This document shows positions 1-64,000 of a stretch of 64,000 bases of DNA, piece after piece. The notes under the pieces were generated by a model. It did not search any database. It saw only the letters and a list, made by a program, of their open reading frames with translations, and was not told where the DNA came from. Positions within the stretch are counted from its first letter, which is position 1, and each line of letters starts with the position of its first letter. Made by a program: the position numbers and the translations under genes. Source of the stretch: a virus (lineage: Duplodnaviria; Caudoviricetes). The stretch is taken from positions 3,410 to 67,409 of IMG/VR virus record IMGVR_UViG_2690315746_000005, one strand, 5' to 3'.

Positions 1-548
1 AGGTCGGTCCGGGCAAGCGTCACGCCGTACTTCGCGATGCCGACCTGCGAGCGGCTGAGGAGATCGGCGCGCACCGCCTCCACGACCGGGTCGAGGGGTG
101 GCGCGTTAATTTCCACCGCTACGATCGAGGCGGGAGGCGCCGACGTTTCCGGCGTTTCGCCCGTCCGGGCCGGGGCCCGCCCTGTACCGGCGCAGGTGGT
201 GCACACGTCCATCCTGGTCCGGGCGTGCCGATCGCCATGCGTCGCCCAGCCGGTTGCCGCGCAATCCTGGCACTCCAGAAGGATCGGCGCCGCGGTCGCG
301 GGCGCCTCCCCGTGCTGCGCCAGGAGGTCGGCCGGCGGCGCGTGCGGCGGCAGGTCCAGTACCTCGCAGGCCCGGCGGCAGGCGGCCCGCAGGGTCGGAT
401 GCATGCCGCACTCCTCACCCCTGGCCGTGATTCCCCACCACGCGGTCGAGCCGTCGGGATGGCACCAGCGCGAGACCTCCGCCCGCGGCGCGCCATCGGC
501 TACGAGCCTCAGGCCCAGGCCATCCTCGGAGATTTGCCACTCAACCAT
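1..548 (-). CDS. Phage protein, truncated at window edge (CxxC...CxxC motif, then a conserved phage helical domain)
   Basis: Read by hand: ATG at 548 overlaps the upstream stop; open to position 1: MVEWQISEDG...CQDC...CTTCAGTG...DPVVEAVRADLLSRSQVGIAKYGVTLARTD; not in ORF track. Confidence 0.7.
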   Translation of the reverse strand, partial: MVEWQISEDGLGLRLVADGAPRAEVSRWCHPDGSTAWWGITARGEECGMHPTLRAACRRACEVLDLPPHAPPADLLAQHGEAPATAAPILLECQDCAATGWATHGDRHARTRMDVCTTCAGTGRAPARTGETPETSAPPASIVAVEINAPPLDPVVEAVRADLLSRSQVGIAKYGVTLARTD

Positions 549-1473
549 GGGAGACCTCCGGGAAACCGTTGTGCTCGACGCCATCGAGGAGGCGGCCGGA
601 GTGCTTCTTGCCGACGCGGGCGACGCCATCGGCCGTCAGCCCTCGGATGTCGTAGTCCTCCAGGGCTTCGCTCGGGAGCGAGTCTGCATCGACCCACTCG
701 CCGTTCTGCTTGTGCAGGTACGGCACCCCCGCGGCTGCGCAGGCGTCGCGGATCTGCCGGAACCAGTCGGGGTGCGACGGCCGCGCCTTGTGCTTGCCCT
801 GGTCGGTCTCGCCGCCAGTGATGACCCAGTCCACGCACTCGTGGCGGTCCGGCGACGGTTCGTCGTAGCCGGGCTGTCCGCCGTCGTCGTAGGTGCCGCC
901 CGGGTGCCAGCGGATCGCGTCGGCCTGGAGCAGGCACACGCCCTCCAGCAGCGGCTCCATCGACAGGAAGATGAAGGCCGGGTCGAGGTAGGCACGCGCG
1001 TGCTTGAGATGGCGCACGACCCGGTTGGCGTTCTCCTGGTCCTCGGCTGTCCCGCCGATCGCAGCGTTCTCCGGCAGGCCGCCGGCCGCCTCGCACATGT
1101 CGACCGCGTTCTGCACCCGCTTCGACAGGAGCAGCCACATCAGGTTCGGCGTCGCCCGGATCAGGTCGAAGAAGTCCCGGCGCCAAGTCGGTTCGACCCG
1201 GTTGTCGAAGGGGTCGCAGAGCGAGGGGAACACGCGCTCGACCCGGCCTGCCGCCGCCGCGGCGCGGTTCCAGGCGAGCGGCTGGCGCCAGTAGGCAGCG
1301 CTGGTCCGGCTGCGCTCGCCGTGCGGGCCCCACTCCACCCGCCCCATGCGGGTGTCCATCAGGTGCTCGGCGTAGCATCCATCACACGCCGGCGAGACCT
1401 TCTGGCAGCCGATCCAGGGGCTCCAGGTGTGGTGCGTCCACTCGATGGTGCTGTTCTCGGCCATGGCGATCAC
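541..1473 (-). CDS. DUF5131 / phage Gp37Gp68 family protein (radical-SAM-like 3-Cys motif)
   Basis: MAENSTIEWTHHTWSPWIGCQKVSPACDGCYAE, FLSMEPLL, DWVITGGE, FRQIRDAC...YLHKQ; alternative start 1464. Confidence 0.9.
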   Translation of the reverse strand: MIAMAENSTIEWTHHTWSPWIGCQKVSPACDGCYAEHLMDTRMGRVEWGPHGERSRTSAAYWRQPLAWNRAAAAAGRVERVFPSLCDPFDNRVEPTWRRDFFDLIRATPNLMWLLLSKRVQNAVDMCEAAGGLPENAAIGGTAEDQENANRVVRHLKHARAYLDPAFIFLSMEPLLEGVCLLQADAIRWHPGGTYDDGGQPGYDEPSPDRHECVDWVITGGETDQGKHKARPSHPDWFRQIRDACAAAGVPYLHKQNGEWVDADSLPSEALEDYDIRGLTADGVARVGKKHSGRLLDGVEHNGFPEVSHG

Positions 1474-2564
1474 TCCCCCTTCCGCGGGCCCGCGGCCGAG
1501 CGCGGATCGATGACGAAGGTCAATTCGGGCGGATCGCCGAGCACGAGGAACCGCGCGTTAGCCCGGTAGTATCTCTTTTCTTTGATGGACCGGATGAAAT
1601 CACTCCGATCTACGCTGACCGGAACGTCGAACCAGTCGACGTTCCAGAACTCGATCGCGTGCCCGCCATCAAAGCAGTAGCCGCGGGTAAGATTGTCTGG
1701 CAGGCGATAGACGTAGACCCGGCGGCGCTCGGCAAATATCTGATCGGCGCCCCTCGGCCGGGCGGGCTTGTTCGGGATCGGCTCGTTAAGCGCCGCGCGG
1801 GAGTCGGCGGCGCGAACGTCGAGGTTGTCGGCCGGCTCGGGCTCGGCCGGCGCTTCATGCCGAACGTCACCGAGGCAGCGGGCATGACCGGAGATCTCGT
1901 CATCACCCGCCCGCGGCTCGCCTGGCAGCACAAACTCCCCGCAGGCGTCACAGCGCTCGTGCCATTCGCTGCCCTTGGCGTCGCTGTAGGAGGCCAGGGC
2001 CCCCCGCAAATCGATTGCGAGCAGCGCGGCTTCGTCCTCGCGGCCTTCGGCCCGCAGGCCCCGGTACCGCGCGGTCAGCGACCAGAGACGCGCTTCGAGA
2101 TCCCGCCGCCAATAGGCGACCTCCTCGCGAAGCCGCTCGAGTTCGCTCGGCGCCGTAGCGGCCGGCGCGTACCGCTCGCGCTTCGTCCACGGCTGGAAGG
2201 CCGCGAGCTCGTCGAGGCCTGGCCACCTGCCGTCGAAGGTCAGCGCCAGGTCGTCGATCGTCACGAAGGCCGAGGGCTTAGCCGTCGGCCATTCGATCAG
2301 GCCCAAGACGTGCTCGGCCTCGCGCCGGTCGTCGATCGCCGCCAGGACGAACATCGTCAGCCAGCCGCGCATCGCATCGATGCCGCCGGGCTCGCCCGAA
2401 CGCGACGAGTAGATGGCGACGCGGAACCGCTCGACGGCCGCGTGCAGGAACTCGATCGCGCCGGGCACCGGCGGATCGGGGATGATCGCGGCGCCTTGCC
2501 AGCCGCTTTGGTAGCCGTGGATCACGCCGTCGAAGTCGAGGCATAGGATGGGTTTGCGGGGCAT
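1470..2564 (-). CDS. HAD-superfamily domain protein with C-terminal extensions
   Basis: N-terminal LCLDFDGVIH (DxD), IYSSRS, TIDD motifs. Confidence 0.7.
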   Translation of the reverse strand: MPRKPILCLDFDGVIHGYQSGWQGAAIIPDPPVPGAIEFLHAAVERFRVAIYSSRSGEPGGIDAMRGWLTMFVLAAIDDRREAEHVLGLIEWPTAKPSAFVTIDDLALTFDGRWPGLDELAAFQPWTKRERYAPAATAPSELERLREEVAYWRRDLEARLWSLTARYRGLRAEGREDEAALLAIDLRGALASYSDAKGSEWHERCDACGEFVLPGEPRAGDDEISGHARCLGDVRHEAPAEPEPADNLDVRAADSRAALNEPIPNKPARPRGADQIFAERRRVYVYRLPDNLTRGYCFDGGHAIEFWNVDWFDVPVSVDRSDFIRSIKEKRYYRANARFLVLGDPPELTFVIDPRSAAGPRKGE

Positions 2565-2654
2565 CAGATCACTCCGCGTTGAAGGGGGCAGGGGACGTGC
2601 GGCGCGTCGCCGGAGGCGGGCCGGATAGAGCCAGGCGTTGGCCCGGCGGAATCG

Positions 2655-4634
2655 TCAGTCGGGGCGTGCCAGCGGTAGGTCCATGGACGCGGCGATCGCC
2701 ACGTCTCGAACCCAGATCCGCTCGCTCGAGAGGAGGAAGGTCTCGCCGGCCCAGGCCAGCAGCAGCGTCCGGGCGATGACGCCCATGATCGCCTCGGCCG
2801 ACGCAGCGGGCACCATGTTGCCGATGCGCTCGCGCCAGGCACTGTCCGAGGACCCGGCCATCACGAGCGGCTGTGGGTCCTCGGGGTCGACGTAGCTCTG
2901 AAGCGCGGCGAGCTCGTAAGTGGTGAAGGGCCGGTGCCAGGTGCCATCGAGCGCGCGGATCATCGCGACGAGGCGCTCGTCCGCAGCCGGCAGCGTGTCC
3001 GTTTTCGGCTCCTCATCCGAGGACGAAAAACGGGACACGCCCCGCGGGTCCGCGACCGACCACCGGCCGTTGTCGTGCTGCCCCGAGCCGGTCACCGCGC
3101 CGCTCGGATCGTCCCAGGCCGTGACGCCGTAGTGCCCGCCGGTCTGGTAGACCTCACGGCCGCCGCGGGCGAAGTCGGGGCGCGGGTCAGCGACGCAGAG
3201 AGCGCCCGAACCGACGCGATCGGCGCCGGTGACGGTGCCGGCCGGCGCGTCGTAGCGGTGCACCTTGAGCTTGTTCCGGTGCGCGCTGTCGGCCCAGCCG
3301 GTGCGGGGGTCCGCCAGCGCGAACGCCCCCTGACCGGTGGTCGAGGCGCCGATCACGGTCCCGGCCGCCTCGCCGTAGCCGGTCACCCGGTACTTGCCGG
3401 CGCCGCCGAACCCGGCCGCCGCCCGCGGATCGGCCACGGCGAGCCCGCCGCCGGGCCCGCCCGGGCCGGCAACCGCCGCCGAAGGGCCGCCCCACGGCAC
3501 GATCCGGTAGACGTTGTTGAACCGCGGCTTGCCCTGCAGGCGCGGATCGGCGACCGAGAACGTGCCCTGCCCGGGCGACCTCTGGCCGGTGACGACCCCC
3601 GAGGGCTCGTCCCAGGCCCGGACGCCCATCTGCGCGAAGGTGTGCTCGTAGCCGGGTCGCGGGTCGGCGACCGCGAAGGTGCCGTTGGTCGGCGCGCTGC
3701 GCCCCGTGACCGTGCCGGACGTGTCCTGCCACCGCTGCACGCCCAGCACGCCAGCATGCCATCCCGCCTCGGGCGCGATCCCGTAATCCGCCAGCTCGCC
3801 GCCCTCGACGCGCAGCCGGTTCAGCGAGCGCCAGTCCGAACCCGCCTCGACGAAGGCCAGCCGCACCCAGGTCTTCCACTGGAGCGACGGCACCCGGTGC
3901 ATCGGCCCGGCCGACAGGTCGCCCGGCAGCGGCAGCTTGCCCAGGATCTCGCCGACGCCGCGCAGGCGCCGCTTCGGCGGCTCGTAGAGGAACGGCGGCA
4001 CCTTCACTGCGTGACGCGCCACCAGGAGGAACCGCTTCCGGCTCTGCCCGAGCCCGCCGAGTTCGCCGCAGTCGTGGGTGGTCTCGGCGAACACGTAGCC
4101 GTAGGCCGCCAGCAGGGCCTCGATCTGGTCGAGCAGCCACCGGCCGCGCGTTGCGATCCGGGGCACGTTCTCGAACAGCAGGAATTCCGGCGGGTCGTCC
4201 TTCCACGCCTCGAGGGTGAGCCACACCGCCCGGAGCGTCAGCCCGTTGAGCGCCTGGTAGCGGGCGGTGCCGCTGATCTTGTCCGAGAGCAGGCCCGAGA
4301 ACCCCTTGCAGGGCGTCGACATGAAGACGACGTGCGGGCGCTCGCCGCCGGCCGCCCGGCGGAAGTCGTCGGGCACGGCCTCGCGCCAGCCGGCCGGCGG
4401 CAGGCGACCGTGGAACGCCTCGTACTGCTCGCGGGTGAAGAGGTCGATCACGGTCCCGCGTGCGCCCGCGACCCGGTCGAAGTCCTCGATCCCGGCCGGG
4501 TCGACATCGACGCCGCCAATGCAGCGCGGCACCGCAGTGGCGATCCCGACCCGGGCCTGCCCGCGGTTAAAGCCCATGGCGCCGCCGCCGGAGCCGCTGC
4601 AGACGTGGAAGTGACGGATTTCCTGGCGGATCAC
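2655..4634 (-). CDS. DNA cytosine-5 methyltransferase with six internal ADPR repeats
   Basis: SGSGGG SAM motif, STPCKGFS catalytic PC, FENV, QSRKR, C-terminal RIGNMV. Confidence 0.9.
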   Translation of the reverse strand: MIRQEIRHFHVCSGSGGGAMGFNRGQARVGIATAVPRCIGGVDVDPAGIEDFDRVAGARGTVIDLFTREQYEAFHGRLPPAGWREAVPDDFRRAAGGERPHVVFMSTPCKGFSGLLSDKISGTARYQALNGLTLRAVWLTLEAWKDDPPEFLLFENVPRIATRGRWLLDQIEALLAAYGYVFAETTHDCGELGGLGQSRKRFLLVARHAVKVPPFLYEPPKRRLRGVGEILGKLPLPGDLSAGPMHRVPSLQWKTWVRLAFVEAGSDWRSLNRLRVEGGELADYGIAPEAGWHAGVLGVQRWQDTSGTVTGRSAPTNGTFAVADPRPGYEHTFAQMGVRAWDEPSGVVTGQRSPGQGTFSVADPRLQGKPRFNNVYRIVPWGGPSAAVAGPGGPGGGLAVADPRAAAGFGGAGKYRVTGYGEAAGTVIGASTTGQGAFALADPRTGWADSAHRNKLKVHRYDAPAGTVTGADRVGSGALCVADPRPDFARGGREVYQTGGHYGVTAWDDPSGAVTGSGQHDNGRWSVADPRGVSRFSSSDEEPKTDTLPAADERLVAMIRALDGTWHRPFTTYELAALQSYVDPEDPQPLVMAGSSDSAWRERIGNMVPAASAEAIMGVIARTLLLAWAGETFLLSSERIWVRDVAIAASMDLPLARPD

Positions 4635-4677
4635 TCGCTTGTCCTCGGTGTGTGGTGGGCGGCGGTGCGGGGAGGGA

Positions 4678-5997
4678 TCACGTCAGCAGCGGCTGCACCG
4701 AGCCGTCCGGGTAGACGGCATCCAGCGGCACATCGCCGGTCGGCTCGTCGCCGGCCCACTTGTCGGGCCAGGTCCCGGCGGCGATCAGCGCGCGGATGCG
4801 CGCCTCCTCCTCGGTGTTCAGGATGTCGACGGGCGGCCAGCCACCGGCGGTCGCCGCGGCGTTCACCTCGGCCTGGATGCCAAGGATCTCCTCGAGCACG
4901 TCGAGGCGCACTGGCAGCGTGATTGGGCCGAGTCGCTGCGGGTTCTTGGCCGTCTTCCCGTTCTTCAGGATCTCGGCGCCGGGCTTGCGCAGCCGGTTCG
5001 CCGGCAGGCGCAGGCGGCGGTAGATCTCGCGCAGCCGCTTCAGCGGAGCGAGGTAGGACCAGGACGGGTGCCGGATGATCTTGTCGAGCGCCTTGTCCTT
5101 ACTCGCGAGCGGGCAGCACAGGCAGCCGGTCCGCGCCGCCAGTTCCTCAGCCTCGTCGCCGCCATAGGCGTCGGCCACCATCGCGGTCGACCAGCCACCG
5201 TACTGATCGGCCGGCGCGTAGATCCGCAGCCAGTCCCACACGTGGCAGACCCGCCAGTGCAGGAGCGGCGCCAGGGTGAAGATGCGCCCACGGACGCCCT
5301 TCGCCTCCGGTACCGCCAGCTGGTACCAGCCCTGCCCGCACTCGGCGCCGTCGCGCCCGCACGACATCTCGATCCGCCGGTCACGCATCGCGCTCTCGCC
5401 CTGGCGAACCCCGGTGATCATCAGCACCGTGTCGCGAGTCTCGGGCGCCGGCTCCTCCGGGCCGTCGGCGAGCACCGGCCCGCCGTTGTGGCCGATCAGC
5501 TGCTCGGCCATCGCCTCGGCGAGGTCCGGGTCCTCCCGGCCGTCGAGGTCGGCGGCGATCGCGGCCGCCATCGGGTCGACCTTGATCTGCCGGGTGCACC
5601 AGCGGAGCGTGTTGTTGTTCGGAGGCGGCACGCCACGTCCGAGAATGTAGACGAGGAACCGCTTGTCGAGCGGCGCGGTCACCACCCGGACCCGGATCCA
5701 GGGGAAGCGCGCGAGCTGACGCATCGTCTCGGCCGCGGCGATCGCGAGCGGCACGAGTTCCATGCGCGTGTCGGCATAGTAGACCGTCAGCGTCTCGGGC
5801 CGGGGCAGCTGGCCGCTCTCGATCAGGTGGATGAGGAGCGTCAGGGTGGCGGTCGAGTCCTTCCCGCCGGACCAGGCGACAGTCCAGTGCCGGTGCAGCG
5901 GGCCGTAGGCGCGGAGCGAAGCGAGGGTGAGGTCCAGGGCCTCGCTGTAGACGAGCCGGTCGGCGCCAGCGGCGAAGAGGTCGAGGGCTGCTGCCAT
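4678..5997 (-). CDS. PAPS-reductase-fold (DndC-like) protein
   Basis: AWSGGKDS PP-loop, RWCTRQIK, TGVRQGES..R, RTGCLCCP; ATG at 5997 coupled to upstream stop. Confidence 0.85.
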   Translation of the reverse strand: MAAALDLFAAGADRLVYSEALDLTLASLRAYGPLHRHWTVAWSGGKDSTATLTLLIHLIESGQLPRPETLTVYYADTRMELVPLAIAAAETMRQLARFPWIRVRVVTAPLDKRFLVYILGRGVPPPNNNTLRWCTRQIKVDPMAAAIAADLDGREDPDLAEAMAEQLIGHNGGPVLADGPEEPAPETRDTVLMITGVRQGESAMRDRRIEMSCGRDGAECGQGWYQLAVPEAKGVRGRIFTLAPLLHWRVCHVWDWLRIYAPADQYGGWSTAMVADAYGGDEAEELAARTGCLCCPLASKDKALDKIIRHPSWSYLAPLKRLREIYRRLRLPANRLRKPGAEILKNGKTAKNPQRLGPITLPVRLDVLEEILGIQAEVNAAATAGGWPPVDILNTEEEARIRALIAAGTWPDKWAGDEPTGDVPLDAVYPDGSVQPLLT

Positions 5998-6719
5998 CAC
6001 GCCCGCCCTCCCGTCGTAAGCCGCGGCGGCGCATCGATGTTCGCGTATGCGACGCCGAAGCTGATGGCCGCGACCCACGGGTTGGCCGCCCAGGACTCCG
6101 GCCCGTGAATGGTCTTCCAGAGGTCGGCGAAGGCGTGCCGGGCGGAGTCGACGAAGCGCGTGCCGCCGAAGCCGGCCGGCGGTGCCCAGAACGGCGATCC
6201 ATCCGGTCGCGTCCCGTTCGAGACGCCCTCGGCGATCGCATCCGCCTCGCTGATGCCCTGGAGCCGTTCGACGCGGACCTCGGTCACCGTGAGGGTCAGG
6301 CGTGAGGCCCACCGCGGCATGTGGATGGACGGCACCTTGCGCCCGCGACAGGGCTGCTTGGCCGTGCTGCCGTAGTGGTTCAGGGCGACCCAGCGATCCG
6401 CGGCCTCGCGGCTGTTCTCGATCGGCAGCCATGCCTCGTCGGCGAGGTAGCGGATACCGTCCTGGCCGGTGGCGAGCTCGTCGGCCCGGACGTTCTCGCG
6501 GACCCAGAGTCGATCGTTGGCCGCGTAGTGCAAGCGAAGCCGCTCCACAGGCACCTCAAGCCGCCGTGCGATGCCGCCGAGCGCCTGGCCCGCATCAACG
6601 GTCGCGTCGGCGATCGTCGTGCCGGCCCGCGGCTTCAGGATCCGGCGCGTCTGCGTCTTGGTGCCGGCGATCAGGGCGCAGACCATCGATGCGCTGAAGA
6701 TAATTTGGCGATCAGCCAC
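5997..6719 (-). CDS. Conserved phage protein, ASCH/PUA-like
   Basis: IIFSASMVCALIAGTKTQTRR, LWVRE, PSIHMPRWASRLTL..VRVERLQ.ISE.DAIAEG, W.ANPWV. Confidence 0.8.
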   Translation of the reverse strand: MADRQIIFSASMVCALIAGTKTQTRRILKPRAGTTIADATVDAGQALGGIARRLEVPVERLRLHYAANDRLWVRENVRADELATGQDGIRYLADEAWLPIENSREAADRWVALNHYGSTAKQPCRGRKVPSIHMPRWASRLTLTVTEVRVERLQGISEADAIAEGVSNGTRPDGSPFWAPPAGFGGTRFVDSARHAFADLWKTIHGPESWAANPWVAAISFGVAYANIDAPPRLTTGGRA

Positions 6720-7149
6720 GGCATTCGTCTCCAACCTGATCGATATCGGGGAAGTCCGCAGCTTTCATCTCAGCGACCAGCGCGTCGTAATCGACTGGCG
6801 TGGCTCCGCTGATCTTCAGGGCCTGGGCCCATTCCGCATCGCTCATGGTCTCAGGCCGGCCGCACCACCTGACCGAGTCCATCAGCCTGCCGAGCAGCGT
6901 GCTCTCGCTCCACTCGGGCTCCTCGCCGCCGCTCATGCCGCCCGTCATGGGCGTGCCCTTGAGGGGGTGGGAGTTGCAGCCGCAGTAGGGCCGAAGGTCA
7001 CCGGCGCCGTGCGTGCAGCGGATGACGAACTCGTGGTGGTTCACGCCTCGCTCGGCGAGGAACACGTCGGCCGGGTCGAGTCCGTAGTGCTTCAGCAGGA
7101 TCGGTTGGGCCTGCTTGGACTTCTTCTTGAGGGTGCGGAGGGTGAGCAT
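6712..7149 (-). CDS. Hypothetical phage protein
   Basis: Translationally coupled ORF in the early operon. Confidence 0.6.
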   Translation of the reverse strand: MLTLRTLKKKSKQAQPILLKHYGLDPADVFLAERGVNHHEFVIRCTHGAGDLRPYCGCNSHPLKGTPMTGGMSGGEEPEWSESTLLGRLMDSVRWCGRPETMSDAEWAQALKISGATPVDYDALVAEMKAADFPDIDQVGDECRG

Positions 7150-7505
7150 CAGTTCAGCCTCCCCGACAGCACCGAGGAGGCGGACTCCAGGTGGTCCACG
7201 GCGACGTCGAACACGCCGTCCACGAAGCTGTTCAGGTCGTCGATCGCGTCCAGCGGCCGGTGGTTGACGTGCAGGCAGAACATCGCGAAGGCGCCGCCGA
7301 CGGCAGCCTCGACCGTCTCCGCGACTTCCTCCGGGTCCATCCCGGCATCCCGCAGCCCGGCGACCATCCGGAGCAAGGCCGCGATCACATCCAGGTTGCC
7401 GCGCATGGCGATCCGCGCCGCCGCCGGATCATCGGCGCCGGGCGCGCCGGCGCGCTCATATGCGGCGATCAGCGCCTCGATCTCGGGGGTGAGGGGCGCG
7501 CTCAT
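7149..7505 (-). CDS. Hypothetical phage protein
   Basis: Coupled ORF, helical composition. Confidence 0.6.
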   Translation of the reverse strand: MSAPLTPEIEALIAAYERAGAPGADDPAAARIAMRGNLDVIAALLRMVAGLRDAGMDPEEVAETVEAAVGGAFAMFCLHVNHRPLDAIDDLNSFVDGVFDVAVDHLESASSVLSGRLN

Positions 7506-8026
7506 CGAACCGCCTCAGCGGCCGGCGCCGCAGGCGCGCGAGGGGCCGCGGGCCCGTCCTCGTCCGGGACCCGCCGCACCGTCGGGATAGCCGGGCGGTC
7601 GCCCGCGCCCCCGATCCGGCTCCACTCGATCAGGCCCTTGTTTTTCAGGGCGATCAGGATGCTGATGATCTGCAGACCGGGTGGGCCGGCCTTCTCGATC
7701 GCCGCCATGACGTGCTTGCGCTCGGTGAAGTCGCCCGGGATGTGAGCGAGGGCAGCGGTCTCCTCGTCGGTCAGCACCACCGGGACGTTCAGCGCCGCCA
7801 CCGCGGCGTCGAGGTCCGCGACCTGAACGCCGTCGACCAGCCAGAGGCGCTCGGCCGTCTTGCCCGCCTTCTTCGCCGCCTCGCCCTTGTAGTGGCGATC
7901 GATGGCCTGGAGGCGCCGGATCGTGGTGTGGCACAGCATGTAGCCGGAGCCGTCCCGGCCGTAGTTCAGGTGGCCGCCGGTCTCGCGCAGCTTGCCGGCC
8001 ATCACGGTGTCACGGGTTATCGTCAC
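7502..8026 (-). CDS. Hypothetical phage protein
   Basis: GTG start with GAGGAGG RBS; coupled to next gene. Confidence 0.6.
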   Translation of the reverse strand: MTITRDTVMAGKLRETGGHLNYGRDGSGYMLCHTTIRRLQAIDRHYKGEAAKKAGKTAERLWLVDGVQVADLDAAVAALNVPVVLTDEETAALAHIPGDFTERKHVMAAIEKAGPPGLQIISILIALKNKGLIEWSRIGGAGDRPAIPTVRRVPDEDGPAAPRAPAAPAAEAVR

Positions 8027-8267
8027 GGGAATCCTCCTCGGGGGCGGCGGCAGGAGCGGGGGCTGTGCTTGCGGCGCGCGGCTTGCGGGCGGGCCCGCGC
8101 CGGGCGGCGCGCTTCGCGGCATCGGCCTCGAAGCGGTCGGCCTTGGCCTCCGCGGTGGCGATCGCGGCGGCCTCGAACGTGATGGATGATCCGCCATCCT
8201 TGAGCCGGACCATGAACCGCTCGGCCGGCGGGCAGTCCGGATCGATGCAGATGTACGAGCGCCTCAT
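8010..8267 (-). CDS. Hypothetical phage protein
   Basis: MRRSYICIDPDCPPAERFMVRLK...; ATGA overlap with upstream stop. Confidence 0.55.
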   Translation of the reverse strand: MRRSYICIDPDCPPAERFMVRLKDGGSSITFEAAAIATAEAKADRFEADAAKRAARRGPARKPRAASTAPAPAAAPEEDSRDDNP

Positions 8268-8452
8268 CGGCGCCTCGGCAGCATGTCGGCTGGGGCCATC
8301 GTGAAGTCGCGCCGGACGAAGCGGGTGAACTCGTCGAGCCCACCGTTCACCCAGCACTGCGTCAGGACCTGCATCTCCTCGGCGGCGTCTAGGGCGGCGC
8401 TGTAGGAGCCGACGAAGACGGGCCGGCCGCCGTGCAGGATGGCCCACGTCAT
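8264..8452 (-). CDS. Small hypothetical phage protein
   Basis: 62 aa, overlaps on both sides. Confidence 0.55.
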   Translation of the reverse strand: MTWAILHGGRPVFVGSYSAALDAAEEMQVLTQCWVNGGLDEFTRFVRRDFTMAPADMLPRRR

Positions 8453-8694
8453 TGCAGCACCGTGTCCGGGGTACCGCCGGCCGGCGCACCCTCGGTCTGC
8501 TTGATGCGGCGGTACGCGACCACGCGGCCGACGAAGGCGTGCAGGTCGCTGGTCGGGTAGAACGCCAGGTTCGGGCCAGCCACGCGGGCCAGCGCATCCA
8601 TCATCTCGGCGTGCTGCTCGTCACCGATCGGCCCGCCGGCGAAGTGTTCCTCAAGCAGCGCCGTGATCTTGCAGGGCAGGCAGGTGCAGCTCAT
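8449..8694 (-). CDS. Small hypothetical phage protein
   Basis: MSCTCLPCKITALLEEHF...; ATGA overlap. Confidence 0.55.
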   Translation of the reverse strand: MSCTCLPCKITALLEEHFAGGPIGDEQHAEMMDALARVAGPNLAFYPTSDLHAFVGRVVAYRRIKQTEGAPAGGTPDTVLQ

Positions 8695-9164
8695 CCGCGC
8701 GTCCTCCCGGTGTCGCGCGACGGCGCCGGCTTCCGGCCCCACCCCGGATAGATCGTCCCCGTACCGGCGTGATCCTGGCCGACGGCGCGCTGGTGGTGAT
8801 CCGCGCAGTAGGGCGAGCGCCCGTCGGTCCGCCCGCCGCAGTAGCGGTGCTCCGGGCCGTGGCATTCGATCGGCCACCGGCACTGCCGGTCGAACCGGCC
8901 GCGCAGATCCGCGAACCCAACCCCGCCGGGGGGAGGCTCGATCGGCGGAAGCGCAGGCGGCGGCGGCGCGGCCGGCACCGGGTCGGCGGCGACGGGCGGA
9001 TCCGTCACCACGAGGCCGATGTCGGCGGCAACCCGGCTGATGTCCGCCGCGCTGCGCCGGCGCTTGAACTGCACCGTCAGCGCGGTTGCGATGGCGCCGG
9101 GCGCGATGCCCTTACGCCACATGGCCCGCACTTCGCGGACCTCGGAGTCGCTGAAGGCCGGCAT
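8691..9164 (-). CDS. gcrA: GcrA-family cell-cycle regulator homolog
   Basis: N-terminal HTH (FSDSEVREVRAMWRKG..PGAIA), Pro-rich linker, C-terminal L...QCRWPI...YCG...SPYCADH. Confidence 0.8.
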   Translation of the reverse strand: MPAFSDSEVREVRAMWRKGIAPGAIATALTVQFKRRRSAADISRVAADIGLVVTDPPVAADPVPAAPPPPALPPIEPPPGGVGFADLRGRFDRQCRWPIECHGPEHRYCGGRTDGRSPYCADHHQRAVGQDHAGTGTIYPGWGRKPAPSRDTGRTRG

Positions 9165-9547
9165 CAGGCGGCGGCCTCGGCGACGGGAGCGGCGGTACCG
9201 CGCCGGGCGAGCACGACCAGGGCGCGGCGCATCTCGGCGTCCAAGCTCGCATAGGCCTGAAGGAGGTCGCTGGCGCCGGGCGTCATCAGGAGGTGGATGA
9301 CGCTGCCCTCGGCGGCCTCCTCGTCACTCCCCTGGAACAGGTCGGACACGCGCACGCCCAGCAGGCCGGCCACGGTCTCGAGCTTGCCGCTCGACAACCG
9401 GTTCTGGCCCTTCTCGTATTTCTGGACCTGCTGGAAGGTGACGCCCAGGCCGTTGCCGAGCACGGTCTGGCTCATACCCTTGGCTTTGCGCAGGGCCGCG
9501 ATCCGGGTGCCCAGCAGGCGATCGGAGTCGTTCACGGTCTTCGGCAT
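9164..9547 (-). CDS. XRE-family HTH transcriptional regulator
   Basis: LGTRIAALRKAKGMSQTVLGNGLGVTFQQVQKYEKGQNRLS. Confidence 0.9.
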   Translation of the reverse strand: MPKTVNDSDRLLGTRIAALRKAKGMSQTVLGNGLGVTFQQVQKYEKGQNRLSSGKLETVAGLLGVRVSDLFQGSDEEAAEGSVIHLLMTPGASDLLQAYASLDAEMRRALVVLARRGTAAPVAEAAA

Positions 9548-10107
9548 CAAGCGGCCTTTCTGGTATCGCGGGCGATGGCGGCCCTGATGATGTCGCGACC
9601 GGCGGGCGCGATTTGGTATCCGCGCCCCCAAACGGTCTCGATGACGATGCCGAACGGAGCGATTTTCTTCCGCGTCTTGCAGACCACCACGTCGATGATC
9701 TTGGGATGCGGCGTGCTCGCCGAGATTTCACCGTAGAGGGCGATGTAGATCCCCTCCTTGTGCAGGAACCCCTGCGGCTGATCGGCGAGCGCCTTCAGCA
9801 TCGCGGCTTCCTGGGTGGTCAGGCCCCACTCGCTCGGCAGCAGTTCGTTGGCGAGCGCCAGGCCGCCCTCGTCCAAGACCTTCTCGATCCGATCGAGACG
9901 ACGGGCCATGTCGTCGAGGCGAGCGACGAGGTCGGCATCCTCGAGGCGGCGGAGACGGCGATCGACGCCGGCCAGCTTCACCTCCTTGGGAGCCCTGATG
10001 CGCCCCTCGAGGCGGTCGACCCGCCGCACGATGTGATCGAAGGCCGCTACAGAGCGGTGGCGCAGCCCAGCGTTTGGGCGAGGGTCGGCGTGGGCATCCG
10101 GCGTCAT
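9547..10107 (-). CDS. Coiled-coil + CtrA/OmpR-type winged-helix protein, no receiver domain
   Basis: LTTQEAAML...LYG...PKIIDVVVCKTRKKI...IETVWGRGY. Confidence 0.85.
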   Translation of the reverse strand: MTPDAHADPRPNAGLRHRSVAAFDHIVRRVDRLEGRIRAPKEVKLAGVDRRLRRLEDADLVARLDDMARRLDRIEKVLDEGGLALANELLPSEWGLTTQEAAMLKALADQPQGFLHKEGIYIALYGEISASTPHPKIIDVVVCKTRKKIAPFGIVIETVWGRGYQIAPAGRDIIRAAIARDTRKAA

Positions 10108-10709
10108 GCGGCGTCTCCAATCTGGTCGGTGCCGGGGGCGTGGTCCGGGTCGGCCAAGGCGCGTTCGATCCCTGATTTCAGGGCGGACAGTGACGCGGCC
10201 TCGATGATGTAGCCTTGACCCCAGACGGTCGTGATGAGCGCGTCCGGGCAATAGACTGCGAGCTTGCGTCGGATCTTGCAGATGGCGACGTCGATGATCT
10301 TGACGTGCGGGGGATCATCACATCGCACGCCGTAGACGATCGTGTGTATCCGCTCCTTCGACATCTGGACGCCGCGCATCAGCGCGAACAGGACGTCCCG
10401 TTCGAGAGCAGTGAGCCGCCAGGACGGAGGCAGGCTGACGGTCGGCGCCAGCGCCTCCTCCAGGCGCCGGATTTCTTCCCGCTGCTCGTCGATCATCGCG
10501 AGCAGTTCGGTGATGGTGAGCCGCGTCGGCGGATCGAACACCGCGTTCGAGGGGGGCGCCGCGCGGGTCTCCACCTCGGGGGGGATGGCGCCGGGCGTAC
10601 CCATCCCCTGCTCATGGCGGCGGGCGGCAGCCGCGATCCGGTTGTCGGCGGCCCGCTTCCGGGCCTGCATCTCCTCGCGCGTGCGCGGCTCCTGGCTGAG
10701 GGTCAGCAA
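10104..10709 (-). CDS. Coiled-coil + CtrA/OmpR-type winged-helix protein, no receiver domain (paralog)
   Basis: LTALERDVL...VYG...VKIIDVAICKIRRKL...ITTVWGQGY; TTG start with GAGGAGG RBS. Confidence 0.85.
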   Translation of the reverse strand: MLTLSQEPRTREEMQARKRAADNRIAAAARRHEQGMGTPGAIPPEVETRAAPPSNAVFDPPTRLTITELLAMIDEQREEIRRLEEALAPTVSLPPSWRLTALERDVLFALMRGVQMSKERIHTIVYGVRCDDPPHVKIIDVAICKIRRKLAVYCPDALITTVWGQGYIIEAASLSALKSGIERALADPDHAPGTDQIGDAA

Positions 10710-11239
10710 GGCGCAACCTCCTCGGCTGTGCGGGTGGATAAGGCGGGGGTGGCATTACGCTCGGCGGCGGCCCGAGCCGCGGCCTCGCGATCCCGGGCCC
10801 AGGCGCGGACCCGGTAGTAGTCGACGTGCTGCATCGCCTTGACGGCGGCCCCGCAGCGAGCCGCGTCGAACATCGCGACGTGGCATTCGGCGCATGGAAT
10901 CCCCAGCCGATCGGCCAGGAACTCGTAGACCCGCTGGCGGGCCCGGCGCTGGATGCCCTCCCGGGCCTTCCGGGGCGCATTGGCGTAGGGCGCGATGCGA
11001 TGAGCGGCCCGCCAGATCGGGTCGATGACCAGGTGGACCCGCCGGCGAAGCCGGCGCAGTTCCGGGCCGGCCAGCGTACCGAGCGCCACGGTCGTCGTCG
11101 GGTGGCACCCGACGTAGGCGCCGCAGTCGTCGCAGACCCACATCGGCTTGTCGGCGATCGCGGGCTCGGCGCGGTGCGGGTAGATCTCCGTGCCGTCGGT
11201 GAGGCGGGCGTCGCGCCCGCAGCAGATGGGTGCGGGCAT
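10703..11239 (-). CDS. DUF3268-like zinc-finger phage protein
   Basis: IYPHR..., WVCDDCGAYVGCH...ALGTLAGPELR..R..VH..IDPIW, CHVAMFD. Confidence 0.8.
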   Translation of the reverse strand: MPAPICCGRDARLTDGTEIYPHRAEPAIADKPMWVCDDCGAYVGCHPTTTVALGTLAGPELRRLRRRVHLVIDPIWRAAHRIAPYANAPRKAREGIQRRARQRVYEFLADRLGIPCAECHVAMFDAARCGAAVKAMQHVDYYRVRAWARDREAAARAAAERNATPALSTRTAEEVAPC

Positions 11240-11868
11240 CAGAAGCCGATCTCCCCGTCGCGCTCGCCGGTCGCGTCCTGAATGGCCGACCGGAGGAGGA
11301 TGCGGACGGAGCGGGCCTCATCGACGCCGAGCGGGCCGTCGCCGCGCAGCGGATCCGAGGCGGCGGAGTAGCCGCGGAGCCAGCAGAGCAGGTCGGCCAA
11401 ACCTTCAGAAAGGGCCCGAGCCTGCGCGAGTTCGATCGGGACGTTCACCCAGGGGCCACCCTGGAGGACGCGCGCCGGCGGCCCGCCCGCGGCCGCTTTC
11501 GCATCTTCCAGCTGCTCCTCAAGCTCCCCGATCCGGTCGAGGGCCTGTTCCGGCAGCGCCGTGAAGATGTGGTAGGTGCCGTCGAAGTAGCGCCAACGCC
11601 CGTGATGCCGGGCCATTGCCGCCTTCAGGTCGAGTTCGGGCGTGCCTGACGGCGAGGCTGTTTCCGCCGGCCCGGGGACGACCCGGTCGGCGGCCGGCGC
11701 CGCGCTGCCCGTCTTGCTCATACCGAACAGCCCGGCCTTGATGTCCGGGTGTGTGAGCGAGGCGATCTGGCCGAGCAGTTCGTCCCAGCCCAGACCCTTC
11801 GAGACTTGCCCGCCTTGCTGGACGTTGAAGTGCCCGCCCTCGGGGGTGATGATGATGGAGAGCGCCAT
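11239..11868 (-). CDS. Hypothetical phage protein
   Basis: Coupled ORF in the early operon. Confidence 0.6.
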   Translation of the reverse strand: MALSIIITPEGGHFNVQQGGQVSKGLGWDELLGQIASLTHPDIKAGLFGMSKTGSAAPAADRVVPGPAETASPSGTPELDLKAAMARHHGRWRYFDGTYHIFTALPEQALDRIGELEEQLEDAKAAAGGPPARVLQGGPWVNVPIELAQARALSEGLADLLCWLRGYSAASDPLRGDGPLGVDEARSVRILLRSAIQDATGERDGEIGF

Positions 11869-11871
11869 CGA

Positions 11872-12915
11872 TCACGCCTCCACCGAGTCGAAGCCGGCCT
11901 TCCACGCCGCCATGCGGTCAGGGTCGGCGGTGATGTCCGGGTTTAGGCACTTCTTGGCGCCGCGCTTCGCCGCGGTGACGCCGCGCTTGAAGTCCTCGTC
12001 GTTCGGGTCGACCCGCGGCGCGTCGCCCAGGGCGGCGAGGGCGTCGTCGCCCGGGAAGCCGTCACCGCCGGCGCCGGCCTCGTCCCGATCGGGCCCCGGG
12101 TCGTGCCGGTCACCGCTTCCGCCGACATCGTCGTCCTGGTCGACGATGTCGTCCTCGCCGTGATCGTCCTCGAGCATCGGCTCGGCAGCGACCGGCCGCT
12201 CGGCACGAGCCGGTGCGGGCGCCGGGCGGGCGGCAAGCTGGTCGAGACGGCCGGCGAGCGCGGTCGGCGCCGGGGCAGTCCCGACAACCTCGAACGCACC
12301 ACCGGGCACGGTCTGGACCGCCTGAACCTCCTCGACGTCGTAGACCCCGAGCAGCACGTCCGGGAAATGTCGGCGGCAGAGGGCGCGGCCGGCGTAGTAG
12401 CTCTGCTGCTGGTCCGGATCGGACTTCCAGAGCGGCGAGTTCTTGGGGGTGATCTTGCCGTACGGCGGGCTCCGGTACTCGACGACGTCGCCGCCATCCT
12501 CGTCCCGCAGGCGCGCCGAAGCGATGCAGATCCGGGCGTCACCCTCGCCCTCGAATTCGAAGCGGATGCGGCCCTTGATGGGAGCGCGCTTCAGGATCAC
12601 GGCCTGGACCAGCTGCGACTCGTAGGCGATCTGGTCGTTGACGAAATAGGACTTGTTCGCGACCGCGTAGGGCGACATGCCCCACTCGGCCGCCTGCGTC
12701 GCGATCGCCAGGCAGGCGCCCACGTTGCCGCGGAGATGCTTGCGGACGCCGGCCGATGACAGTGCCATCAGCTTGGCGAAGTCCATCAGCTGCGCAGCGT
12801 TCGCGAAGGCGACACCCCCGCCGACGCTGACGGACAGGTTGGCGGTGTCCTGCGGGTTGATGCGCTCCGCGATCTTCTGCTCGGTCGCGGACAGGGTGAG
12901 AGCACCGGCGCTCAT
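11872..12915 (-). CDS. recT: RecT-family ssDNA annealing recombinase
   Basis: FAKLMA...HLRGNVGACLAIATQAAEWGMSPYAVANKSYFVN..IAYESQL, SPLWKSDPDQQ, R.LCRRHFPDVLLGVY; next to exonuclease. Confidence 0.85.
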   Translation of the reverse strand: MSAGALTLSATEQKIAERINPQDTANLSVSVGGGVAFANAAQLMDFAKLMALSSAGVRKHLRGNVGACLAIATQAAEWGMSPYAVANKSYFVNDQIAYESQLVQAVILKRAPIKGRIRFEFEGEGDARICIASARLRDEDGGDVVEYRSPPYGKITPKNSPLWKSDPDQQQSYYAGRALCRRHFPDVLLGVYDVEEVQAVQTVPGGAFEVVGTAPAPTALAGRLDQLAARPAPAPARAERPVAAEPMLEDDHGEDDIVDQDDDVGGSGDRHDPGPDRDEAGAGGDGFPGDDALAALGDAPRVDPNDEDFKRGVTAAKRGAKKCLNPDITADPDRMAAWKAGFDSVEA

Positions 12916-13853
12916 GCGGCGTTCCTTTTCGGGTAGCGGATGCGGAGGACGGGGAAGGTCGACGCGCGCACGACGTGCTCGGCGCGGGTCTGCATGGTCC
13001 GGGTGATCTCCCGGCCATCGGCGAGCCGGCCCACGGGGGCGCCGGCCAGCAGCTCGGTCAGTTCGGCGTTGATCGCCTTCTTGCGGGCTTCGGCCTCGCG
13101 GATCGCGTCGGCGAGGGCGAGGTGCTCGTCGACGAGGACCGGCGCGCGGTTGCTGGCGCTCAGGTCGAGCACCGGACCGTTGGCGTCCGGCGGCCACAGC
13201 GCGTTGAGGGTGCCGCCGTCCTGGGTGTAGTGGGCCGCCGGCGCCTCGCCGGCCGCGACCCGGGCCCAGAACAGCCGGGTCTCGTCGACGAGCCGCGTCC
13301 AGATCCCGTCGTGCAGCGGGATCTCGATGACGTGGAGCTCGATACCGTGCCCGACGACGAGGAGAGCGATGACCGCCCAGGACTCACCGGCGAGGCGCGC
13401 CTCGACGATGGCCTGGACGGCGATCCACAGCGGCGGCTGGAGGACGCGAGACTCGTCCAGCCACTTGCTGCGGAAGACGAGGTCCGAGGTGGTCTTCACC
13501 TGGACGACACCGCGGCCGGGCCGGGCCGGATCAACGGCGTAGGCATCCGGCGTGCAGCCGATGCGGAGGCCCGGCGCCCGGAGGTAGACGTCGTTGGCCG
13601 GAATCACCCGCCAGTCCGGGCGCTCCTCGGCGAGCAGCTGCAGCGCGATCGGCTCGAGGAGCCGGCCGCGGCGCATCGCCGGCGTCTCCTCCGGGTCCTC
13701 GGTCACGAGGCCGGACTTGAGCGCCCAGAGGGCGAGGGGGGTGGTGTACTCGTGGACGCCGAGCAGGGCGCCGGCGACCGAGGCGGTGACGTCCTGAGCC
13801 CGCAGGCCGAGCCAGGCGTCGCGCGTCGTGATGGGATGGCGCTCGACCTTCAC
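12912..13853 (-). CDS. YqaJ/lambda-exonuclease-like recombination nuclease
   Basis: WLGLR...TAS...LG...Y.TPLALWALK, MRRGRLLEP, GCTPDA, VQVKT. Confidence 0.9.
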   Translation of the reverse strand: MKVERHPITTRDAWLGLRAQDVTASVAGALLGVHEYTTPLALWALKSGLVTEDPEETPAMRRGRLLEPIALQLLAEERPDWRVIPANDVYLRAPGLRIGCTPDAYAVDPARPGRGVVQVKTTSDLVFRSKWLDESRVLQPPLWIAVQAIVEARLAGESWAVIALLVVGHGIELHVIEIPLHDGIWTRLVDETRLFWARVAAGEAPAAHYTQDGGTLNALWPPDANGPVLDLSASNRAPVLVDEHLALADAIREAEARKKAINAELTELLAGAPVGRLADGREITRTMQTRAEHVVRASTFPVLRIRYPKRNAA

Positions 13854-14053
13854 AGGGCGCCCCCAAGCAGCCAGCGGGTGACGCCCGCCATAGCAAGGGC
13901 AAGGAAAATGCCCCCGTAGAAGGCGTTGCGTTCCTCCCGACGAGCAGATTTCGTGGTGGCCTTCACCCCGTCGGCAAGGGCCTGGAGAGCCATCGCGAAC
14001 AAGAGCGCCGCCGTGCCGTAGCCGATGAGCGCGATCAGAATTACGCCCAGCAT
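13850..14053 (-). CDS. Small two-TM membrane protein
   Basis: MLGVILIALIGYGTAALLFAMAL...FYGGIFLALAMAGV. Confidence 0.6.
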   Translation of the reverse strand: MLGVILIALIGYGTAALLFAMALQALADGVKATTKSARREERNAFYGGIFLALAMAGVTRWLLGGAL

Positions 14054-14226
14054 CAGCGCCACCGCCGATGGCGTGCCACGGCCGCCACGAGGTGCCGGCT
14101 GGGCTGGGTGGGCTGGGCGGCGCGGATGGTCGCGAGGCCGTGGGGCACCGCGAGCATCAGGGCGAGCACGAGGGGCCCGCCGAACACGAGAAGGCACGCC
14201 AGCTGCTGCTGGACAGCGATGGACAC
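14053..14226 (-). CDS. Small membrane protein
   Basis: Read by hand: GTG with GGAG RBS; MSIAVQQQLACLLVFGGPLVLALMLAV...; stop overlaps next ATG. Confidence 0.5.
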   Translation of the reverse strand: MSIAVQQQLACLLVFGGPLVLALMLAVPHGLATIRAAQPTQPSRHLVAAVARHRRWR

Positions 14227-14284
14227 AGGTGCGTCTCCAGGATGTAGGGGGAGGGGGCCGCCGGCGCCGCGCGCCGGCGCGGGA

Positions 14285-14527
14285 TCAGGCTTCGTCGGCC
14301 GGGCCCTGGGCCGCGTAGAATTCGGCCATCAGGAACAGGGCGTTGTCGGAAAAAGCAGCGAGGCCGAGGTGCCCGATCGCCAGCGCGACGGCCCGCTGAT
14401 CAGCATCGCGGGACAGGCCGCGGTGCATCAGGACCTCGGACGTCGCGACGGCGCGGCGGGCCTTGAGCAGGCCGTCAAGGTCGACCGGCGGCGCGATGAA
14501 GGGGAGGGGAGCGGAGGTCTGCGCCAT
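14285..14527 (-). CDS. Hypothetical phage protein
   Basis: MAQTSAPLPFIAPP...; GAGGG RBS. Confidence 0.55.
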   Translation of the reverse strand: MAQTSAPLPFIAPPVDLDGLLKARRAVATSEVLMHRGLSRDADQRAVALAIGHLGLAAFSDNALFLMAEFYAAQGPADEA

Positions 14528-14535
14528 GACCGCCC

Positions 14536-14943
14536 TCAGCCCTGAACCTGGGAGCGGTAGGTGGCGGCGTCGTGCGTCGTGAGATCGGGAAGCCCCTGTT
14601 CCGACGCCCGGATCATACCCATCAGCGCCGACGCGACGTCGTCCTCGTCGTTCGGGTTCAGGCGGTCGGGCTCGACGCCGAGGAGCTCGAACCGAAGCTC
14701 GTCGATCGCGGCGCGGGCGGCGAAGACCGCGCGGACCGCGTCGGTGACGGTGACAAGGTCGTCCTGACCCCGAACGAGGCGGATGGCGCCGCCCGCCACC
14801 CGCACGGTGAGCGCGTCGAGAGAGACCTCGGCGACGCTCAAGGCGGCGCGGGCGTCGGCCAGGCGGGTCGCCCGGCGCAGCTCGATCAGAGCGGGGCCGC
14901 TGACCAGCGGCGAATTGCGGTTGAAGGCGCCGACGAACGACAC
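14536..14943 (-). CDS. Hypothetical protein, first gene of the leftward early operon
   Basis: GTG start with GGAG RBS just downstream of the operator region. Confidence 0.6.
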   Translation of the reverse strand: MSFVGAFNRNSPLVSGPALIELRRATRLADARAALSVAEVSLDALTVRVAGGAIRLVRGQDDLVTVTDAVRAVFAARAAIDELRFELLGVEPDRLNPNDEDDVASALMGMIRASEQGLPDLTTHDAATYRSQVQG

Positions 14944-14977
14944 TGGCTTGCTCCATCGCGGTGTGGCGATGGGAAAT

Positions 14978-15030
14978 TGCTACTCGACGTAGTAAGATTG
15001 GTCAATCGCGTTTTGCTTCCAAACGTAGCA
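14978..15030. promoter_or_regulatory. Left operator: two 17-bp TGCTAC-N5-GTAGCA-like sites
   Basis: TGCTACTCGACGTAGTA at 14978-14994 and TGCTTCCAAACGTAGCA at 15014-15030; the motif recurs between cI and cro. Confidence 0.8.
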
Positions 15031-15127
15031 AAAAGCAGCGCCAAGTAGCGACCCGCGGGCGGTCGTGGATCAAGGCGCGAATTTTTTTGCGCGGCCGTTG
15101 ACCGTCGTTACAACTCCGGCGTTCATA

Positions 15128-15142
15128 GAACGGAAAAGGAAC
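15128..15142 (+). promoter_or_regulatory. Alphaproteobacterial LexA (SOS) box
   Basis: GAAC-GGAAAAG-GAAC, downstream of TTGACC (15098) and upstream of ORF 15156. Confidence 0.75.
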
Positions 15143-15155
15143 AGAGGGGCGCTGG

Positions 15156-15392
15156 GTGTCACAGCAGATGGTCGCCGCCACCGGGCTCGTCGAGCAGCGC
15201 TACAAGCTGCGGCTCCGGTGCATAGGGTGCCCGGGGGAAGCGCACGCGAGGGTGACTTTCGGCCTTGCCCGGCCGGACCGCCAGGCGGTCGATACCCGGG
15301 TGCGTGCGATGGCGGCACATCTTGCCTTCTCGTGCCCAAGATGTACCGGCACGGCCGGGCGGCTGGTAGCGTATTTTCCAGATAGAACTTGA
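15156..15392 (+). CDS. Small CxxC...CxxC zinc-binding protein, LexA-boxed
   Basis: CIGC and CPRC pairs; own promoter and SOS box; convergent with repressor. Confidence 0.6.
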   Translation: MSQQMVAATGLVEQRYKLRLRCIGCPGEAHARVTFGLARPDRQAVDTRVRAMAAHLAFSCPRCTGTAGRLVAYFPDRT

Positions 15393-15408
15393 GACGCCGT
15401 TCGGCGTC

Positions 15409-16188
15409 TCAGAGGTCGAGTTCGTTGATGATGCGCCGAGCGACCGCGAGAATGCGAACCGTTCTGCCGTCGTCGGCCTCTATATTGTGCTTGATGATGA
15501 TCGGCTTATGGGCCGCGTTGGTCGAGCGCGGATGTAGCTCATACCGATCTTCATAGATCTCAAGCTGCTTGATCGAAAGCTCGCGCAGAAGCCCCCCGTT
15601 CAGCGTCTGCTCGACGACAACGATCATGCCATCGCGCAGCGGTAGCCGGCCCTGGAAGGCCTCATAGTCGATACCGACGACTATATCACCTGACAAAATA
15701 GGGCGCTTCTTCAGCGCATTCATACTATCCCCGGAAACCTCATAATAATATTGTTTCAAGTTTGGGAATTCCCGATCCGGCAAGCCTAGCATCGGCGGCG
15801 GCGGATCGTCGTTATATTCGTCGACAGAGCGAAAAGCGCCGGCTTCCACGATCCCACCTGGAGTAATCTCAACGCCCCGGTGTACAATTTCCGTTAGACC
15901 CGGTCTACGTGTCCCGGGGTGGCCGCTAACGACTTGTTCAGCGCCATCGCCGCCGCCGAGTCCGCCGGCTTGATCGGTCCCAAGCAGCAGCCATTCGGGC
16001 GTCACGCCGAAACGGCGCGCGTACTGCCTTGCGTGCTCGGGCTTGTAAGCCCTGGCGCCCGGGTCGCCCGCGCGCTCGTGGGAGTTGTAGGTCGCGATGG
16101 GTACGCCGATGGCCTCGGCCGCGGCCGACGCGGACCGGAACCCTGCTCTCTTTCTCGCCTCGCGAAGGCGCTTGCCCGGAGTGTCCAT
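15409..16188 (-). CDS. CI-like repressor (XRE HTH + S24 autopeptidase)
   Basis: GKRLREARKRAG..SASAAAEAIGV, FGVTPEWLLLG, VEAG cleavage site, VSGDSM Ser, SIKQL Lys. Confidence 0.92.
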   Translation of the reverse strand: MDTPGKRLREARKRAGFRSASAAAEAIGVPIATYNSHERAGDPGARAYKPEHARQYARRFGVTPEWLLLGTDQAGGLGGGDGAEQVVSGHPGTRRPGLTEIVHRGVEITPGGIVEAGAFRSVDEYNDDPPPPMLGLPDREFPNLKQYYYEVSGDSMNALKKRPILSGDIVVGIDYEAFQGRLPLRDGMIVVVEQTLNGGLLRELSIKQLEIYEDRYELHPRSTNAAHKPIIIKHNIEADDGRTVRILAVARRIINELDL

Positions 16189-16274
16189 GTAACAAGGCGT
16201 AGCAAAACGCCTGCTTCGTTGGGTGGTGATCATTGCTACAGACGGGTTGATCATTTTTGCTACCCGACGTAGTA
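16188..16274. promoter_or_regulatory. Right operator between cI and cro
   Basis: TGTAACAAGGCGTAGCA 16188-16204, half-site TGCTAC 16234, TGCTACCCGACGTAGTA 16258-16274. Confidence 0.8.
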
Positions 16275-16281
16275 GAAAGGC

Positions 16282-16515
16282 ATGAGCACCGTCTCCGACC
16301 TCATCGCCAAGTGGCCGAGCATCTCGGACTGGGCCCGCGACCTCGGGCTCAGGCCGTCGCACGGCACCGTCATCAAGCACCGGGGAAGCATCCCCGTGGC
16401 GTACTGGCCGAAGATGATCGCGGCCGCGGAGCAGCGCGGCATCAATGGCGTCACATACGAGGCGCTGGCGTTGATCCACGCCGCGGCGGCCCGCGCAGAA
16501 GCCGGGGCCGCGTGA
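16282..16515 (+). CDS. Cro-like protein
   Basis: 77 aa HTH divergent from cI: LIAKWPSISDWARDLGL...RGSIPVAYW. Confidence 0.85.
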   Translation: MSTVSDLIAKWPSISDWARDLGLRPSHGTVIKHRGSIPVAYWPKMIAAAEQRGINGVTYEALALIHAAAARAEAGAA

Positions 16516-16771
16516 TGAGCGGCGGGACCGGATTTGCTCCGAAGAGCCGCCGTATTGCAGCATCGTGTCTGCATCGGCTCTACATCTTCGCGCCCGGTCA
16601 TTGCCCGCCTCTGCTCTCACGCCAAGCATCTATACATCGCTACGTCGGCCTACAACGGCGCGGTCCAGTTAAGAAGTCCTGATTTTTCGCGAGGGCGACT
16701 GCGCACAGTTGCCCTTTTCGCGTTTCACGGCCGCCGGAGCGGCCCCATCCCCCGAAATCGAGGAGCCGCAG

Positions 16772-17173
16772 ATGGCGAAGCCAATGAAAGACGAGGGCGG
16801 CAAGGGCGTCAGCGCAGAGACGCTGGAAACGCTGGTCCGCGAGTGCGCGTCGATCAAGTCTAAGATGGATACGGCTCGCGGCGAACTCGGATCGACGATC
16901 AAGGACGCCGAGGAGACCCACGGCATCAATCGGCCGGCCTTCAAGCTGGCGATGAAGCTCAAGGGCCAGGAGACCGACAAGCGCCGCGACTTCATGCGGT
17001 CGTTTAAGGACTACTGCGAGAAGCTGGGGCTCAATAGCCAGCTCGATATGTTCGAGCAGGACGACGACGCCCCCGAGGCCGAGGCCGCGGCCGCCGATCA
17101 GGGCGAAGCCGCCGGCAAGGCGAACGCGAAGCGCGTCCGCAGCGGCATCAAGCCCCTCGAGGGCGTGCACTGA
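16772..17173 (+). CDS. GapR/DUF2312-like nucleoid-associated protein
   Basis: LETLVRE...IKDAEETHGINRPAFKLAMKLKGQETDKRR.....DY...LG follows the GapR helical pattern; GAGGAG RBS. Confidence 0.6.
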   Translation: MAKPMKDEGGKGVSAETLETLVRECASIKSKMDTARGELGSTIKDAEETHGINRPAFKLAMKLKGQETDKRRDFMRSFKDYCEKLGLNSQLDMFEQDDDAPEAEAAAADQGEAAGKANAKRVRSGIKPLEGVH

Positions 17174-17174
17174 C

Positions 17175-17702
17175 ATGACCCAGCTGCCCCGCATCCTCGG
17201 CCTGGACCTGTCCGTGAAGGGCACGGGCTGGGCCCTTGCCGCCCCCGACGAGGATCTGCGCTTCGGCACCCACCCTCTGCCGTCGACCGGCGCGGATGTG
17301 GGGCGGCTCCTGGTGGCCTTCGACGAGTGGCTGCGGCTGCGCCTCGGGGGCGAGAACGTCGGCGTCGTGATCTTCGAAGCGCCGATCCTGACCGGCGGCA
17401 AAACACACGTCATGACCGCCCGCAAGCTGATGAACCTCGCCGGTCACGTCGAATTCGTCTGCTCGCAACTCGGCATCACCTGCCGCGAGCAGCACATCAG
17501 CACGAACAAGAAGGAATTCACCGGCAACGGCGCGGCCGACAAGGACGCGATGATCGCGATGGCCAGGGCCTATGGCTGGGCGGTGACCGACGACAACCAA
17601 GCCGACGCCTGCGGCCTCTGGGTCGGCGGCGTCCTCAAATTCGCGCCCAAGCACGCCGGCCGGCTGCGCCTCGGACCGCTCGGCGGCCGGAGGGTCGCAT
17701 GA
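17175..17702 (+). CDS. RuvC-like Holliday junction resolvase
   Basis: RILGLDLSVKGTGWA, VIFEAP, FTGNGAADK, DDNQADA. Confidence 0.8.
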   Translation: MTQLPRILGLDLSVKGTGWALAAPDEDLRFGTHPLPSTGADVGRLLVAFDEWLRLRLGGENVGVVIFEAPILTGGKTHVMTARKLMNLAGHVEFVCSQLGITCREQHISTNKKEFTGNGAADKDAMIAMARAYGWAVTDDNQADACGLWVGGVLKFAPKHAGRLRLGPLGGRRVA

Positions 17703-18388
17703 AGCCCGCCGGTGGCCTTGCCGTCATGGCGAGCCGGCGCGAGCCGCCGGACAGCCTCGAATTCTTCCCCACGCCACCATGGGCCACCCGGGCACTGTGC
17801 GAGCACGTCCTGCCCCACCTCGGGCTCGCGAAGGCGATGGAGCACTGCGCCTGCTGGGATCCGGCCTGCGGCGAAGGCCACATGGCCGAGGTGCTGTTCG
17901 AGTATTTCAACGGCGGCTGGGGCTCTGACATTTTCGACTACGGGCGCGGCTACCGGGTCGAGGACTTCCTGAACGAGGAGACCGTCATCGGCTCGCCAGA
18001 GGACGGCATGGCGCCCGAGTTCATCATCACCAACCCGCCGTTCCGGCCGGCCGCGGCCTTCGCGCTCCGGGCGATGACCCTGGCACCGGTCGTGGCGCTC
18101 CTGCTGCGCACCGCCTGGATAGAGGGTGTCGAGCGGTACGAGACCCTGTTCCGCGACCGGCCGCCGACCCTCTACGCGCCGTTCGTCGAGCGGGTCCCGA
18201 TGACGAAGGGCCGTTGGGACCCGAAGGCGAGCACGGCGACGAGCTACGCCTGGTTCGTCTGGGTGCGCGGGCGCGATCCGCTGCCGGTGTTCTGGATCCC
18301 ACCGGGCTGCCGGCAGGCGCTGACCAAGGCCGGCGATGTCGAGCGGTTCGGCGTGCGGACGCCGGCGCCCCTGTTCGAGGTGGCCTGA
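17699..18388 (+). CDS. Amino (N6-A/N4-C) DNA methyltransferase
   Basis: FFPTPPWAT, WDPACGEGHM, IITNPPF, YAWFVW. Confidence 0.85.
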   Translation: MKPAGGLAVMASRREPPDSLEFFPTPPWATRALCEHVLPHLGLAKAMEHCACWDPACGEGHMAEVLFEYFNGGWGSDIFDYGRGYRVEDFLNEETVIGSPEDGMAPEFIITNPPFRPAAAFALRAMTLAPVVALLLRTAWIEGVERYETLFRDRPPTLYAPFVERVPMTKGRWDPKASTATSYAWFVWVRGRDPLPVFWIPPGCRQALTKAGDVERFGVRTPAPLFEVA

Positions 18389-18389
18389 C

Positions 18390-18659
18390 ATGGGCCTCTT
18401 CGACCACCTCCCCACCTTCGCCGGCCTCGAGGTCGGCGTCTTCACCCGCGGGGCCGACGCCTACCGACTCACCTCCGCGATCCTGACCGTCAAGGAGGCC
18501 GCGGCCGCCGCCACAGCCCTTGGCGATCCCGCCAGCGCGGTGCGCCGGGCCGAATGCCTCCGGATCCTCGACGCCCTGCCGGTCACCCGCCAGCGCGCGA
18601 TCCTCGCCGCATACCACGGCAAGGCCCCCGACAACCCCAAGGACGGCCATCATGGCTGA
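18390..18659 (+). CDS. Hypothetical phage protein
   Basis: MGLFDHLPTFAGLEVG...; directly follows the MTase. Confidence 0.55.
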   Translation: MGLFDHLPTFAGLEVGVFTRGADAYRLTSAILTVKEAAAAATALGDPASAVRRAECLRILDALPVTRQRAILAAYHGKAPDNPKDGHHG

Positions 18660-18999
18660 ACCGCTCGCCATGCCTCTCGACGACGTCCACGCCGCCTGGG
18701 CGAACTACTGTGCCGCCCGGTCGATCGCCGAGGAATCCGGCGCCATGGCCGACGGGATGATCGCCGCCGGCGCCTGGGCCGCCTGGTTCCATCTCGCCAC
18801 CGGCACCGAGGCGCACGAATGCGTCGCGCTCGACGCCGCGTGGGAGGCGTTCGAGGCCTACGCCAACGCACGGGCCTACGCGCTGGCGAATCGCCGCCCT
18901 GACGATGGCCGCGCCTGCGGCCGCGCCTGGGCCGCCTTCCTCCACCTGTTCACGCCGGCCGCCTTCCAGGGCGGCCCCGTCACGCGCCGAGGTGCATGA
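18652..18999 (+). CDS. Hypothetical protein with internal duplication
   Basis: Two units: AAW..Y..AR..A......DG..AAGAWAAWFHL / AW...Y.NAR.YA......DG..CGRAWAAFLHL. Confidence 0.6.
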   Translation: MAEPLAMPLDDVHAAWANYCAARSIAEESGAMADGMIAAGAWAAWFHLATGTEAHECVALDAAWEAFEAYANARAYALANRRPDDGRACGRAWAAFLHLFTPAAFQGGPVTRRGA

Positions 19000-20477
19000 T
19001 GCCCGCCGACCGCAATTCCAACGTGGTACCCCTGCGCGGGCGGCGGCAGGATCAAGACGCCGACGCCCCCGAGTGGCCGCACTCGATCGAGACCGAGCAG
19101 GGCCTGCTCGGCGCCATCCTGTGCAACAACGACCTGTTCGGCCTGGTCTCGACCTTCCTCCAGGCCGAGCATTTCTTCGAGGAGGTGCACGCCCACCTCT
19201 TCCACGTTGCCGGCAACATGATCGCGGCCGGGCACCTTGCGTCCCCGATCACCATGCGCCCCTATGTCGGCGACGCGGACCTCGGCGGCCTCACGGTCGG
19301 GCAGTACCTCGCGCGGATGGCGGCATCGGCGGCAACCAACTCCTCCGCCCTTGGATATGCCCGGGTGGTGCGCGACCTCGCCTCGCGCCGTGAGGTGATC
19401 CGGGTCGGGCTTCGGATGGCGGAGCGGGCTCGCTCCGAGGGCGTCGATACGCCTGCTACCGCGATCATCGAGGAGGCCGAGGCCGCGCTGCTCGAGGCCC
19501 GGGGGGCCGATCCGCAGACGCATCTCAGCGGGATGACGGCGGCCGACTCTGCGGCCTGGATGATCGATCGCGTCGAGCGGATGCGCGCCGGCGACATGCC
19601 GGTGGAGTGGATCTCGACGGGCATCCCGGAGCTCGATCGCGCCACCGGCGGCGGCTACGGGCGCGGCCAACTCTGGCTCCTCGCCGGCCGCCCGGGCATG
19701 GGCAAGACGGTGACATTCACGACGCTGTCGCGTCTCGCCGCCCGAACCGACCCGACCCTGGCGATGCAGTTCGAGACGCAGCGTGACCAGCAGATGGCGC
19801 GGTACCTGGCTGATCTCGCCTACATCCACGACAAGCCGCTCCCCTTCGGCGACATCATGAAGGCGAAGGACCTCGACGAGGAGGACGTGTGGCGGGTGCG
19901 CCAGGCCTCCGAGCGGTTCGCGAAGCTGCACCTGCGCCTCGAGGTTAAGGCGGGTGCGAAGCTGGCCGAGATTGCGTTCATGATCCGCGCCGAGAACAAG
20001 CGTCTCGCGAAGCTCGGACAGCGCCTCGGTGCCGTATTCATCGATTATATCAAGTATATTAAGGCGACCGAGCGCTATAAGGGCCAGAAAAATAACGAGT
20101 ACGGCGAAATCACCGTCGGCCTCAAGACCCTAGCAAAGACTGAAGACATCGCGATCGTCCTGCTCGTCCAGTTGAACCGCGGCACCGAGGCTCGTGACCG
20201 CGAGGACAAGCGCCCAACGCTCGGCGACCTCGGCGTCTCGGGCGACCTGGAGCAAGATGCTGACGTCGTCGCGTTCCTGTATCGCGAGGCCTACTATCTC
20301 CAGGAGCGGCAGCGGGGCCGGCCGAACGACGCCGAACTGGCCGGCCGCTTCTTCGACAAGCGCCACGATCTCGAATTCATCCTCGGCAAGAACCGAGCGG
20401 GGCCGCTCCGGACGATCGACCTGTTTGCGGACGTCGGGCACTCGCACATTGCCCCGGCCTTCCGGGAGGGCCGCTGA
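18996..20477 (+). CDS. dnaB: Replicative DNA helicase, DnaB-like
   Basis: PHSIETEQGLLGAIL, AGRPGMGKT Walker A, FIDYI, QLNR, SGDLEQDADVV, KNRAGP. Confidence 0.93.
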   Translation: MMPADRNSNVVPLRGRRQDQDADAPEWPHSIETEQGLLGAILCNNDLFGLVSTFLQAEHFFEEVHAHLFHVAGNMIAAGHLASPITMRPYVGDADLGGLTVGQYLARMAASAATNSSALGYARVVRDLASRREVIRVGLRMAERARSEGVDTPATAIIEEAEAALLEARGADPQTHLSGMTAADSAAWMIDRVERMRAGDMPVEWISTGIPELDRATGGGYGRGQLWLLAGRPGMGKTVTFTTLSRLAARTDPTLAMQFETQRDQQMARYLADLAYIHDKPLPFGDIMKAKDLDEEDVWRVRQASERFAKLHLRLEVKAGAKLAEIAFMIRAENKRLAKLGQRLGAVFIDYIKYIKATERYKGQKNNEYGEITVGLKTLAKTEDIAIVLLVQLNRGTEARDREDKRPTLGDLGVSGDLEQDADVVAFLYREAYYLQERQRGRPNDAELAGRFFDKRHDLEFILGKNRAGPLRTIDLFADVGHSHIAPAFREGR

Positions 20478-20479
20478 CC

Positions 20480-21565
20480 ATGGCCCGCATCCGCACCGTG
20501 AAGCCGGAGTTCTGGACGTCCGAACAGATCATGGAATGCTCACCGATCACGCGGTTGGCGTTCATCGGCCTCTGGAACTTCGCCGACGACAAAGGCCGCA
20601 TGACCGCGTCGCCGAAGCGCATCAAGGCGCAGCTGTTCCCGTCCGACGATTTTACGGCCGCCGACATTCACGGAATGATCCGTGAATTAGCACGGAACGG
20701 CCTCATTCGCCTCTATGTCGTTGATGATATTGAATATCTCGTCATCACCGGCTGGCACCATCAGGTCATCAACCGGCCCCAACCGTCCAAAATTCCCGGC
20801 CCGCCCGATGAGCATTCCGTGAACGATCACGGATCACTCAGTGGCGGAAGGGAAGGGAAGGGAAAGGAAAGGAAAGGAAAGGATACCAATACCGCGGCCG
20901 CTCAACCCTCACCCCGCGCGGGCCGTGGGGGTGTCGAGGGGGGTGTCGAGGTCGAGCCCGACCTTCCCCCCGGCCCGGGGGAGGGTGCCCATGGCGGCGA
21001 TCCCACCGACGACCGGAATCCGCGCCCCGGACCGACCGGCCGACCCGTCGAGCGATCCCCGGCCAACGACCAGCCGCGGCGGCAGGACGAGCGGGGCGGC
21101 GGCGATGCGTGGAACAGCCGGGAGGGGTACGACACCGTCGAGCGGACCTGCATAGGCCTCCTCGGCGACAAGGCGCCGGCGGATGCCGTGATCGGCCCGA
21201 TGGTCGCCCTGATGCGGGACGGCTACGACTGGGACGCCGAGGTGTCGCCGATGCTGCTCGACCTCGTCCGGTCGCAGCGGCGGCCGATTCGGACCTGGAA
21301 GCTGCTCGCGACGATGGTCCGGGAGCGGGTCGACGCCCAGCGCCGGGACCGCGTCTCGCAGGGCACGACCGCCACGCCGCTGCCCGCCGAGACCGGCCCG
21401 CTGCACGAGATGACCCCCGGGGCGTCGTTCACCGAGGCCGTGCTGCGGGTCTACCTCGCCAACCACCGCAAGGACCGGTCGTTCTGGCCGCCATTCCTCG
21501 GCCCCAAGCCGGGCGAGGCCGGCTGTCGCATCCCATCCCACCTGCTCGAAAGGGAAGCCGCATGA
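20480..21565 (+). CDS. Phage replication initiator
   Basis: MARIRTVKPEFW, LAFIGLWNFADDKGR, IKAQLFP, EGKGKERKGK linker. Confidence 0.85.
   Translation: MARIRTVKPEFWTSEQIMECSPITRLAFIGLWNFADDKGRMTASPKRIKAQLFPSDDFTAADIHGMIRELARNGLIRLYVVDDIEYLVITGWHHQVINRPQPSKIPGPPDEHSVNDHGSLSGGREGKGKERKGKDTNTAAAQPSPRAGRGGVEGGVEVEPDLPPGPGEGAHGGDPTDDRNPRPGPTGRPVERSPANDQPRRQDERGGGDAWNSREGYDTVERTCIGLLGDKAPADAVIGPMVALMRDGYDWDAEVSPMLLDLVRSQRRPIRTWKLLATMVRERVDAQRRDRVSQGTTATPLPAETGPLHEMTPGASFTEAVLRVYLANHRKDRSFWPPFLGPKPGEAGCRIPSHLLEREAA
20666..20833. repeat. Candidate origin iterons inside the initiator gene
   Basis: ATTCACGGA-ATGA-TCCGTGAAT (20666-20687) and TCCGTGA-ACGA-TCACGGA (20816-20833) around an AT-richer stretch. 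Confidence 0.5.
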
Positions 21566-21840
21566 TCGTCCTGCATTGGGCCAGCATCATGCCCGTCGGA
21601 ACCGGGCGCTGGCTGAACTTTCCGATCGGCGTCCAAGAGAACGACCTCGCCGATTTCACGGATCGTCTTTGCCGGGAAGGCGGCGTTCTGGTCGAAAGAC
21701 TGTGGATGCGCGACGGAGGCGATGGATATTACTACATCGACCGCAGCGAGCGCGTGTTCATCTCGATCGCGGCCACCGCCACGATCCGGGACTTCGATGG
21801 CCCGGTACGCCTCGAGTTCGACGCGGAGGACGCGGCATGA
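21562..21840 (+). CDS. Hypothetical phage protein
   Basis: MIVLHWASIMPVG...; ATGA overlaps at both ends. Confidence 0.6.
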   Translation: MIVLHWASIMPVGTGRWLNFPIGVQENDLADFTDRLCREGGVLVERLWMRDGGDGYYYIDRSERVFISIAATATIRDFDGPVRLEFDAEDAA

Positions 21841-22595
21841 CCGAGACCGAGAAGCGACGCCGTCGCCGCGACAAGGCCCGCCGGGAGCGGTCGAAGGCCA
21901 CCGCCGAGGCCGCCCGGAAGTCCCTCCAGGCCCAGGGAGAGGCCGCCCGGCAATCCCCTGATGCCGATTCCAGCCACGAGGACGGCCATAGAACGGCGTT
22001 CATGGGTTCGGACGCTACCGGCGTTGCCAAACCCGAAGAACGGGCCTCCAAGGCCCCTTCAAAGCCGAAATCCGGATTCGCCGTGGATCGGGGCCGGCGC
22101 TGGCATGTCGTGACCGCCCGGCCGCGTTGGGCCACCCAGGCGGTCAAGGACCTCGCCAAGCAGGGCATCCCTGCGATGCTGACCCACGAGACCGTGGAGC
22201 TCGTAGGCCGCGGCGGACGCTTCGTCCAGCAGCGCCAGGTCATGCGCCGGACGATGTTCGTCGGCCTCGCCCCGTCCGAGACCCTGGCCGACGTCGAGGC
22301 CGCGAGCTTCGGGGTGCGCTGGATCGAGAGGGACCACGACCACCGGCCGCTGACCGTCCCGCCGGGCGAGCTGCAGGACTTCGCCGACAGCCTCGCCCAC
22401 ACCGCCGACGAAGTGGCCTCGGCCGCGCCCTTCGCCCCGGGCGATCAGGTCGTGGTCGCCGTCGGCCCCTTCGCCTCGTTCACCGGCGTGGTCGAGGAGG
22501 TCGATGACGTCGCCAAGTTCCTTTCCGTTGCGGTATCGATCTTCGGCCGCTCCACGCCCGTCCGCCTCGAATATTCACAGGTTCGCAAAGCGTGA
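21837..22595 (+). CDS. NusG-family (NGN + KOW) antiterminator, probable late regulator
   Basis: RWHVVTARP NGN start; FAPGDQVVVAVGPFASFTGVVEEVD...VSIFGRSTPVRLEYSQV KOW; occupies the Q position. Confidence 0.88.
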   Translation: MTETEKRRRRRDKARRERSKATAEAARKSLQAQGEAARQSPDADSSHEDGHRTAFMGSDATGVAKPEERASKAPSKPKSGFAVDRGRRWHVVTARPRWATQAVKDLAKQGIPAMLTHETVELVGRGGRFVQQRQVMRRTMFVGLAPSETLADVEAASFGVRWIERDHDHRPLTVPPGELQDFADSLAHTADEVASAAPFAPGDQVVVAVGPFASFTGVVEEVDDVAKFLSVAVSIFGRSTPVRLEYSQVRKA

Positions 22596-22606
22596 CTCTG
22601 GGTCGC

Positions 22607-22636
22607 TTGACTCACGGGAATCACCTCGCTTATCCA
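22607..22636 (+). promoter_or_regulatory. Putative late promoter
   Basis: TTGACT-N18-TATCCA directly after the NusG-like gene. Confidence 0.4.
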
Positions 22637-22876
22637 GCGCTCAGGAGAAACCTGCTGTGTAGGCGCTAATGCCCCTCGGGGCGTATGCTGGCCCCTCAGG
22701 TCCCGGCCCACGTCGCCACCTTGGCAGACGAGGCAGGAATGGCGGCTCGTGGCCGCCGAACAGCCAGATCACCAATCCCGGCGAGGGCACCCGCCGGGTA
22801 ACCGAGGCGGGGTGTTCTCACCTCCCGGCCGTCTCGGACCTGCGGGCGGCTCGTCGCGAGCGGGCCGCCCGCTCAT

Positions 22877-22952
22877 TCCGCGGTAGCTCAGTCGGTAGAG
22901 CGGCTGCCTTGTAAGCAGCGGGTCGCCGGTTCGATCCCGGCTCGCGGATCCA
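22877..22952 (+). tRNA. tRNA-Thr(UGU)
   Basis: Cloverleaf: acceptor TCCGCGG/TCGCGGA, D arm GCTC/GAGC, anticodon stem GCTGC/GCAGC with loop CT-TGT-AA, T arm GCCGG-TTCGATC-CCGGC, encoded CCA. Confidence 0.93.
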
Positions 22953-23101
22953 CGAATACCAGCGGGAGCGCCGCGAGTGCCTGATGCCTGCCGCGGCGGG
23001 CTGCAAGGCCGAAGCCATGCTCGACCACGGATGCCCTCGGGCGGGTCGGGTGAACAGCGGCACCACTTCACCGGAGCGGTTCGATGCGGCACGCGCGCCA
23101 G

Positions 23102-23338
23102 ATGTCAGCCGAGGACGTGCGCCGCGCCGCCGATCGAGCGGAAGCAGGCGCCCGCCAGCTCGAGGTCCCCGCCGAGGTGGTCCGCCGGGCGGCAGATCGG
23201 GCGGAAAGTCGGCGCTGGCACATGCCCGATCGACGACAGGTCGTCGCCTACGGGATCGACATGGCGAAGCCCGGGAGCGAGCGGACGGTGATCTGGCGCC
23301 GCACGGACACGGTGCTCGACGACGACTGCCCGTTCTGA
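23102..23338 (+). CDS. Small hypothetical protein with AExVRRAADRAE duplication
   Basis: Repeat is visible in protein and DNA; ends DDDCPF. Confidence 0.5.
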   Translation: MSAEDVRRAADRAEAGARQLEVPAEVVRRAADRAESRRWHMPDRRQVVAYGIDMAKPGSERTVIWRRTDTVLDDDCPF

Positions 23339-23400
23339 GGCCGAGCGCGCGTCGCTACGAAACCCGACGTCCGGCTCGGAAACTCAACGGCGAGGCCACC

Positions 23401-23736
23401 ATGATCACCACCCCCTGGCTGCCCTTCGTCGCCGTCGGCCTCGCCTACTTCGGGGTGGCCGGCGTCATCGTCTTCGCCCTCGGGCGGCAGCTGCAGCGCA
23501 ACGCCGAGGGGTTCGATCGACGCCAAGCCGAGGCCGAGGCGCGGCGTGCCCGGCTCCAGCGCAACATCGCCGGGCCGCGGCCGCACCGGATCACCGCCGG
23601 CTATGGCTACGACGCACCGACCGCGCCGGCCTCGCCGCTCTACGGCGGCCACGCGGCGCCGGCCAGATGCGGCTACGGCGTCGGTGGTGATGCCGGCGCT
23701 GGAGGCGATGGCGGGGCGTGCGGCGGTAGCGATTAA
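23401..23736 (+). CDS. Single-TM membrane protein with Gly-rich tail
   Basis: WLPFVAVGLAYFGVAGVIVFALG; GAGG RBS. Confidence 0.65.
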   Translation: MITTPWLPFVAVGLAYFGVAGVIVFALGRQLQRNAEGFDRRQAEAEARRARLQRNIAGPRPHRITAGYGYDAPTAPASPLYGGHAAPARCGYGVGGDAGAGGDGGACGGSD

Positions 23737-23748
23737 CCGAGAGTCAGC

Positions 23749-24393
23749 ATGGCACCGCGCAAGAAAGTGGCGGCTATCAAAGATGTCGCCGCGCCCCAGG
23801 TCGAGTTACGCGACCTCGATGACCTTCGGGCCTACGTCCGCAATGCCCGCACCCACTCGCGGGAGCAGATCGAGCAGCTGAAGGCGAGCATCCGCGAGTT
23901 CGGCTGGACCAACGCGGTGCTCGCCGACGCCGAGGGCATCGTGGCCGGGCACGCCCGCTGCATCGCCGCCCGCGAACTGCACGAGGCCGGCGAGGCGCTC
24001 CGTTTCCCGAATGGGGCGCCGATCCCCGCTGGCCAGGTGCCGGTGGTCGACTGTACCGGGTGGACCGAAGCGCAGCGGCGCGCCTACATCCTCGCGGACA
24101 ACCAGCTGGCGCTCAACGCCGGCTGGGACGCCGCGATGCTCAACATCGAGTTTGGCGAGCTCGAGGCGCTGAAGTTCGACCTCGGGCTGACCGGCTTCAC
24201 GCCGGCCCAGATCGAGGACTTCGCCGGCGCCGACGACCCGGGGGCGGGCACGGGCGGGATCGAGGATCCGCCGGATTCGGCCTACCGCGAGCAGTTCGGC
24301 GTGATCGTGATGTGCGGCTCCGAGCAGGAGCAGCAGCGCGTCTACGAGGAACTCACCGCGGCCGGCAGGACCTGCAAGGTGGTGACCACGTGA
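23749..24393 (+). CDS. ParB/Srx N-terminal domain protein
   Basis: L.AY.RNARTHSREQIEQLKASIREFGWTN, IVAGHAR, QRRAYILADNQL. Confidence 0.9.
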   Translation: MAPRKKVAAIKDVAAPQVELRDLDDLRAYVRNARTHSREQIEQLKASIREFGWTNAVLADAEGIVAGHARCIAARELHEAGEALRFPNGAPIPAGQVPVVDCTGWTEAQRRAYILADNQLALNAGWDAAMLNIEFGELEALKFDLGLTGFTPAQIEDFAGADDPGAGTGGIEDPPDSAYREQFGVIVMCGSEQEQQRVYEELTAAGRTCKVVTT

Positions 24394-25607
24394 AGGTGCA
24401 AGTTCGCAACCGCTGCTCCGACTTCAGCAGCTACCGCGCCGCCCGGGTCAAGTCGCTCTTCAACGCCGAGAACGGCTGCGACTTCGACCTCGACGCGGAC
24501 CTCGACATCGACGACGACGGCTGGTCCATCGGCGTCGTCGTCGGCCCCTCGGGCTCGGGCAAGACCTCGATCGGCCGGATGGTGTTTGGCGGCCCCGGGG
24601 CGTTCTGGGAGCCGGCATGGCCGGCCGACCGCCCCATCGTCGACTGCATCGCCCCCGACGGCGACTTCGACGCGGTGACCGGCGCCCTCGGCTCGGTCGG
24701 GCTCGGCACCGTGCCGACCTGGCTGCGGCCCTACCCGGTGCTCTCGAACGGCGAGAAGTTCCGGGCGGATCTTGCCCGCTTGGTGGTCGAGGCGCCCGCG
24801 CAGGCCGTGGTCGACGAATTCACGTCGGTGGTGGACCGGCAGATCGCGAAGTTCGGGGCGCTCGCCTTCTCGAAGGCATGGCGCCGGCAGAAGGGGTGCA
24901 AGGTCGTCCTCCTCACCCCGCATTACGACGTCATCGAGTGGCTGGAGCCCGACTGGGTCTTCGACACGGCGAAGAAGACCTTCGCAAGGGGGCGGCGAAG
25001 GCGACCTTCATTCGATCTCGAAATCTGGAAGGTCGACGGAAGTTACTGGCCGCTCTTTGAGCCGCATCACTATCTGAAGCTTCCCCGGATGGTGGCCGCT
25101 TCGTACTACCTGGGCACGGTAGATGGCGAGTTGGCCTGCCACATCGCGGTCTCGTCCATCAACAAGGGCAAGGCCGTCGAGGCGCGGGCCTGCCGGCTGG
25201 TGACCATGCCCGAGTGGCAGGGCGCTGGCGTCGGCTTCCGCTTCCTGAACGAGATCTGCGCGATGCAGGAGCGGGGCGATGCCGACGGCCGCCTGCCCGG
25301 GCGGATCACCACCACGGTGTTCCACACCTCGCACCCGCAGCTGTGCGCGGCTCTGCGGCGAGATCAGCGATGGCGGCAGATCTCGGCCGTGCTGCACGGC
25401 ACGAACAAGGCGAAATCGATCGCCACCATCAAGCGGGCGGGCACGAAGGCTGCCCAGGGCGGCGAGTTCAACACGGGCACCCACGGCTACGGCGGCCACT
25501 TCCGAGCGGTGCAGGGCTTCCGGTTCTACGGCGCCAAGGGCTTGTCCACGAACCGTCAACCCGAATCACGTACAGATCCGGTTAGAGCGGGCGACAAACC
25601 CGGCTGA
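24390..25607 (+). CDS. ABC-type ATPase fused to GNAT acetyltransferase
   Basis: GPSGSGKTS Walker A, LSNGEKFR signature, VVDEFTS Walker B, H-loop TPHYD; then FEPHHYL, RLVTMPEWQGAGVG GNAT motif A. Confidence 0.88.
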   Translation: MKVQVRNRCSDFSSYRAARVKSLFNAENGCDFDLDADLDIDDDGWSIGVVVGPSGSGKTSIGRMVFGGPGAFWEPAWPADRPIVDCIAPDGDFDAVTGALGSVGLGTVPTWLRPYPVLSNGEKFRADLARLVVEAPAQAVVDEFTSVVDRQIAKFGALAFSKAWRRQKGCKVVLLTPHYDVIEWLEPDWVFDTAKKTFARGRRRRPSFDLEIWKVDGSYWPLFEPHHYLKLPRMVAASYYLGTVDGELACHIAVSSINKGKAVEARACRLVTMPEWQGAGVGFRFLNEICAMQERGDADGRLPGRITTTVFHTSHPQLCAALRRDQRWRQISAVLHGTNKAKSIATIKRAGTKAAQGGEFNTGTHGYGGHFRAVQGFRFYGAKGLSTNRQPESRTDPVRAGDKPG

Positions 25608-25629
25608 TGCGGATTTGGGGAGTTTTAGA

Positions 25630-26169
25630 ATGCCGGGCCGTACGGAACGTCACGACCCAATTTCTGATGAACTGAAAAGCAAACTTGTCCATAAAGAAGC
25701 TGGATATTCCTCCCAAGTAAATGTTGAGAACGAAAAATTTAGTGTCGAGCAATATCGCGATAATGATGGGATATACTTAACTATAATAGATCAATCTGGC
25801 CACCTGTTGGCATATGTTCGGATGATGTCGCCTACAATTGGAGATGACGAAGGCCCCGACTTACCACGATTCTGGAATGTCGTAGACACTCGCACTGACA
25901 GGTCCGTTTGGAAAAACGGCGTGGTCAGCCAAATTATTACAGCGTGGATCAAGTCAACACGTTATATATTGTTGTCGGATTTGAACCAGACAGACGCAGG
26001 CGCTGGCGTTTGGAAACAATTGATCAAGCGCGGCGAATTCGATTTTTTTCTTTATAAATACGGAGCCGTCGCTCGCGAGCCAATCAAATATAATTTTGGT
26101 ACAATAAATCCGGACCCTTGGAGCGATCCATACGAGAACCACCGAATTATGGTCTGCTTACGGGATTGA
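25630..26169 (+). CDS. Low-GC insert, GNAT-like hypothetical protein
   Basis: VVDTRTDRSVWKNGVVSQI...LLSDLNQTDAGAGVWKQL; AT-rich; start uncertain. Confidence 0.55.
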   Translation: MPGRTERHDPISDELKSKLVHKEAGYSSQVNVENEKFSVEQYRDNDGIYLTIIDQSGHLLAYVRMMSPTIGDDEGPDLPRFWNVVDTRTDRSVWKNGVVSQIITAWIKSTRYILLSDLNQTDAGAGVWKQLIKRGEFDFFLYKYGAVAREPIKYNFGTINPDPWSDPYENHRIMVCLRD

Positions 26170-26185
26170 GCTTCGTGATTGCAGC

Positions 26186-26575
26186 TTAAGCCCAGCTGAC
26201 CATCAGCCCGGCGAAGTCGACCACCGCGGTGCCGCGCTTGGCGTGGGTGGCGAACCAGAACCGGGCCATGTCGCCGGTGTCCTCAAACCCGTCGGCCCGG
26301 GCGAACGCTTCCATGGCGGCCGGCGCGATCGGGGCGCCATCGACCTCGAACAACTCCGCCAGTCCGGCGGTGCCGAACACCAGGCGCACCGGGACGACGG
26401 ACGAGCACGACCGGCGCGCCAGCAGGCGGCAAGCCGAGGTCTGCATCCCGACGTAGAGCTGAAGCTCCTCGCCCGGGCGCGCATGACGCCGCCGCCCGAT
26501 CGCCCGGATGGTGCGGGTCTTTCGGCCCTCCAGGATGGGCACCTCGAAGCGCGGCGTGAACGAGTAGGCGACCAT
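26186..26575 (-). CDS. ASCH-domain-like protein
   Basis: YSFTPRF..PILEGRKTRTIR...RPGEELQLYVGM, FARADGF. Confidence 0.75.
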   Translation of the reverse strand: MVAYSFTPRFEVPILEGRKTRTIRAIGRRRHARPGEELQLYVGMQTSACRLLARRSCSSVVPVRLVFGTAGLAELFEVDGAPIAPAAMEAFARADGFEDTGDMARFWFATHAKRGTAVVDFAGLMVSWA

Positions 26576-26605
26576 GGCCCGAAGCTACGACCCGAGGGGT
26601 TCCGC

Positions 26606-27298
26606 GTGAAGGTGTTTATCAGCGGCCAGCGCATGTTCGGCGCGGACGTCTACAGGCTGGTGCGCCGGCTCGGCCACGAGGTGGTGGGCGTCTCGGCCCC
26701 GGCCCTCGACAGCCGCGGGCAGCGCGCCGACCGGCTGCGCGCCTGCGCCGAGAACGACCGGGTGCCGTGGCTCGAGGCGGGCCGGCTGCGCGCCGAGGTC
26801 CTGCCCGACGGCACCGACCTGATCGTGGGCGCGCACAGCCACGACTTCATCGGCCGCAAGACCCGGCACCGGGCGCGCCTCGGCGCCATCGGCTATCACC
26901 CGTCGCTCCTGCCACGCCACCGCGGCCGCGATGCCATCCGCTGGACTATCGCCATGCGCGACCCGATCGCCGGTGGCTCGGTCTACTGGATGAGCGAGCG
27001 GGTGGACGGCGGTGACCTCGCGGCCCAGGATTTCGTCCATCTCCACCCGGGCGAGACAGTGGATTCGCTCTGGCGGGAGAAGCTGGCCCCGCTCGGTCTG
27101 CGCCTGCTCGAGGCGGTGCTGTGCGACCTCGCACAGGGGATCGTGCGCCGGCAGCCGCAGGACGAGGCCGCCGCCACCTGGGAGCCGTCGTTCGGGCGCG
27201 AGCCGGTGTTCCGGCCCGACCTCGAACTGCTCGGGCGGGGCGATCCCGGGTTGACCGTGGATCGCCGCGCCGCCCGGGCCGCCCCTCAGGCCGCCTGA
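26606..27298 (+). CDS. 10-formyl-THF-dependent formyltransferase/hydrolase (Fmt core)
   Basis: GHEVVGV, GYHPSLLPRHRG..AI.WT, YWMSERVDGGD, QPQDEAAATWEP; GTG start with GAGG RBS. Confidence 0.88.
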   Translation: MKVFISGQRMFGADVYRLVRRLGHEVVGVSAPALDSRGQRADRLRACAENDRVPWLEAGRLRAEVLPDGTDLIVGAHSHDFIGRKTRHRARLGAIGYHPSLLPRHRGRDAIRWTIAMRDPIAGGSVYWMSERVDGGDLAAQDFVHLHPGETVDSLWREKLAPLGLRLLEAVLCDLAQGIVRRQPQDEAAATWEPSFGREPVFRPDLELLGRGDPGLTVDRRAARAAPQAA

Positions 27299-28428
27299 GC
27301 CTCGGCCGCCGCGCCGATCGGGAACAGGTAGACCTCGCCCTTCTTGCCGACCGTGTAGGTGCAGGTTGGATCTTCGCTGCGGGCCTCGGCCGCGGCGGCG
27401 CGCACCGCGTCGTCGGCGTCGTCGTAGTGGCCGAAGGCGATCCACCGGCCGTCGGCCTGGACGTAGGCCCGCACCCCGCCCTCGCCGGCGGGGACACCGA
27501 ACCAACGGGTGTCCGCGCCCTCCCGGCACCGGTGCAGCACCAGGCCGGCCCGCTCGCAGGAGGTGAAGAAGCCTCCGAGCTTCGTCCAGCCGGTGAGACG
27601 CCGGATGTCGGAGTTGGTCAGCCCGTCCAGGTCGCGCACGGCGGCGATCAGGGCGGCGGACTTGCCCCGCGGCTCCTTCGGCGCCGGGCCGGCGGCCTCC
27701 TCGGCTTTGGTGCGGGGCTTCGCGCGGTCGCCCATCACGCGGTGACCGGGCTTGTGGCCCTTGGTGCGAAGCGTGTCGATGTACTCGCGCATGCCGGTGA
27801 CGACCCGCTCCTCCGCGTCGAGCGCGTTCCGACGGGCATCCGCTAACGCCTCGATGTGGGCGTGGAATCCCTCGCCGCGGATCACGCGCAACACGCAGTG
27901 GTCGTCGAACTGGCCGGGGCCGGCCTTGATGCCGATCGGGGCGGCGATGTCCATCCCGGTCAGGTAGACGAGGCCGAACGCATCGCCGTCCAGGACGCGG
28001 TAGAGCCCGGCGCCGGCGAGCACCGAAAGGCACGCCGCGAAGGTGTGCGCCGACATCCCGGCCAACCGCGCATTGTCGAGGTAGGCGGCCCCCCACCGGC
28101 GGCCCTGCGTGTCGATCTCTTCGCCGCCCTCGGTGCTGGCGAGGAGCGCGCGGTAGACCGCAGCGGTTCCGGCCGGGAGAGCGGCGATCGCCTCAGCCGC
28201 GGCCCGCGCCCGGCTCGCAGCCGCGAACGCAAGCAGTTCCTGGTCGCGATGCTCATGGATGTGGGCATCGAGCAGGGCGGGGCCCTCGACGGCGGCGATC
28301 GGCGCGACCGGGACGGCCTCGATCACGTACCAGGCGCCGTCGGTGTCCTGCGCAACGCGATCGGCATCAAGACCAAGACGGCGGGCGGCACGAACGGCGT
28401 TCTTCTTCATCGTGTAGGTGGTTATCAT
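27286..28428 (-). CDS. Multi-domain hypothetical protein on the opposite strand
   Basis: 380 aa, GGAGAG RBS, GC3-rich codons. Confidence 0.65.
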   Translation of the reverse strand: MITTYTMKKNAVRAARRLGLDADRVAQDTDGAWYVIEAVPVAPIAAVEGPALLDAHIHEHRDQELLAFAAASRARAAAEAIAALPAGTAAVYRALLASTEGGEEIDTQGRRWGAAYLDNARLAGMSAHTFAACLSVLAGAGLYRVLDGDAFGLVYLTGMDIAAPIGIKAGPGQFDDHCVLRVIRGEGFHAHIEALADARRNALDAEERVVTGMREYIDTLRTKGHKPGHRVMGDRAKPRTKAEEAAGPAPKEPRGKSAALIAAVRDLDGLTNSDIRRLTGWTKLGGFFTSCERAGLVLHRCREGADTRWFGVPAGEGGVRAYVQADGRWIAFGHYDDADDAVRAAAAEARSEDPTCTYTVGKKGEVYLFPIGAAAEAQAA

Positions 28429-28548
28429 CTTCGCTCTCCGGCGGCTAAACTCCGCTCCACATCAGGAGCGTCTTCGGTTTGCTCGCATATTCGAGCAAGA
28501 GCAACGCCGGGCGCGGAGAAAGATTTACTCTTTTACTCCGGGATAATC

Positions 28549-29046
28549 GTGGGCAAGCGTACCGCTCCGACACCACCGCCGCCGGCCGAACCGAAGCGGG
28601 GAGGGCGCAAGCCCTACGCGCCGACGCCGAAGGATCGATCGACCGTCACGGCCATGACGTCCTACGGCATCCCGCAGGACGACATCGCCCGGGTGCTCAA
28701 GATCAGCCCCACCACCCTGCGGCTGCACTTCCGCTACGAGCTCGACGTCGGCGCCACGCAGGCGAACGTCATGGTGGCGCAGTCACTGTTCCAGAAGGCG
28801 ACTGGCAGCCACCCGCAGGCGGTCACCGCCGCGATTTTCTGGCTCAAGACCCGGGCCCGCTGGAAGGAGCCGCCGCGCGAGGTCAGCGGCCCCAATGGTG
28901 GTCCGATCCCGACCGCCACCGTCGACCTGACCAAGGCCTCCCGCGAGCAGCTCGATGCGCTTGAATCCCTCTTCGGTCACCTTGCCGGCGAACCCGGCGG
29001 CGATGCTGAGGTTGATCCGGGCGGAGAAGGCGAAGCGGGAGCGTGA
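28549..29046 (+). CDS. terS: Terminase small subunit
   Basis: HTH GIPQDDIARVLKISPTTLRLHF, VTAAIFWLKTRARWKE, EVSGPNGGPI; precedes TerL. Confidence 0.85.
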   Translation: MGKRTAPTPPPPAEPKRGGRKPYAPTPKDRSTVTAMTSYGIPQDDIARVLKISPTTLRLHFRYELDVGATQANVMVAQSLFQKATGSHPQAVTAAIFWLKTRARWKEPPREVSGPNGGPIPTATVDLTKASREQLDALESLFGHLAGEPGGDAEVDPGGEGEAGA

Positions 29047-30493
29047 AGCCGAGGCCGAGCGGGTCGCCCGCGACGCCGAGAGGATCCGGGCCCGGTGCCA
29101 GACCCTCGCCGGCTTCGTCCGCGAGGCGTGGCACGTCTTGGAGCCGAACACGCCGCTCGTGTGGAACTGGCACCTCGACGCGATCTGCGCTCATCTCGAA
29201 GCGGTCTCTTACGGGCGGATCAACCGCCTGCTCATCAACGTTCCGCCGGGCTCGTCGAAGTCGCTCCTGACCTCGGTCCTGTGGCAGGCATGGGAGTGGG
29301 GACCGCTCGGGCGCCGCTCGCTCCGGTACCTGACCACCGCCTTCAACGACCAGCCGGTGACCCGCGATACCCGCAAGTGCCGCGACCTCATCCTGTCGGA
29401 TTGGTACCAGCAGCTCTGGCCCGAGGTACGGCTGGTCCGTGCGGGCGAAACCAGCTTCGCGAACAGCAGCACCGGCACCCGCGAGGGTGTTCCCTTCGGC
29501 TCGCTGACTTCGCAGCGCGGCGACCGGCTCATCATAGACGACCCGCACAGCGTCGAGACCGCCGAGAGCGCCGCCGACCGGGCGCGCACCACCCGCAAGT
29601 TCCGCGAGGGCGCGATCAACCGCCTCAACGATCAGGAGCGCAGCGCGATTGTGGTGGTGATGCAGCGCCTGCACGAGGACGACGTCTCGGGCACCATCAT
29701 TAAGCTCGGGATGGGCTTCACCCACCTGATGCTGCCGATGGAGTTCGAGGCGGATCGCGCCTGCCGCACGCCGCTCTTCGCCGACCCGCGGACCCAGGAC
29801 GGCGAATTGCTCGACCCCGTCCGCTTCCCGCCCTCGGCGGTCGAAGGGCTCCGGCTGATGGGCAGCTACGCCTATGCCGGGCAGTACCAGCAGCGGCCGG
29901 CGCCCCGCGAAGGTGGCCTGTTTCAGCGCCACTGGTTCGGCATCGTCCGGGCGGCGCCCGCCGGCTGTGAATGGGTGCGGGCCTGGGACTTGGCCGCCAG
30001 CGAGGCGAAGGCCGGCAAGACCTCGGGCCAGCCGGCCTATACCGCCGGCCTGCTGCTGGGCCGGTCGCGCGACGGGCAGCAGTTCTACGTCGCGGACGTG
30101 CGTCGCGATCGCGTCTCGGCCGGCAAGCTCGAGGAGATGCTGATCAACACGGCGCGCCAGGACGCCCAGGCGATCGGCGACGTGCGGATCTCGCTCCCGC
30201 AGGACCCGGGCGGCGCCGGCAAGTTCCAGGCCTCCTACCTCGTTGGGAAGCTGATCGGCTTCAACGCGCGGGCGACCCCGGAGACCGGCGACAAGGAGAC
30301 CCGGGCCCTTCCGGTCTCAGCCCAGGCCGAGGCCGGCAACATCACGCTCGTCAAGGGTGCGTGGAACGAGGCCTTCCTCGACGAGGTGTCGTCGTTCCCG
30401 AATGGCTCCTTCAAGGACCAGGTCGACGCCCTCTCGCGCGCCTTCCAGGAACTCGCCGGCCCGTCTTACGGCATGCTCGGGGTACTCGACTGA
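28955..30493 (+). CDS. terL: Terminase large subunit
   Basis: LLINVPPGSSKS, LIIDDPH, VVMQRLHEDD, YQQRP, RAWDLAAS, FPNGSFKDQVDA; start may be 29003. Confidence 0.95.
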   Translation: MRLNPSSVTLPANPAAMLRLIRAEKAKREREAEAERVARDAERIRARCQTLAGFVREAWHVLEPNTPLVWNWHLDAICAHLEAVSYGRINRLLINVPPGSSKSLLTSVLWQAWEWGPLGRRSLRYLTTAFNDQPVTRDTRKCRDLILSDWYQQLWPEVRLVRAGETSFANSSTGTREGVPFGSLTSQRGDRLIIDDPHSVETAESAADRARTTRKFREGAINRLNDQERSAIVVVMQRLHEDDVSGTIIKLGMGFTHLMLPMEFEADRACRTPLFADPRTQDGELLDPVRFPPSAVEGLRLMGSYAYAGQYQQRPAPREGGLFQRHWFGIVRAAPAGCEWVRAWDLAASEAKAGKTSGQPAYTAGLLLGRSRDGQQFYVADVRRDRVSAGKLEEMLINTARQDAQAIGDVRISLPQDPGGAGKFQASYLVGKLIGFNARATPETGDKETRALPVSAQAEAGNITLVKGAWNEAFLDEVSSFPNGSFKDQVDALSRAFQELAGPSYGMLGVLD

Positions 30494-33432
30494 TGTGGCT
30501 GGTGGATTCCTTTCGCAACCTCATGTCCGGCCTGGGGACGGCCAAGGACAAGACGGTCGCGGACCAGCACGTCTTCGTGCCGCGCTCGCTCGTCGAGTGC
30601 CGGGCTGCCTATCGGGGGAACTGGATCGCCCGCAAGGTCGTGGACATCGTGCCCTTCGACATGCTGCGCGAGTGGCGCGCCTGGCAGGCGACCCCCAAGG
30701 AGGTCGAGACGCTCGAGGCGGCCGAGAAGGCGCTGGGGGTGCAGGGCAAGCTCCTCGATGGGCTCAAGCGGGCCCGCCTCGAAGGCGGCGCGGCCATCCT
30801 GATCGGCGACGGCGGCGACGCGACCGCCGAACTGCTGCTGAACCGCCTCGCGCAGGGCGGCATCAAGTGGCTGCACGTCTTCGGGCGTGAGGAGATCGTC
30901 CCCGAGGAGCCGATCCTGGACCCGGATAGCCCGTGGTTCGGAGAGCCGAGGGCCTGGACGCTCAACAGCCGGCGCGATGGCGCCGTTCGCATCCATCCGT
31001 CGCGCGTCATCCGCCTCGTCGGCGCGCCGATCCTCGACACCGTGTCGGCGCAGGCCGAGCAGGGCTGGGGCGACAGCGTGCTGCAGGCGCTGTTCGCGGC
31101 GCTCGACCAGGCCACGAGCTCGCCGGCCTACCTCGCCGCGATGCTGCCGGAAGCCAAGCAGGACATCATCAGCGTGCCCGGCCTCTCGGGGTATCTCAAG
31201 ACCGCCGCGAGCACCGCGGAACTGACGAAGCGGTTCCAGTACGCCGCCCAGATGAAGAGCATGTTCGGGATGCTCCTCCTAGAGGGCGACGGGAAGTCGC
31301 CGACGGGGGAGACGTTCCAGCAGAAGCAATTGAGCTTTGACGGCCTCGCGGACGTCGTGAAGCTCATGCTCATGATCGCCTCCGCAGCGGCGGACATCCC
31401 GGCAACGCGCCTCCTCAGCCAGTCGCCGACGGGGATGAACGCGACCGGGGATTCGGACACGCGAAACTACTACGACCGCTGCGCCGCCGGGCAGAAGGTC
31501 GAGCTGACGCCGGCCATCGCCCGGCTCGACGAGGTGCTGATCTGGAACGCGCTCGGCCACCGGCCGGCCGCGGCCTGGTACGACTGGCGCCCCCTGTACC
31601 AGCCGACCCAGCGCGAGAAGGCCGACACTTTCAAGACCCTCGCCGACGGGGTGAAGGTGCTGGCCGACGCCGGCCTCGCGCCGCTCGAGGTCCTGGGCCG
31701 GGGCGCGAAGGGCATGGTGATCGAGACCGGCCTCTTCCCGGGGATCGAAGCCGCCTACACCAAGCACGGCAATGCGCCGCTGACCGATGTGCCCGTCGAT
31801 CAGGTCGACCAGTACGACCCTTACGGCAACCCCGCTGAGGGCTACACGGGCACCGACGGCGCCGGCAACGTCGTGCCCTTCCCGGGGCGGGCCGCCCTAG
31901 GCGACGCCACCCCGCGCACGCTCTACGTCTCGCGCAAGCTGAAGAACGGCGACGACGTGCTCGCCTGGGCGCGGGCCCAAGGGTTCGCCGACCTCATGCC
32001 GGCAGGCGAGCTACACGTCACGATCGCCTACAGCCGGACCCCGATCGACTGGATGAAGGTCGGGCAGACCTGGAACGGCGAGGAACTTAAGGTCTCGGCC
32101 GGCGGGCCGCGCCTAGTCGAGCGCTTCGGCGAGGCCGTCGTCCTGCTGTTCGCGAGCGACGAACTGCGCTGGCGGCATCAGGAGATCCGCGAGGCCGGCG
32201 CCTCGTGGGATCACCCCGAGTACCAGCCGCACGTCACGTTCACCTGGAACGCTGGCGACGTCGATCTGGCCGAGGTCGAGCCGTACAACGGACCGCTCCT
32301 GTTCGGGCCCGAGCTGTTCGAGCCGGTCGACGAGGATTGGCGGGCGGGGCTCGACGACGCCGCCAGGGTCGACCCGGACCAGGACGGCGACGACGACCTG
32401 TCCGACCCGCTCGACGAGGAGGACGAGGACGAGATCGCGGCCGTCACCGAGGACGAGCTCGTGGCCCTGTTCGGCGAGGAGTACCGGGCGGCGGCCGAGG
32501 AGGATCGGCGGATGCGGGATGCCTTCCCGGACCTAGTCGTCTTCCTCGACGCCCGGCGGCGGCCGCATCACGGCGGCGGTGCGTCGCGGCGCCCGTTCGA
32601 CGAAAGCCAGGTCCGCCGGGTCGGCGGCCGCTTCGCCCCGAAGGGCGGCGCGGGCGAACGCCCCGCGGCCCGCCCGCCGCGGCAGACCGTCGGCGCCCGG
32701 CATCTCGAGGAGCACAACGTCGGCGGCGAGCACGGCATCGTCGTGAACAGCGCTCGGGTCAGGAAGTACCGCGGCCATGCCACGGTCGAGTCGTTCGTCG
32801 CCGCGCACCCGAAAGGGCGGGCGCACGCGATGCGGGTCCTCGCCGCGGATCACAAGGCGGGGCGGATCGGGTTCGCAGGGACGCCGACGCCCGCCGTGGC
32901 GTCGGAGGCCCCTCCCGCGCGGGAGCAGGGGGCCAAGCCGGCGGCCCGCCAGCCAGCGGCGCAGAAGCGGGCCGCGCCCGAGGACCCGATCGCGGCCCTG
33001 GAGCGAGCGCTTGCCGCGCCGCCGCCCGCTGCGACCGCGACGCCTAAGCCCGCGGTCGTGCATAAGGCGGTTCAGCCCGTCGCACATGCGCCCCGGCCGG
33101 CAGCGGGGCATCACGAGGCCGCGCCGACACCGCGGGAAGATCGGGTTCTCGCCGCCGTCCGGGAGGCGACGCGAGAGTCAGGTTCGATGAGCCCTCTCGT
33201 CGGCTTGCAGAACGTGCGCAACCGCCTGCCCGACCTGTCGCGGGCCGAGATCGACGAGGCCTTCTCGCAGCTCCAGTCGAAGGGCCTCGTCAACATGATG
33301 GGGCTCGGCGACCCGAAGCACCCCGCGGTCCGCCGCGGCGAGGGAACCGACTTCGGTGGCGGGCGGCGAGACGAGATCGCGCTGACCATGGCCGGCACCG
33401 AGCACCTGCGCAGCAAGGCGAAGAAGGGGTGA
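30493..33432 (+). CDS. DUF1073-type portal fused to Acb1-like 2H phosphodiesterase and further C-terminal domains (979 aa)
   Basis: Portal: YRGNWIARKVVDIVPFDMLREW, IHPSRV, AADIPATRLLSQSPTGMNATGDSD..NYYD. 2H domain ~31906-32343: LHVTIAYSR and YQPHVTF. Confidence 0.9.
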   Translation: MWLVDSFRNLMSGLGTAKDKTVADQHVFVPRSLVECRAAYRGNWIARKVVDIVPFDMLREWRAWQATPKEVETLEAAEKALGVQGKLLDGLKRARLEGGAAILIGDGGDATAELLLNRLAQGGIKWLHVFGREEIVPEEPILDPDSPWFGEPRAWTLNSRRDGAVRIHPSRVIRLVGAPILDTVSAQAEQGWGDSVLQALFAALDQATSSPAYLAAMLPEAKQDIISVPGLSGYLKTAASTAELTKRFQYAAQMKSMFGMLLLEGDGKSPTGETFQQKQLSFDGLADVVKLMLMIASAAADIPATRLLSQSPTGMNATGDSDTRNYYDRCAAGQKVELTPAIARLDEVLIWNALGHRPAAAWYDWRPLYQPTQREKADTFKTLADGVKVLADAGLAPLEVLGRGAKGMVIETGLFPGIEAAYTKHGNAPLTDVPVDQVDQYDPYGNPAEGYTGTDGAGNVVPFPGRAALGDATPRTLYVSRKLKNGDDVLAWARAQGFADLMPAGELHVTIAYSRTPIDWMKVGQTWNGEELKVSAGGPRLVERFGEAVVLLFASDELRWRHQEIREAGASWDHPEYQPHVTFTWNAGDVDLAEVEPYNGPLLFGPELFEPVDEDWRAGLDDAARVDPDQDGDDDLSDPLDEEDEDEIAAVTEDELVALFGEEYRAAAEEDRRMRDAFPDLVVFLDARRRPHHGGGASRRPFDESQVRRVGGRFAPKGGAGERPAARPPRQTVGARHLEEHNVGGEHGIVVNSARVRKYRGHATVESFVAAHPKGRAHAMRVLAADHKAGRIGFAGTPTPAVASEAPPAREQGAKPAARQPAAQKRAAPEDPIAALERALAAPPPAATATPKPAVVHKAVQPVAHAPRPAAGHHEAAPTPREDRVLAAVREATRESGSMSPLVGLQNVRNRLPDLSRAEIDEAFSQLQSKGLVNMMGLGDPKHPAVRRGEGTDFGGGRRDEIALTMAGTEHLRSKAKKG

Positions 33433-33434
33433 CC

Positions 33435-33692
33435 ATGTCCGACCAGCATCACGGCCTGCCCGTGGCCGGCTACCGGCCGCAGAACGATGCCAACGTGGCG
33501 CTCGTGAACGAGCACAAGGCGATGGAGGAGCGCATCCTGCGCCACCTTGACCAGCTGCGCGGCACTGGCGTGGACGAACGCTGGCTGTCGATCGGCCGGA
33601 CCGCGATCGAGCAGGGCTTCATGGCCGTGAACCGGTCCGTGTTCCAGCCGGCGCGGGTGCCGCTGCCGGAGGATGGCGGGCCCGCCGTCTGA
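33435..33692 (+). CDS. acb2: Acb2-like cyclic-nucleotide sponge (anti-CBASS)
   Basis: GYRPQ...VNEHK..EE...[24 protein letters not shown] matches the remembered Acb2 pattern GYR..N..K...RWLAIGKT.IQ.G.MA..R.IAQP. Confidence 0.78.
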
Positions 33693-33742
33693 ACGCATCT
33701 TTCGATCCGAAGAGGCCCCACCCTCCCACGACAGGACGGACG

Positions 33743-34225
33743 ATGATCCGCAGCCCCCGCATCCTCGCGGGCGCCGCCGTGGCGCTCGTCCTCGTCGCCG
33801 GTGCCGCTGGCGCCAGGCAGTACCGGAACGCCGGCGGCCAGACCGAGTCGCTCGGCGTGGTCATCGAGACGAACGATCAGCCCGTCTCGAACACCAACCC
33901 GCTCGGCGTCATGACCATGCCGTTCATCCGCTCGACGCCGGACCCGATCATCTTCGACGGGGTCACGACCACTCCGAAGCAGTTCGTGGTCAGCAAGCCG
34001 CCGACCGCCACCACCTACCGATTCGTCAACCCCTGCGACGTGGACGTGCGGATTCGGCGGGTCGGCAGCATGGCCGAGACCGTCACGCTGACCACAGGCA
34101 TCCGCTACCTTGCCCGGACCTCCGAGGTGGTCGGGACCAGCAACCCGAGCTTCGTCTCGATCATGGCGGTGTCGCCGCCCTCAGCGCCGTGCGCGCCCGA
34201 GCTGCTGTATGGGAACGGGTCATGA
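33743..34225 (+). CDS. Signal-peptide hypothetical protein
   Basis: [24 protein letters not shown]; beta-rich mature part. Confidence 0.7.
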
Positions 34226-35124
34226 GGGCGGCGGCGCTCCTCGCCCTTGCCGCCGCGCTGGCGCCTGCGCCGCTCGCCGCCCGCGGTACGGGCAGCCCGG
34301 GCATGGGGCCGGCGGGGCCGGCCGGAGAGCAGGGGCCGGCGGGCCCGAAAGGCGAGCCCGGAGCGAAGGGGGAAAAGGGTGAGCAAGGATCGCGAGGCCC
34401 GGCCGGCGCGGCCGGCAACCAAGGCCATTCCGGCGCGGCCGGCTCCGCGGGTCCGCAAGGCGATGTCGGCCCTGCTGGTGCAGCTGGCCCGCCTGGACCC
34501 ACCGGCGCCGCAGGCGCACAGGGCAGCGCTGGACCTGCAGGCGCTACTGGACCCGCAGGAGCCCAAGGCGCCAAGGGCGAAACCGGCGCGACGGGCGCCC
34601 AAGGCCAAGCCGGCGCCACAGGACAAGCCGGCCCGCAAGGGCTGACCGGTCCGGCAGGAGCCACCGGGGCTCAGGGTTCGAAGGGGGAAACCGGTCCCGC
34701 CGGATCACCCGGGCCAACAGGCGCACAGGGTCCGGCGGGTTCACAGGGTCCGAAAGGCGAGACCGGGGCGACTGGCTCTGTTGGCGCCGCGGGACCGCAA
34801 GGCCCGCAGGGTCTCACCGGGGCGACCGGGGCGCAAGGCCCGACCGGACCGAGGGCCTCCACCTTCGTCTGCAACGCCACGATCACCGAGACCATGCTGG
34901 CGGCGGTCTCTTCCGGCATCCGCGAGCGGGCCGGCGTGACCTGCATGGGCCTGCTCTCCACCGATATCCTCGAGGTGTACCCGACCACCCTCCCGAGCGG
35001 CTACGCGGTCCACCACGCGATCCCGACCGCGGCGAACACCTTCCGGGCGACCATCTCGCAGCCCGGCATCGCCCTCGGCGCCACCTACTCGATCCCGGTC
35101 GCGGTCTACGCCGTCAACCGCTGA
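34222..35124 (+). CDS. Signal-peptide collagen-like protein
   Basis: [20 protein letters not shown], about 61 uninterrupted Gly-X-Y triplets (34306-34854), about 90 aa C-terminal beta domain. Confidence 0.85.
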
Positions 35125-35131
35125 GGCCAGC

Positions 35132-36355
35132 ATGAACTTCTTCGACAGGATGAGCCTCGGCCAGGCGGCCGAGATCGCGAACGCGCGCGAGACGCGCAGC
35201 GGCGCGCTGATCGTCAACGCCCGAGCCGCCCGCGGCGGCAACATCCAGGATTACCTCGGCGCCGAGATCGGCCGCCCCGAGCTCGGCCTCGTGCGGGTCT
35301 ACCGCGACACCGACGAGGTCTTCCGCGCCGATTCCCTGCGGACCTTCGGGCACAAGGCCGTCACCCTCGACCACCCGACTGCGCCGGTCACGCCCGGCAC
35401 CTGGCGTGGGGTCGCCCGCGGCCACGTCGGCGAGGAGGTCGTGCGCGACGGCGAGTTCGTGCGGATCCCGATGCTGATCGCCGACCAAGAGGCCATCAGC
35501 GCGGTCCGTGCCGGCCGGCGCGAGCTCTCCGTCGGCTACACCTGCGACCTCGACTTCACCCCCGGCACCACCGCGGACGGGCGCGCCTACGACGCCCGCC
35601 AGGTCGGCATCGTCGTCGACCACGTCGCCATCGTGGCGCGCGGCCGCGCCGGCCCCGACTGCCGCATCGGCGACGAGCGCCCCGCCGACGGCAAGACCAT
35701 GCGGGCGCTCGACCAGCTCACCCCGCCCCAGCCCCAGCAGAGGACCACCACCCCCATGACCGACCGCACCATCGTGGTCGACGGCCACTCCGTCGTCGTC
35801 AGCGACGCCGCCGCAATCGCCATTGGCGGTCTGCAGCGGCAGAACCAGACCCTCGTCGCCGACAACCTGCAGCTGACCGCCGACCTCAACACGGCCCGCT
35901 CCGGCCACAGCGCGGCGATCACCGCCAAGGACGCCGAGATCGCCACCGCCCAGCGGACCATCGAGGCCCGGGACGGCGAGATCGTCGCGCTCAAGAAGCA
36001 GCTCACCGACGCCGCCTCGCCGGCCGTCCTCGACGCCGCCCGGGCCGCCCGCGACACCGTGATGAAGGTCGCGCACCGCCTCCTCGGCGACTCCTACGAC
36101 GCCGCCGGCAAGACCGACGCGCAGGTCCGCCGCGAGGTGGTCGCGAAGGCGATGCCGGAGGAGGCGAAGACCATGTCGGACGCCGCGATCGACGGCGCCT
36201 TCCTGGCCGTCGCCGCCGCCGCGCCCCGCGACCAGCTGCGCGACGCGATCTCGGGCGGCATCGTCCCGGCCGGCGGCACCTCCGTGCAGGACAAGGCCTA
36301 CGGCGAGATGACGAACTCCTACACCGAGGCCTGGAAGCAGCGCCCGGCGGCCTGA
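35132..36355 (+). CDS. DUF2213 prohead protease/scaffold
   Basis: AARGGNIQDY, VTLDHP, RELSVGYTCD, DHVAIV.RGRAG..CRIGD; coiled-coil C-terminal half. Confidence 0.88.
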   Translation: MNFFDRMSLGQAAEIANARETRSGALIVNARAARGGNIQDYLGAEIGRPELGLVRVYRDTDEVFRADSLRTFGHKAVTLDHPTAPVTPGTWRGVARGHVGEEVVRDGEFVRIPMLIADQEAISAVRAGRRELSVGYTCDLDFTPGTTADGRAYDARQVGIVVDHVAIVARGRAGPDCRIGDERPADGKTMRALDQLTPPQPQQRTTTPMTDRTIVVDGHSVVVSDAAAIAIGGLQRQNQTLVADNLQLTADLNTARSGHSAAITAKDAEIATAQRTIEARDGEIVALKKQLTDAASPAVLDAARAARDTVMKVAHRLLGDSYDAAGKTDAQVRREVVAKAMPEEAKTMSDAAIDGAFLAVAAAAPRDQLRDAISGGIVPAGGTSVQDKAYGEMTNSYTEAWKQRPAA

Positions 36356-36425
36356 CCGAGGCCACTCCATCGCGCCCCGCCTCGGGGCGTCCTCACCCGC
36401 CACAGATCCAAGGGAGCCGGCCCTC

Positions 36426-36872
36426 ATGCCGTCCGTTCAGACCTCCTACCCGGGCACCCAGGCCGCCGCCTACGCCGGCATGCAGGCCTCGATGTCGCCC
36501 GTCGACACCATCTCGCGCGTCATCGAAACCGCCGGCGGCATCGCCCCGGGCGCGCCCGCCTTCCAGGGCAGCACCGACCAGGCCTGCGCCACGACCGGCG
36601 CGGCGTTCCTCGGCGTCGTGCTCGTCGACCACTTCGCCCGCCCGACCGCCGCCGGCTCGGACAACATCCTGAAGGGCGACACCGTGACCATCATGCAGAA
36701 GGGCACCGTCTGGGTGACGGTCTCGGGCGCCGTGACCGCCGAGGCGCCGGCCTACCGGACCGCCGGCGGCGCCTACACGGCCACCGCCACGAACAACACC
36801 CCCGTCGGCGGTGTGTTCGAGACCTCGGCCTCCGACGGCGGCCTGGCGATCCTCAAGCTCAACCTGCCCTGA
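36426..36872 (+). CDS. Head decoration/cement protein
   Basis: Between scaffold and capsid; IMQKGTVWV motif. Confidence 0.75.
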   Translation: MPSVQTSYPGTQAAAYAGMQASMSPVDTISRVIETAGGIAPGAPAFQGSTDQACATTGAAFLGVVLVDHFARPTAAGSDNILKGDTVTIMQKGTVWVTVSGAVTAEAPAYRTAGGAYTATATNNTPVGGVFETSASDGGLAILKLNLP

Positions 36873-36926
36873 TCCGGTCCGCCGGATCGCCCCCTCACCG
36901 ACAGCAGACGAAGGAACCCCCTGACC

Positions 36927-37877
36927 ATGCGTGGCCAGCAGCTTCTCCACGACGCGCCGCGAGCCCTGGCCTTCCTGGTCAGCCAGCAGGCGTTCATCGA
37001 GCCGACCGTCTACCGGACGCAGTACCCGGCGATCCGCTACCAGCGGCTGATCCCCGTCGACACGGCCGCGCCGGAGTGGATCCCGGCGGTGACCTACTTT
37101 TCCATGGACCAGGTCGGCGCCGCCAGGTGGGTGACCGGCAACGCCCAGGACGTGCCGCGGGCCGACGTCAAGCGCAACATCTTCGAGACGACCGTTTCGA
37201 TGGCCGGCATCGGCTACGGCTACGACCTCGAGGAGCTCGGCAAGGCCCAGCTGCTCGGCATGTCCCTCGACGCCGACAAGGCGGCGGCCGCGCGGCAGGC
37301 CTCCGAGGAGTTCATCGACAAGACCGCGCTCTTCGGCGACACCGCGAAGGGCTACGACGGCCTGGTCAACAACCCGGCGGTGACCGCGGGCTCGGCCCCG
37401 CCCACCGGGGCGGCCGGCAGCACGCAGTTCAAGGACAAGACCGCGGAGCAGGTCACCGCGGACGTCAACGGCGCCATCACCGGCGTCTTCGTCGGCTCGA
37501 ACACCGTCGAGCTCGCCGACACGCTGCTGCTGCCCTACCAGATCATGATCGACCTCAGCATCCGGCGCATCGATCCGATGAGCCAGATGACGGTGCTCGA
37601 CTGGATCCGCCGCAACAACATCTTCACGATGGAGACCGGCCAGCCGCTCGACATCATCGGCGTGCGCGGCCTCGAGACGGCCGGCGCCGGCGGCACCGCC
37701 CGCCTGATGGCCTACCGGCGCGATCCGACCGTCCTCAAGCTGTGGCTGCCGATGCCGTTCCGGTTCTTCCCGGCCTGGCAGACCGGCCCGTGGCGCTTCG
37801 ACGTCCCCGGCGCCTTCCGCTTCGGCGGCACCGACATCCGCCGCCCGGGGGCCTGCCGCTACCTCGACGGCCTGTAG
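36927..37877 (+). CDS. Major capsid protein (DUF2184 family)
   Basis: FLVSQ...IEP.VY, GYGYDLEEL, ALFGD...YDGLVNNP, ends RYLDGL. Confidence 0.9.
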   Translation: MRGQQLLHDAPRALAFLVSQQAFIEPTVYRTQYPAIRYQRLIPVDTAAPEWIPAVTYFSMDQVGAARWVTGNAQDVPRADVKRNIFETTVSMAGIGYGYDLEELGKAQLLGMSLDADKAAAARQASEEFIDKTALFGDTAKGYDGLVNNPAVTAGSAPPTGAAGSTQFKDKTAEQVTADVNGAITGVFVGSNTVELADTLLLPYQIMIDLSIRRIDPMSQMTVLDWIRRNNIFTMETGQPLDIIGVRGLETAGAGGTARLMAYRRDPTVLKLWLPMPFRFFPAWQTGPWRFDVPGAFRFGGTDIRRPGACRYLDGL

Positions 37878-37960
37878 GGGCGTCCGCGCCCCTTCCACCC
37901 TTCCCGCAGATCGGCGCGTCGCGCCGCCGGGCGCCGCAGGCGGCCCGAGGAGCATCCATC

Positions 37961-38527
37961 ATGGTCGACATCACCAACCGGGCGGCCGGCCCGCGCGTCT
38001 TGTACATCAAGGGCGGCAACGGCGAGCCGGTCGCCCGGACCCTGGCCCGCGGCGAGACCGCCGACCTTGACCTGCACCGCGGGCCGGACAAGGACCCGGT
38101 CCTCAAGGGCTATCTGGACGCGGGCGAGATCATCCTGGGCCCGGCGCCGGCCGAGCCGGGCCAGCCGTCCCAGGAGCAGCTGATGGCCGCCTGGCAGGAG
38201 CGCCAGCGGATGGCCGAGGCCTTCGCGCTGCTCCACGAGCGCGTGCAGGACCTGGAGGCCGAGAACCGTCGCCTGCGCGAGGCCGCGGCCGGCTCGAACC
38301 AGGCGCCGGGCGGCCAGCAGGGCTCGGACCCGACCGGCGGCCAGGGCGACTCGCAGGGTGGCGGCGAGACCACCAAGCCGGCTGCCCCGAACTTCGACAC
38401 CATGTCGGACGACGACCTGAAGGCCTTCCTCGTCGCCCGCGAGGTCACGCCCGGCGCGTGGCAGCGCAAGCGGCTGCTCACCGAGGCCGAGGCCGTCAAG
38501 GACGTGAAGCCCGGCGAGGCGGCCTGA
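37961..38527 (+). CDS. Hypothetical virion-module protein
   Basis: MVDITNRAAGPR...; GAGGAG RBS; C-terminal FDTMSDDDLKAFL (HeH-like). Confidence 0.7.
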   Translation: MVDITNRAAGPRVLYIKGGNGEPVARTLARGETADLDLHRGPDKDPVLKGYLDAGEIILGPAPAEPGQPSQEQLMAAWQERQRMAEAFALLHERVQDLEAENRRLREAAAGSNQAPGGQQGSDPTGGQGDSQGGGETTKPAAPNFDTMSDDDLKAFLVAREVTPGAWQRKRLLTEAEAVKDVKPGEAA

Positions 38528-38531
38528 CGCC

Positions 38532-38918
38532 ATGGCCTGGACCGAGCCCACGGTGGCGGACGTTCGCGCCCGATTCCCTGCGTTCGCGAGCGTCCCCGAC
38601 GCCGCGATCCAGCCGGCGCTCGCCGAGGCTCTGGTCCAGGTCGATGCCACATGGCCCGACGCCGCCCGGACGTCGGGCGCGCTCCTCTACGCCGCCCACA
38701 TCCTGACCCTCGACGGGCAGGGCGGCGGCGTCGAGGCCGAGATCGCCAAGGCCGGCGCCCTCGGCTTCACCTCGTTCCGGTCCGGCGCGCTGTCGCTGGA
38801 CCGCGGCACGGCGGCGGGCGGCGGGGGCGGCTCGTCCGACCCGCTCGAGCAGACCTCCTACGGGCGCCGGTTCTCGGAGATGGTCCGGGCCCGGTTCCCC
38901 GGCGTGCTGGTGGTGTGA
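38532..38918 (+). CDS. DUF4054 head-tail adaptor
   Basis: RARFPAF..VPD, LYAAHIL, QTSYGRRF. Confidence 0.85.
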   Translation: MAWTEPTVADVRARFPAFASVPDAAIQPALAEALVQVDATWPDAARTSGALLYAAHILTLDGQGGGVEAEIAKAGALGFTSFRSGALSLDRGTAAGGGGGSSDPLEQTSYGRRFSEMVRARFPGVLVV

Positions 38919-38922
38919 CGCG

Positions 38923-39294
38923 ATGGGCCTGCTCGACGGCGGCCTCGCCGGGATCTTCGGCGCGGCGTTCTCCGGGATCTACCTGCCCGGCACCCTGCAT
39001 CGCGCCACGCTCACCCGCGGCGAGGACAAGCGCGTCACCGGGACCGGCTTCGACGACGTGCCGATGCGCTACCAGCCGAACGCGATCAGCGCCGAGGCCC
39101 GCGCCCGCGCTGGCATCCCGGCCGACGTCGTCCTGCTGCTGATCCTGACGGCCGGCCTCGGCCCGGGGGTGACGACCGAGGACGAGGTCACGATCGACAC
39201 CGGCCGTTACCGCATCCTCTCGGCCTCGCTCGACCCGGCCCGCAGCCACTACGACGTGCGGGCCGTGCCTACCGATCCGCCCGAGACGCCCTGA
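38923..39294 (+). CDS. Head-closure protein
   Basis: Position; ends YRILSASLDPA..HY. Confidence 0.7.
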   Translation: MGLLDGGLAGIFGAAFSGIYLPGTLHRATLTRGEDKRVTGTGFDDVPMRYQPNAISAEARARAGIPADVVLLLILTAGLGPGVTTEDEVTIDTGRYRILSASLDPARSHYDVRAVPTDPPETP

Positions 39295-40292
39295 TGCCGG
39301 TCTTCCGAGGGCTCGGCACCCTGCTCGACGCCTGGGCTCCGAAGGTCGCGCAGGCGTTCCAGCGGGTCGTTGCCGACATCAAGGGGCTGGTCCAGCCCAG
39401 CCACGTCGCCGCCCGACTCGTGGCGGTCGGCCCGGACGCCGCTGCGACCGCGGTGCCGCTTCAGCCCGCCTTGTTCCGCCCGCTCGACCAAGCGATCGAG
39501 CAGGCGTTCGAGGGCGGCGGCAAGGCTACGATCGACGCCCTGCCGGCCGCCCGCGGCCCGGACGGGGGTCGGATCCGGACCATTTTCGACATCCGCAGCC
39601 CTGCCGCCGAGGCTTGGCTGCGCGACCACTCCTCGACCCTGGTGCGGGAGATCATCGACGACCAGCGCGCCGCGATCCGAGCGCGTCTCGTCGCCGGCAT
39701 GGAGGCGGGCCGCAACCCGCGCGACGTCGCGCTCGACCTCGTCGGCCGGGTCGATCGCGCGACCGGGCGGCGGGTGGGCGGCATCATCGGCCTGACGGCC
39801 TACCAGGAGGCGATCGTCAGGAACTACGCCGCCGAACTCGCCCGCGCGGATGCGGCGGCTCTGGACCGGCAGCTGCGCGATCCTCGGTACGACGGCGCCC
39901 TGAAGCGTGCGATTGCCGAGGGCAAGCCGCTCGCCGCGGACCAGATCACCAGGATGGTCGCCGCCTACGAGAGCCGGATGCTCCGGCACCGGGGCGAGAC
40001 GATCGCCAAGACCGAGACCACCCCGGCGCTCTACGAGGCCCGCATCCAGGCGCTGGAACAGGCGAGCGCGTCGGGCCGGATCGACATCGGCGAGGTCCGC
40101 AAGCGCTGGCGCGACTCGGGCGGCCCGAACGTCCGGCACACCCACCGCCTTCTGAACGGGCAGACGGTCCCCGCCCGGGCGTCCTTCGTGAGTTCGAGCG
40201 GCGCCATCCTGCGCTATCCGGCCGACCCGCGGGCGCCCGCTGCCGAGCGGGTCAACTGCGAATGCGACATCGAGATCCTGTTCGGTAGGTGA
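39294..40292 (+). CDS. MuF/gp7-like minor head protein
   Basis: RGETIAKTET, KRW.......VRHTH..LNGQ, LRYPADP......VNCEC. Confidence 0.85.
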   Translation: MPVFRGLGTLLDAWAPKVAQAFQRVVADIKGLVQPSHVAARLVAVGPDAAATAVPLQPALFRPLDQAIEQAFEGGGKATIDALPAARGPDGGRIRTIFDIRSPAAEAWLRDHSSTLVREIIDDQRAAIRARLVAGMEAGRNPRDVALDLVGRVDRATGRRVGGIIGLTAYQEAIVRNYAAELARADAAALDRQLRDPRYDGALKRAIAEGKPLAADQITRMVAAYESRMLRHRGETIAKTETTPALYEARIQALEQASASGRIDIGEVRKRWRDSGGPNVRHTHRLLNGQTVPARASFVSSSGAILRYPADPRAPAAERVNCECDIEILFGR

Positions 40293-40295
40293 GTT

Positions 40296-40709
40296 ATGGC
40301 CCGAGGCAGCGTCACCAACGTCTCGCGCGTAAACGCGAAGCTGGACGACCTCTCGCGCGCCGCCCGCCGAGAAGTGAGCCAGTCCGTGTTCAAGGGCGCC
40401 CAGCGGATCGCGAACCGCGCCGCCCACCTCATCAAGGACGGTGCCGTCTCGGGCGCCGGCCACGTCCCCTCCGCCCCGGGCCAGCCGCCGAACGCCGATA
40501 CGCACTACCTCGACCGGTCGATTCATGTGGTCAAGGTCGAAGAACTTGCCGCCGAAGTCCGCGTCACCGCCGGCTATGCGGCCGATCTGGAGCGCGGCAA
40601 CTCGAAGATGGCGGCCCGCCCCTTCATGGCGCCCGCGGTGCGGCAGGAGCAGGACGCGGCCGCGGTCGACTTCCTCGAAGGCCTCGCCAAGGCCCGGGGC
40701 CTGCGCTGA
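40296..40709 (+). CDS. HK97 gp10-like neck protein
   Basis: SAPGQPPNADT..L..SI, YAADLERG.SKMAARPFMAPA. Confidence 0.85.
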   Translation: MARGSVTNVSRVNAKLDDLSRAARREVSQSVFKGAQRIANRAAHLIKDGAVSGAGHVPSAPGQPPNADTHYLDRSIHVVKVEELAAEVRVTAGYAADLERGNSKMAARPFMAPAVRQEQDAAAVDFLEGLAKARGLR

Positions 40710-41131
40710 TGGCGTCGCGCGATTTCTCGGACGCCCTGACCTCGGCGGCGATGAAGGCCCTGGCCGACGATCCGGGCGTCGCCGCGATCGTCGGCGACCG
40801 CGTGCGGGACTACGTCGAGGACAAGCCGCGATGGCCGTTCCTGCGCCTCGACCCGGTGACGGTCACCCCCTGGGAGGCGTCTTGCTGGGTCGGGATGGAG
40901 GCGGAACTGGTGATCCACTCTTTCGTCCGCGCCGATCGCAGCAGCCGCGGCGTGCAGCGCCTCAACGCCGCTGTGGTCGCTGCCCTCGACGAGGCCGCCT
41001 TGCCGCTCTCCGAGGGCAACCTGATCGGCCTCGACCATCGCGGCTCGACGACGGGTCCCGACACCGCGGAGCCGGCCTCCTGGCACGGCATCATCCGCTT
41101 CCGCGCGCTCGTGGTCGAAGTCACGGACTGA
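40709..41131 (+). CDS. DUF3168 tail-completion protein
   Basis: AIVGDRVRD, WPFLRL, HGIIRFRA. Confidence 0.8.
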   Translation: MASRDFSDALTSAAMKALADDPGVAAIVGDRVRDYVEDKPRWPFLRLDPVTVTPWEASCWVGMEAELVIHSFVRADRSSRGVQRLNAAVVAALDEAALPLSEGNLIGLDHRGSTTGPDTAEPASWHGIIRFRALVVEVTD

Positions 41132-41156
41132 TCCCGCCCACCCGCAGAGGCACCCC

Positions 41157-41360
41157 ATGGCACAGAAGGTCAGGTTCAAGCGCGACTGGGAGTATTGGCC
41201 CAGGTCGGGCGTCGTGATGATGTACGCCAAGGGCGAGGAGAAGCGCCTGCCCCAGGTTCAAGTCGATGCCGCGCTCGCCGACAAGGCCGCCGAGCTGATC
41301 GACCCCCAGGCCAAGCCGGAAGACGACGCTCCGGACGCCACCGACAATCCCGCCACCTGA
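41157..41360 (+). CDS. Small hypothetical tail-module protein
   Basis: 67 aa with GAGG RBS. Confidence 0.6.
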   Translation: MAQKVRFKRDWEYWPRSGVVMMYAKGEEKRLPQVQVDAALADKAAELIDPQAKPEDDAPDATDNPAT

Positions 41361-41371
41361 AAGGACAGGTC

Positions 41372-41821
41372 ATGACCCAGGCGACCACGCGCAGCTTCGC
41401 GGCCTATCAGCTGCTCCTCGAAAGCTCGACCACCACCGGTACCTTCGTGGCGCCGTGCGGCCTCACCGAGCGATCGGTCCAGTTCACCAAGGATTTGAGC
41501 GACACCAACGTGCCCGACTGCGATAACGAGGACGCAGCCTCGTGGACGCAGCGCGACGTGGTGTCGAAGAGCGTCCGCATCTCGGGCCAGGGCGTCATGG
41601 CCCTGGAGAGCGAGCCCCGGTGGCGCGCGGCCTACGAGAGCGATCAGCCGGTGAACGTGCGGATCAACAAGACCGGCAACAAGGCGGCCGGCGGCGGCTA
41701 CTGGCTCGGCCAGTTCCACCTCAGCTCATTCGAGGACGGCGCGACCAAGGGCAACAAGGTCACCAAGACGATCGAGATGCAGTCGACGGGGCCCGTCGTC
41801 TGGACCGACGCGGCGGCCTGA
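41372..41821 (+). CDS. Major tail tube protein
   Basis: FVAPCGLTER, VPDCDNED, ISGQGV, IEMQSTG.V.W. Confidence 0.85.
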   Translation: MTQATTRSFAAYQLLLESSTTTGTFVAPCGLTERSVQFTKDLSDTNVPDCDNEDAASWTQRDVVSKSVRISGQGVMALESEPRWRAAYESDQPVNVRINKTGNKAAGGGYWLGQFHLSSFEDGATKGNKVTKTIEMQSTGPVVWTDAAA

Positions 41822-41823
41822 CC

Positions 41824-42198
41824 ATGGCTCGCCGCACCAGCATCGATCTCCCGTTCGGCGACGCGGAGCATCACTTCCACCTCGACATCCCGCGGCTGAA
41901 GCAGCTGCAGGAGAAGTGCAACGCCGGGCCGCCGGAGATCCTGGCCCGGCTCGCCGATGGGCGGGCCCGGGTCGAGGATGCGCAGGAGACCATCCGCCTC
42001 GGGCTCATCGGCGGCGGGATGCCGGCGCAGCAGGCCCTGAAGCTCATCCAGGATTATGCGGGCGACGACACCCCGCTCGTCGAGGTGATCGCGACGGCGC
42101 TGATGGTGCTGGCGGCCGCCGTGTTCGGGAATCCCCCGCCGCCGCCCGTGCCCAAGGAGGGGGGCGACGAGGGAAACCGGGAGGCGGCGACCTCGTAG
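41824..42198 (+). CDS. Tail assembly chaperone (gpG-like)
   Basis: FGDAEHHFHL, ETIRLGLIGGGM; slippery G GGA AAC at 42171-42177. Confidence 0.85.
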   Translation: MARRTSIDLPFGDAEHHFHLDIPRLKQLQEKCNAGPPEILARLADGRARVEDAQETIRLGLIGGGMPAQQALKLIQDYAGDDTPLVEVIATALMVLAAAVFGNPPPPPVPKEGGDEGNREAATS

Positions 42199-42392
42199 CG
42201 ACCGACGACGGCCGCATCGATTTCGCCGCGATCCGCGCGAGCGCCCTGATCATCGGGCTTCATAGCCTCGACGGCATGTCCGTCGAGGAGTTCAACGAGG
42301 TGGTTCGGGCCTGGAACCGGGCGCAAGACCCGGACAAGGCGCCTCTCAGCGACGGGGAGATCGACGCCCTGTCGGATTGGATGGGGATCTGA
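42171..42392 (+). CDS. gpGT-like extension reached by -1 frameshift
   Basis: -1 frame open from GGGAAAC: GKPGGGDLVATDDGRIDF...GMSVEEF...WN. Confidence 0.75.
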   Translation, partial: GKPGGGDLVATDDGRIDFAAIRASALIIGLHSLDGMSVEEFNEVVRAWNRAQDPDKAPLSDGEIDALSDWMGI

Positions 42393-42403
42393 GCGCCCGC
42401 CGG

Positions 42404-42838
42404 TCACCGGCGCTCGTAGCCATAAAGCTCCCAGGCGCCGAGCTTCTGGTATCCGCGCTCTTCGGTGTACCCGAGGCGCTTGAGGCCGCGGAGAGCGCGC
42501 ATGGTGGCGGCGCCGCGGGTCAGCGCGGCGTCCTGAACGTCGAGGTTCGTCACAGCGGAAAACGCGCCGTCAAGATCACCGGCAACGCGGTGCAGGGCGT
42601 AGCAGTATATCAGTGTAATTTCCGATCGGCCCTTGGCAAATTTCCGGTAGCAATCATCAATACCGGACTTCATACCCGAAACCCCGGCCCCTTTCACCGT
42701 CGCCTTCATCTCCCGCTCGGCTTGATCGAATGCCGACTTGTACTCGGCGTGGTCGGTGATTTCCGCCGAAGCAGGTCTTGACACGTACAGCGCGACGAGA
42801 AGGGCGCCTGCAATTTGACGCACGTCGGGATACCTCAT
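42404..42838 (-). CDS. Exported protein, antisense moron
   Basis: Signal-like MRYPDVRQIAGALLVALYVSRPASA; Cys pair; lower GC. Confidence 0.65.
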   Translation of the reverse strand: MRYPDVRQIAGALLVALYVSRPASAEITDHAEYKSAFDQAEREMKATVKGAGVSGMKSGIDDCYRKFAKGRSEITLIYCYALHRVAGDLDGAFSAVTNLDVQDAALTRGAATMRALRGLKRLGYTEERGYQKLGAWELYGYERR

Positions 42839-45800
42839 GGCGAACGACCTTCCTCCTCTCGTCCAGCGCGTCGAAGCCGACCTCTCCGGCCTGGAGCGGG
42901 GGTTTGATCGCGCCGGGCGGCAGGTAGAGCAGTTCGGACGGGATGGTGCCAAGGCCGGCGAGATGGCGGCGCGCGGGTTCGAGCGTGCGCTGAACACCGT
43001 CAACAGCAATGCGCGCCTGTCCGCGCACCAGTTGCAGAACCTGTCCTACCAGGCCAACGACGTATTCACGTCGCTGGCTTCGGGGGCGCCGGTCCTGCAG
43101 GTGCTCGCCCAGCAGGGCGGGCAGGTCTACCAGGCCCTCGCCGACACCCCCGGCGGCGCGGCGGCCGGCGTCAAGGATCTCGCTCGCCGCACCGGTGCTC
43201 TGCTGACCCCCGCTCGCCTCGCCGCCGGCGGCATGGTCACCATCGGAGCCGCCGCCGCGCTGCTCGGGGTCCGCTGGGACAACGCCCAGAGCAAGATCGA
43301 ACTCGGCCTGTCCGGCGTCGGCAAGGCGTCAGGCGCGACGGTCCGCCAGATCAACGAAATCTCCGAGGCAGCGGCCTCCTCCGGCCGGATGACGGCGAGT
43401 GCCGCGCGCGAGGCCGCCACCGCGATCGCTGCGACCGGCAAGGTGGACGCATCGAACCTTCCGGCCGTCCTGAACCTTGCGCCCGGCTACGCGAAGCTGT
43501 TCGGCAAGGACATGGCCGAGGCCGGCGCGGACCTCGCCCGGATCTTCGCCGACCCGGTGAAGGGCGCCGACGAGCTCGACGCGCGCCTCGGCATCCTCGA
43601 CGACCGGACCCGGCAGTACATCCGCACGCTGGCCGCCCAGGGCGACCGCCAGGGCGCGATCCGCACGCTGGCGCAGCTGGCCCAGCCCGAACTCGACCGC
43701 GTCGCCGCCAAGACCTCGCTGTGGGCCCGGGCCTGGAACAGCGTCGAGGCCGCGGCCGACGCCGCCGGCCGGGCGGTCGTCCAGGCGACCACCGGCGGAT
43801 CGCTCGACGAGCGCCTCCGCGAGGCCGAGCGGCGTCGGTCTTCAGCGAGCGCGGCCGCGGCGCAGTCCGGAAACGCCAACCCGGTCGACCAGTCGTATGT
43901 CGCGGAGCTTCGTCGGCAGGGCCTCTCGGATCGGCAGATCCAGCAGGAGGTGAACCCGATCGCGCCCGGCGCCGTCGACAACGCCCGCGGTCTCGCCAAG
44001 GCGCTTGCGGACGCGGAGGCGCAGGCGGAGGACCTGAACGAGCAGGCGCGTCGGCAGGGCGCCCAGGGGTTCAACGACACGGAGAACGCGATCGCACGCG
44101 ACCGGTCCAAGCAGGCCGGCGAAGCGACGAGGGCGGTCAACGTCGAGGCCGAGTCGATCGAGGCCCTGGAAAACCGCTACAAGGCGTTGAAGGTGGCGAC
44201 CGAGAGCAATCGGACCGCCGGGATGCTCGACAATGCCGACCAGGCGCGGGCCTCGGTCGACGCGCTCGGGCAGCGCCTCCAGCAGCTCAAGGAGGACTAC
44301 GCGGCGGGCGGCTCCGCCGCGGCTGCCGCGGCACGGGCCGCCAACTTCCAGCAGGCCACCGCCGGGCTCTCGACCTACGCTCGCGGCCTGATGGAGGTGA
44401 ATCGCCAGTTCGACGAGCTGCGCCGGACGGCGATCGCGACCACCGATGCTGCCAATCTCCCCGGCGCGCTGGCGCGGATCGAAGCTGCCCGCGGGGCGGC
44501 AACAGGTGCGTTCAACCGCGAGACGCAGGACCGGGCCCGCGGGCAGATCGCGATCCCGGGCGACTATTACGGGGCGATACGATCCGCCGAGTCGAGCGGC
44601 GTCGACACGGCACGGAGCTTCACCGGCGCCGTCGGTCGCTACCAGTTCACCGAGGGCACTTGGCTCGAGCTATTCAAGAAGGAGAAGGATGCCCGCTTCG
44701 CCGAGATCGCGCGGAAGTACAGCGATCCCGAGGGTGCCGACCGCGGCAAGGTGCGAGCCGATGTGCTGGCGCTGCGCACCGACCCCGATCTACAGGAGGA
44801 GCTTGTCCGGGCTCTGACGCAGCGCAATGCTGCCGCCCTCGATCGAGAGGGGTTCGCCGCGTCGAGCCGCAACCTCTACCTCGCGCACAACATCGGAGCC
44901 GGCGGGGCATCGGCGCTGCTGCGAGCCGAGCGTGATGGTCGTGGCGGCGCCAGCGCACAAGGTGTTCTCGACCCTATCGACCCTCGGCTCGTTTCCTCGA
45001 ACCGGGCTTACTATGCCGGCAAGACGGTCGACGAAGCGCTGGCGACGGTCGATGCGAAGGCGCGCGGCGGATCGGCGGCGTCCCGGGCCCAGCAGGATCG
45101 TGCCCGGGCCCTCGACGCCGAGGCCGCGGCGACCGGCAAGGCCGTTTCCGAGCGCGAACGTCTGGCCTCCATTGAGGAGCAACTGACCCAGGCCCGCGAG
45201 AAAGGTGAGGAGGTCGCGGCCAGGTTCAAGAACGCCGACGAGCTGCTCAAGAACGGCACCACCGGACTGACGGGAGAGGTCAAGGCGCAAACGGAGGAGA
45301 TCCTTCGCAACGCCAATGCCCGCGCCCAGGCCTCGACCCGCTCGCAGACCGCGGCGTTCGGGCTCGACCTCCGCGACCAGTATGGCGCCCTCGGCCGCAC
45401 GCCGGGCGAGCAGCAGGACTACCTCACCGCACGCCGGTTCGGCGCCGAGGGGACGGGCGAGTTCAACAAGGCCTACGGCCAGTTGCAGGACCTGCGCGAC
45501 CTGACCACCACGAAGGCCGATGCCGGCGGCTTCCTGAAGTCGATCAACAACGACCTCCTCCGCGGCGCGTCACTGGCCGACGCCATGAGCAACGCCCTGA
45601 GCGGGCTGATCGCAAAGGCGGGGGACCGCGCCATCGACGGCCTCCTGAACCTGGCGTTCGGCGGCGGTAGCGGGGGCAGCAGCAGCGGTAACGGCGGCCT
45701 CATCGGGTCTCTGATCGGCGCGCTGTCGGGTGGCGTGAAAGCGGCTACCGGCGGCCGTGTCTCCGGGCCCGGCTCGGGCACCTCCGACAGCATCGCGGCC

Positions 45801-46151
45801 CGCCTCTCGAACGGCGAGTATGTGGTCAACGCCGCGTCGACCCGCGCCAACCTGCCCCTGCTCGAGGCCATCAACTCCGGCCGGGCTCGCCGCTTCGCCA
45901 CCGGCGGCCTCGTCGGTGCCATGCCGTCGGTCGCGGCGGCCAGGCCCGCCCTTGCCGGCGGCGGTACCTTCAACCTGATCGACCAGCGCCCAGCCGGCTC
46001 GCCTGATCTGGCGCCGACCTCGCGCCGCAACTCCTCCGGGGGCACCGACGTGATCTTGCGTCAAGCCGAGAGCGGATTGGCCGGCCGGGGCCGGCGCGGT
46101 CAAGGCCCGCTCGCCCCCGTCTTCAACAGCGCCGCCACCCGCATCGGCTGA
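42837..46151 (+). CDS. Tape measure protein with lysozyme-like domain
   Basis: NLSYQANDVFTSLASG...QQGGQ; IRSAESSG...AVGRYQFTEGTW...LYLAHNIG; ATGG.VSGPGSGTSDSI.ARLSNGEYV. Confidence 0.92.
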   Translation: MANDLPPLVQRVEADLSGLERGFDRAGRQVEQFGRDGAKAGEMAARGFERALNTVNSNARLSAHQLQNLSYQANDVFTSLASGAPVLQVLAQQGGQVYQALADTPGGAAAGVKDLARRTGALLTPARLAAGGMVTIGAAAALLGVRWDNAQSKIELGLSGVGKASGATVRQINEISEAAASSGRMTASAAREAATAIAATGKVDASNLPAVLNLAPGYAKLFGKDMAEAGADLARIFADPVKGADELDARLGILDDRTRQYIRTLAAQGDRQGAIRTLAQLAQPELDRVAAKTSLWARAWNSVEAAADAAGRAVVQATTGGSLDERLREAERRRSSASAAAAQSGNANPVDQSYVAELRRQGLSDRQIQQEVNPIAPGAVDNARGLAKALADAEAQAEDLNEQARRQGAQGFNDTENAIARDRSKQAGEATRAVNVEAESIEALENRYKALKVATESNRTAGMLDNADQARASVDALGQRLQQLKEDYAAGGSAAAAAARAANFQQATAGLSTYARGLMEVNRQFDELRRTAIATTDAANLPGALARIEAARGAATGAFNRETQDRARGQIAIPGDYYGAIRSAESSGVDTARSFTGAVGRYQFTEGTWLELFKKEKDARFAEIARKYSDPEGADRGKVRADVLALRTDPDLQEELVRALTQRNAAALDREGFAASSRNLYLAHNIGAGGASALLRAERDGRGGASAQGVLDPIDPRLVSSNRAYYAGKTVDEALATVDAKARGGSAASRAQQDRARALDAEAAATGKAVSERERLASIEEQLTQAREKGEEVAARFKNADELLKNGTTGLTGEVKAQTEEILRNANARAQASTRSQTAAFGLDLRDQYGALGRTPGEQQDYLTARRFGAEGTGEFNKAYGQLQDLRDLTTTKADAGGFLKSINNDLLRGASLADAMSNALSGLIAKAGDRAIDGLLNLAFGGGSGGSSSGNGGLIGSLIGALSGGVKAATGGRVSGPGSGTSDSIAARLSNGEYVVNAASTRANLPLLEAINSGRARRFATGGLVGAMPSVAAARPALAGGGTFNLIDQRPAGSPDLAPTSRRNSSGGTDVILRQAESGLAGRGRRGQGPLAPVFNSAATRIG

Positions 46152-46156
46152 TCCGC

Positions 46157-46528
46157 ATGGCCCTTCCCACCTGGCCCGCCAGCCTGCCGCCGCCCGTTGG
46201 GCAGATCGGCACGCTCGGCACCGATGCCCTCTATGATCCGCCGCAGGAGACGCAGTTCGATGACGGCCCGGACCGGGTCAGGCGGCGTAAGCTCTACGAC
46301 GAGACGCCCAGGAAGATCGTCCTGAAGCTCACCCGCGACCAATTCGTGATCTTCCGGGGCTTCGTCCGCGACACGCTGAATGCCGGCACGCGCCGGTTCA
46401 CCGCGCCCGTGCGCCAGCCGGACGGCCGGCTCGGCTTCCGCACCTGCCGGATCAAGGGGGCCGTGTCCGAGGATGATCGCGGGCCGCACAGCGTGGTCAG
46501 CTTCACGCTGATCGTTAAGGATTGGTGA
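46157..46528 (+). CDS. Distal/minor tail protein
   Basis: WPASLP, TQFDDGP.R.RR; follows TMP. Confidence 0.75.
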   Translation: MALPTWPASLPPPVGQIGTLGTDALYDPPQETQFDDGPDRVRRRKLYDETPRKIVLKLTRDQFVIFRGFVRDTLNAGTRRFTAPVRQPDGRLGFRTCRIKGAVSEDDRGPHSVVSFTLIVKDW

Positions 46529-46532
46529 CGCC

Positions 46533-47084
46533 GTGACCGTTTCCGCTGCCCTGCGCGAGGCCTACGCCTCGGGCGACACCGAGGGCGTCATCATCACCAC
46601 CGTCGAGGTCGACCACGCCTCGCTCGACGCGCCGATCTATCTGGCCCAGAACGTCGACAGCGAGCTCGGCGAGCCGGGCGACACGATCCTGCTGCCGCTG
46701 GTCGAGGGAGGCCCCAAGGTCCCGCACCTCCTCTGCGCCTTCGCGCTGATCGCGCCCGGTGCCGACCAGGACGGCCCGACCGACGGGCGGCTCCAGATCG
46801 ACAACGTCTCGGACATCCTCCACGACCTGATGCAGGGCGTGATCGGCTACAACGAGGCCATCACGATCGCCTTCCGCCAGTACCGGGTTCTGCCCGGCCA
46901 GCTGGCCGCGGTGACCGGCCCCGACGACGACACGCTGTCGGGCATGGAGATGACGGCGTTCGACATTACCGCCGACCGGGCCGAGGGTACGATCGCGTGG
47001 CCGGACGGGCGGCAGCAGAACGTCCCGACCGGGCCGCACGCCTTCTTCAATCGCGACGAGTACCCGGGGCTGTTCACGACGTGA
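46533..47084 (+). CDS. DUF1833-like minor tail protein
   Basis: LREAYAS, LQIDNVS, ends YPGLF. Confidence 0.8.
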   Translation: MTVSAALREAYASGDTEGVIITTVEVDHASLDAPIYLAQNVDSELGEPGDTILLPLVEGGPKVPHLLCAFALIAPGADQDGPTDGRLQIDNVSDILHDLMQGVIGYNEAITIAFRQYRVLPGQLAAVTGPDDDTLSGMEMTAFDITADRAEGTIAWPDGRQQNVPTGPHAFFNRDEYPGLFTT

Positions 47085-47476
47085 CCCGGGCCGAGTTCCT
47101 TCGGAGCCTGCGCGGCCGGGCCTACGACCGCGAGGCGTTCAACTGCTGGCACCTCGCCAGCCTCGTTCAAGCGACCCTCTTCGGCCGACTCCTGCCGGTC
47201 GCCGATCCGGCGCTGGTGGCGGACACGCGCGAGCGGGCGCGGGTGCTGGCGGGCCATCCCGCCCGGGCCGCCTGGCGGGAGATCGCTGCGCCGATCGACG
47301 GCGCGCTCGTCCTGATGGGCAAGGTGCCCGGCGCCGAGACCCATGCCGGCACCTGGCTCGCGGAGGACGGCGGGTTGATCCTGCACACTGACGAGCCGCA
47401 TGGCGTGGCTCTCGATCCGCCGCTCGAACTGGCCGCCGCGCACCGGTGGCGGCTCACCTACCTGGTTCCGGTCTGA
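47081..47476 (+). CDS. NlpC/P60-like tail assembly protein
   Basis: GRAY....FNCWHL, HAGTW, LILH. Confidence 0.8.
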   Translation: MTRAEFLRSLRGRAYDREAFNCWHLASLVQATLFGRLLPVADPALVADTRERARVLAGHPARAAWREIAAPIDGALVLMGKVPGAETHAGTWLAEDGGLILHTDEPHGVALDPPLELAAAHRWRLTYLVPV

Positions 47477-47483
47477 TCCACGC

Positions 47484-50400
47484 ATGACCCTCGTCGTCAC
47501 CGCCAACGTCGTCGGCCAGGTCCGCGGCGAGCCCGTCCGGCTGCCGAACCGGCGCCGGCGGCTCTCCACGATCGTCGCCCGGCATCGGCCGGCGGGCCGG
47601 CAGTTCATCGTGTCGGTCCATCGGAAGGGGGCGGAGGCGTTCAAGCCGACCGACCGCAGCGTGCGCCTCCGCGCGACTTGGAAGAGCACGCTCGTCGGCC
47701 CCGAGGACGTGGTGCTGATCACGGTGGTGCCGCTCGGCAAGAGCTTCCTGTCGATCGGCCTCGCCATCGCGTCGATCGCGCTCATCGCCATCGCGCCGTA
47801 TGCCGCGCCGGCCATCGCGGCGGGGCTCACCGGCGTGGCAACGGCCAGCGCAGGCGCCACCTTCGCGGTCCAGGCCGGCCTCGTCATCGGCGGCCTCGCG
47901 CTCGGCTACGCCGCCCAGGCGGCCAAGGGCGCCGGCAAAAGCCAGAAGCAGGCCGAGCTCTACAGCCTGTCGGGCGGTGGAAACGTGCCGAAGCCGGGCT
48001 CGCGCCGGCCCCTGCTCTACGGCCGCTGCTGGTCCGCGCCACCGCTCTCGCAGGGGGACTACTTCCTCTACGACGGCGACACGATGGTGCTGACCAAGCG
48101 CATGACGCTCGGAATCGGCAAGTTCCAGGTGCACCGCATCCGGGTCGGCGATGCGCTGTTCTGGAGCGAGAACGGCGGGCTCCAGCTCCCGTTCAACTCC
48201 ACGGCGACCGGCAACCTCGGGACCGCGATCGAGATCCTGTACGAGCAGGTCTCACAGTTGGCGTCGGGCGACGTCATCACCTCGAACGCGGTCTCGGGCC
48301 AGGAAATGCCCCGACCGGGCGGGAATCCCGACCGCACGCCCTGGTTCCGGCTCACCCCGCAGGGCGTGGTGGCGGATGCGGCGCTGCTGTCCTGGACCTA
48401 CCCGGCCGTCTTCCGGGTGTCGTCCTCCGGGCGCCAAGTCGGCACGGTCGCCGGCGTGGTGTTCTACGGCCGGAAGATCGACCCGACCACCGGCCAAGTG
48501 ATCGGCCCGGAGTTCGAGATCCAGCGCTCGACCGAGCTGAGCGACACGCTCAGCCCGACGCCGCTTCGCCGCAGCGCCTACTTCCGCCTGCCGGAGGCCG
48601 GCTCGACCTACGAGATCTCGGCGCAGAACGCCTACCCGGACCCGGTCGGGTTCGAGCAGCAGAACCGCGCCACCTGGGACGGCATGTCGGCCTACAAGGA
48701 CGACTACCGGATCCGGCCCGAGACCACCGAAATCGTGCTGCGGATCCGCGCCGGGAAGGGCCTGACCGTCACCGCCTACTCGGACATCATGGTCGACGCG
48801 ACCCGCATCGTGCCGGTGTGGGATGGCAGCGCCTGGACCGAGCAGCCGACGTCCAAGGCGGTCTGGGCCTACTGCGACCTCGTGCGCAGCACCTACGGCC
48901 TCGCCCAGCCGAACAGCGTCGATGCGGCGAAGGCGCTCTATTACGCGAACCTGCTGGCGGACAACGACACCTACGACGGCGCGCTGCCGGAGGTGTCTTC
49001 GTTCTGGGAGGCGGCCGGCCAACTGCTCCTGCCCCTGCGCGCCGACCCGGTGAAGGTGGGCGCGGTGCACAGCTTCGTCCGCGACGAGAGCCGGGCCGAG
49101 CCGCGCCACATCCTCACCCGCCGGCAGATCGTGCGGGACTCGTCGGGCGCCACCTACAAGACGAAGGTGGAGGGCGGCGACGTCATCGTGGAGTTCGACC
49201 GCGACGGCGACCCGAAGCGCCCGGACGAGGTGCGCTACAGCTACGGCCCGCCGACCCGGACACCGAAGCGCTACAAGGTGGCGGGGATCACCGACGGGCT
49301 GCACGCGCTCAAGCACGCGACGTGGCTCGCCGCGGTGGCGGTGTTCCGCGGCGCCGAGCGGAAGATCCAGACGGAGTGGGACGGCCGCCTCGTCTACCCG
49401 GGCGACCACATCCTCTCGGACTTGTGGTTCCTGCGCGGGAAGCAGGCCTACGGCGTCGCCTCGGCCGACGGCAACGTGCTGACCCTCGACGTGACCGCGA
49501 ACGTCCCGGCCGCCTACGGCTACGGATCAATCCGCACGCGCCAGGGCAAGGAGTGGGGCATCCTGCGCATGCGCGGCGTCGGTGCGCGTGGCCTCGAGCT
49601 GCACCCGGAGGACGTCGCCGCGCTGTCGGCCCAGACCGGCCTCGGCCTCGCCGCGGTGCTTGCCCGGGACACGCAGGACCCGACGACGGTGGTGCTTGGC
49701 GAGCTCGTCGAGCTCCGGGAGACCTACGTCGCGCGCTCGGCGATTCCGAGCGACCCGGACCACGTCCAGGTCGAGATGGTCAAGGACGACGCCCGGGTGT
49801 GGCAGCTGCTCGACGAGCAGACGATCGCGCCGGCGCCGGTCGGTACCGACCCGCTGGCCGAGCCGCTGATGCCGACGATCTCGGTTCTGCACGCCCGCTG
49901 CCAGCGGGTGGAGACCGGCATCGAGGTCGTGTGGGGCGTCTCGGTCACTCTCGGCGCCCGGGCCTACGAGGTCGAAATCAGCTACGACGGCGGCGCCACC
50001 TGGGAGGTGCTGTCTCCCCTCGGCCCCGCATCGAGCGGCCGCGCCCAGATGCGGCAGACCGATCAGCCGGTGACGGTGCGCGCCCGGGCGTACGGCCGGA
50101 CCGGGCTGCACGGCGACTGGATCACGACCACGTTCACGACGGTGGCGCCGGTCGTTCAGGGCGAGCTGATCGAGCCCCTGTCCATCCAGATCGAAAAGAT
50201 GTCCGCGCAGCTGCAGAAGGACATCGGCGCGATCAACGACCTCGGGCGGGGTACCCTGGCGCTCGGGCAGCAGCTGACGGTCGACAAGCTCGCCGAGGCG
50301 CAGGGCCTGATCGATAGCGCGCGCGAGGCAACACGGCTCGCCCTCAGCATCGGGGACGACAGCATCCTGGGCTCCATCCGGCAGCTGGCGGCGGCGGTGG

Positions 50401-52226
50401 ACAGGTTGGCCGGCGAGGCAGCAACGCAGACCGGGGACTCCTTTGAGGAGCGCCAGCTGCTCAAGGTCGCCGATGGTAGGAACTTCGCGGCGATCGAGCG
50501 CGAGACGCGCCTGCGGGTCTCCGGCGACGAGGTGCTGGCGTCGATTACCACCACCCTCGCGGTGCGCCTCGACACCGCCGAGGGCGGCATCGTCGCCAAC
50601 GCCAGCGCGATCCAGGGCGTCAGCAGCCGCGTCACGGTCGCCGAAGGCGCCATCACCGCCCAGAGCCAGCAGATCACGACGCTCGGGGCGCGGATCGACG
50701 CCAACGACCTCGCCATCAGCGGGCAGGCCACGGCAACGCAGCAGCTCACCGCCCGGGTGACGCTCACTGAGGGTAACATCGTCAGCCTCTCGGAGAGCCT
50801 GACGGCGCTGCGATCGACGGTGACGACGCAGGGCGGGCAGATCTCGGCCAACGCGACGGCGGTCGACCGCGTCAGCACCCGGGCGGAGCAGATCGACGGC
50901 CGGGTGACGTCCGAGGCGACGCGCACCACGGCGCTTGAGGCAACCGTCTCAGATCAGGGCCGGCAGATCAGCGGCACGTCCACGGCTTTGTCGGACCTGA
51001 CGGCACGCACGACCACCGCGGAGGGCCGGATCACCAGCGAGGCCGCTCGCCTCGACGCGTTATCCTCGACCGTCTCCACTCAGGGAGGCCAGATCAGCAG
51101 TACCGCCGACGCGGTCTGGCGGCTCACCACACGCACCTCTGCCGCCGAGGGCAGGATCGAGAGTGAGGCACGTCGGACTGATGCACTCGCAGCCTCGGTC
51201 TCCGACCAGGGCAGGGAGATCGTCGGACAGGCCCGAGCCATCGACGATCTCGCGGCGCGAACCTCGACGACCGAAGGTAATGTCACCAGCATCGCGAACA
51301 AGACCACGGCGCTCGAAGCCACCGCCTCGACCCTTGGCGGGCAGATCAGCGGCAACAGCCAGGCACTGCAGGATCTCAGCGCCCGGACCAGCGCGACCGA
51401 GCAGGGGGTATCCTCTCAGGCGCAGCAGCTCTCGAACCTGTCCAGCACGGTATCGGGCCAGGGCGGGCAGATCGGCGCCAACGCCCAGGCCGTGTCCCAG
51501 CTGCAGACCCGGGCCGACAATGTCGACGGGCAACTGTCGTCGCAGGCGTCGTCCATCCAATCGCTTTCGACGACGCAGAATGGGCATACCGCCCAGATCA
51601 CGACGTTGGCCGCTTCCTACGACGGCGTGAAGGTCCAGTACGGCGTCACCGGCTACATCGACGGGAAGACCGGCGGTTTCGTGCTCACCGGCGCGAAACG
51701 CCTTGATGGCGGCAACCCGTTTCAGCTGCTGGTCTCGGCCGACATGTTCGTGGACGGGCTTCTCACCGCCCGGATGATGTCCACCACGTCGCTGATCACG
51801 ACCTCGGCTCAGATCGGCAACCTGACCGTCGACAACATCAACGTGAAGGACGGTGCGATCTCGGGCCTCGTCTCGGCGCAGTCGAACGGCCAGCAAGCGA
51901 GCGTGACCATAAACGTCCGGACGGCGCGGGCCGTGGCGGTGCTCGCCAACCGGGTCGGCGATCTCAGCTCGCGCTTCCGACAGACCGGGATCAGCACTGG
52001 GGCGATCAAGATTTACCGAGACGGCAACCTGATCGGCGCCATTCCCGCGAATTTTACAATGGACTTCGATCCAAGCCCAAACGTCAACGCCTCGTACCTG
52101 CGGCTCGGGCCGACCACATATCCTATACTCGATTACCCGGGTGTTGGGGCGCACACTTATCAAGTCGTCGATGACAACACCGTTGGGATCGGTGGCGTCT
52201 ACATCAGCGTGCAGGAGAGCAAATGA
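47484..52226 (+). CDS. Host-specificity J-like tail tip protein
   Basis: PLLYGR, FVRDE, FN3-like segment, long heptad repeats, C-terminal ITTSAQIGNLTVDNINVKDGAIS. Confidence 0.88.
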   Translation: MTLVVTANVVGQVRGEPVRLPNRRRRLSTIVARHRPAGRQFIVSVHRKGAEAFKPTDRSVRLRATWKSTLVGPEDVVLITVVPLGKSFLSIGLAIASIALIAIAPYAAPAIAAGLTGVATASAGATFAVQAGLVIGGLALGYAAQAAKGAGKSQKQAELYSLSGGGNVPKPGSRRPLLYGRCWSAPPLSQGDYFLYDGDTMVLTKRMTLGIGKFQVHRIRVGDALFWSENGGLQLPFNSTATGNLGTAIEILYEQVSQLASGDVITSNAVSGQEMPRPGGNPDRTPWFRLTPQGVVADAALLSWTYPAVFRVSSSGRQVGTVAGVVFYGRKIDPTTGQVIGPEFEIQRSTELSDTLSPTPLRRSAYFRLPEAGSTYEISAQNAYPDPVGFEQQNRATWDGMSAYKDDYRIRPETTEIVLRIRAGKGLTVTAYSDIMVDATRIVPVWDGSAWTEQPTSKAVWAYCDLVRSTYGLAQPNSVDAAKALYYANLLADNDTYDGALPEVSSFWEAAGQLLLPLRADPVKVGAVHSFVRDESRAEPRHILTRRQIVRDSSGATYKTKVEGGDVIVEFDRDGDPKRPDEVRYSYGPPTRTPKRYKVAGITDGLHALKHATWLAAVAVFRGAERKIQTEWDGRLVYPGDHILSDLWFLRGKQAYGVASADGNVLTLDVTANVPAAYGYGSIRTRQGKEWGILRMRGVGARGLELHPEDVAALSAQTGLGLAAVLARDTQDPTTVVLGELVELRETYVARSAIPSDPDHVQVEMVKDDARVWQLLDEQTIAPAPVGTDPLAEPLMPTISVLHARCQRVETGIEVVWGVSVTLGARAYEVEISYDGGATWEVLSPLGPASSGRAQMRQTDQPVTVRARAYGRTGLHGDWITTTFTTVAPVVQGELIEPLSIQIEKMSAQLQKDIGAINDLGRGTLALGQQLTVDKLAEAQGLIDSAREATRLALSIGDDSILGSIRQLAAAVDRLAGEAATQTGDSFEERQLLKVADGRNFAAIERETRLRVSGDEVLASITTTLAVRLDTAEGGIVANASAIQGVSSRVTVAEGAITAQSQQITTLGARIDANDLAISGQATATQQLTARVTLTEGNIVSLSESLTALRSTVTTQGGQISANATAVDRVSTRAEQIDGRVTSEATRTTALEATVSDQGRQISGTSTALSDLTARTTTAEGRITSEAARLDALSSTVSTQGGQISSTADAVWRLTTRTSAAEGRIESEARRTDALAASVSDQGREIVGQARAIDDLAARTSTTEGNVTSIANKTTALEATASTLGGQISGNSQALQDLSARTSATEQGVSSQAQQLSNLSSTVSGQGGQIGANAQAVSQLQTRADNVDGQLSSQASSIQSLSTTQNGHTAQITTLAASYDGVKVQYGVTGYIDGKTGGFVLTGAKRLDGGNPFQLLVSADMFVDGLLTARMMSTTSLITTSAQIGNLTVDNINVKDGAISGLVSAQSNGQQASVTINVRTARAVAVLANRVGDLSSRFRQTGISTGAIKIYRDGNLIGAIPANFTMDFDPSPNVNASYLRLGPTTYPILDYPGVGAHTYQVVDDNTVGIGGVYISVQESK

Positions 52227-53053
52227 GCATGGGGCCGTACACCTCGGCGCCTGTGCCCTTCGTGCGGCATGATGAAGCCGGCCGGATCACCGAACGCGGT
52301 CGGATGGAGATGCAGTACATCGTGGCCGAGAACGCCGAGCGCGGCGGCATCCTGGCTGGCGAGGCGGCCGACGAGACGCACTACGTCGAGGACCCGACCG
52401 GCCCGGCTCGGCGCCTGCGGCTGCGTCGCGCCCTCGTCGTGGCCTTCGACACCCGTGAGCCCGCCCCCGGCGCCCCGGCGCGCGTGCACCTGCCGCCGGA
52501 CACCGTCATCACGGTCACGGGCCCCATCACCGGGACCGTGACGGCCAGCGGTGCGGTCGACCTCGTGCTCCGGATGCCTGGCACGTACCGAGTGACGATG
52601 GAGGCATGGCCGCGCCGGCCGGCAATTGAGACGCTGACGGTACCGGCCGCCACCGGCCCGGTCCCGGAGGCGCCACCCGGCGCGGTGGTCATCGGCCCAA
52701 GCCTCGAGGCGGTGCGCGCCCGGGCAAAGGAGATCGCCACTCTCCACTACGCCGAGCAGGCCCTGATCTCCCGGCCCGCCGGGCTGCAGGCGGCCGACCT
52801 GCTCAAGGCGCAGGAAGCGGCTCGCGTGCTCGCTGGCGGCGACAGCGAATGGATCGCCGAGGAGGCGGCCGAACGCGGTCAGGATCCTGCCGTGCTGGCC
52901 GCGGCGATCGTCGCCGAGAGCACGAAGACGGTCGAGCGCGAGAGAGAGCGGGTCCGCGTCACCCAGGCCGTCGCCCGCGCCACCACCGAGAGCGAGGTCG
53001 TCGCCGCATTGCAGGTGGTCGGCCTCGAATTCGTCCTTCCCCCGGGCCCGTGA
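52223..53053 (+). CDS. Tail-associated hypothetical protein
   Basis: Coupled to J; C-terminal KAQEA...IAEEA.ERG DUF4376-like helical domain. Confidence 0.7.
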   Translation: MSMGPYTSAPVPFVRHDEAGRITERGRMEMQYIVAENAERGGILAGEAADETHYVEDPTGPARRLRLRRALVVAFDTREPAPGAPARVHLPPDTVITVTGPITGTVTASGAVDLVLRMPGTYRVTMEAWPRRPAIETLTVPAATGPVPEAPPGAVVIGPSLEAVRARAKEIATLHYAEQALISRPAGLQAADLLKAQEAARVLAGGDSEWIAEEAAERGQDPAVLAAAIVAESTKTVERERERVRVTQAVARATTESEVVAALQVVGLEFVLPPGP

Positions 53054-53076
53054 GGCCCACTACCCAGGAGCCTCCC

Positions 53077-53265
53077 ATGGCCGACACCACCCAGCCCACC
53101 GCCGTCACGCTGGTACAGAACGCACAGAGCCAGATCACCGCCATCGAGATCGGCGATACCCTGATCCCGGTTCTCACCGCCGGCATGATCCCGGGAGCCG
53201 GCTGCACCAACCTCGCTCTTACCATCGCCAACGTCGCCGTCAGCTACGAGCGCCCGCAGGCCTGA
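53077..53265 (+). CDS. Small hypothetical protein
   Basis: AGGAG RBS; MADTTQPTAVTLVQ... Confidence 0.6.
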   Translation: MADTTQPTAVTLVQNAQSQITAIEIGDTLIPVLTAGMIPGAGCTNLALTIANVAVSYERPQA

Positions 53266-53338
53266 GGTCGCGCCGCACGGCGGGCGACGACGCCCACCCT
53301 ACCACCGTCGAGCCTGACGCTCCGGGAGCACCTACCCC

Positions 53339-55702
53339 ATGGCTATCTCTGCCGGCCTCGTCTCCGTGACGACGGGGTCTCCCGTCGTGTCCGGAAGCCT
53401 GACCTCGTTCGTGGCGGCCGAGGGGGATCAGTTCATCCTACGCGGCCTCACGGTCGTCATCGCGCAGGTCGTGTCGCCCAGCAAGATCCTGCTCAAGCAG
53501 GACTGGGTCGGGCCGTCGATCAGCGGCGCCTCGGACTGGGATATCTCGCTGACCGGACCGTATTGGCAATCACAGGTCACCACTAACAAGCGCATCAGCG
53601 ACCTGCTCACCAAATTCGAGGCCGGCCCGGTCAAGTGGGATCAGGCCGGCACCATGGCTGGCCGCAACCAGTACGACGACCAGCCCGCCGGGTTCACGTA
53701 TCTCTCTGTCGATCCGATGCCATTTCGGATCTATACGAAACTGGCAAACACGAATTCGGCATCTGACTGGTCAGATGGGCAGGTGCTTGGTACTGTCGAG
53801 GCTGATTATCCTCTATTCCCTTCGGACATCGGCCTCGGCAAGGTCGACAACACCAGCGATGCCACCAAAGCCGCGCCTGGCAACCCGATCGGGGATGCTC
53901 TTAACGTTCGCGCAACGCGATCTCAGCTCCCAATCCTGAACGGCGACACCAGTGGAGGCAGCGATGCTGGGGCTTCCCTGTCGTCTGACTTGGCTCAGAT
54001 CGGGTCGTTTGGCGGTGGTCGCCCACGCCTTCCGCGGGCTGGCTACCGCCTCGACACCCCCCTGGTCATGCGCGAAGCGACCTGCGTTGAGGGGCAGGGG
54101 TCAAGCCCGAGTAGCTACGCCGGGCAGGGGACCGTTTTCACCATCGGTGGGTCGTTATCGGCGGGCTTTGTCGGCCCTAACAGCGGTGCCGTGCACACCG
54201 CGGGACTTCACGATTTCACCGTCGATGCCCGTAACCTGCCGGCGGGCGGCGCCGCCATTCGTGCCGGGTTCTTGGAGAGCCGATTTTCGAACATCAAGCT
54301 GCAAGGCAAGGGCAGCTTTGACCAGGGCGGCTACACTCCAAACACAATAGGTAAGCATCACGTTGCAACGGCGCCATCATGGATCAATTGGTCCATGAAC
54401 ATGCTAATCGGTGGCTTCGCCATCGGCAAGCGCATGGAAGGGTCAGACAGTCTCGACTTTGGCCACTATATCTCCGGCAACCAGATCGGGTATCAGGTAG
54501 CCAAGAGCACTGCTAGCATCCGCACCGGCCACATGATGATGGACCTGGCGTCTATCGTCGGGATGAACATCCAGGCCCCTGATCAGACCGATGCTGCGGG
54601 CAACGCGCTCCCCGCGGCGACCGCGGGCACGCACACCGGTCACATCTTCCACTTTAACAATCTCCACGCAAGCTTTGACAACAACACATGGCCCGGCCCG
54701 GCAGACTTCCTGCACGCGTTTGTGGGCTGCGTCTATCACTACGGAAAGGTAGAAGGTAGCCCTGCCGTCATTGTAGGAAATAACGTTCGAGGCCTGACTT
54801 TCGCTGGCAATATTTTCTATGCGAACCGTGGGCCGGACCTTCAGTTTGGTAGCGGCGTCTCTGGTATCACGCTGCACTACAGCTCAGACCAAGCGCCAAA
54901 TAACCGCTTGGTCAACATGCCGCTTGACAGCCACGTGCTGACGGGCGGTATCGGCGGGCAGTACAACTACCTCAACTCGCTGATCCTGAACTCGCCCACA
55001 AATCCCGGCGGGAAAATCCAAGAGACCCGCTTTGCCGTGTACGGCAACGACAGCATTCTGGGTGCTTCTGGGGTCAACTCTCGCTTCGGCTTGGGTCGAG
55101 ACGCAGCCGGCTTCGACGCCGCTCTGCTAATCGGCATCGATAATGGCAATTCGCCCTACTTTGATGCGTGCAACGGAGAAAAAACTAGCGTCTACGGCTT
55201 TGCCATAAAAATCAATCACTCCGCCCGTATGTATTTTGCGGGTAACGGGAATATTGGCATAAATAATGGTGCGCCAGATAAGCAGCTCGACATAAAAGGA
55301 GATATTAGAGCCTCTGGAAATGCCCAGTTCAATGGGGTGACGTCCTTAATTTATAAGCTCGGCGCGTTCGCGTATTACACGCTTTCTGGCGTAAATACGG
55401 TGTTAAATTACGATGACAACGACTATACGATTTATAATGTTGCAAATAACACGCTGGCAACGGTCATTGCCGGGCGTTCAGTTCAGACATTAACCAATTC
55501 TGTAATATACTTTTCCGTACCGATCTCTTACCCCGAGTATCTCGTGTCAACGGTTCCGTCCGGCGGGATTGGCTCGGCTCAGATCTACGTCGCCAATGGT
55601 CGAAAGGTTGGCGAAAGCGCAGGAAACGGCAGCGGCGTGATGGCCTACTACTCGGCCGGAAGGTGGCGCCGCTTCTCTGACGATACACCCGTTGCCGCGT
55701 GA
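53339..55702 (+). CDS. Tail fibre/spike with beta-helix-like region
   Basis: IGLGKVDNTSDA.K fibre motif, GYRL..PL...VEGQG beta-helix entry, GNIGINN.AP...LDIKG; AT-rich distal half. Confidence 0.82.
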   Translation: MAISAGLVSVTTGSPVVSGSLTSFVAAEGDQFILRGLTVVIAQVVSPSKILLKQDWVGPSISGASDWDISLTGPYWQSQVTTNKRISDLLTKFEAGPVKWDQAGTMAGRNQYDDQPAGFTYLSVDPMPFRIYTKLANTNSASDWSDGQVLGTVEADYPLFPSDIGLGKVDNTSDATKAAPGNPIGDALNVRATRSQLPILNGDTSGGSDAGASLSSDLAQIGSFGGGRPRLPRAGYRLDTPLVMREATCVEGQGSSPSSYAGQGTVFTIGGSLSAGFVGPNSGAVHTAGLHDFTVDARNLPAGGAAIRAGFLESRFSNIKLQGKGSFDQGGYTPNTIGKHHVATAPSWINWSMNMLIGGFAIGKRMEGSDSLDFGHYISGNQIGYQVAKSTASIRTGHMMMDLASIVGMNIQAPDQTDAAGNALPAATAGTHTGHIFHFNNLHASFDNNTWPGPADFLHAFVGCVYHYGKVEGSPAVIVGNNVRGLTFAGNIFYANRGPDLQFGSGVSGITLHYSSDQAPNNRLVNMPLDSHVLTGGIGGQYNYLNSLILNSPTNPGGKIQETRFAVYGNDSILGASGVNSRFGLGRDAAGFDAALLIGIDNGNSPYFDACNGEKTSVYGFAIKINHSARMYFAGNGNIGINNGAPDKQLDIKGDIRASGNAQFNGVTSLIYKLGAFAYYTLSGVNTVLNYDDNDYTIYNVANNTLATVIAGRSVQTLTNSVIYFSVPISYPEYLVSTVPSGGIGSAQIYVANGRKVGESAGNGSGVMAYYSAGRWRRFSDDTPVAA

Positions 55703-55709
55703 GGAAGCT

Positions 55710-56477
55710 ATGTCCAAACCCTACATCTACGAGTTCCTTTTTCGCGGTCGCCCGGAGGGCTCAGCCGAGCCCGCGGCGTGGCATGTGATCATCGGCCAAA
55801 CCACGGAGGTCCCCGGCTCGGGTGAGCAATTGGTGACGAGCGGAGCGCTGACCCCAGAGAAAGCGGAGGCTGCCGGCTTTTCCCTGTCGTCGATACTGTC
55901 GGGGATCGAAACGAGGGCCATGGCTGAGAGAGACGCGGCTGCGACCGAAGCGGCTGCGGCGCGTCAGGAGCGGGACGCGGTCATTGCGGAGCGCGATGCC
56001 GCCAAGGCCGAGACCAAGGCCGCACAGGAGACCTCGGCCTCGTACCAGACCGCTGCTGCGCAGGCGGCAGAAGAGCGCGACGCGCTGCGGCTGGAACTGA
56101 GCGCACTGACCTCGCGCATCGCCGAAACGGCACGGGCCCAGGCACAGCAGGACGCCAAGGCGGCGATCTCGCAGCAGCCAGCACAGGCGGTCGTTCTCGT
56201 GCCGATTTCCGACCGGCAGTTCTTCCAGGCGCTCGCCCAGGCCGGCACCATCACCCAAGCCGAGGCGCTGGCAGCGGTGATGACGGGCACTCTGCCGGCC
56301 CGGATCGAGACCGCAGTAGCCGGCCTGCCCGATGATCAGCAGTTCGCCGCTCGCATGATGCTGTCGGGTGCGACGACGTTCGAGCGCGGGCACCCGATGG
56401 TGGAGCAGCTCGGCGCAGCGCTGGGTTATGAAGGCAAGGCGCTGGACGAGCTGTGGGCCGCCGCTGCGGCGCTCTGA
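55710..56477 (+). CDS. Coiled-coil tail-associated protein
   Basis: AERDA repeats; C-terminal ISDRQFFQALA...TFERGHPMV..LG...LDELW. Confidence 0.7.
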   Translation: MSKPYIYEFLFRGRPEGSAEPAAWHVIIGQTTEVPGSGEQLVTSGALTPEKAEAAGFSLSSILSGIETRAMAERDAAATEAAAARQERDAVIAERDAAKAETKAAQETSASYQTAAAQAAEERDALRLELSALTSRIAETARAQAQQDAKAAISQQPAQAVVLVPISDRQFFQALAQAGTITQAEALAAVMTGTLPARIETAVAGLPDDQQFAARMMLSGATTFERGHPMVEQLGAALGYEGKALDELWAAAAAL

Positions 56478-56540
56478 CATCGCGCGACCGCTGCGCCACC
56501 CGGCCCGGTCTCGATACCCCGACAATTTGGAGATCAACCC

Positions 56541-57239
56541 ATGGACGTCGCTGCGATCCAGCGCGCTCTCTTGGCGCGCGGCTATGACCTCGGGCCGGCC
56601 GGCGCCGATGGCGATGCCGGGCCGAAGACCATCGCCGCGGTGACGGCGTTCCAGCGATCCGCCGGCCTCGTGCCGGACGGGATCGCCGGGCCGCTGACCA
56701 TCAAGGCGCTCGGCAGCGTCGACCTGACCGAGCGACGCGTCGAGCCCGAACAGCCGGCGTGGCTCGCCCTGGCGGCGCACGAGATCGGCACCCACGAGGG
56801 TATCGGCAAGGCGAACAACCCGACCGTAGTCCGGTACTTCGCCGACGCCGGCTTCTCCGGGGTCAAGGACGACGCCACCGCCTGGTGCGCGGCCTTCGTC
56901 GGCGCCATGCTGCAGCGAGCCGGCCACAAACCCTCCGGCAGCCTTGCGGCCCGGTCTTACGAGGGCTGGGGCGTAGGGCTCAAGGAGCCGACCCTGGGCT
57001 GCATCGCCACCAAGAAGCGCGCCGGCAGCTCCTGGCAGGGCCACGTCGGCATAGTCGTCGGCGCCAACGCCTCGACCATCTACCTGCTCGGCGGCAACCA
57101 GGGCGACGCTGTCAGCATCGCCGGGTTCAAGCGGGGCGAGTTCACCTCGTTCCGCTGGCCGGCCGACGTGCCGCTGCCGGCGGCGACCAAGCTGCCCACC
57201 ACCATCGCCGGCGCCAAGTCAGGCGTCAGCGAAGCCTGA
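56541..57239 (+). CDS. Endolysin: peptidoglycan-binding + TIGR02594/NlpC-P60-type catalytic domain
   Basis: IQRALLARGY...ADG.AGP.T..AV.AFQ; AWCAAFVG, GHVG, LGGNQ. Confidence 0.9.
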   Translation: MDVAAIQRALLARGYDLGPAGADGDAGPKTIAAVTAFQRSAGLVPDGIAGPLTIKALGSVDLTERRVEPEQPAWLALAAHEIGTHEGIGKANNPTVVRYFADAGFSGVKDDATAWCAAFVGAMLQRAGHKPSGSLAARSYEGWGVGLKEPTLGCIATKKRAGSSWQGHVGIVVGANASTIYLLGGNQGDAVSIAGFKRGEFTSFRWPADVPLPAATKLPTTIAGAKSGVSEA

Positions 57240-57312
57240 CACTTCGGACCTCTACGGGGCGAAGACCCGCGCCGGCCGGGCCAGCCGAGCACCCCACAAT
57301 CAGGACAACATC

Positions 57313-58008
57313 ATGCACCGCACCTTCCCCGCGGCGCTGGCGCTCGCCTGCGTCTGCTCTCCCGCCATGGCAGGCACGCTCGGTCTCGGCGAAGCCTCCG
57401 CCCTCCACCACTACGCGGCCCGCGGCTCCCTGATCTTCGCCGGCATATTCGCCGTGCTGATCATCGCGGCGCATGTCCGAGGGCGCGTCCCTGCGCCGGA
57501 CGCGCGGATCTGGCTCATCCCGCTCGCCTTCATGATGACCACGCCGTTCGGCCCGGCAATCGCCGCCGAGGTCGCCACCGCCGACACCACCCGCGTCACG
57601 CTGTCGGCCGCGCCCTGGATCGAGCTCGTCCGGGAGATCGTCATCACCGCCGTGATTCCGGCGGTCGCCGCCTACCTGATCCAGGCCATCCGCAAGGTCT
57701 ACCCCTGGGCCGCCCTGTTCCTGACCCAAGCCCGGGTCGAGCAGATGGCGAATGCCGTCACCGAGTACGCCATCAACGCGGTGCCCGGCGCCGTGAAAGA
57801 AGGCAAGCTGTCGGTCAACGTCGGCTCGCAGGTGATCGCCAAGGCGGTGCAGCGGGCGGTCGACGCGGCCCCGGCCAAGGCCCTCGAGGCGGCCGGTGGA
57901 CAGGCCGGCCTCGCCGAGATCGTGTTCCGCAAGCTCAACCTCGAGGACGGGGCGAACGAGGACAATACCCTGGCCCCCGTCGTCGCCGGCCTTCCGGCCG
58001 CGCGGTAG
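57313..58008 (+). CDS. Membrane protein in lysis cassette (holin candidate)
   Basis: Several hydrophobic segments; follows endolysin. Confidence 0.65.
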   Translation: MHRTFPAALALACVCSPAMAGTLGLGEASALHHYAARGSLIFAGIFAVLIIAAHVRGRVPAPDARIWLIPLAFMMTTPFGPAIAAEVATADTTRVTLSAAPWIELVREIVITAVIPAVAAYLIQAIRKVYPWAALFLTQARVEQMANAVTEYAINAVPGAVKEGKLSVNVGSQVIAKAVQRAVDAAPAKALEAAGGQAGLAEIVFRKLNLEDGANEDNTLAPVVAGLPAAR

Positions 58009-58018
58009 AGCGGCTGCC

Positions 58019-58525
58019 ATGCTGTTCCCCGCCGGCCCGAGCACGCCCGCCCACCCGGCGGGCGCCTACAGCTTCAACCGCCTGTTTGAATGGGCCATGG
58101 CGGTCATGATGCTGCTGATCGCCGTGACGCTCGCGATGCCGGGCGACACCATGGAGAGGGCCGCGCTGAAGCCCATCGCCGAAGTCGGCTTCAACGAAGG
58201 CAACATGGCCTTCTTCTTCGGGGCGGTGGGCGTGCTGCGCGTCACCGCCCTCTGGCTCAACGGCCACATCAACAACGGAATCACCAAGCCGAATGGCGCC
58301 AATGTCCGGGCGGTGTGCTCGGCGCTCGGCGCCCTGGTGATGGGGCAGCTGACCCTCGCCCTGGTGGTCGACGCCTTCACGGCCGAGGCGCCGTCCTTCG
58401 TCATCCCGGTCTTCGGGACCCTGACCATCTTCGAGGCGATCTCGTGCTACGTGGCCCGCCTCGACGCGGTGGATCGCAGGTCGCGGCTCGGCCGGGCCCT
58501 CGCTGCGCTGGAGCGTGTGAAGTAG
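58019..58525 (+). CDS. Multi-TM membrane protein in lysis cassette
   Basis: About four TM segments. Confidence 0.65.
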   Translation: MLFPAGPSTPAHPAGAYSFNRLFEWAMAVMMLLIAVTLAMPGDTMERAALKPIAEVGFNEGNMAFFFGAVGVLRVTALWLNGHINNGITKPNGANVRAVCSALGALVMGQLTLALVVDAFTAEAPSFVIPVFGTLTIFEAISCYVARLDAVDRRSRLGRALAALERVK

Positions 58526-58526
58526 C

Positions 58527-58880
58527 ATGGAGCACCTGATCGCATTGCTCCCCCTGCTCTCGTCGATGCCGGCGCTGCAGGTCTTCGTCGGCGGTATCGT
58601 GGCCGTCACCTGTGTCGGCATGGTGCTGCGCGCCAACAAGGACAAGCACGAGGTGCCGCCCCCGGCGCCCGGCTCGGTGGGTGACGCCATGGTGCACCTG
58701 CAGGGGCCGGCCGAGTATCTGAACATCCTGCGGGACCTGCGGGAGATCGGCCGGCAGCAGGTCGAGCGGCTGGACCGGATCGCGGAATGCGGGCGAGTTT
58801 CACGAGACCAGCTGACGGCGCAGACCGAACTGCTGCGCAGCATCGACCGGGAGCAGGTTCGCCATCACGGCCACGACTGA
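58527..58880 (+). CDS. TM + coiled-coil protein in lysis cassette
   Basis: VFVGGIVAVTCVGMVL, then a helical charged tail. Confidence 0.65.
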   Translation: MEHLIALLPLLSSMPALQVFVGGIVAVTCVGMVLRANKDKHEVPPPAPGSVGDAMVHLQGPAEYLNILRDLREIGRQQVERLDRIAECGRVSRDQLTAQTELLRSIDREQVRHHGHD

Positions 58881-58948
58881 CCGGCGGGAACCCGCCTCGC
58901 CGTTGGGCGGTTACCTCGACGGATTTCCAGACCCGAGACCCCACCTTG

Positions 58949-58982
58949 AGCCCCGCCGGCAACCGCCGAGCGGGGCTTTTTC
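58949..58982 (+). terminator. Rho-independent terminator ending the late transcript
   Basis: AGCCCCGC-cggcaaccgccga-GCGGGGCT followed by a T run. Confidence 0.8.
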
Positions 58983-58992
58983 ATGCCTTGGC

Positions 58993-60018
58993 CTACGCGG
59001 CGATCCAGGCGAAGCGGCCGGCCTCGTCCCAGGCGCAGGCCTCGCCGAGACTGTCGGCGAACACCGCCGAGAGCCGCGCCCGCTCGGCCTCGACCACCGG
59101 TCCCTCGACCGCCACCGGCCGGCAGCGGGCGGAGAGCCCCGGCACGACGAAGTCGGGGTTGTGCAGCGCGTGATCGGAGCCCTCCGTGAAGAACGGTCGG
59201 TCGCCCCAGTCGAGGTAGCTCTCCGCCGCCAGGCCCTCGGCGAGCAGGATGTCGTGGGCGTCGAGCTCGACGTGCCAGTAGGTCACCGACGAGACCGGCT
59301 CGCGGGCGATGCCGGTGCCGTTGATCAGGCACATCACTGGCACGAGGTGGCCGCCCGCGCCGTTCGCGTCGGCGTCGACCAGCACCGGATGGCCGGGGGA
59401 GAGCGAGAGGTCGCGGGCGGGCAGGCCCGCCCCGAAGGCGCCGGCGCGGATGCGGACCGGCTGCTGATCGTGGGGCAGGCTCGGGCCCGCGCCGTCGAGG
59501 GTACGGTGGCCGATCCAGACGACCGGCCGCAGGGCGCCGGAGGCGGTGACCGCCGCGTCGCCGACCCGCAGGTCCTCGACCGCGACCTCGCCGCGCGCCG
59601 TGCGGATCAGCGTGCCGGTAGTGAAGCAGACGGCGACCGGGTTGGCCGCGACGGAGTTGGCCCCAGCCTGAGTGTAAGTCGTGGCTGATGGAAATGTGCT
59701 ATTGTCGGTGAAAGATCGTAAATATTGCACGCTAGAAAAATTAGCGGATGTTGGGGACTGGTAATAAAAATTGATGTAAGAATTGTCATTTGAGAATTGT
59801 AAGTTATATAATTGGACATTGTATCCGGTTGTACCGTCGGAATTCACGGTGTTGGCTATCAGACCATTCGTGAATTGTCGTCCGTTGGCGGTAACATTCA
59901 GATTATAAACAGATCTATTGTCATAGTTCACAGTAAAAGAACCGCTCGCTGCGAAGGTTTGCCCGCCGCTCGGCGTGGATAACTGAGTTCCGAATGTGTA
60001 CGAGTAAATGTTCGCCAC
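58993..60018 (-). CDS. Hint_2 (intein-like) domain protein, moron
   Basis: VCFTTGTLIRT..GEVAVEDL.VGD, LSPGH, YWHVELD.H..LLAEG..AESY; GTG start with GGAGG RBS. Confidence 0.88.
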   Translation of the reverse strand: MANIYSYTFGTQLSTPSGGQTFAASGSFTVNYDNRSVYNLNVTANGRQFTNGLIANTVNSDGTTGYNVQLYNLQFSNDNSYINFYYQSPTSANFSSVQYLRSFTDNSTFPSATTYTQAGANSVAANPVAVCFTTGTLIRTARGEVAVEDLRVGDAAVTASGALRPVVWIGHRTLDGAGPSLPHDQQPVRIRAGAFGAGLPARDLSLSPGHPVLVDADANGAGGHLVPVMCLINGTGIAREPVSSVTYWHVELDAHDILLAEGLAAESYLDWGDRPFFTEGSDHALHNPDFVVPGLSARCRPVAVEGPVVEAERARLSAVFADSLGEACAWDEAGRFAWIAA

Positions 60019-60207
60019 GGCGTCCTCCCCAGAGGACTCAAATTTCATATTATATATTTTGCAGGTTGCAATCTGCTCTGGATCTTTCAATTCCAAAGTA
60101 GCGAACAAACAACGAAAATAAGATCAAACAGGGAACGCGACTTGCGAGGGCAAGTCAGCGCAACCCCGGCCCATCCAATCACTACACGTCCTGGCCGATG
60201 ACGAGGC

Positions 60208-60465
60208 TCACCCGCCGCTGACCTGCTCCACGAAGTCCTCCGGCACGTCCCCGAACTGTCCGAGGATCGTCGCGCTCTCGAGTTCGCCCGTCTCGTCATC
60301 CGCCACGATCCGCAGCGCCGCCGCGCCCGGCATCCGGCCGGCGATAGCCTCTGCCCGCTTGAGCGCCCCGTTCTCCGTCGGCGTCACGTCCCGGTTGCCC
60401 GGCCGCAGCCGCTTCCGGTGGATCTCGAACGTCTGCACCATGAACGTCGTCCGCATGCCCATCAC
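60208..60465 (-). CDS. Small hypothetical protein divergent from umuD
   Basis: 85 aa, AGGAG RBS; shares the SOS-box intergenic region. Confidence 0.7.
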
Positions 60466-60539
60466 GATCTCCTGATCCTGTCGTCCCCGCTCCGCACAGG
60501 CTCAAAGCTCAGCCTTGACCGGGAACCGCAAGCCTGTTT

Positions 60540-60554
60540 GTTCTCTTTCCGTTC
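60540..60554 (+). promoter_or_regulatory. Alphaproteobacterial LexA (SOS) box
   Basis: GTTC-TCTTTCC-GTTC after TTGACC (60515), upstream of umuD. Confidence 0.85.
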
Positions 60555-60571
60555 TAACACGGAGGGTGCGC

Positions 60572-61033
60572 GTGAGTCTCTATCGGGTCGGTGCGGAGGC
60601 GGCGGACGAAGGCGGGCTCGTGCGGATCCCGTTCATGCTCCCGACGCTCTGCGCCGGGTTCCCGAGCCCCGCCGAGGACTTCATCGAAGGCGCGCTGGAG
60701 CTGCCGCGCTGGCTCGTGCCGAACCCACCCGCCACCTTCATCTGGCGCGTCCGTGGCTGGTCGATGAAAGGCGCCGGTATCCACGACGAAGATCTGGCCG
60801 TGGTCGATCGCTCGCTCTCGCCCTCGTCGGGCGCGGTCGTCGTCGCGGTGGTCAACGGCGAGATGAGCCTCAAGCGCCTGGTCGCACAGGGCAACCGGCT
60901 GTCCCTCTCCTTCGACAACCCGGAGATGGGCGAGTTCGTCCTGGAGGACCTCGAGGAAGGCCTGGTCTGGGGCGTGCTGCTGTTCTCGGTGCGCTGGCAC
61001 CACGTGAAGGCCCGCGCGAGCCTCGTGCGATGA
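60572..61033 (+). CDS. umuD: UmuD-like S24 protein
   Basis: [31 protein letters not shown]. Confidence 0.92.
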
Positions 61034-62325
61034 CGCGCGCCATCGCGCTCATCGACGGCAACTCCTTCTACTGCTCCTGCGAGCGCGTGTTCGACCCGAA
61101 GCTGACCGGCGTGCCGGTGATCGTGCTCTCGAACAACGACGGCTGCGCCATCGCCCGCACCGCCGAGGCCAAGGCGCTCGGGATCCGCATGGGCGAGCCC
61201 TACTTCAAGATCCGGCAGCTGTGCCGGTCCAAGGGCGTGCGCGTGTTCTCCTCGAACTATGCCCTCTACGGGGACATGTCGGCCCGGGCCAACACGGTCT
61301 ACCGGCAGTTCGCGCCGGACGTGGAGATCTACTCGATCGACGAGAGCTTCCTCGATCTCTCCGACGTGCGCGAGCGCGACCGCCTGGCGCTGGCGCGTGA
61401 CCTCCGCTCGACGGTGCGGCAGTGGACCGGCCTGCCCACCTGCGTCGGGATCGGGCCGACGAAGACGCTCGCCAAGCTCGCCAACCACATCGCCAAGAGC
61501 ATCCCGGAACTCGGGGGCGTGTGCGACCTGTCCAACGAAGCCGAGCGCGCCGCCTGGATGGTCGGGATCTCGGTCGGCGAGGTCTGGGGCATCGGGCGCG
61601 CCTCGCGGGCGCGCCTGGAGGCCATGGGCGTTGACACGGTGGCGGACCTGCGCGACCTCGATCCCCGGCCGGCGCGGGCCTCGCTGACGGTGGTGGGCGA
61701 GCGGATCATCCACGAGCTGCGCGGACGGGCCTGCCTGCCGCTCGAGATCGTGCCGGCCCGGCGCAAGGGCTGCGCGGTGACGCGCTCGTTCTCGTCGCGC
61801 ATCACCGAGCGGGAGGTCATGGAGCAGGCCGTGGCCGCGCACGCGACGCGCCTCGGCGAGAAGCTGCGACGCGACGGGCTGGCGGTCTCGGCCGTCACGG
61901 TCTTCTACCACACCAGCGAGCACGACCGCGGCGACCCGATGCGCTCGGTCTCGACGGTAGTGCACCTGCCGGAGGCGACGAACGACAGCCGCCACCTGAT
62001 CCAGGCGGCGCTCCACGGTGTGGCGAAGACCTGGAAGGAGCAGGGCCCAACGCCCTGGCGCTACAGCAAGGCGGGGCTGGTCACGAAGGATCTGGTGCCG
62101 CTGGATGGAGCTCCCCGCCCGCTGTTCGATGCGCTCGACCGGGAGAAGTCCGGGAAGCTGATGGCGGCGATGGACGCCTGCAACAGCCGGTTCGGGCGTG
62201 GCGCCGTGGTACCGGCGCGGGCCGGGATGGTCGAGAAGCGAATCTGGTCGACGAAGTTCGAGATGCGCTCGCCGCGATTCACGACGCGGTTGAGCGAGGT
62301 GCCGGTGGTGCAAGCAACAATTTAA
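61030..62325 (+). CDS. umuC: Y-family DNA polymerase V catalytic subunit
   Basis: [50 protein letters not shown]. Confidence 0.95.
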
Positions 62326-62666
62326 GAGCCGAACCTTGTTGGCAACCCTTAGGAAACCACCGCAGACGAGACCGGCTCGGCCGCAATGACCTTTTTGTAT
62401 GACGAGACCAGAGCCTCGGCATCAAGGCCGGTAAGATCGGTGACCACGACCTGACTTCCGATAAAAACCGTCCAGCGGCCGTCGTAGGTCTTCTCTTTGC
62501 GAACGTCAGGCATGCCATGGCTCCTCGTCTCTCAGAGAAACTCCATGGCGGGGCGTTTGTGCCGCTGGAGGCAAGCCGAATTTATCGCGTGCGTATCGGC
62601 CGAAAGTGAGGATCGTAAGCCACTACTTGTGAGCGTTCGGCATCGGGCTTCCGCTGGCTGACGGGG

Positions 62667-62980
62667 TTACGAGCCGAGAAATGTGGATCGAAAGCATCCA
62701 CGACCGGCAAACGGTTGGGCGCGGCCTTGGTGCCAACATGCGTTTGCGCGTAATTTCTGTGCATCGTCGACCCCAATCCTATGACGGTCGTACTCGTAGT
62801 TGGCTAGCGATCTCAGGGCTGTAGCGGCGTCGACACAGAGGCAAGGCGCATCACCTCCGCCTCGAATGGGTCCGTCATGTCGAGATCCTCCCAGGCGGGC
62901 CACCATGTCACCCGCTGGCGGGCGCGCTTGTGCAGATGATGGGCAATGATATTGATGTGCTCGGGATCGGCGGGAGACAT
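62667..62980 (-). pseudogene. Possible frameshifted small gene
   Basis: MSPADPEHINII...EVMRL seems to continue in another frame as CVDAATALRSLANYEYD. Confidence 0.3.
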
Positions 62981-62991
62981 CGAAGCTCTTT

Positions 62992-63624
62992 TCAATTTGC
63001 ATCAGGAACTAAATAGTATCCATTTGTTCCACGCCCCCCTGAAAAATGAACAGAACGATGAAATTGAATTGATCCTGGAATTATGTAAAAATCAACATTG
63101 ACATCTATCTCGCTTCGTACTGAAGATCCGCTTATTTTTAATGGACATCTTCTGCTGATTACCTGACCGGGCCATAACGTAACCCGCCTGCTAAAATTTA
63201 TGAACCCAACATTCTCCAGTGTGGTATTTCCACCCACACTGTTTATTCTGCAACTAAAATCAGCTTCAAAAACAGGGGTGTGACCCTCGTTTTTTATAGA
63301 AAACAAAGTTCCAAATGCATTATTGATATCGGGGTTAAGGCTTGTAGTTATCGTTATTTTTGGTAACGTTAGGATTATTACGGATATTATAGCGGACAAA
63401 TACGATGCAAGCCGTCCATAAGGCGCCAAGCGACGTCCTGCCTGGACAAAAAACGCGCGCGATTGTCGAGCGCACTGCGACAAAAATTGGCATATCACTT
63501 CGTATAGCAACACCAATCTTGATTTTTCTGTTTCTTTATTATTAGATTCTGCTGATATTTCTTCTGATCCTAATAATTTTCTTTGAGGGTTGGGTATTTT
63601 CTTGCGGCGATAGCGCTTTCGCAT
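62992..63624 (-). CDS. Low-GC single-TM protein with beta-sandwich-like C-terminus
   Basis: LASYLSAIISVIILTLP TM, FSIKNEGHTP; AT-rich. Confidence 0.6.
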   Translation of the reverse strand: MRKRYRRKKIPNPQRKLLGSEEISAESNNKETEKSRLVLLYEVICQFLSQCARQSRAFFVQAGRRLAPYGRLASYLSAIISVIILTLPKITITTSLNPDINNAFGTLFSIKNEGHTPVFEADFSCRINSVGGNTTLENVGFINFSRRVTLWPGQVISRRCPLKISGSSVRSEIDVNVDFYIIPGSIQFHRSVHFSGGRGTNGYYLVPDAN

Positions 63625-63745
63625 CACGGTACAGATCCATCGGATAAGATGCATCTGCGATGGTGGACGAAACCGGGCCGCTTGCACAAGCGCCCGGCTT
63701 GATTTTTTCAACCTGTGATTTGGTGTCGTCTGCCGGCCCGATGGC

Positions 63746-64000
63746 TCAGACTGTCGCCAGCAGCACCGCCGTCTTGACCGCCTGCCGCCGCCGAGCCGGT
63801 GTGGCATCCGCCACCGCAAGCTCGTCGGCCGACCATTGATGCGCAAGAACAGCCGCGGCGAGGTCGAGGCGCTTGTCGTCGATCTTCAACACCGCCGGCG
63901 CGGACGGATCCGCGAGGTAGGCCGTGATCGCCGCGTCGAGCGCGTCGTCGGTGAGGAGCTTCGCCTTATAAGATGCTCCGACAGTCTCTGGGCTGGACAT
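63746..64000 (-). CDS. Small hypothetical protein
   Basis: 84 aa starting at the window edge. Confidence 0.55.
   Translation of the reverse strand: MSSPETVGASYKAKLLTDDALDAAITAYLADPSAPAVLKIDDKRLDLAAAVLAHQWSADELAVADATPARRRQAVKTAVLLATV

Follow-up and report, generated by a model that had tools for sequence, protein, structure and literature searches.

A portal protein with an Acb1-type domain and an adjacent Acb2-family gene in the head operon of a temperate phage

Two counter-defence functions of known kinds, a degrader and a sponge of cyclic nucleotide immune signals, are likely paired in a late operon of head genes that belongs to a temperate phage or prophage with a Methylobacterium-like host. 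The window (the whole 64,000-nucleotide stretch of DNA that was analyzed) encodes a 979-residue portal protein that continues into a domain matching the Acb1 family of 2H phosphodiesterases, and the next gene encodes an 85-residue protein matching the Acb2 family. The catalytic and ligand-contacting residues of these families are intact, and both the fusion and the gene order recur in relatives. Under the best explanation, the Acb1 domain would cut cyclic di- and trinucleotide signals, Acb2 would bind those that escape in its dinucleotide and trinucleotide pockets, and synthesis of both would accompany that of the head proteins and shortly precede that of the head maturation protease. The fusion is already known, and the locus is a good example of known parts that introduces no new principle.

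All of the features described here lie on the + strand. The stop codon of the large terminase gene (28955..30493; PF17289 Terminase_6C, E 5e-11) shares one base with the ATG of the portal-Acb1 gene (30493..33432), whose product comprises portal, Acb1 domain, acidic linker, adaptor block, a Pro/Ala-rich stretch and a C-terminal domain. The Acb2-family gene (33435..33692) has its ATG two bases past the portal stop and encodes 85 residues, or 87 if translation begins at an alternative GTG (33429) that overlaps this stop. The last bases of the portal gene contain a Shine-Dalgarno-like GAAGGGG (33423..33429), 5 nt ahead of the Acb2 ATG, and translation of the small gene is probably coupled to that of portal-Acb1. 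Two more genes (33743..35124) occupy the slot between portal and protease, namely a 160-residue ORF without a family and a 300-residue collagen-repeat protein (PF01391, E 3e-30). The head maturation protease (35132..36355; PF09979 DUF2213, E 2e-55; phrog_530 'head maturation protease', E 4e-88) forms the downstream edge of this variable slot. Because these genes overlap or nearly abut, and because no promoter- or terminator-like sites were found between 28955 and 38500 (+ strand), the terminase, portal-Acb1 and Acb2 genes fit a single late operon, which would place their co-expression late in infection.

The sequence-only reading, which was made from the letters of the window, had proposed that the portal ORF runs in frame into a 2H domain. 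One frame is indeed open from ATG 30493 to TGA 33430-33432, it gives matches to both PF06381 and PF23474, and all of the motifs quoted in that reading are present in its translation. Third-position G+C is 0.72-0.98 in all 150-nt segments of the frame and falls outside it, and thus the whole 979-residue length, including the part past Acb1, looks coding. A programmed frameshift leading to a shorter portal was considered and rejected; the frame holds two in-frame CCCGGGG heptamers (residues 415 and 463), and by rough estimate about eight X_XXY_YYZ sites are expected by chance at this composition.

The portal domain (residues 37-388; 30601..31656) gives a full-length portal match (PF06381, E 2.3e-105; TIGR01555, E 5e-62, 210 bits, cut-off 196), with the terminase directly upstream. 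The cyanophage Pam3 portal structure (8HDS) aligns over residues 4-618 (E 2.8e-120), and the phrog_146 'portal protein' profile extends over the Acb1 domain as well. This domain (residues 475-617; 31915..32343) matches PF23474 at 152.9 bits (cut-off 27; E 6.4e-45; profile positions 1-142 of 144), and it is also matched by the solved Acb1 of Erwinia phage FBB1 (7T26, E 5.6e-11). The identity proposed in the sequence-only reading for 31906-32343 (residues 472-617) is borne out by these matches, with boundaries almost the same as those given by Pfam. Acb1 enzymes cleave 3'3'-cGAMP and cAAA without metal, and the domain in the window might be expected to do likewise.

The available text of Hobbs 2022 describes the Acb1 catalytic tetrad as two HxT motifs (H44, T46, H113 and T115), together with base-stacking aromatics Y12, W74 and F107 and a closing C-terminal lid (all in that paper's numbering). 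Both HxT motifs are present in the fusion: H508-V-T510 (32014..32022) aligns with H-T-T of the FBB1 enzyme, and H580-V-T582 (32230..32238) aligns with H-I-T. None of 12 diverse fusions differs at H508, T510 or H580, and at least 90% of them have T582. At the expected position of the lid, the domain passes straight into the acidic linker. Assignment of the portal-fused 2H domain to Acb1 is supported by profile, structure-derived sequence and motif comparisons. Portals have zero occurrences in the text of Hobbs 2022, supplements aside.

The domain could in principle act on RNA, by repairing 2',3'-cyclic phosphate ends or as an RNase, rather than on cyclic oligonucleotides. An RNase is one of two options raised for portal- and MuF-fused 2H domains in the available text of Iyer 2017 (PMC5512222), the phrog_755 profile labelled 'RNA ligase' matches the Acb1 domain at E 2e-22, and some relatives give weak LigT/2'-5' RNA ligase matches (E 5e-5 to 7e-3). 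However, the Acb1 model outscores every LigT-type model by 40 orders of magnitude, and the Pfam search gave no LigT or RNA-ligase family for the 979-residue protein at E<=1. The direct similarity to a crystallized enzyme that cleaves cGAMP (FBB1, E 5.6e-11), and a cyclic-nucleotide sponge that adjoins the fusion in 6 of 43 genomes as well as in this window and at viral locus L089, further argue against a role on RNA, which we consider very improbable.

The small gene that follows had been described as encoding a helical protein related to Acb2, and here too the initial impression holds. Its product matches PF24729 at 63.6 bits (cut-off 27; E 2e-17; positions 1-58 of 58), as do all 120 of the relatives listed for it, and the Acb2 structure 8H2J matches in sequence at E 3e-4. 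An AF2 model (pLDDT 82) predicts two long helices, 18-41 and 48-70, arranged as the two-helix hairpin of Acb2. When this model was compared with the PDB by Foldseek, ranks one to eight were all Acb2 or Vs.4 structures (8H2X, 8H2J and 7UQ2; probability 1.00, TM 0.54-0.63, E ~1e-2), and the next match had an E of 1.8. Known Acb2 assembles into hexamers with binding sites for three dinucleotides and two trinucleotides. In the available text of a preprint (PMC10312549), the dinucleotide pocket is assigned to Y11 and K26 and the trinucleotide pocket to R67 and T74. By alignment, the counterparts of these residues in the 85-residue protein are Y13, K28, R49 and T56; among 38 sequences, no substitution is seen at Y13 or R49, and K28 is near-invariant (at least 90%). 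Both the profile matches and the model thus support a putative sponge of the Acb2 family.

The small protein might instead capture a Thoeris signal of the gcADPR type, in which case the pair would cover two defence systems. One Pfam family is common to Acb2 and Tad1, and the available text of a preprint (10.1101/2025.08.24.671296) reports that four Acb2 clades inhibit Thoeris rather than CBASS. Against this, both nucleotide pockets of Acb2 are represented by conserved residues, and fold comparison gives probability 1.00 for Acb2 but reaches Tad1 only at E ~2. A sponge for another signal is accordingly judged quite unlikely, and the preferred reading is that the small protein would bind the same cyclic nucleotides that the Acb1 domain would cut.

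Portal-Acb1 fusions are numerous. The two Pfam families occur together in 119 of 120 relatives among those listed, and the fusion is found in 45 of 80 related genome loci and in 33 cultured-phage records. The suspicion that such fusions might already be catalogued was well founded, given the NCBI name on some relatives ('anti-CBASS protein Acb1 family protein'), 8HDS, phrog_146, and papers from 2017 and 2022. These counts indicate that the fusion is widespread and under selection. A survey of its co-occurrence with Acb2, which the sequence-only reading had called for, found Acb2 in the portal-to-protease slot of 6 of 43 genomes with portal-Acb1 and of none of 35 genomes in which the portal has no Acb1. 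The difference has a two-sided Fisher p of 0.03, in a test that ignores relatedness and with many of the Acb1-less loci coming from records titled Methylobacterium. By record title, the six genomes belong to different genera, their slot Acb2s form two lineages that are 25-28% identical, and locus L089 adds a viral case of Acb2 after the portal fusion. Since the slot lacks Acb2 in 37 of 43 portal-Acb1 genomes, the pairing appears to be optional. These slot counts come from searching the Pfam Acb2 model over whole genomes; an Acb2 HMM of our own, built from 121 close relatives, proved too narrow, finding 2 of 80 loci and no more at E<=50 where the Pfam model added four. No cultured phage was found to carry both parts when 40 of 70 Acb2 records were compared with 32 of 33 portal-Acb1 records. 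Similarly, no statement that Acb2 directly follows a portal-Acb1 gene was found in the literature searched, which included few subscription journals and no supplements.

The portal frame runs 362 residues (618-979) past the Acb1 domain, an extension that the sequence-only reading did not mention. It begins with an acidic linker (residues 618-665; 32344..32487), which in alignments has a motif in common with the C-termini of stand-alone PF04860 portals. Next is a conserved adaptor block (approximately residues 700-795; 32590..32877), defined by invariant alignment columns and modeled at pLDDT 84-96 over residues 730-790, for which no Pfam or PHROG model was found. The C-terminal domain (residues 877-979; 33121..33429) is modeled as three helices (pLDDT 75-95) and has no Pfam family. 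Atlas structural leads to PadR/HxlR/MarR and weak winged-helix matches in the PDB, all at E>=1, make it possibly a winged-helix domain, as a lead only. For residues 620-979 as a whole there was no Pfam family, no PHROG and no usable Atlas feature match, and Foldseek gave nothing below E 0.4 in the PDB or BFVD. The same C-terminal position is occupied in relatives by ADP-ribosyltransferase (P0013, P0014 and P0025), nuclease (PBECR3 in P0006 and P0030) or peptidase-like domains. The adaptor block has 23 library matches, mostly at the N-termini of stand-alone proteins, and the genes for such proteins directly follow the portal-position gene in the 5 viral loci examined (of 7). The block may therefore belong either to the portal chain itself or to the product of the gene immediately behind, after three different types of upstream gene.

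Portal C-termini face the capsid interior, so up to twelve copies of Acb1 and the 362-residue extension would be expected in each head. We infer that Acb1 is packaged with the portal, a prediction that is already in print. The available text of Iyer 2017 (PMC5512222) and of a 2022 paper (PMC9503650) describes 2H-portal fusions, predicts their packaging in the head, and predicts a role against nucleotide signalling for head-fused domains. On this basis, delivery by the virion might be the main purpose: the protease would cut the portal polyprotein, and Acb1 and its cargo would be stored and injected with the DNA, providing anti-signalling activity before any phage gene is expressed. The same texts predict packaging and injection of portal- or MuF-fused 2H, PBECR and ART domains, and the effector-type domains of relatives and the adaptor block on stand-alone proteins behind the portal-position gene point in this direction. 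CBASS, on the other hand, reportedly fires late, at a stage when dilution or loss would have depleted an injected enzyme. Delivery as the main purpose therefore seems somewhat unlikely, and it would be compatible with late action in the producing cell.

A broader proposal sees the portal gene's end, together with the slot ahead of the protease, as a general site for cargo loading, in which the adaptor of approximately 100 residues marks effectors for the capsid. Marked effectors would include ADP-ribosyltransferases, peptidase-like proteins and PBECR nucleases, and here the winged-helix-like domain. Acb1 would travel on the same chain, the head protease would release the pieces, and the virion would inject a ready-made kit for anti-signalling and host takeover, leaving the late stage inside the producing cell, in which the same protease trips CBASS, to the coupled Acb2. 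This proposal is tentative and rather unlikely.

Returning to the preferred reading of a late degrader and sponge, the available text of a 2026 preprint (PMC12991175) reports that CBASS CD-NTases are switched on by prohead proteases at a late stage of infection. Because a protease of this class would trigger CBASS late, we infer that the pair first acts in the producing cell. An enzyme tethered in the capsid may fail to reach its substrate. In the genus to which the genome of locus L004 (titled Methylobacterium) belongs, 11 of 61 species genomes have SMODS-type nucleotidyltransferases, and no SMODS match was obtained for any of 5 genomes whose records are titled Methylobacterium or Methylorubrum.

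Several implications follow from these findings. A portal family of alphaproteobacterial phages and cyanophages routinely carries a domain of an anti-CBASS enzyme type, and a sponge of the same pathway appears to have been captured beside it at least twice. That Acb1 and Acb2 are encoded shortly before the head protease agrees with the reported role of this protease as a CBASS trigger. If the domain is active, each virion of a large phage group would carry up to 12 copies of an enzyme that degrades signals, placed where the DNA leaves the head, and an old prediction of virion-delivered counter-defence becomes directly testable. In addition, the adaptor block offers a handle for finding more head-loaded effectors.

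Comparison with known systems shows which parts are shared and which are particular to this locus. Acb1 of T4 (gene 57B) and FBB1 (PDB 7T26/7T27) shares the 2H domain of approximately 145 residues, the HxT/HxT motifs and PF23474, but those proteins are free monomeric enzymes, whereas here the domain is part of a 979-residue portal protein encoded in a late structural operon. The portal gp3 of cyanophage Pam3 (8HDS) and the phrog_146 portals belong to the same portal family and have the Acb1 domain in the same place, although Pam3 gp3 ends after Acb1 (621 residues) and the protein here continues for 362 more; the 2H domain is not discussed in the Pam3 paper. Polyvalent, MuF and portal-effector fusions likewise join a head protein to 2H, with ART and PBECR in relatives, and the present ORF similarly combines portal, 2H and further domains in the head module. 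The available text of PMC5512222 and PMC9503650 makes no mention of the Acb2 neighbour or the adaptor block. Acb2 of Pseudomonas phage PaMx33 (p26; 8H2J/8IXZ) and T4 (Vs.4; 7UQ2) resembles the 85-residue protein in length (approximately 85-93 residues), two-helix hairpin, the Y/K dinucleotide and R/T trinucleotide pocket residues and PF24729, at approximately 25% identity in the fold alignment; unlike the PaMx33 and T4 genes, the gene here probably shares translation with portal-Acb1. T4, which carries both Acb1 and Acb2 and for that reason is said to be broadly CBASS-evasive (PMC10312549, available text), likewise has a degrader and a sponge in one phage. In the sources available the two T4 genes are not described as neighbours or as head-operon genes, whereas here the Acb1 and Acb2 parts are adjacent and probably coupled, between portal and protease.

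The arrangement of a portal-Acb1 fusion gene followed by an Acb2 gene is confirmed in the window, which covers most of its source record, a 67,409-base IMG/VR provirus with approximately 70% G+C. The head module starts with the large terminase gene (28955-30493, + strand), whose stop codon shares one base with the ATG of the portal-Acb1 fusion ORF (30493-33432, +). The small Acb2-family ORF follows (33435-33692, +), and then come two ORFs of 160 aa and 300 aa, the longer one with collagen repeats (33743-35124, +). The module continues with a DUF2213 protein assigned by PHROGs to the head maturation proteases (35132-36355, +; phrog_530, E 4e-88), a Pam3 gp6/E217 gp24-type cement protein (+), and the major capsid protein (+; PF09950). 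Third-position G+C is 0.72-0.98 in all 150-nt windows of the fusion frame and drops outside it, and thus this frame is judged to be coding to its end. No promoter-like sites and no + strand terminator-like sites were found from 28955 to 38500 using a scan that knows only the sigma-70 consensus, which fits with possible expression of this region as a single late transcript.

The sequence-only reading had claimed that the portal ORF continues in frame into a 2H domain of the Acb1 type, and both parts of this claim hold. A single frame of 979 residues carries a portal domain at residues 37-388 (PF06381, E 2.3e-105) and then an Acb1 domain at residues 475-617 (PF23474, E 6.4e-45, profile positions 1-142 of 144). 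In PDB searches, the 621-aa portal of cyanophage Pam3 (8HDS) aligns across residues 4-618, including the Acb1 part (E 2.8e-120), and the crystallized Erwinia FBB1 Acb1 (7T26) aligns to the Acb1 domain (E 5.6e-11). The Acb1 active site is described as an HxT/HxT tetrad (Hobbs et al. 2022; PMC9117128), and both motifs align with those of FBB1 Acb1 as H508-V-T510 and H580-V-T582. Among 12 fusions that are each 46-70% identical to this one, H508, T510, and H580 never vary, and at least 90% have T582. A LigT-type identity had been named beforehand as the outcome that would speak against Acb1, and no LigT-type Pfam family matches the fusion protein at E<=1. Two in-frame CCCGGGG heptamers (31737-31743 and 31881-31887) lie between the portal core and the Acb1 domain. 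Followed from residue 430, the -1 frame stays open for 19 codons before a stop, and the number of heptamers is not above chance at this G+C by rough estimate.

The likely start of the Acb2 gene is the ATG at 33435, which lies two bases past the portal stop and 5 nt past GAAGGGG, and an alternative GTG start overlaps the portal stop. The earlier identification of the 85-aa product as Acb2 is borne out by several types of evidence. The Pfam family Acb2_Tad1_hairpin matches over its entire 58-position model (E 2e-17), and PaMx33 Acb2 (8H2J) is matched in a PDB sequence search (E 3e-4). An AlphaFold2 model built from 38 aligned sequences (pLDDT 82) forms two long helices, and its eight best PDB fold matches are all Acb2 or T4 Vs.4 (probability 1.00, TM 0.54-0.63). 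The ninth match has an E of 1.8 and Tad1 an E of about 2, which favors Acb2 over Tad1. In Acb2, dinucleotide binding is attributed to Y11 and K26 and trinucleotide binding to R67 and T74 (preprint, PMC10312549), and the counterparts of these residues in the 8H2J alignment are Y13, K28, R49, and T56. None of the 38 sequences departs from Y13 or R49, and K28 is nearly invariant. As far as sequence and modeled fold can reach, an anti-CBASS-type reading of the pair is supported.

Across 80 related loci, the portal and protease genes are separated by anything between 9 nt and 4.4 kb, and this gap is therefore a variable cargo slot. In the window it spans 1.7 kb and holds some odd cargo for a site among head genes: the 160-aa ORF has no Pfam or PHROG family, and the collagen-repeat protein (PF01391, E 3e-30) has tail-fiber families as its best PHROG matches. 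When 43 genomes with a portal-Acb1 locus were searched with the Pfam Acb2 model, nine carried Acb2 anywhere and six carried it in the slot (loci L004, L005, L013, L020, L070, and L075). A scan of 72 ORFs from such gaps confirmed the six placements, with six ORFs matching PF24729. MuF is the commonest occupant (20 of the 72 match Phage_Mu_F); the MuF-like head morphogenesis gene of the window (39294-40292; phrog_3517, E 4e-89; PF04233, E 8e-7) lies downstream of the capsid genes.

The Acb2 gene either overlaps the portal stop codon or begins no more than 170 nt past it in five of these six loci, and in L013 it comes after a MuF gene, 1.9 kb downstream. The Acb2 proteins of L004 and L070 belong to the lineage found in the window, and those of the other four loci form a second lineage. 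These lineages are only 25-28% identical, and therefore the slot captured a sponge at least twice. The window's lineage also occurs approximately 390 nt downstream of an ADP-ribosyltransferase (ART)-ending portal fusion in a viral contig (L089). Among 35 control genomes with a related portal lacking Acb1, Acb2 is present in one, outside the slot, and in none within it. This difference (6/43 versus 0/35; Fisher two-sided p 0.03) is just suggestive of a tie between Acb2 and portal-Acb1 slots, given the relatedness among the genomes. At locus L070 (5965-7115 of a Methylorubrum suomiense contig), the portal is reduced to its last third (query residues 324-617, in a 300-aa open frame), yet the Acb1 domain is intact, as is an overlapping Acb2 gene. 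No DUF2213 protease was detected downstream, and this locus may be a prophage remnant that retains the counter-defense pair.

Residues 618-979 of the fusion, a part that the sequence-only reading did not mention, have no match among Pfam or PHROG families. Aligned against six long relatives, this part resolves into an acidic linker, then a short motif resembling HPR..GRF, a block with strong conservation at about residues 730-795, a stretch rich in Pro and Ala, and a final domain of approximately 100 aa. Relatives vary at this end: P0013 and P0014 carry an ART in place of the final domain, P0006 has an added PBECR3 nuclease, and P0025 joins portal and ART without Acb1. Residues 690-979, used as the query of an exhaustive HMMER search, matched 23 proteins, most of them via the block alone at their own N-terminus. 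Domain scans of the first 10 found three ending in an ART, three with a weak anthrax-lethal-factor-like peptidase match, one PF04860 portal fusion with a faint peptidase-like match, and three without any family. When this segment was modeled with AF2, the block and three helices of the last domain were predicted with confidence; Foldseek searches of PDB and BFVD gave no significant structural neighbor, with winged-helix domains as the best weak matches.

In IMG/VR, the block is a separate gene in seven of eight block-bearing loci, and it begins at or over the stop of the portal-position gene in all five examined. The upstream gene encodes a PF04860 portal in two loci and a DUF4055 protein, which we take to mark a portal, in three; the gene that follows is MuF in two, an S78 prohead protease in one, and a family-less small ORF in two. 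The acidic linker motif (32410-32487) also occurs at the very C-terminal end of stand-alone PF04860 portals (e.g. about 5800-5896 of locus L088), and portals ending this way precede a separate adaptor-block gene. This pattern suggests that tail, block, and effector travel between portal genes as a single module.

By homology and residue conservation, the portal of this phage carries an Acb1-type degrader and the adjoining gene encodes an Acb2-type sponge. Judging by gene order, both would be made alongside head proteins, directly before the head maturation protease. A 2026 preprint by Hobbs and Kranzusch (PMC12991175) reports that prohead proteases activate CBASS CD-NTases at a late stage of infection. 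Such late triggering would provide a rationale for placing Acb1 and Acb2 before the protease. Portal C-termini point toward the capsid interior, and therefore up to twelve Acb1 domains and extensions would be expected inside each virion. Effector-type domains in relatives and printed predictions suggest that these parts might be released by the protease and enter the next cell. As for pressure from host defenses, SMODS-type nucleotidyltransferases are encoded by 11 of 61 species genomes in the genus of the L004 genome (titled Methylobacterium carpenticola), and by none of five titled Methylobacterium or Methylorubrum.

The guess that portal-Acb1 fusions were already cataloged proved correct. 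PF06381 and PF23474 occur together in 119 of the 120 relatives listed (of 557 at E<=1e-10), several of which NCBI names 'anti-CBASS protein Acb1 family protein', and Acb1 is portal-fused in 45 of 80 related loci from species-representative genomes. PHROG family phrog_146, labeled just 'portal protein', extends over the Acb1 part. Thirty-three cultured-phage records span at least 80% of the fusion and are annotated only as portal or hypothetical; carriers include Pseudomonas phiPSA1, Rhizobium RHEph04-06, Synechococcus phages, Pam3, and Sinorhizobium HMSP1-Susan. Relative P0087 (891 aa) has Acb1 at 746-887 and approximately 350 unassigned residues between the portal domain and Acb1, which marks another insertion point for extra cargo. 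Two portal-Acb1 loci approximately 47 kb apart on one Roseovarius MAG chromosome (L021 and L022) have identical scores and coordinates, which may reflect either prophage duplication or a repeat in the assembly.

In print, Iyer et al. (2017; PMC5512222) describe 2H domains fused to MuF or portal proteins as suggested degraders of defense nucleotides, and a 2022 paper (PMC9503650) takes such fusions to suggest head packaging and injection against SMODS, cyclic-mononucleotide, and CRISPR signaling. The text of Hobbs et al. (2022) mentions portals nowhere. Acb1 and Acb2 here each add a member to a known family, and the fusion has precedents in the literature, in the PDB, and in NCBI naming. Three features seem to be undescribed in the literature searched: the repeated acquisition of Acb2 by the slot that follows portal-Acb1, the location of this slot right before the protease, and an unmodeled adaptor block bearing polymorphic end domains.
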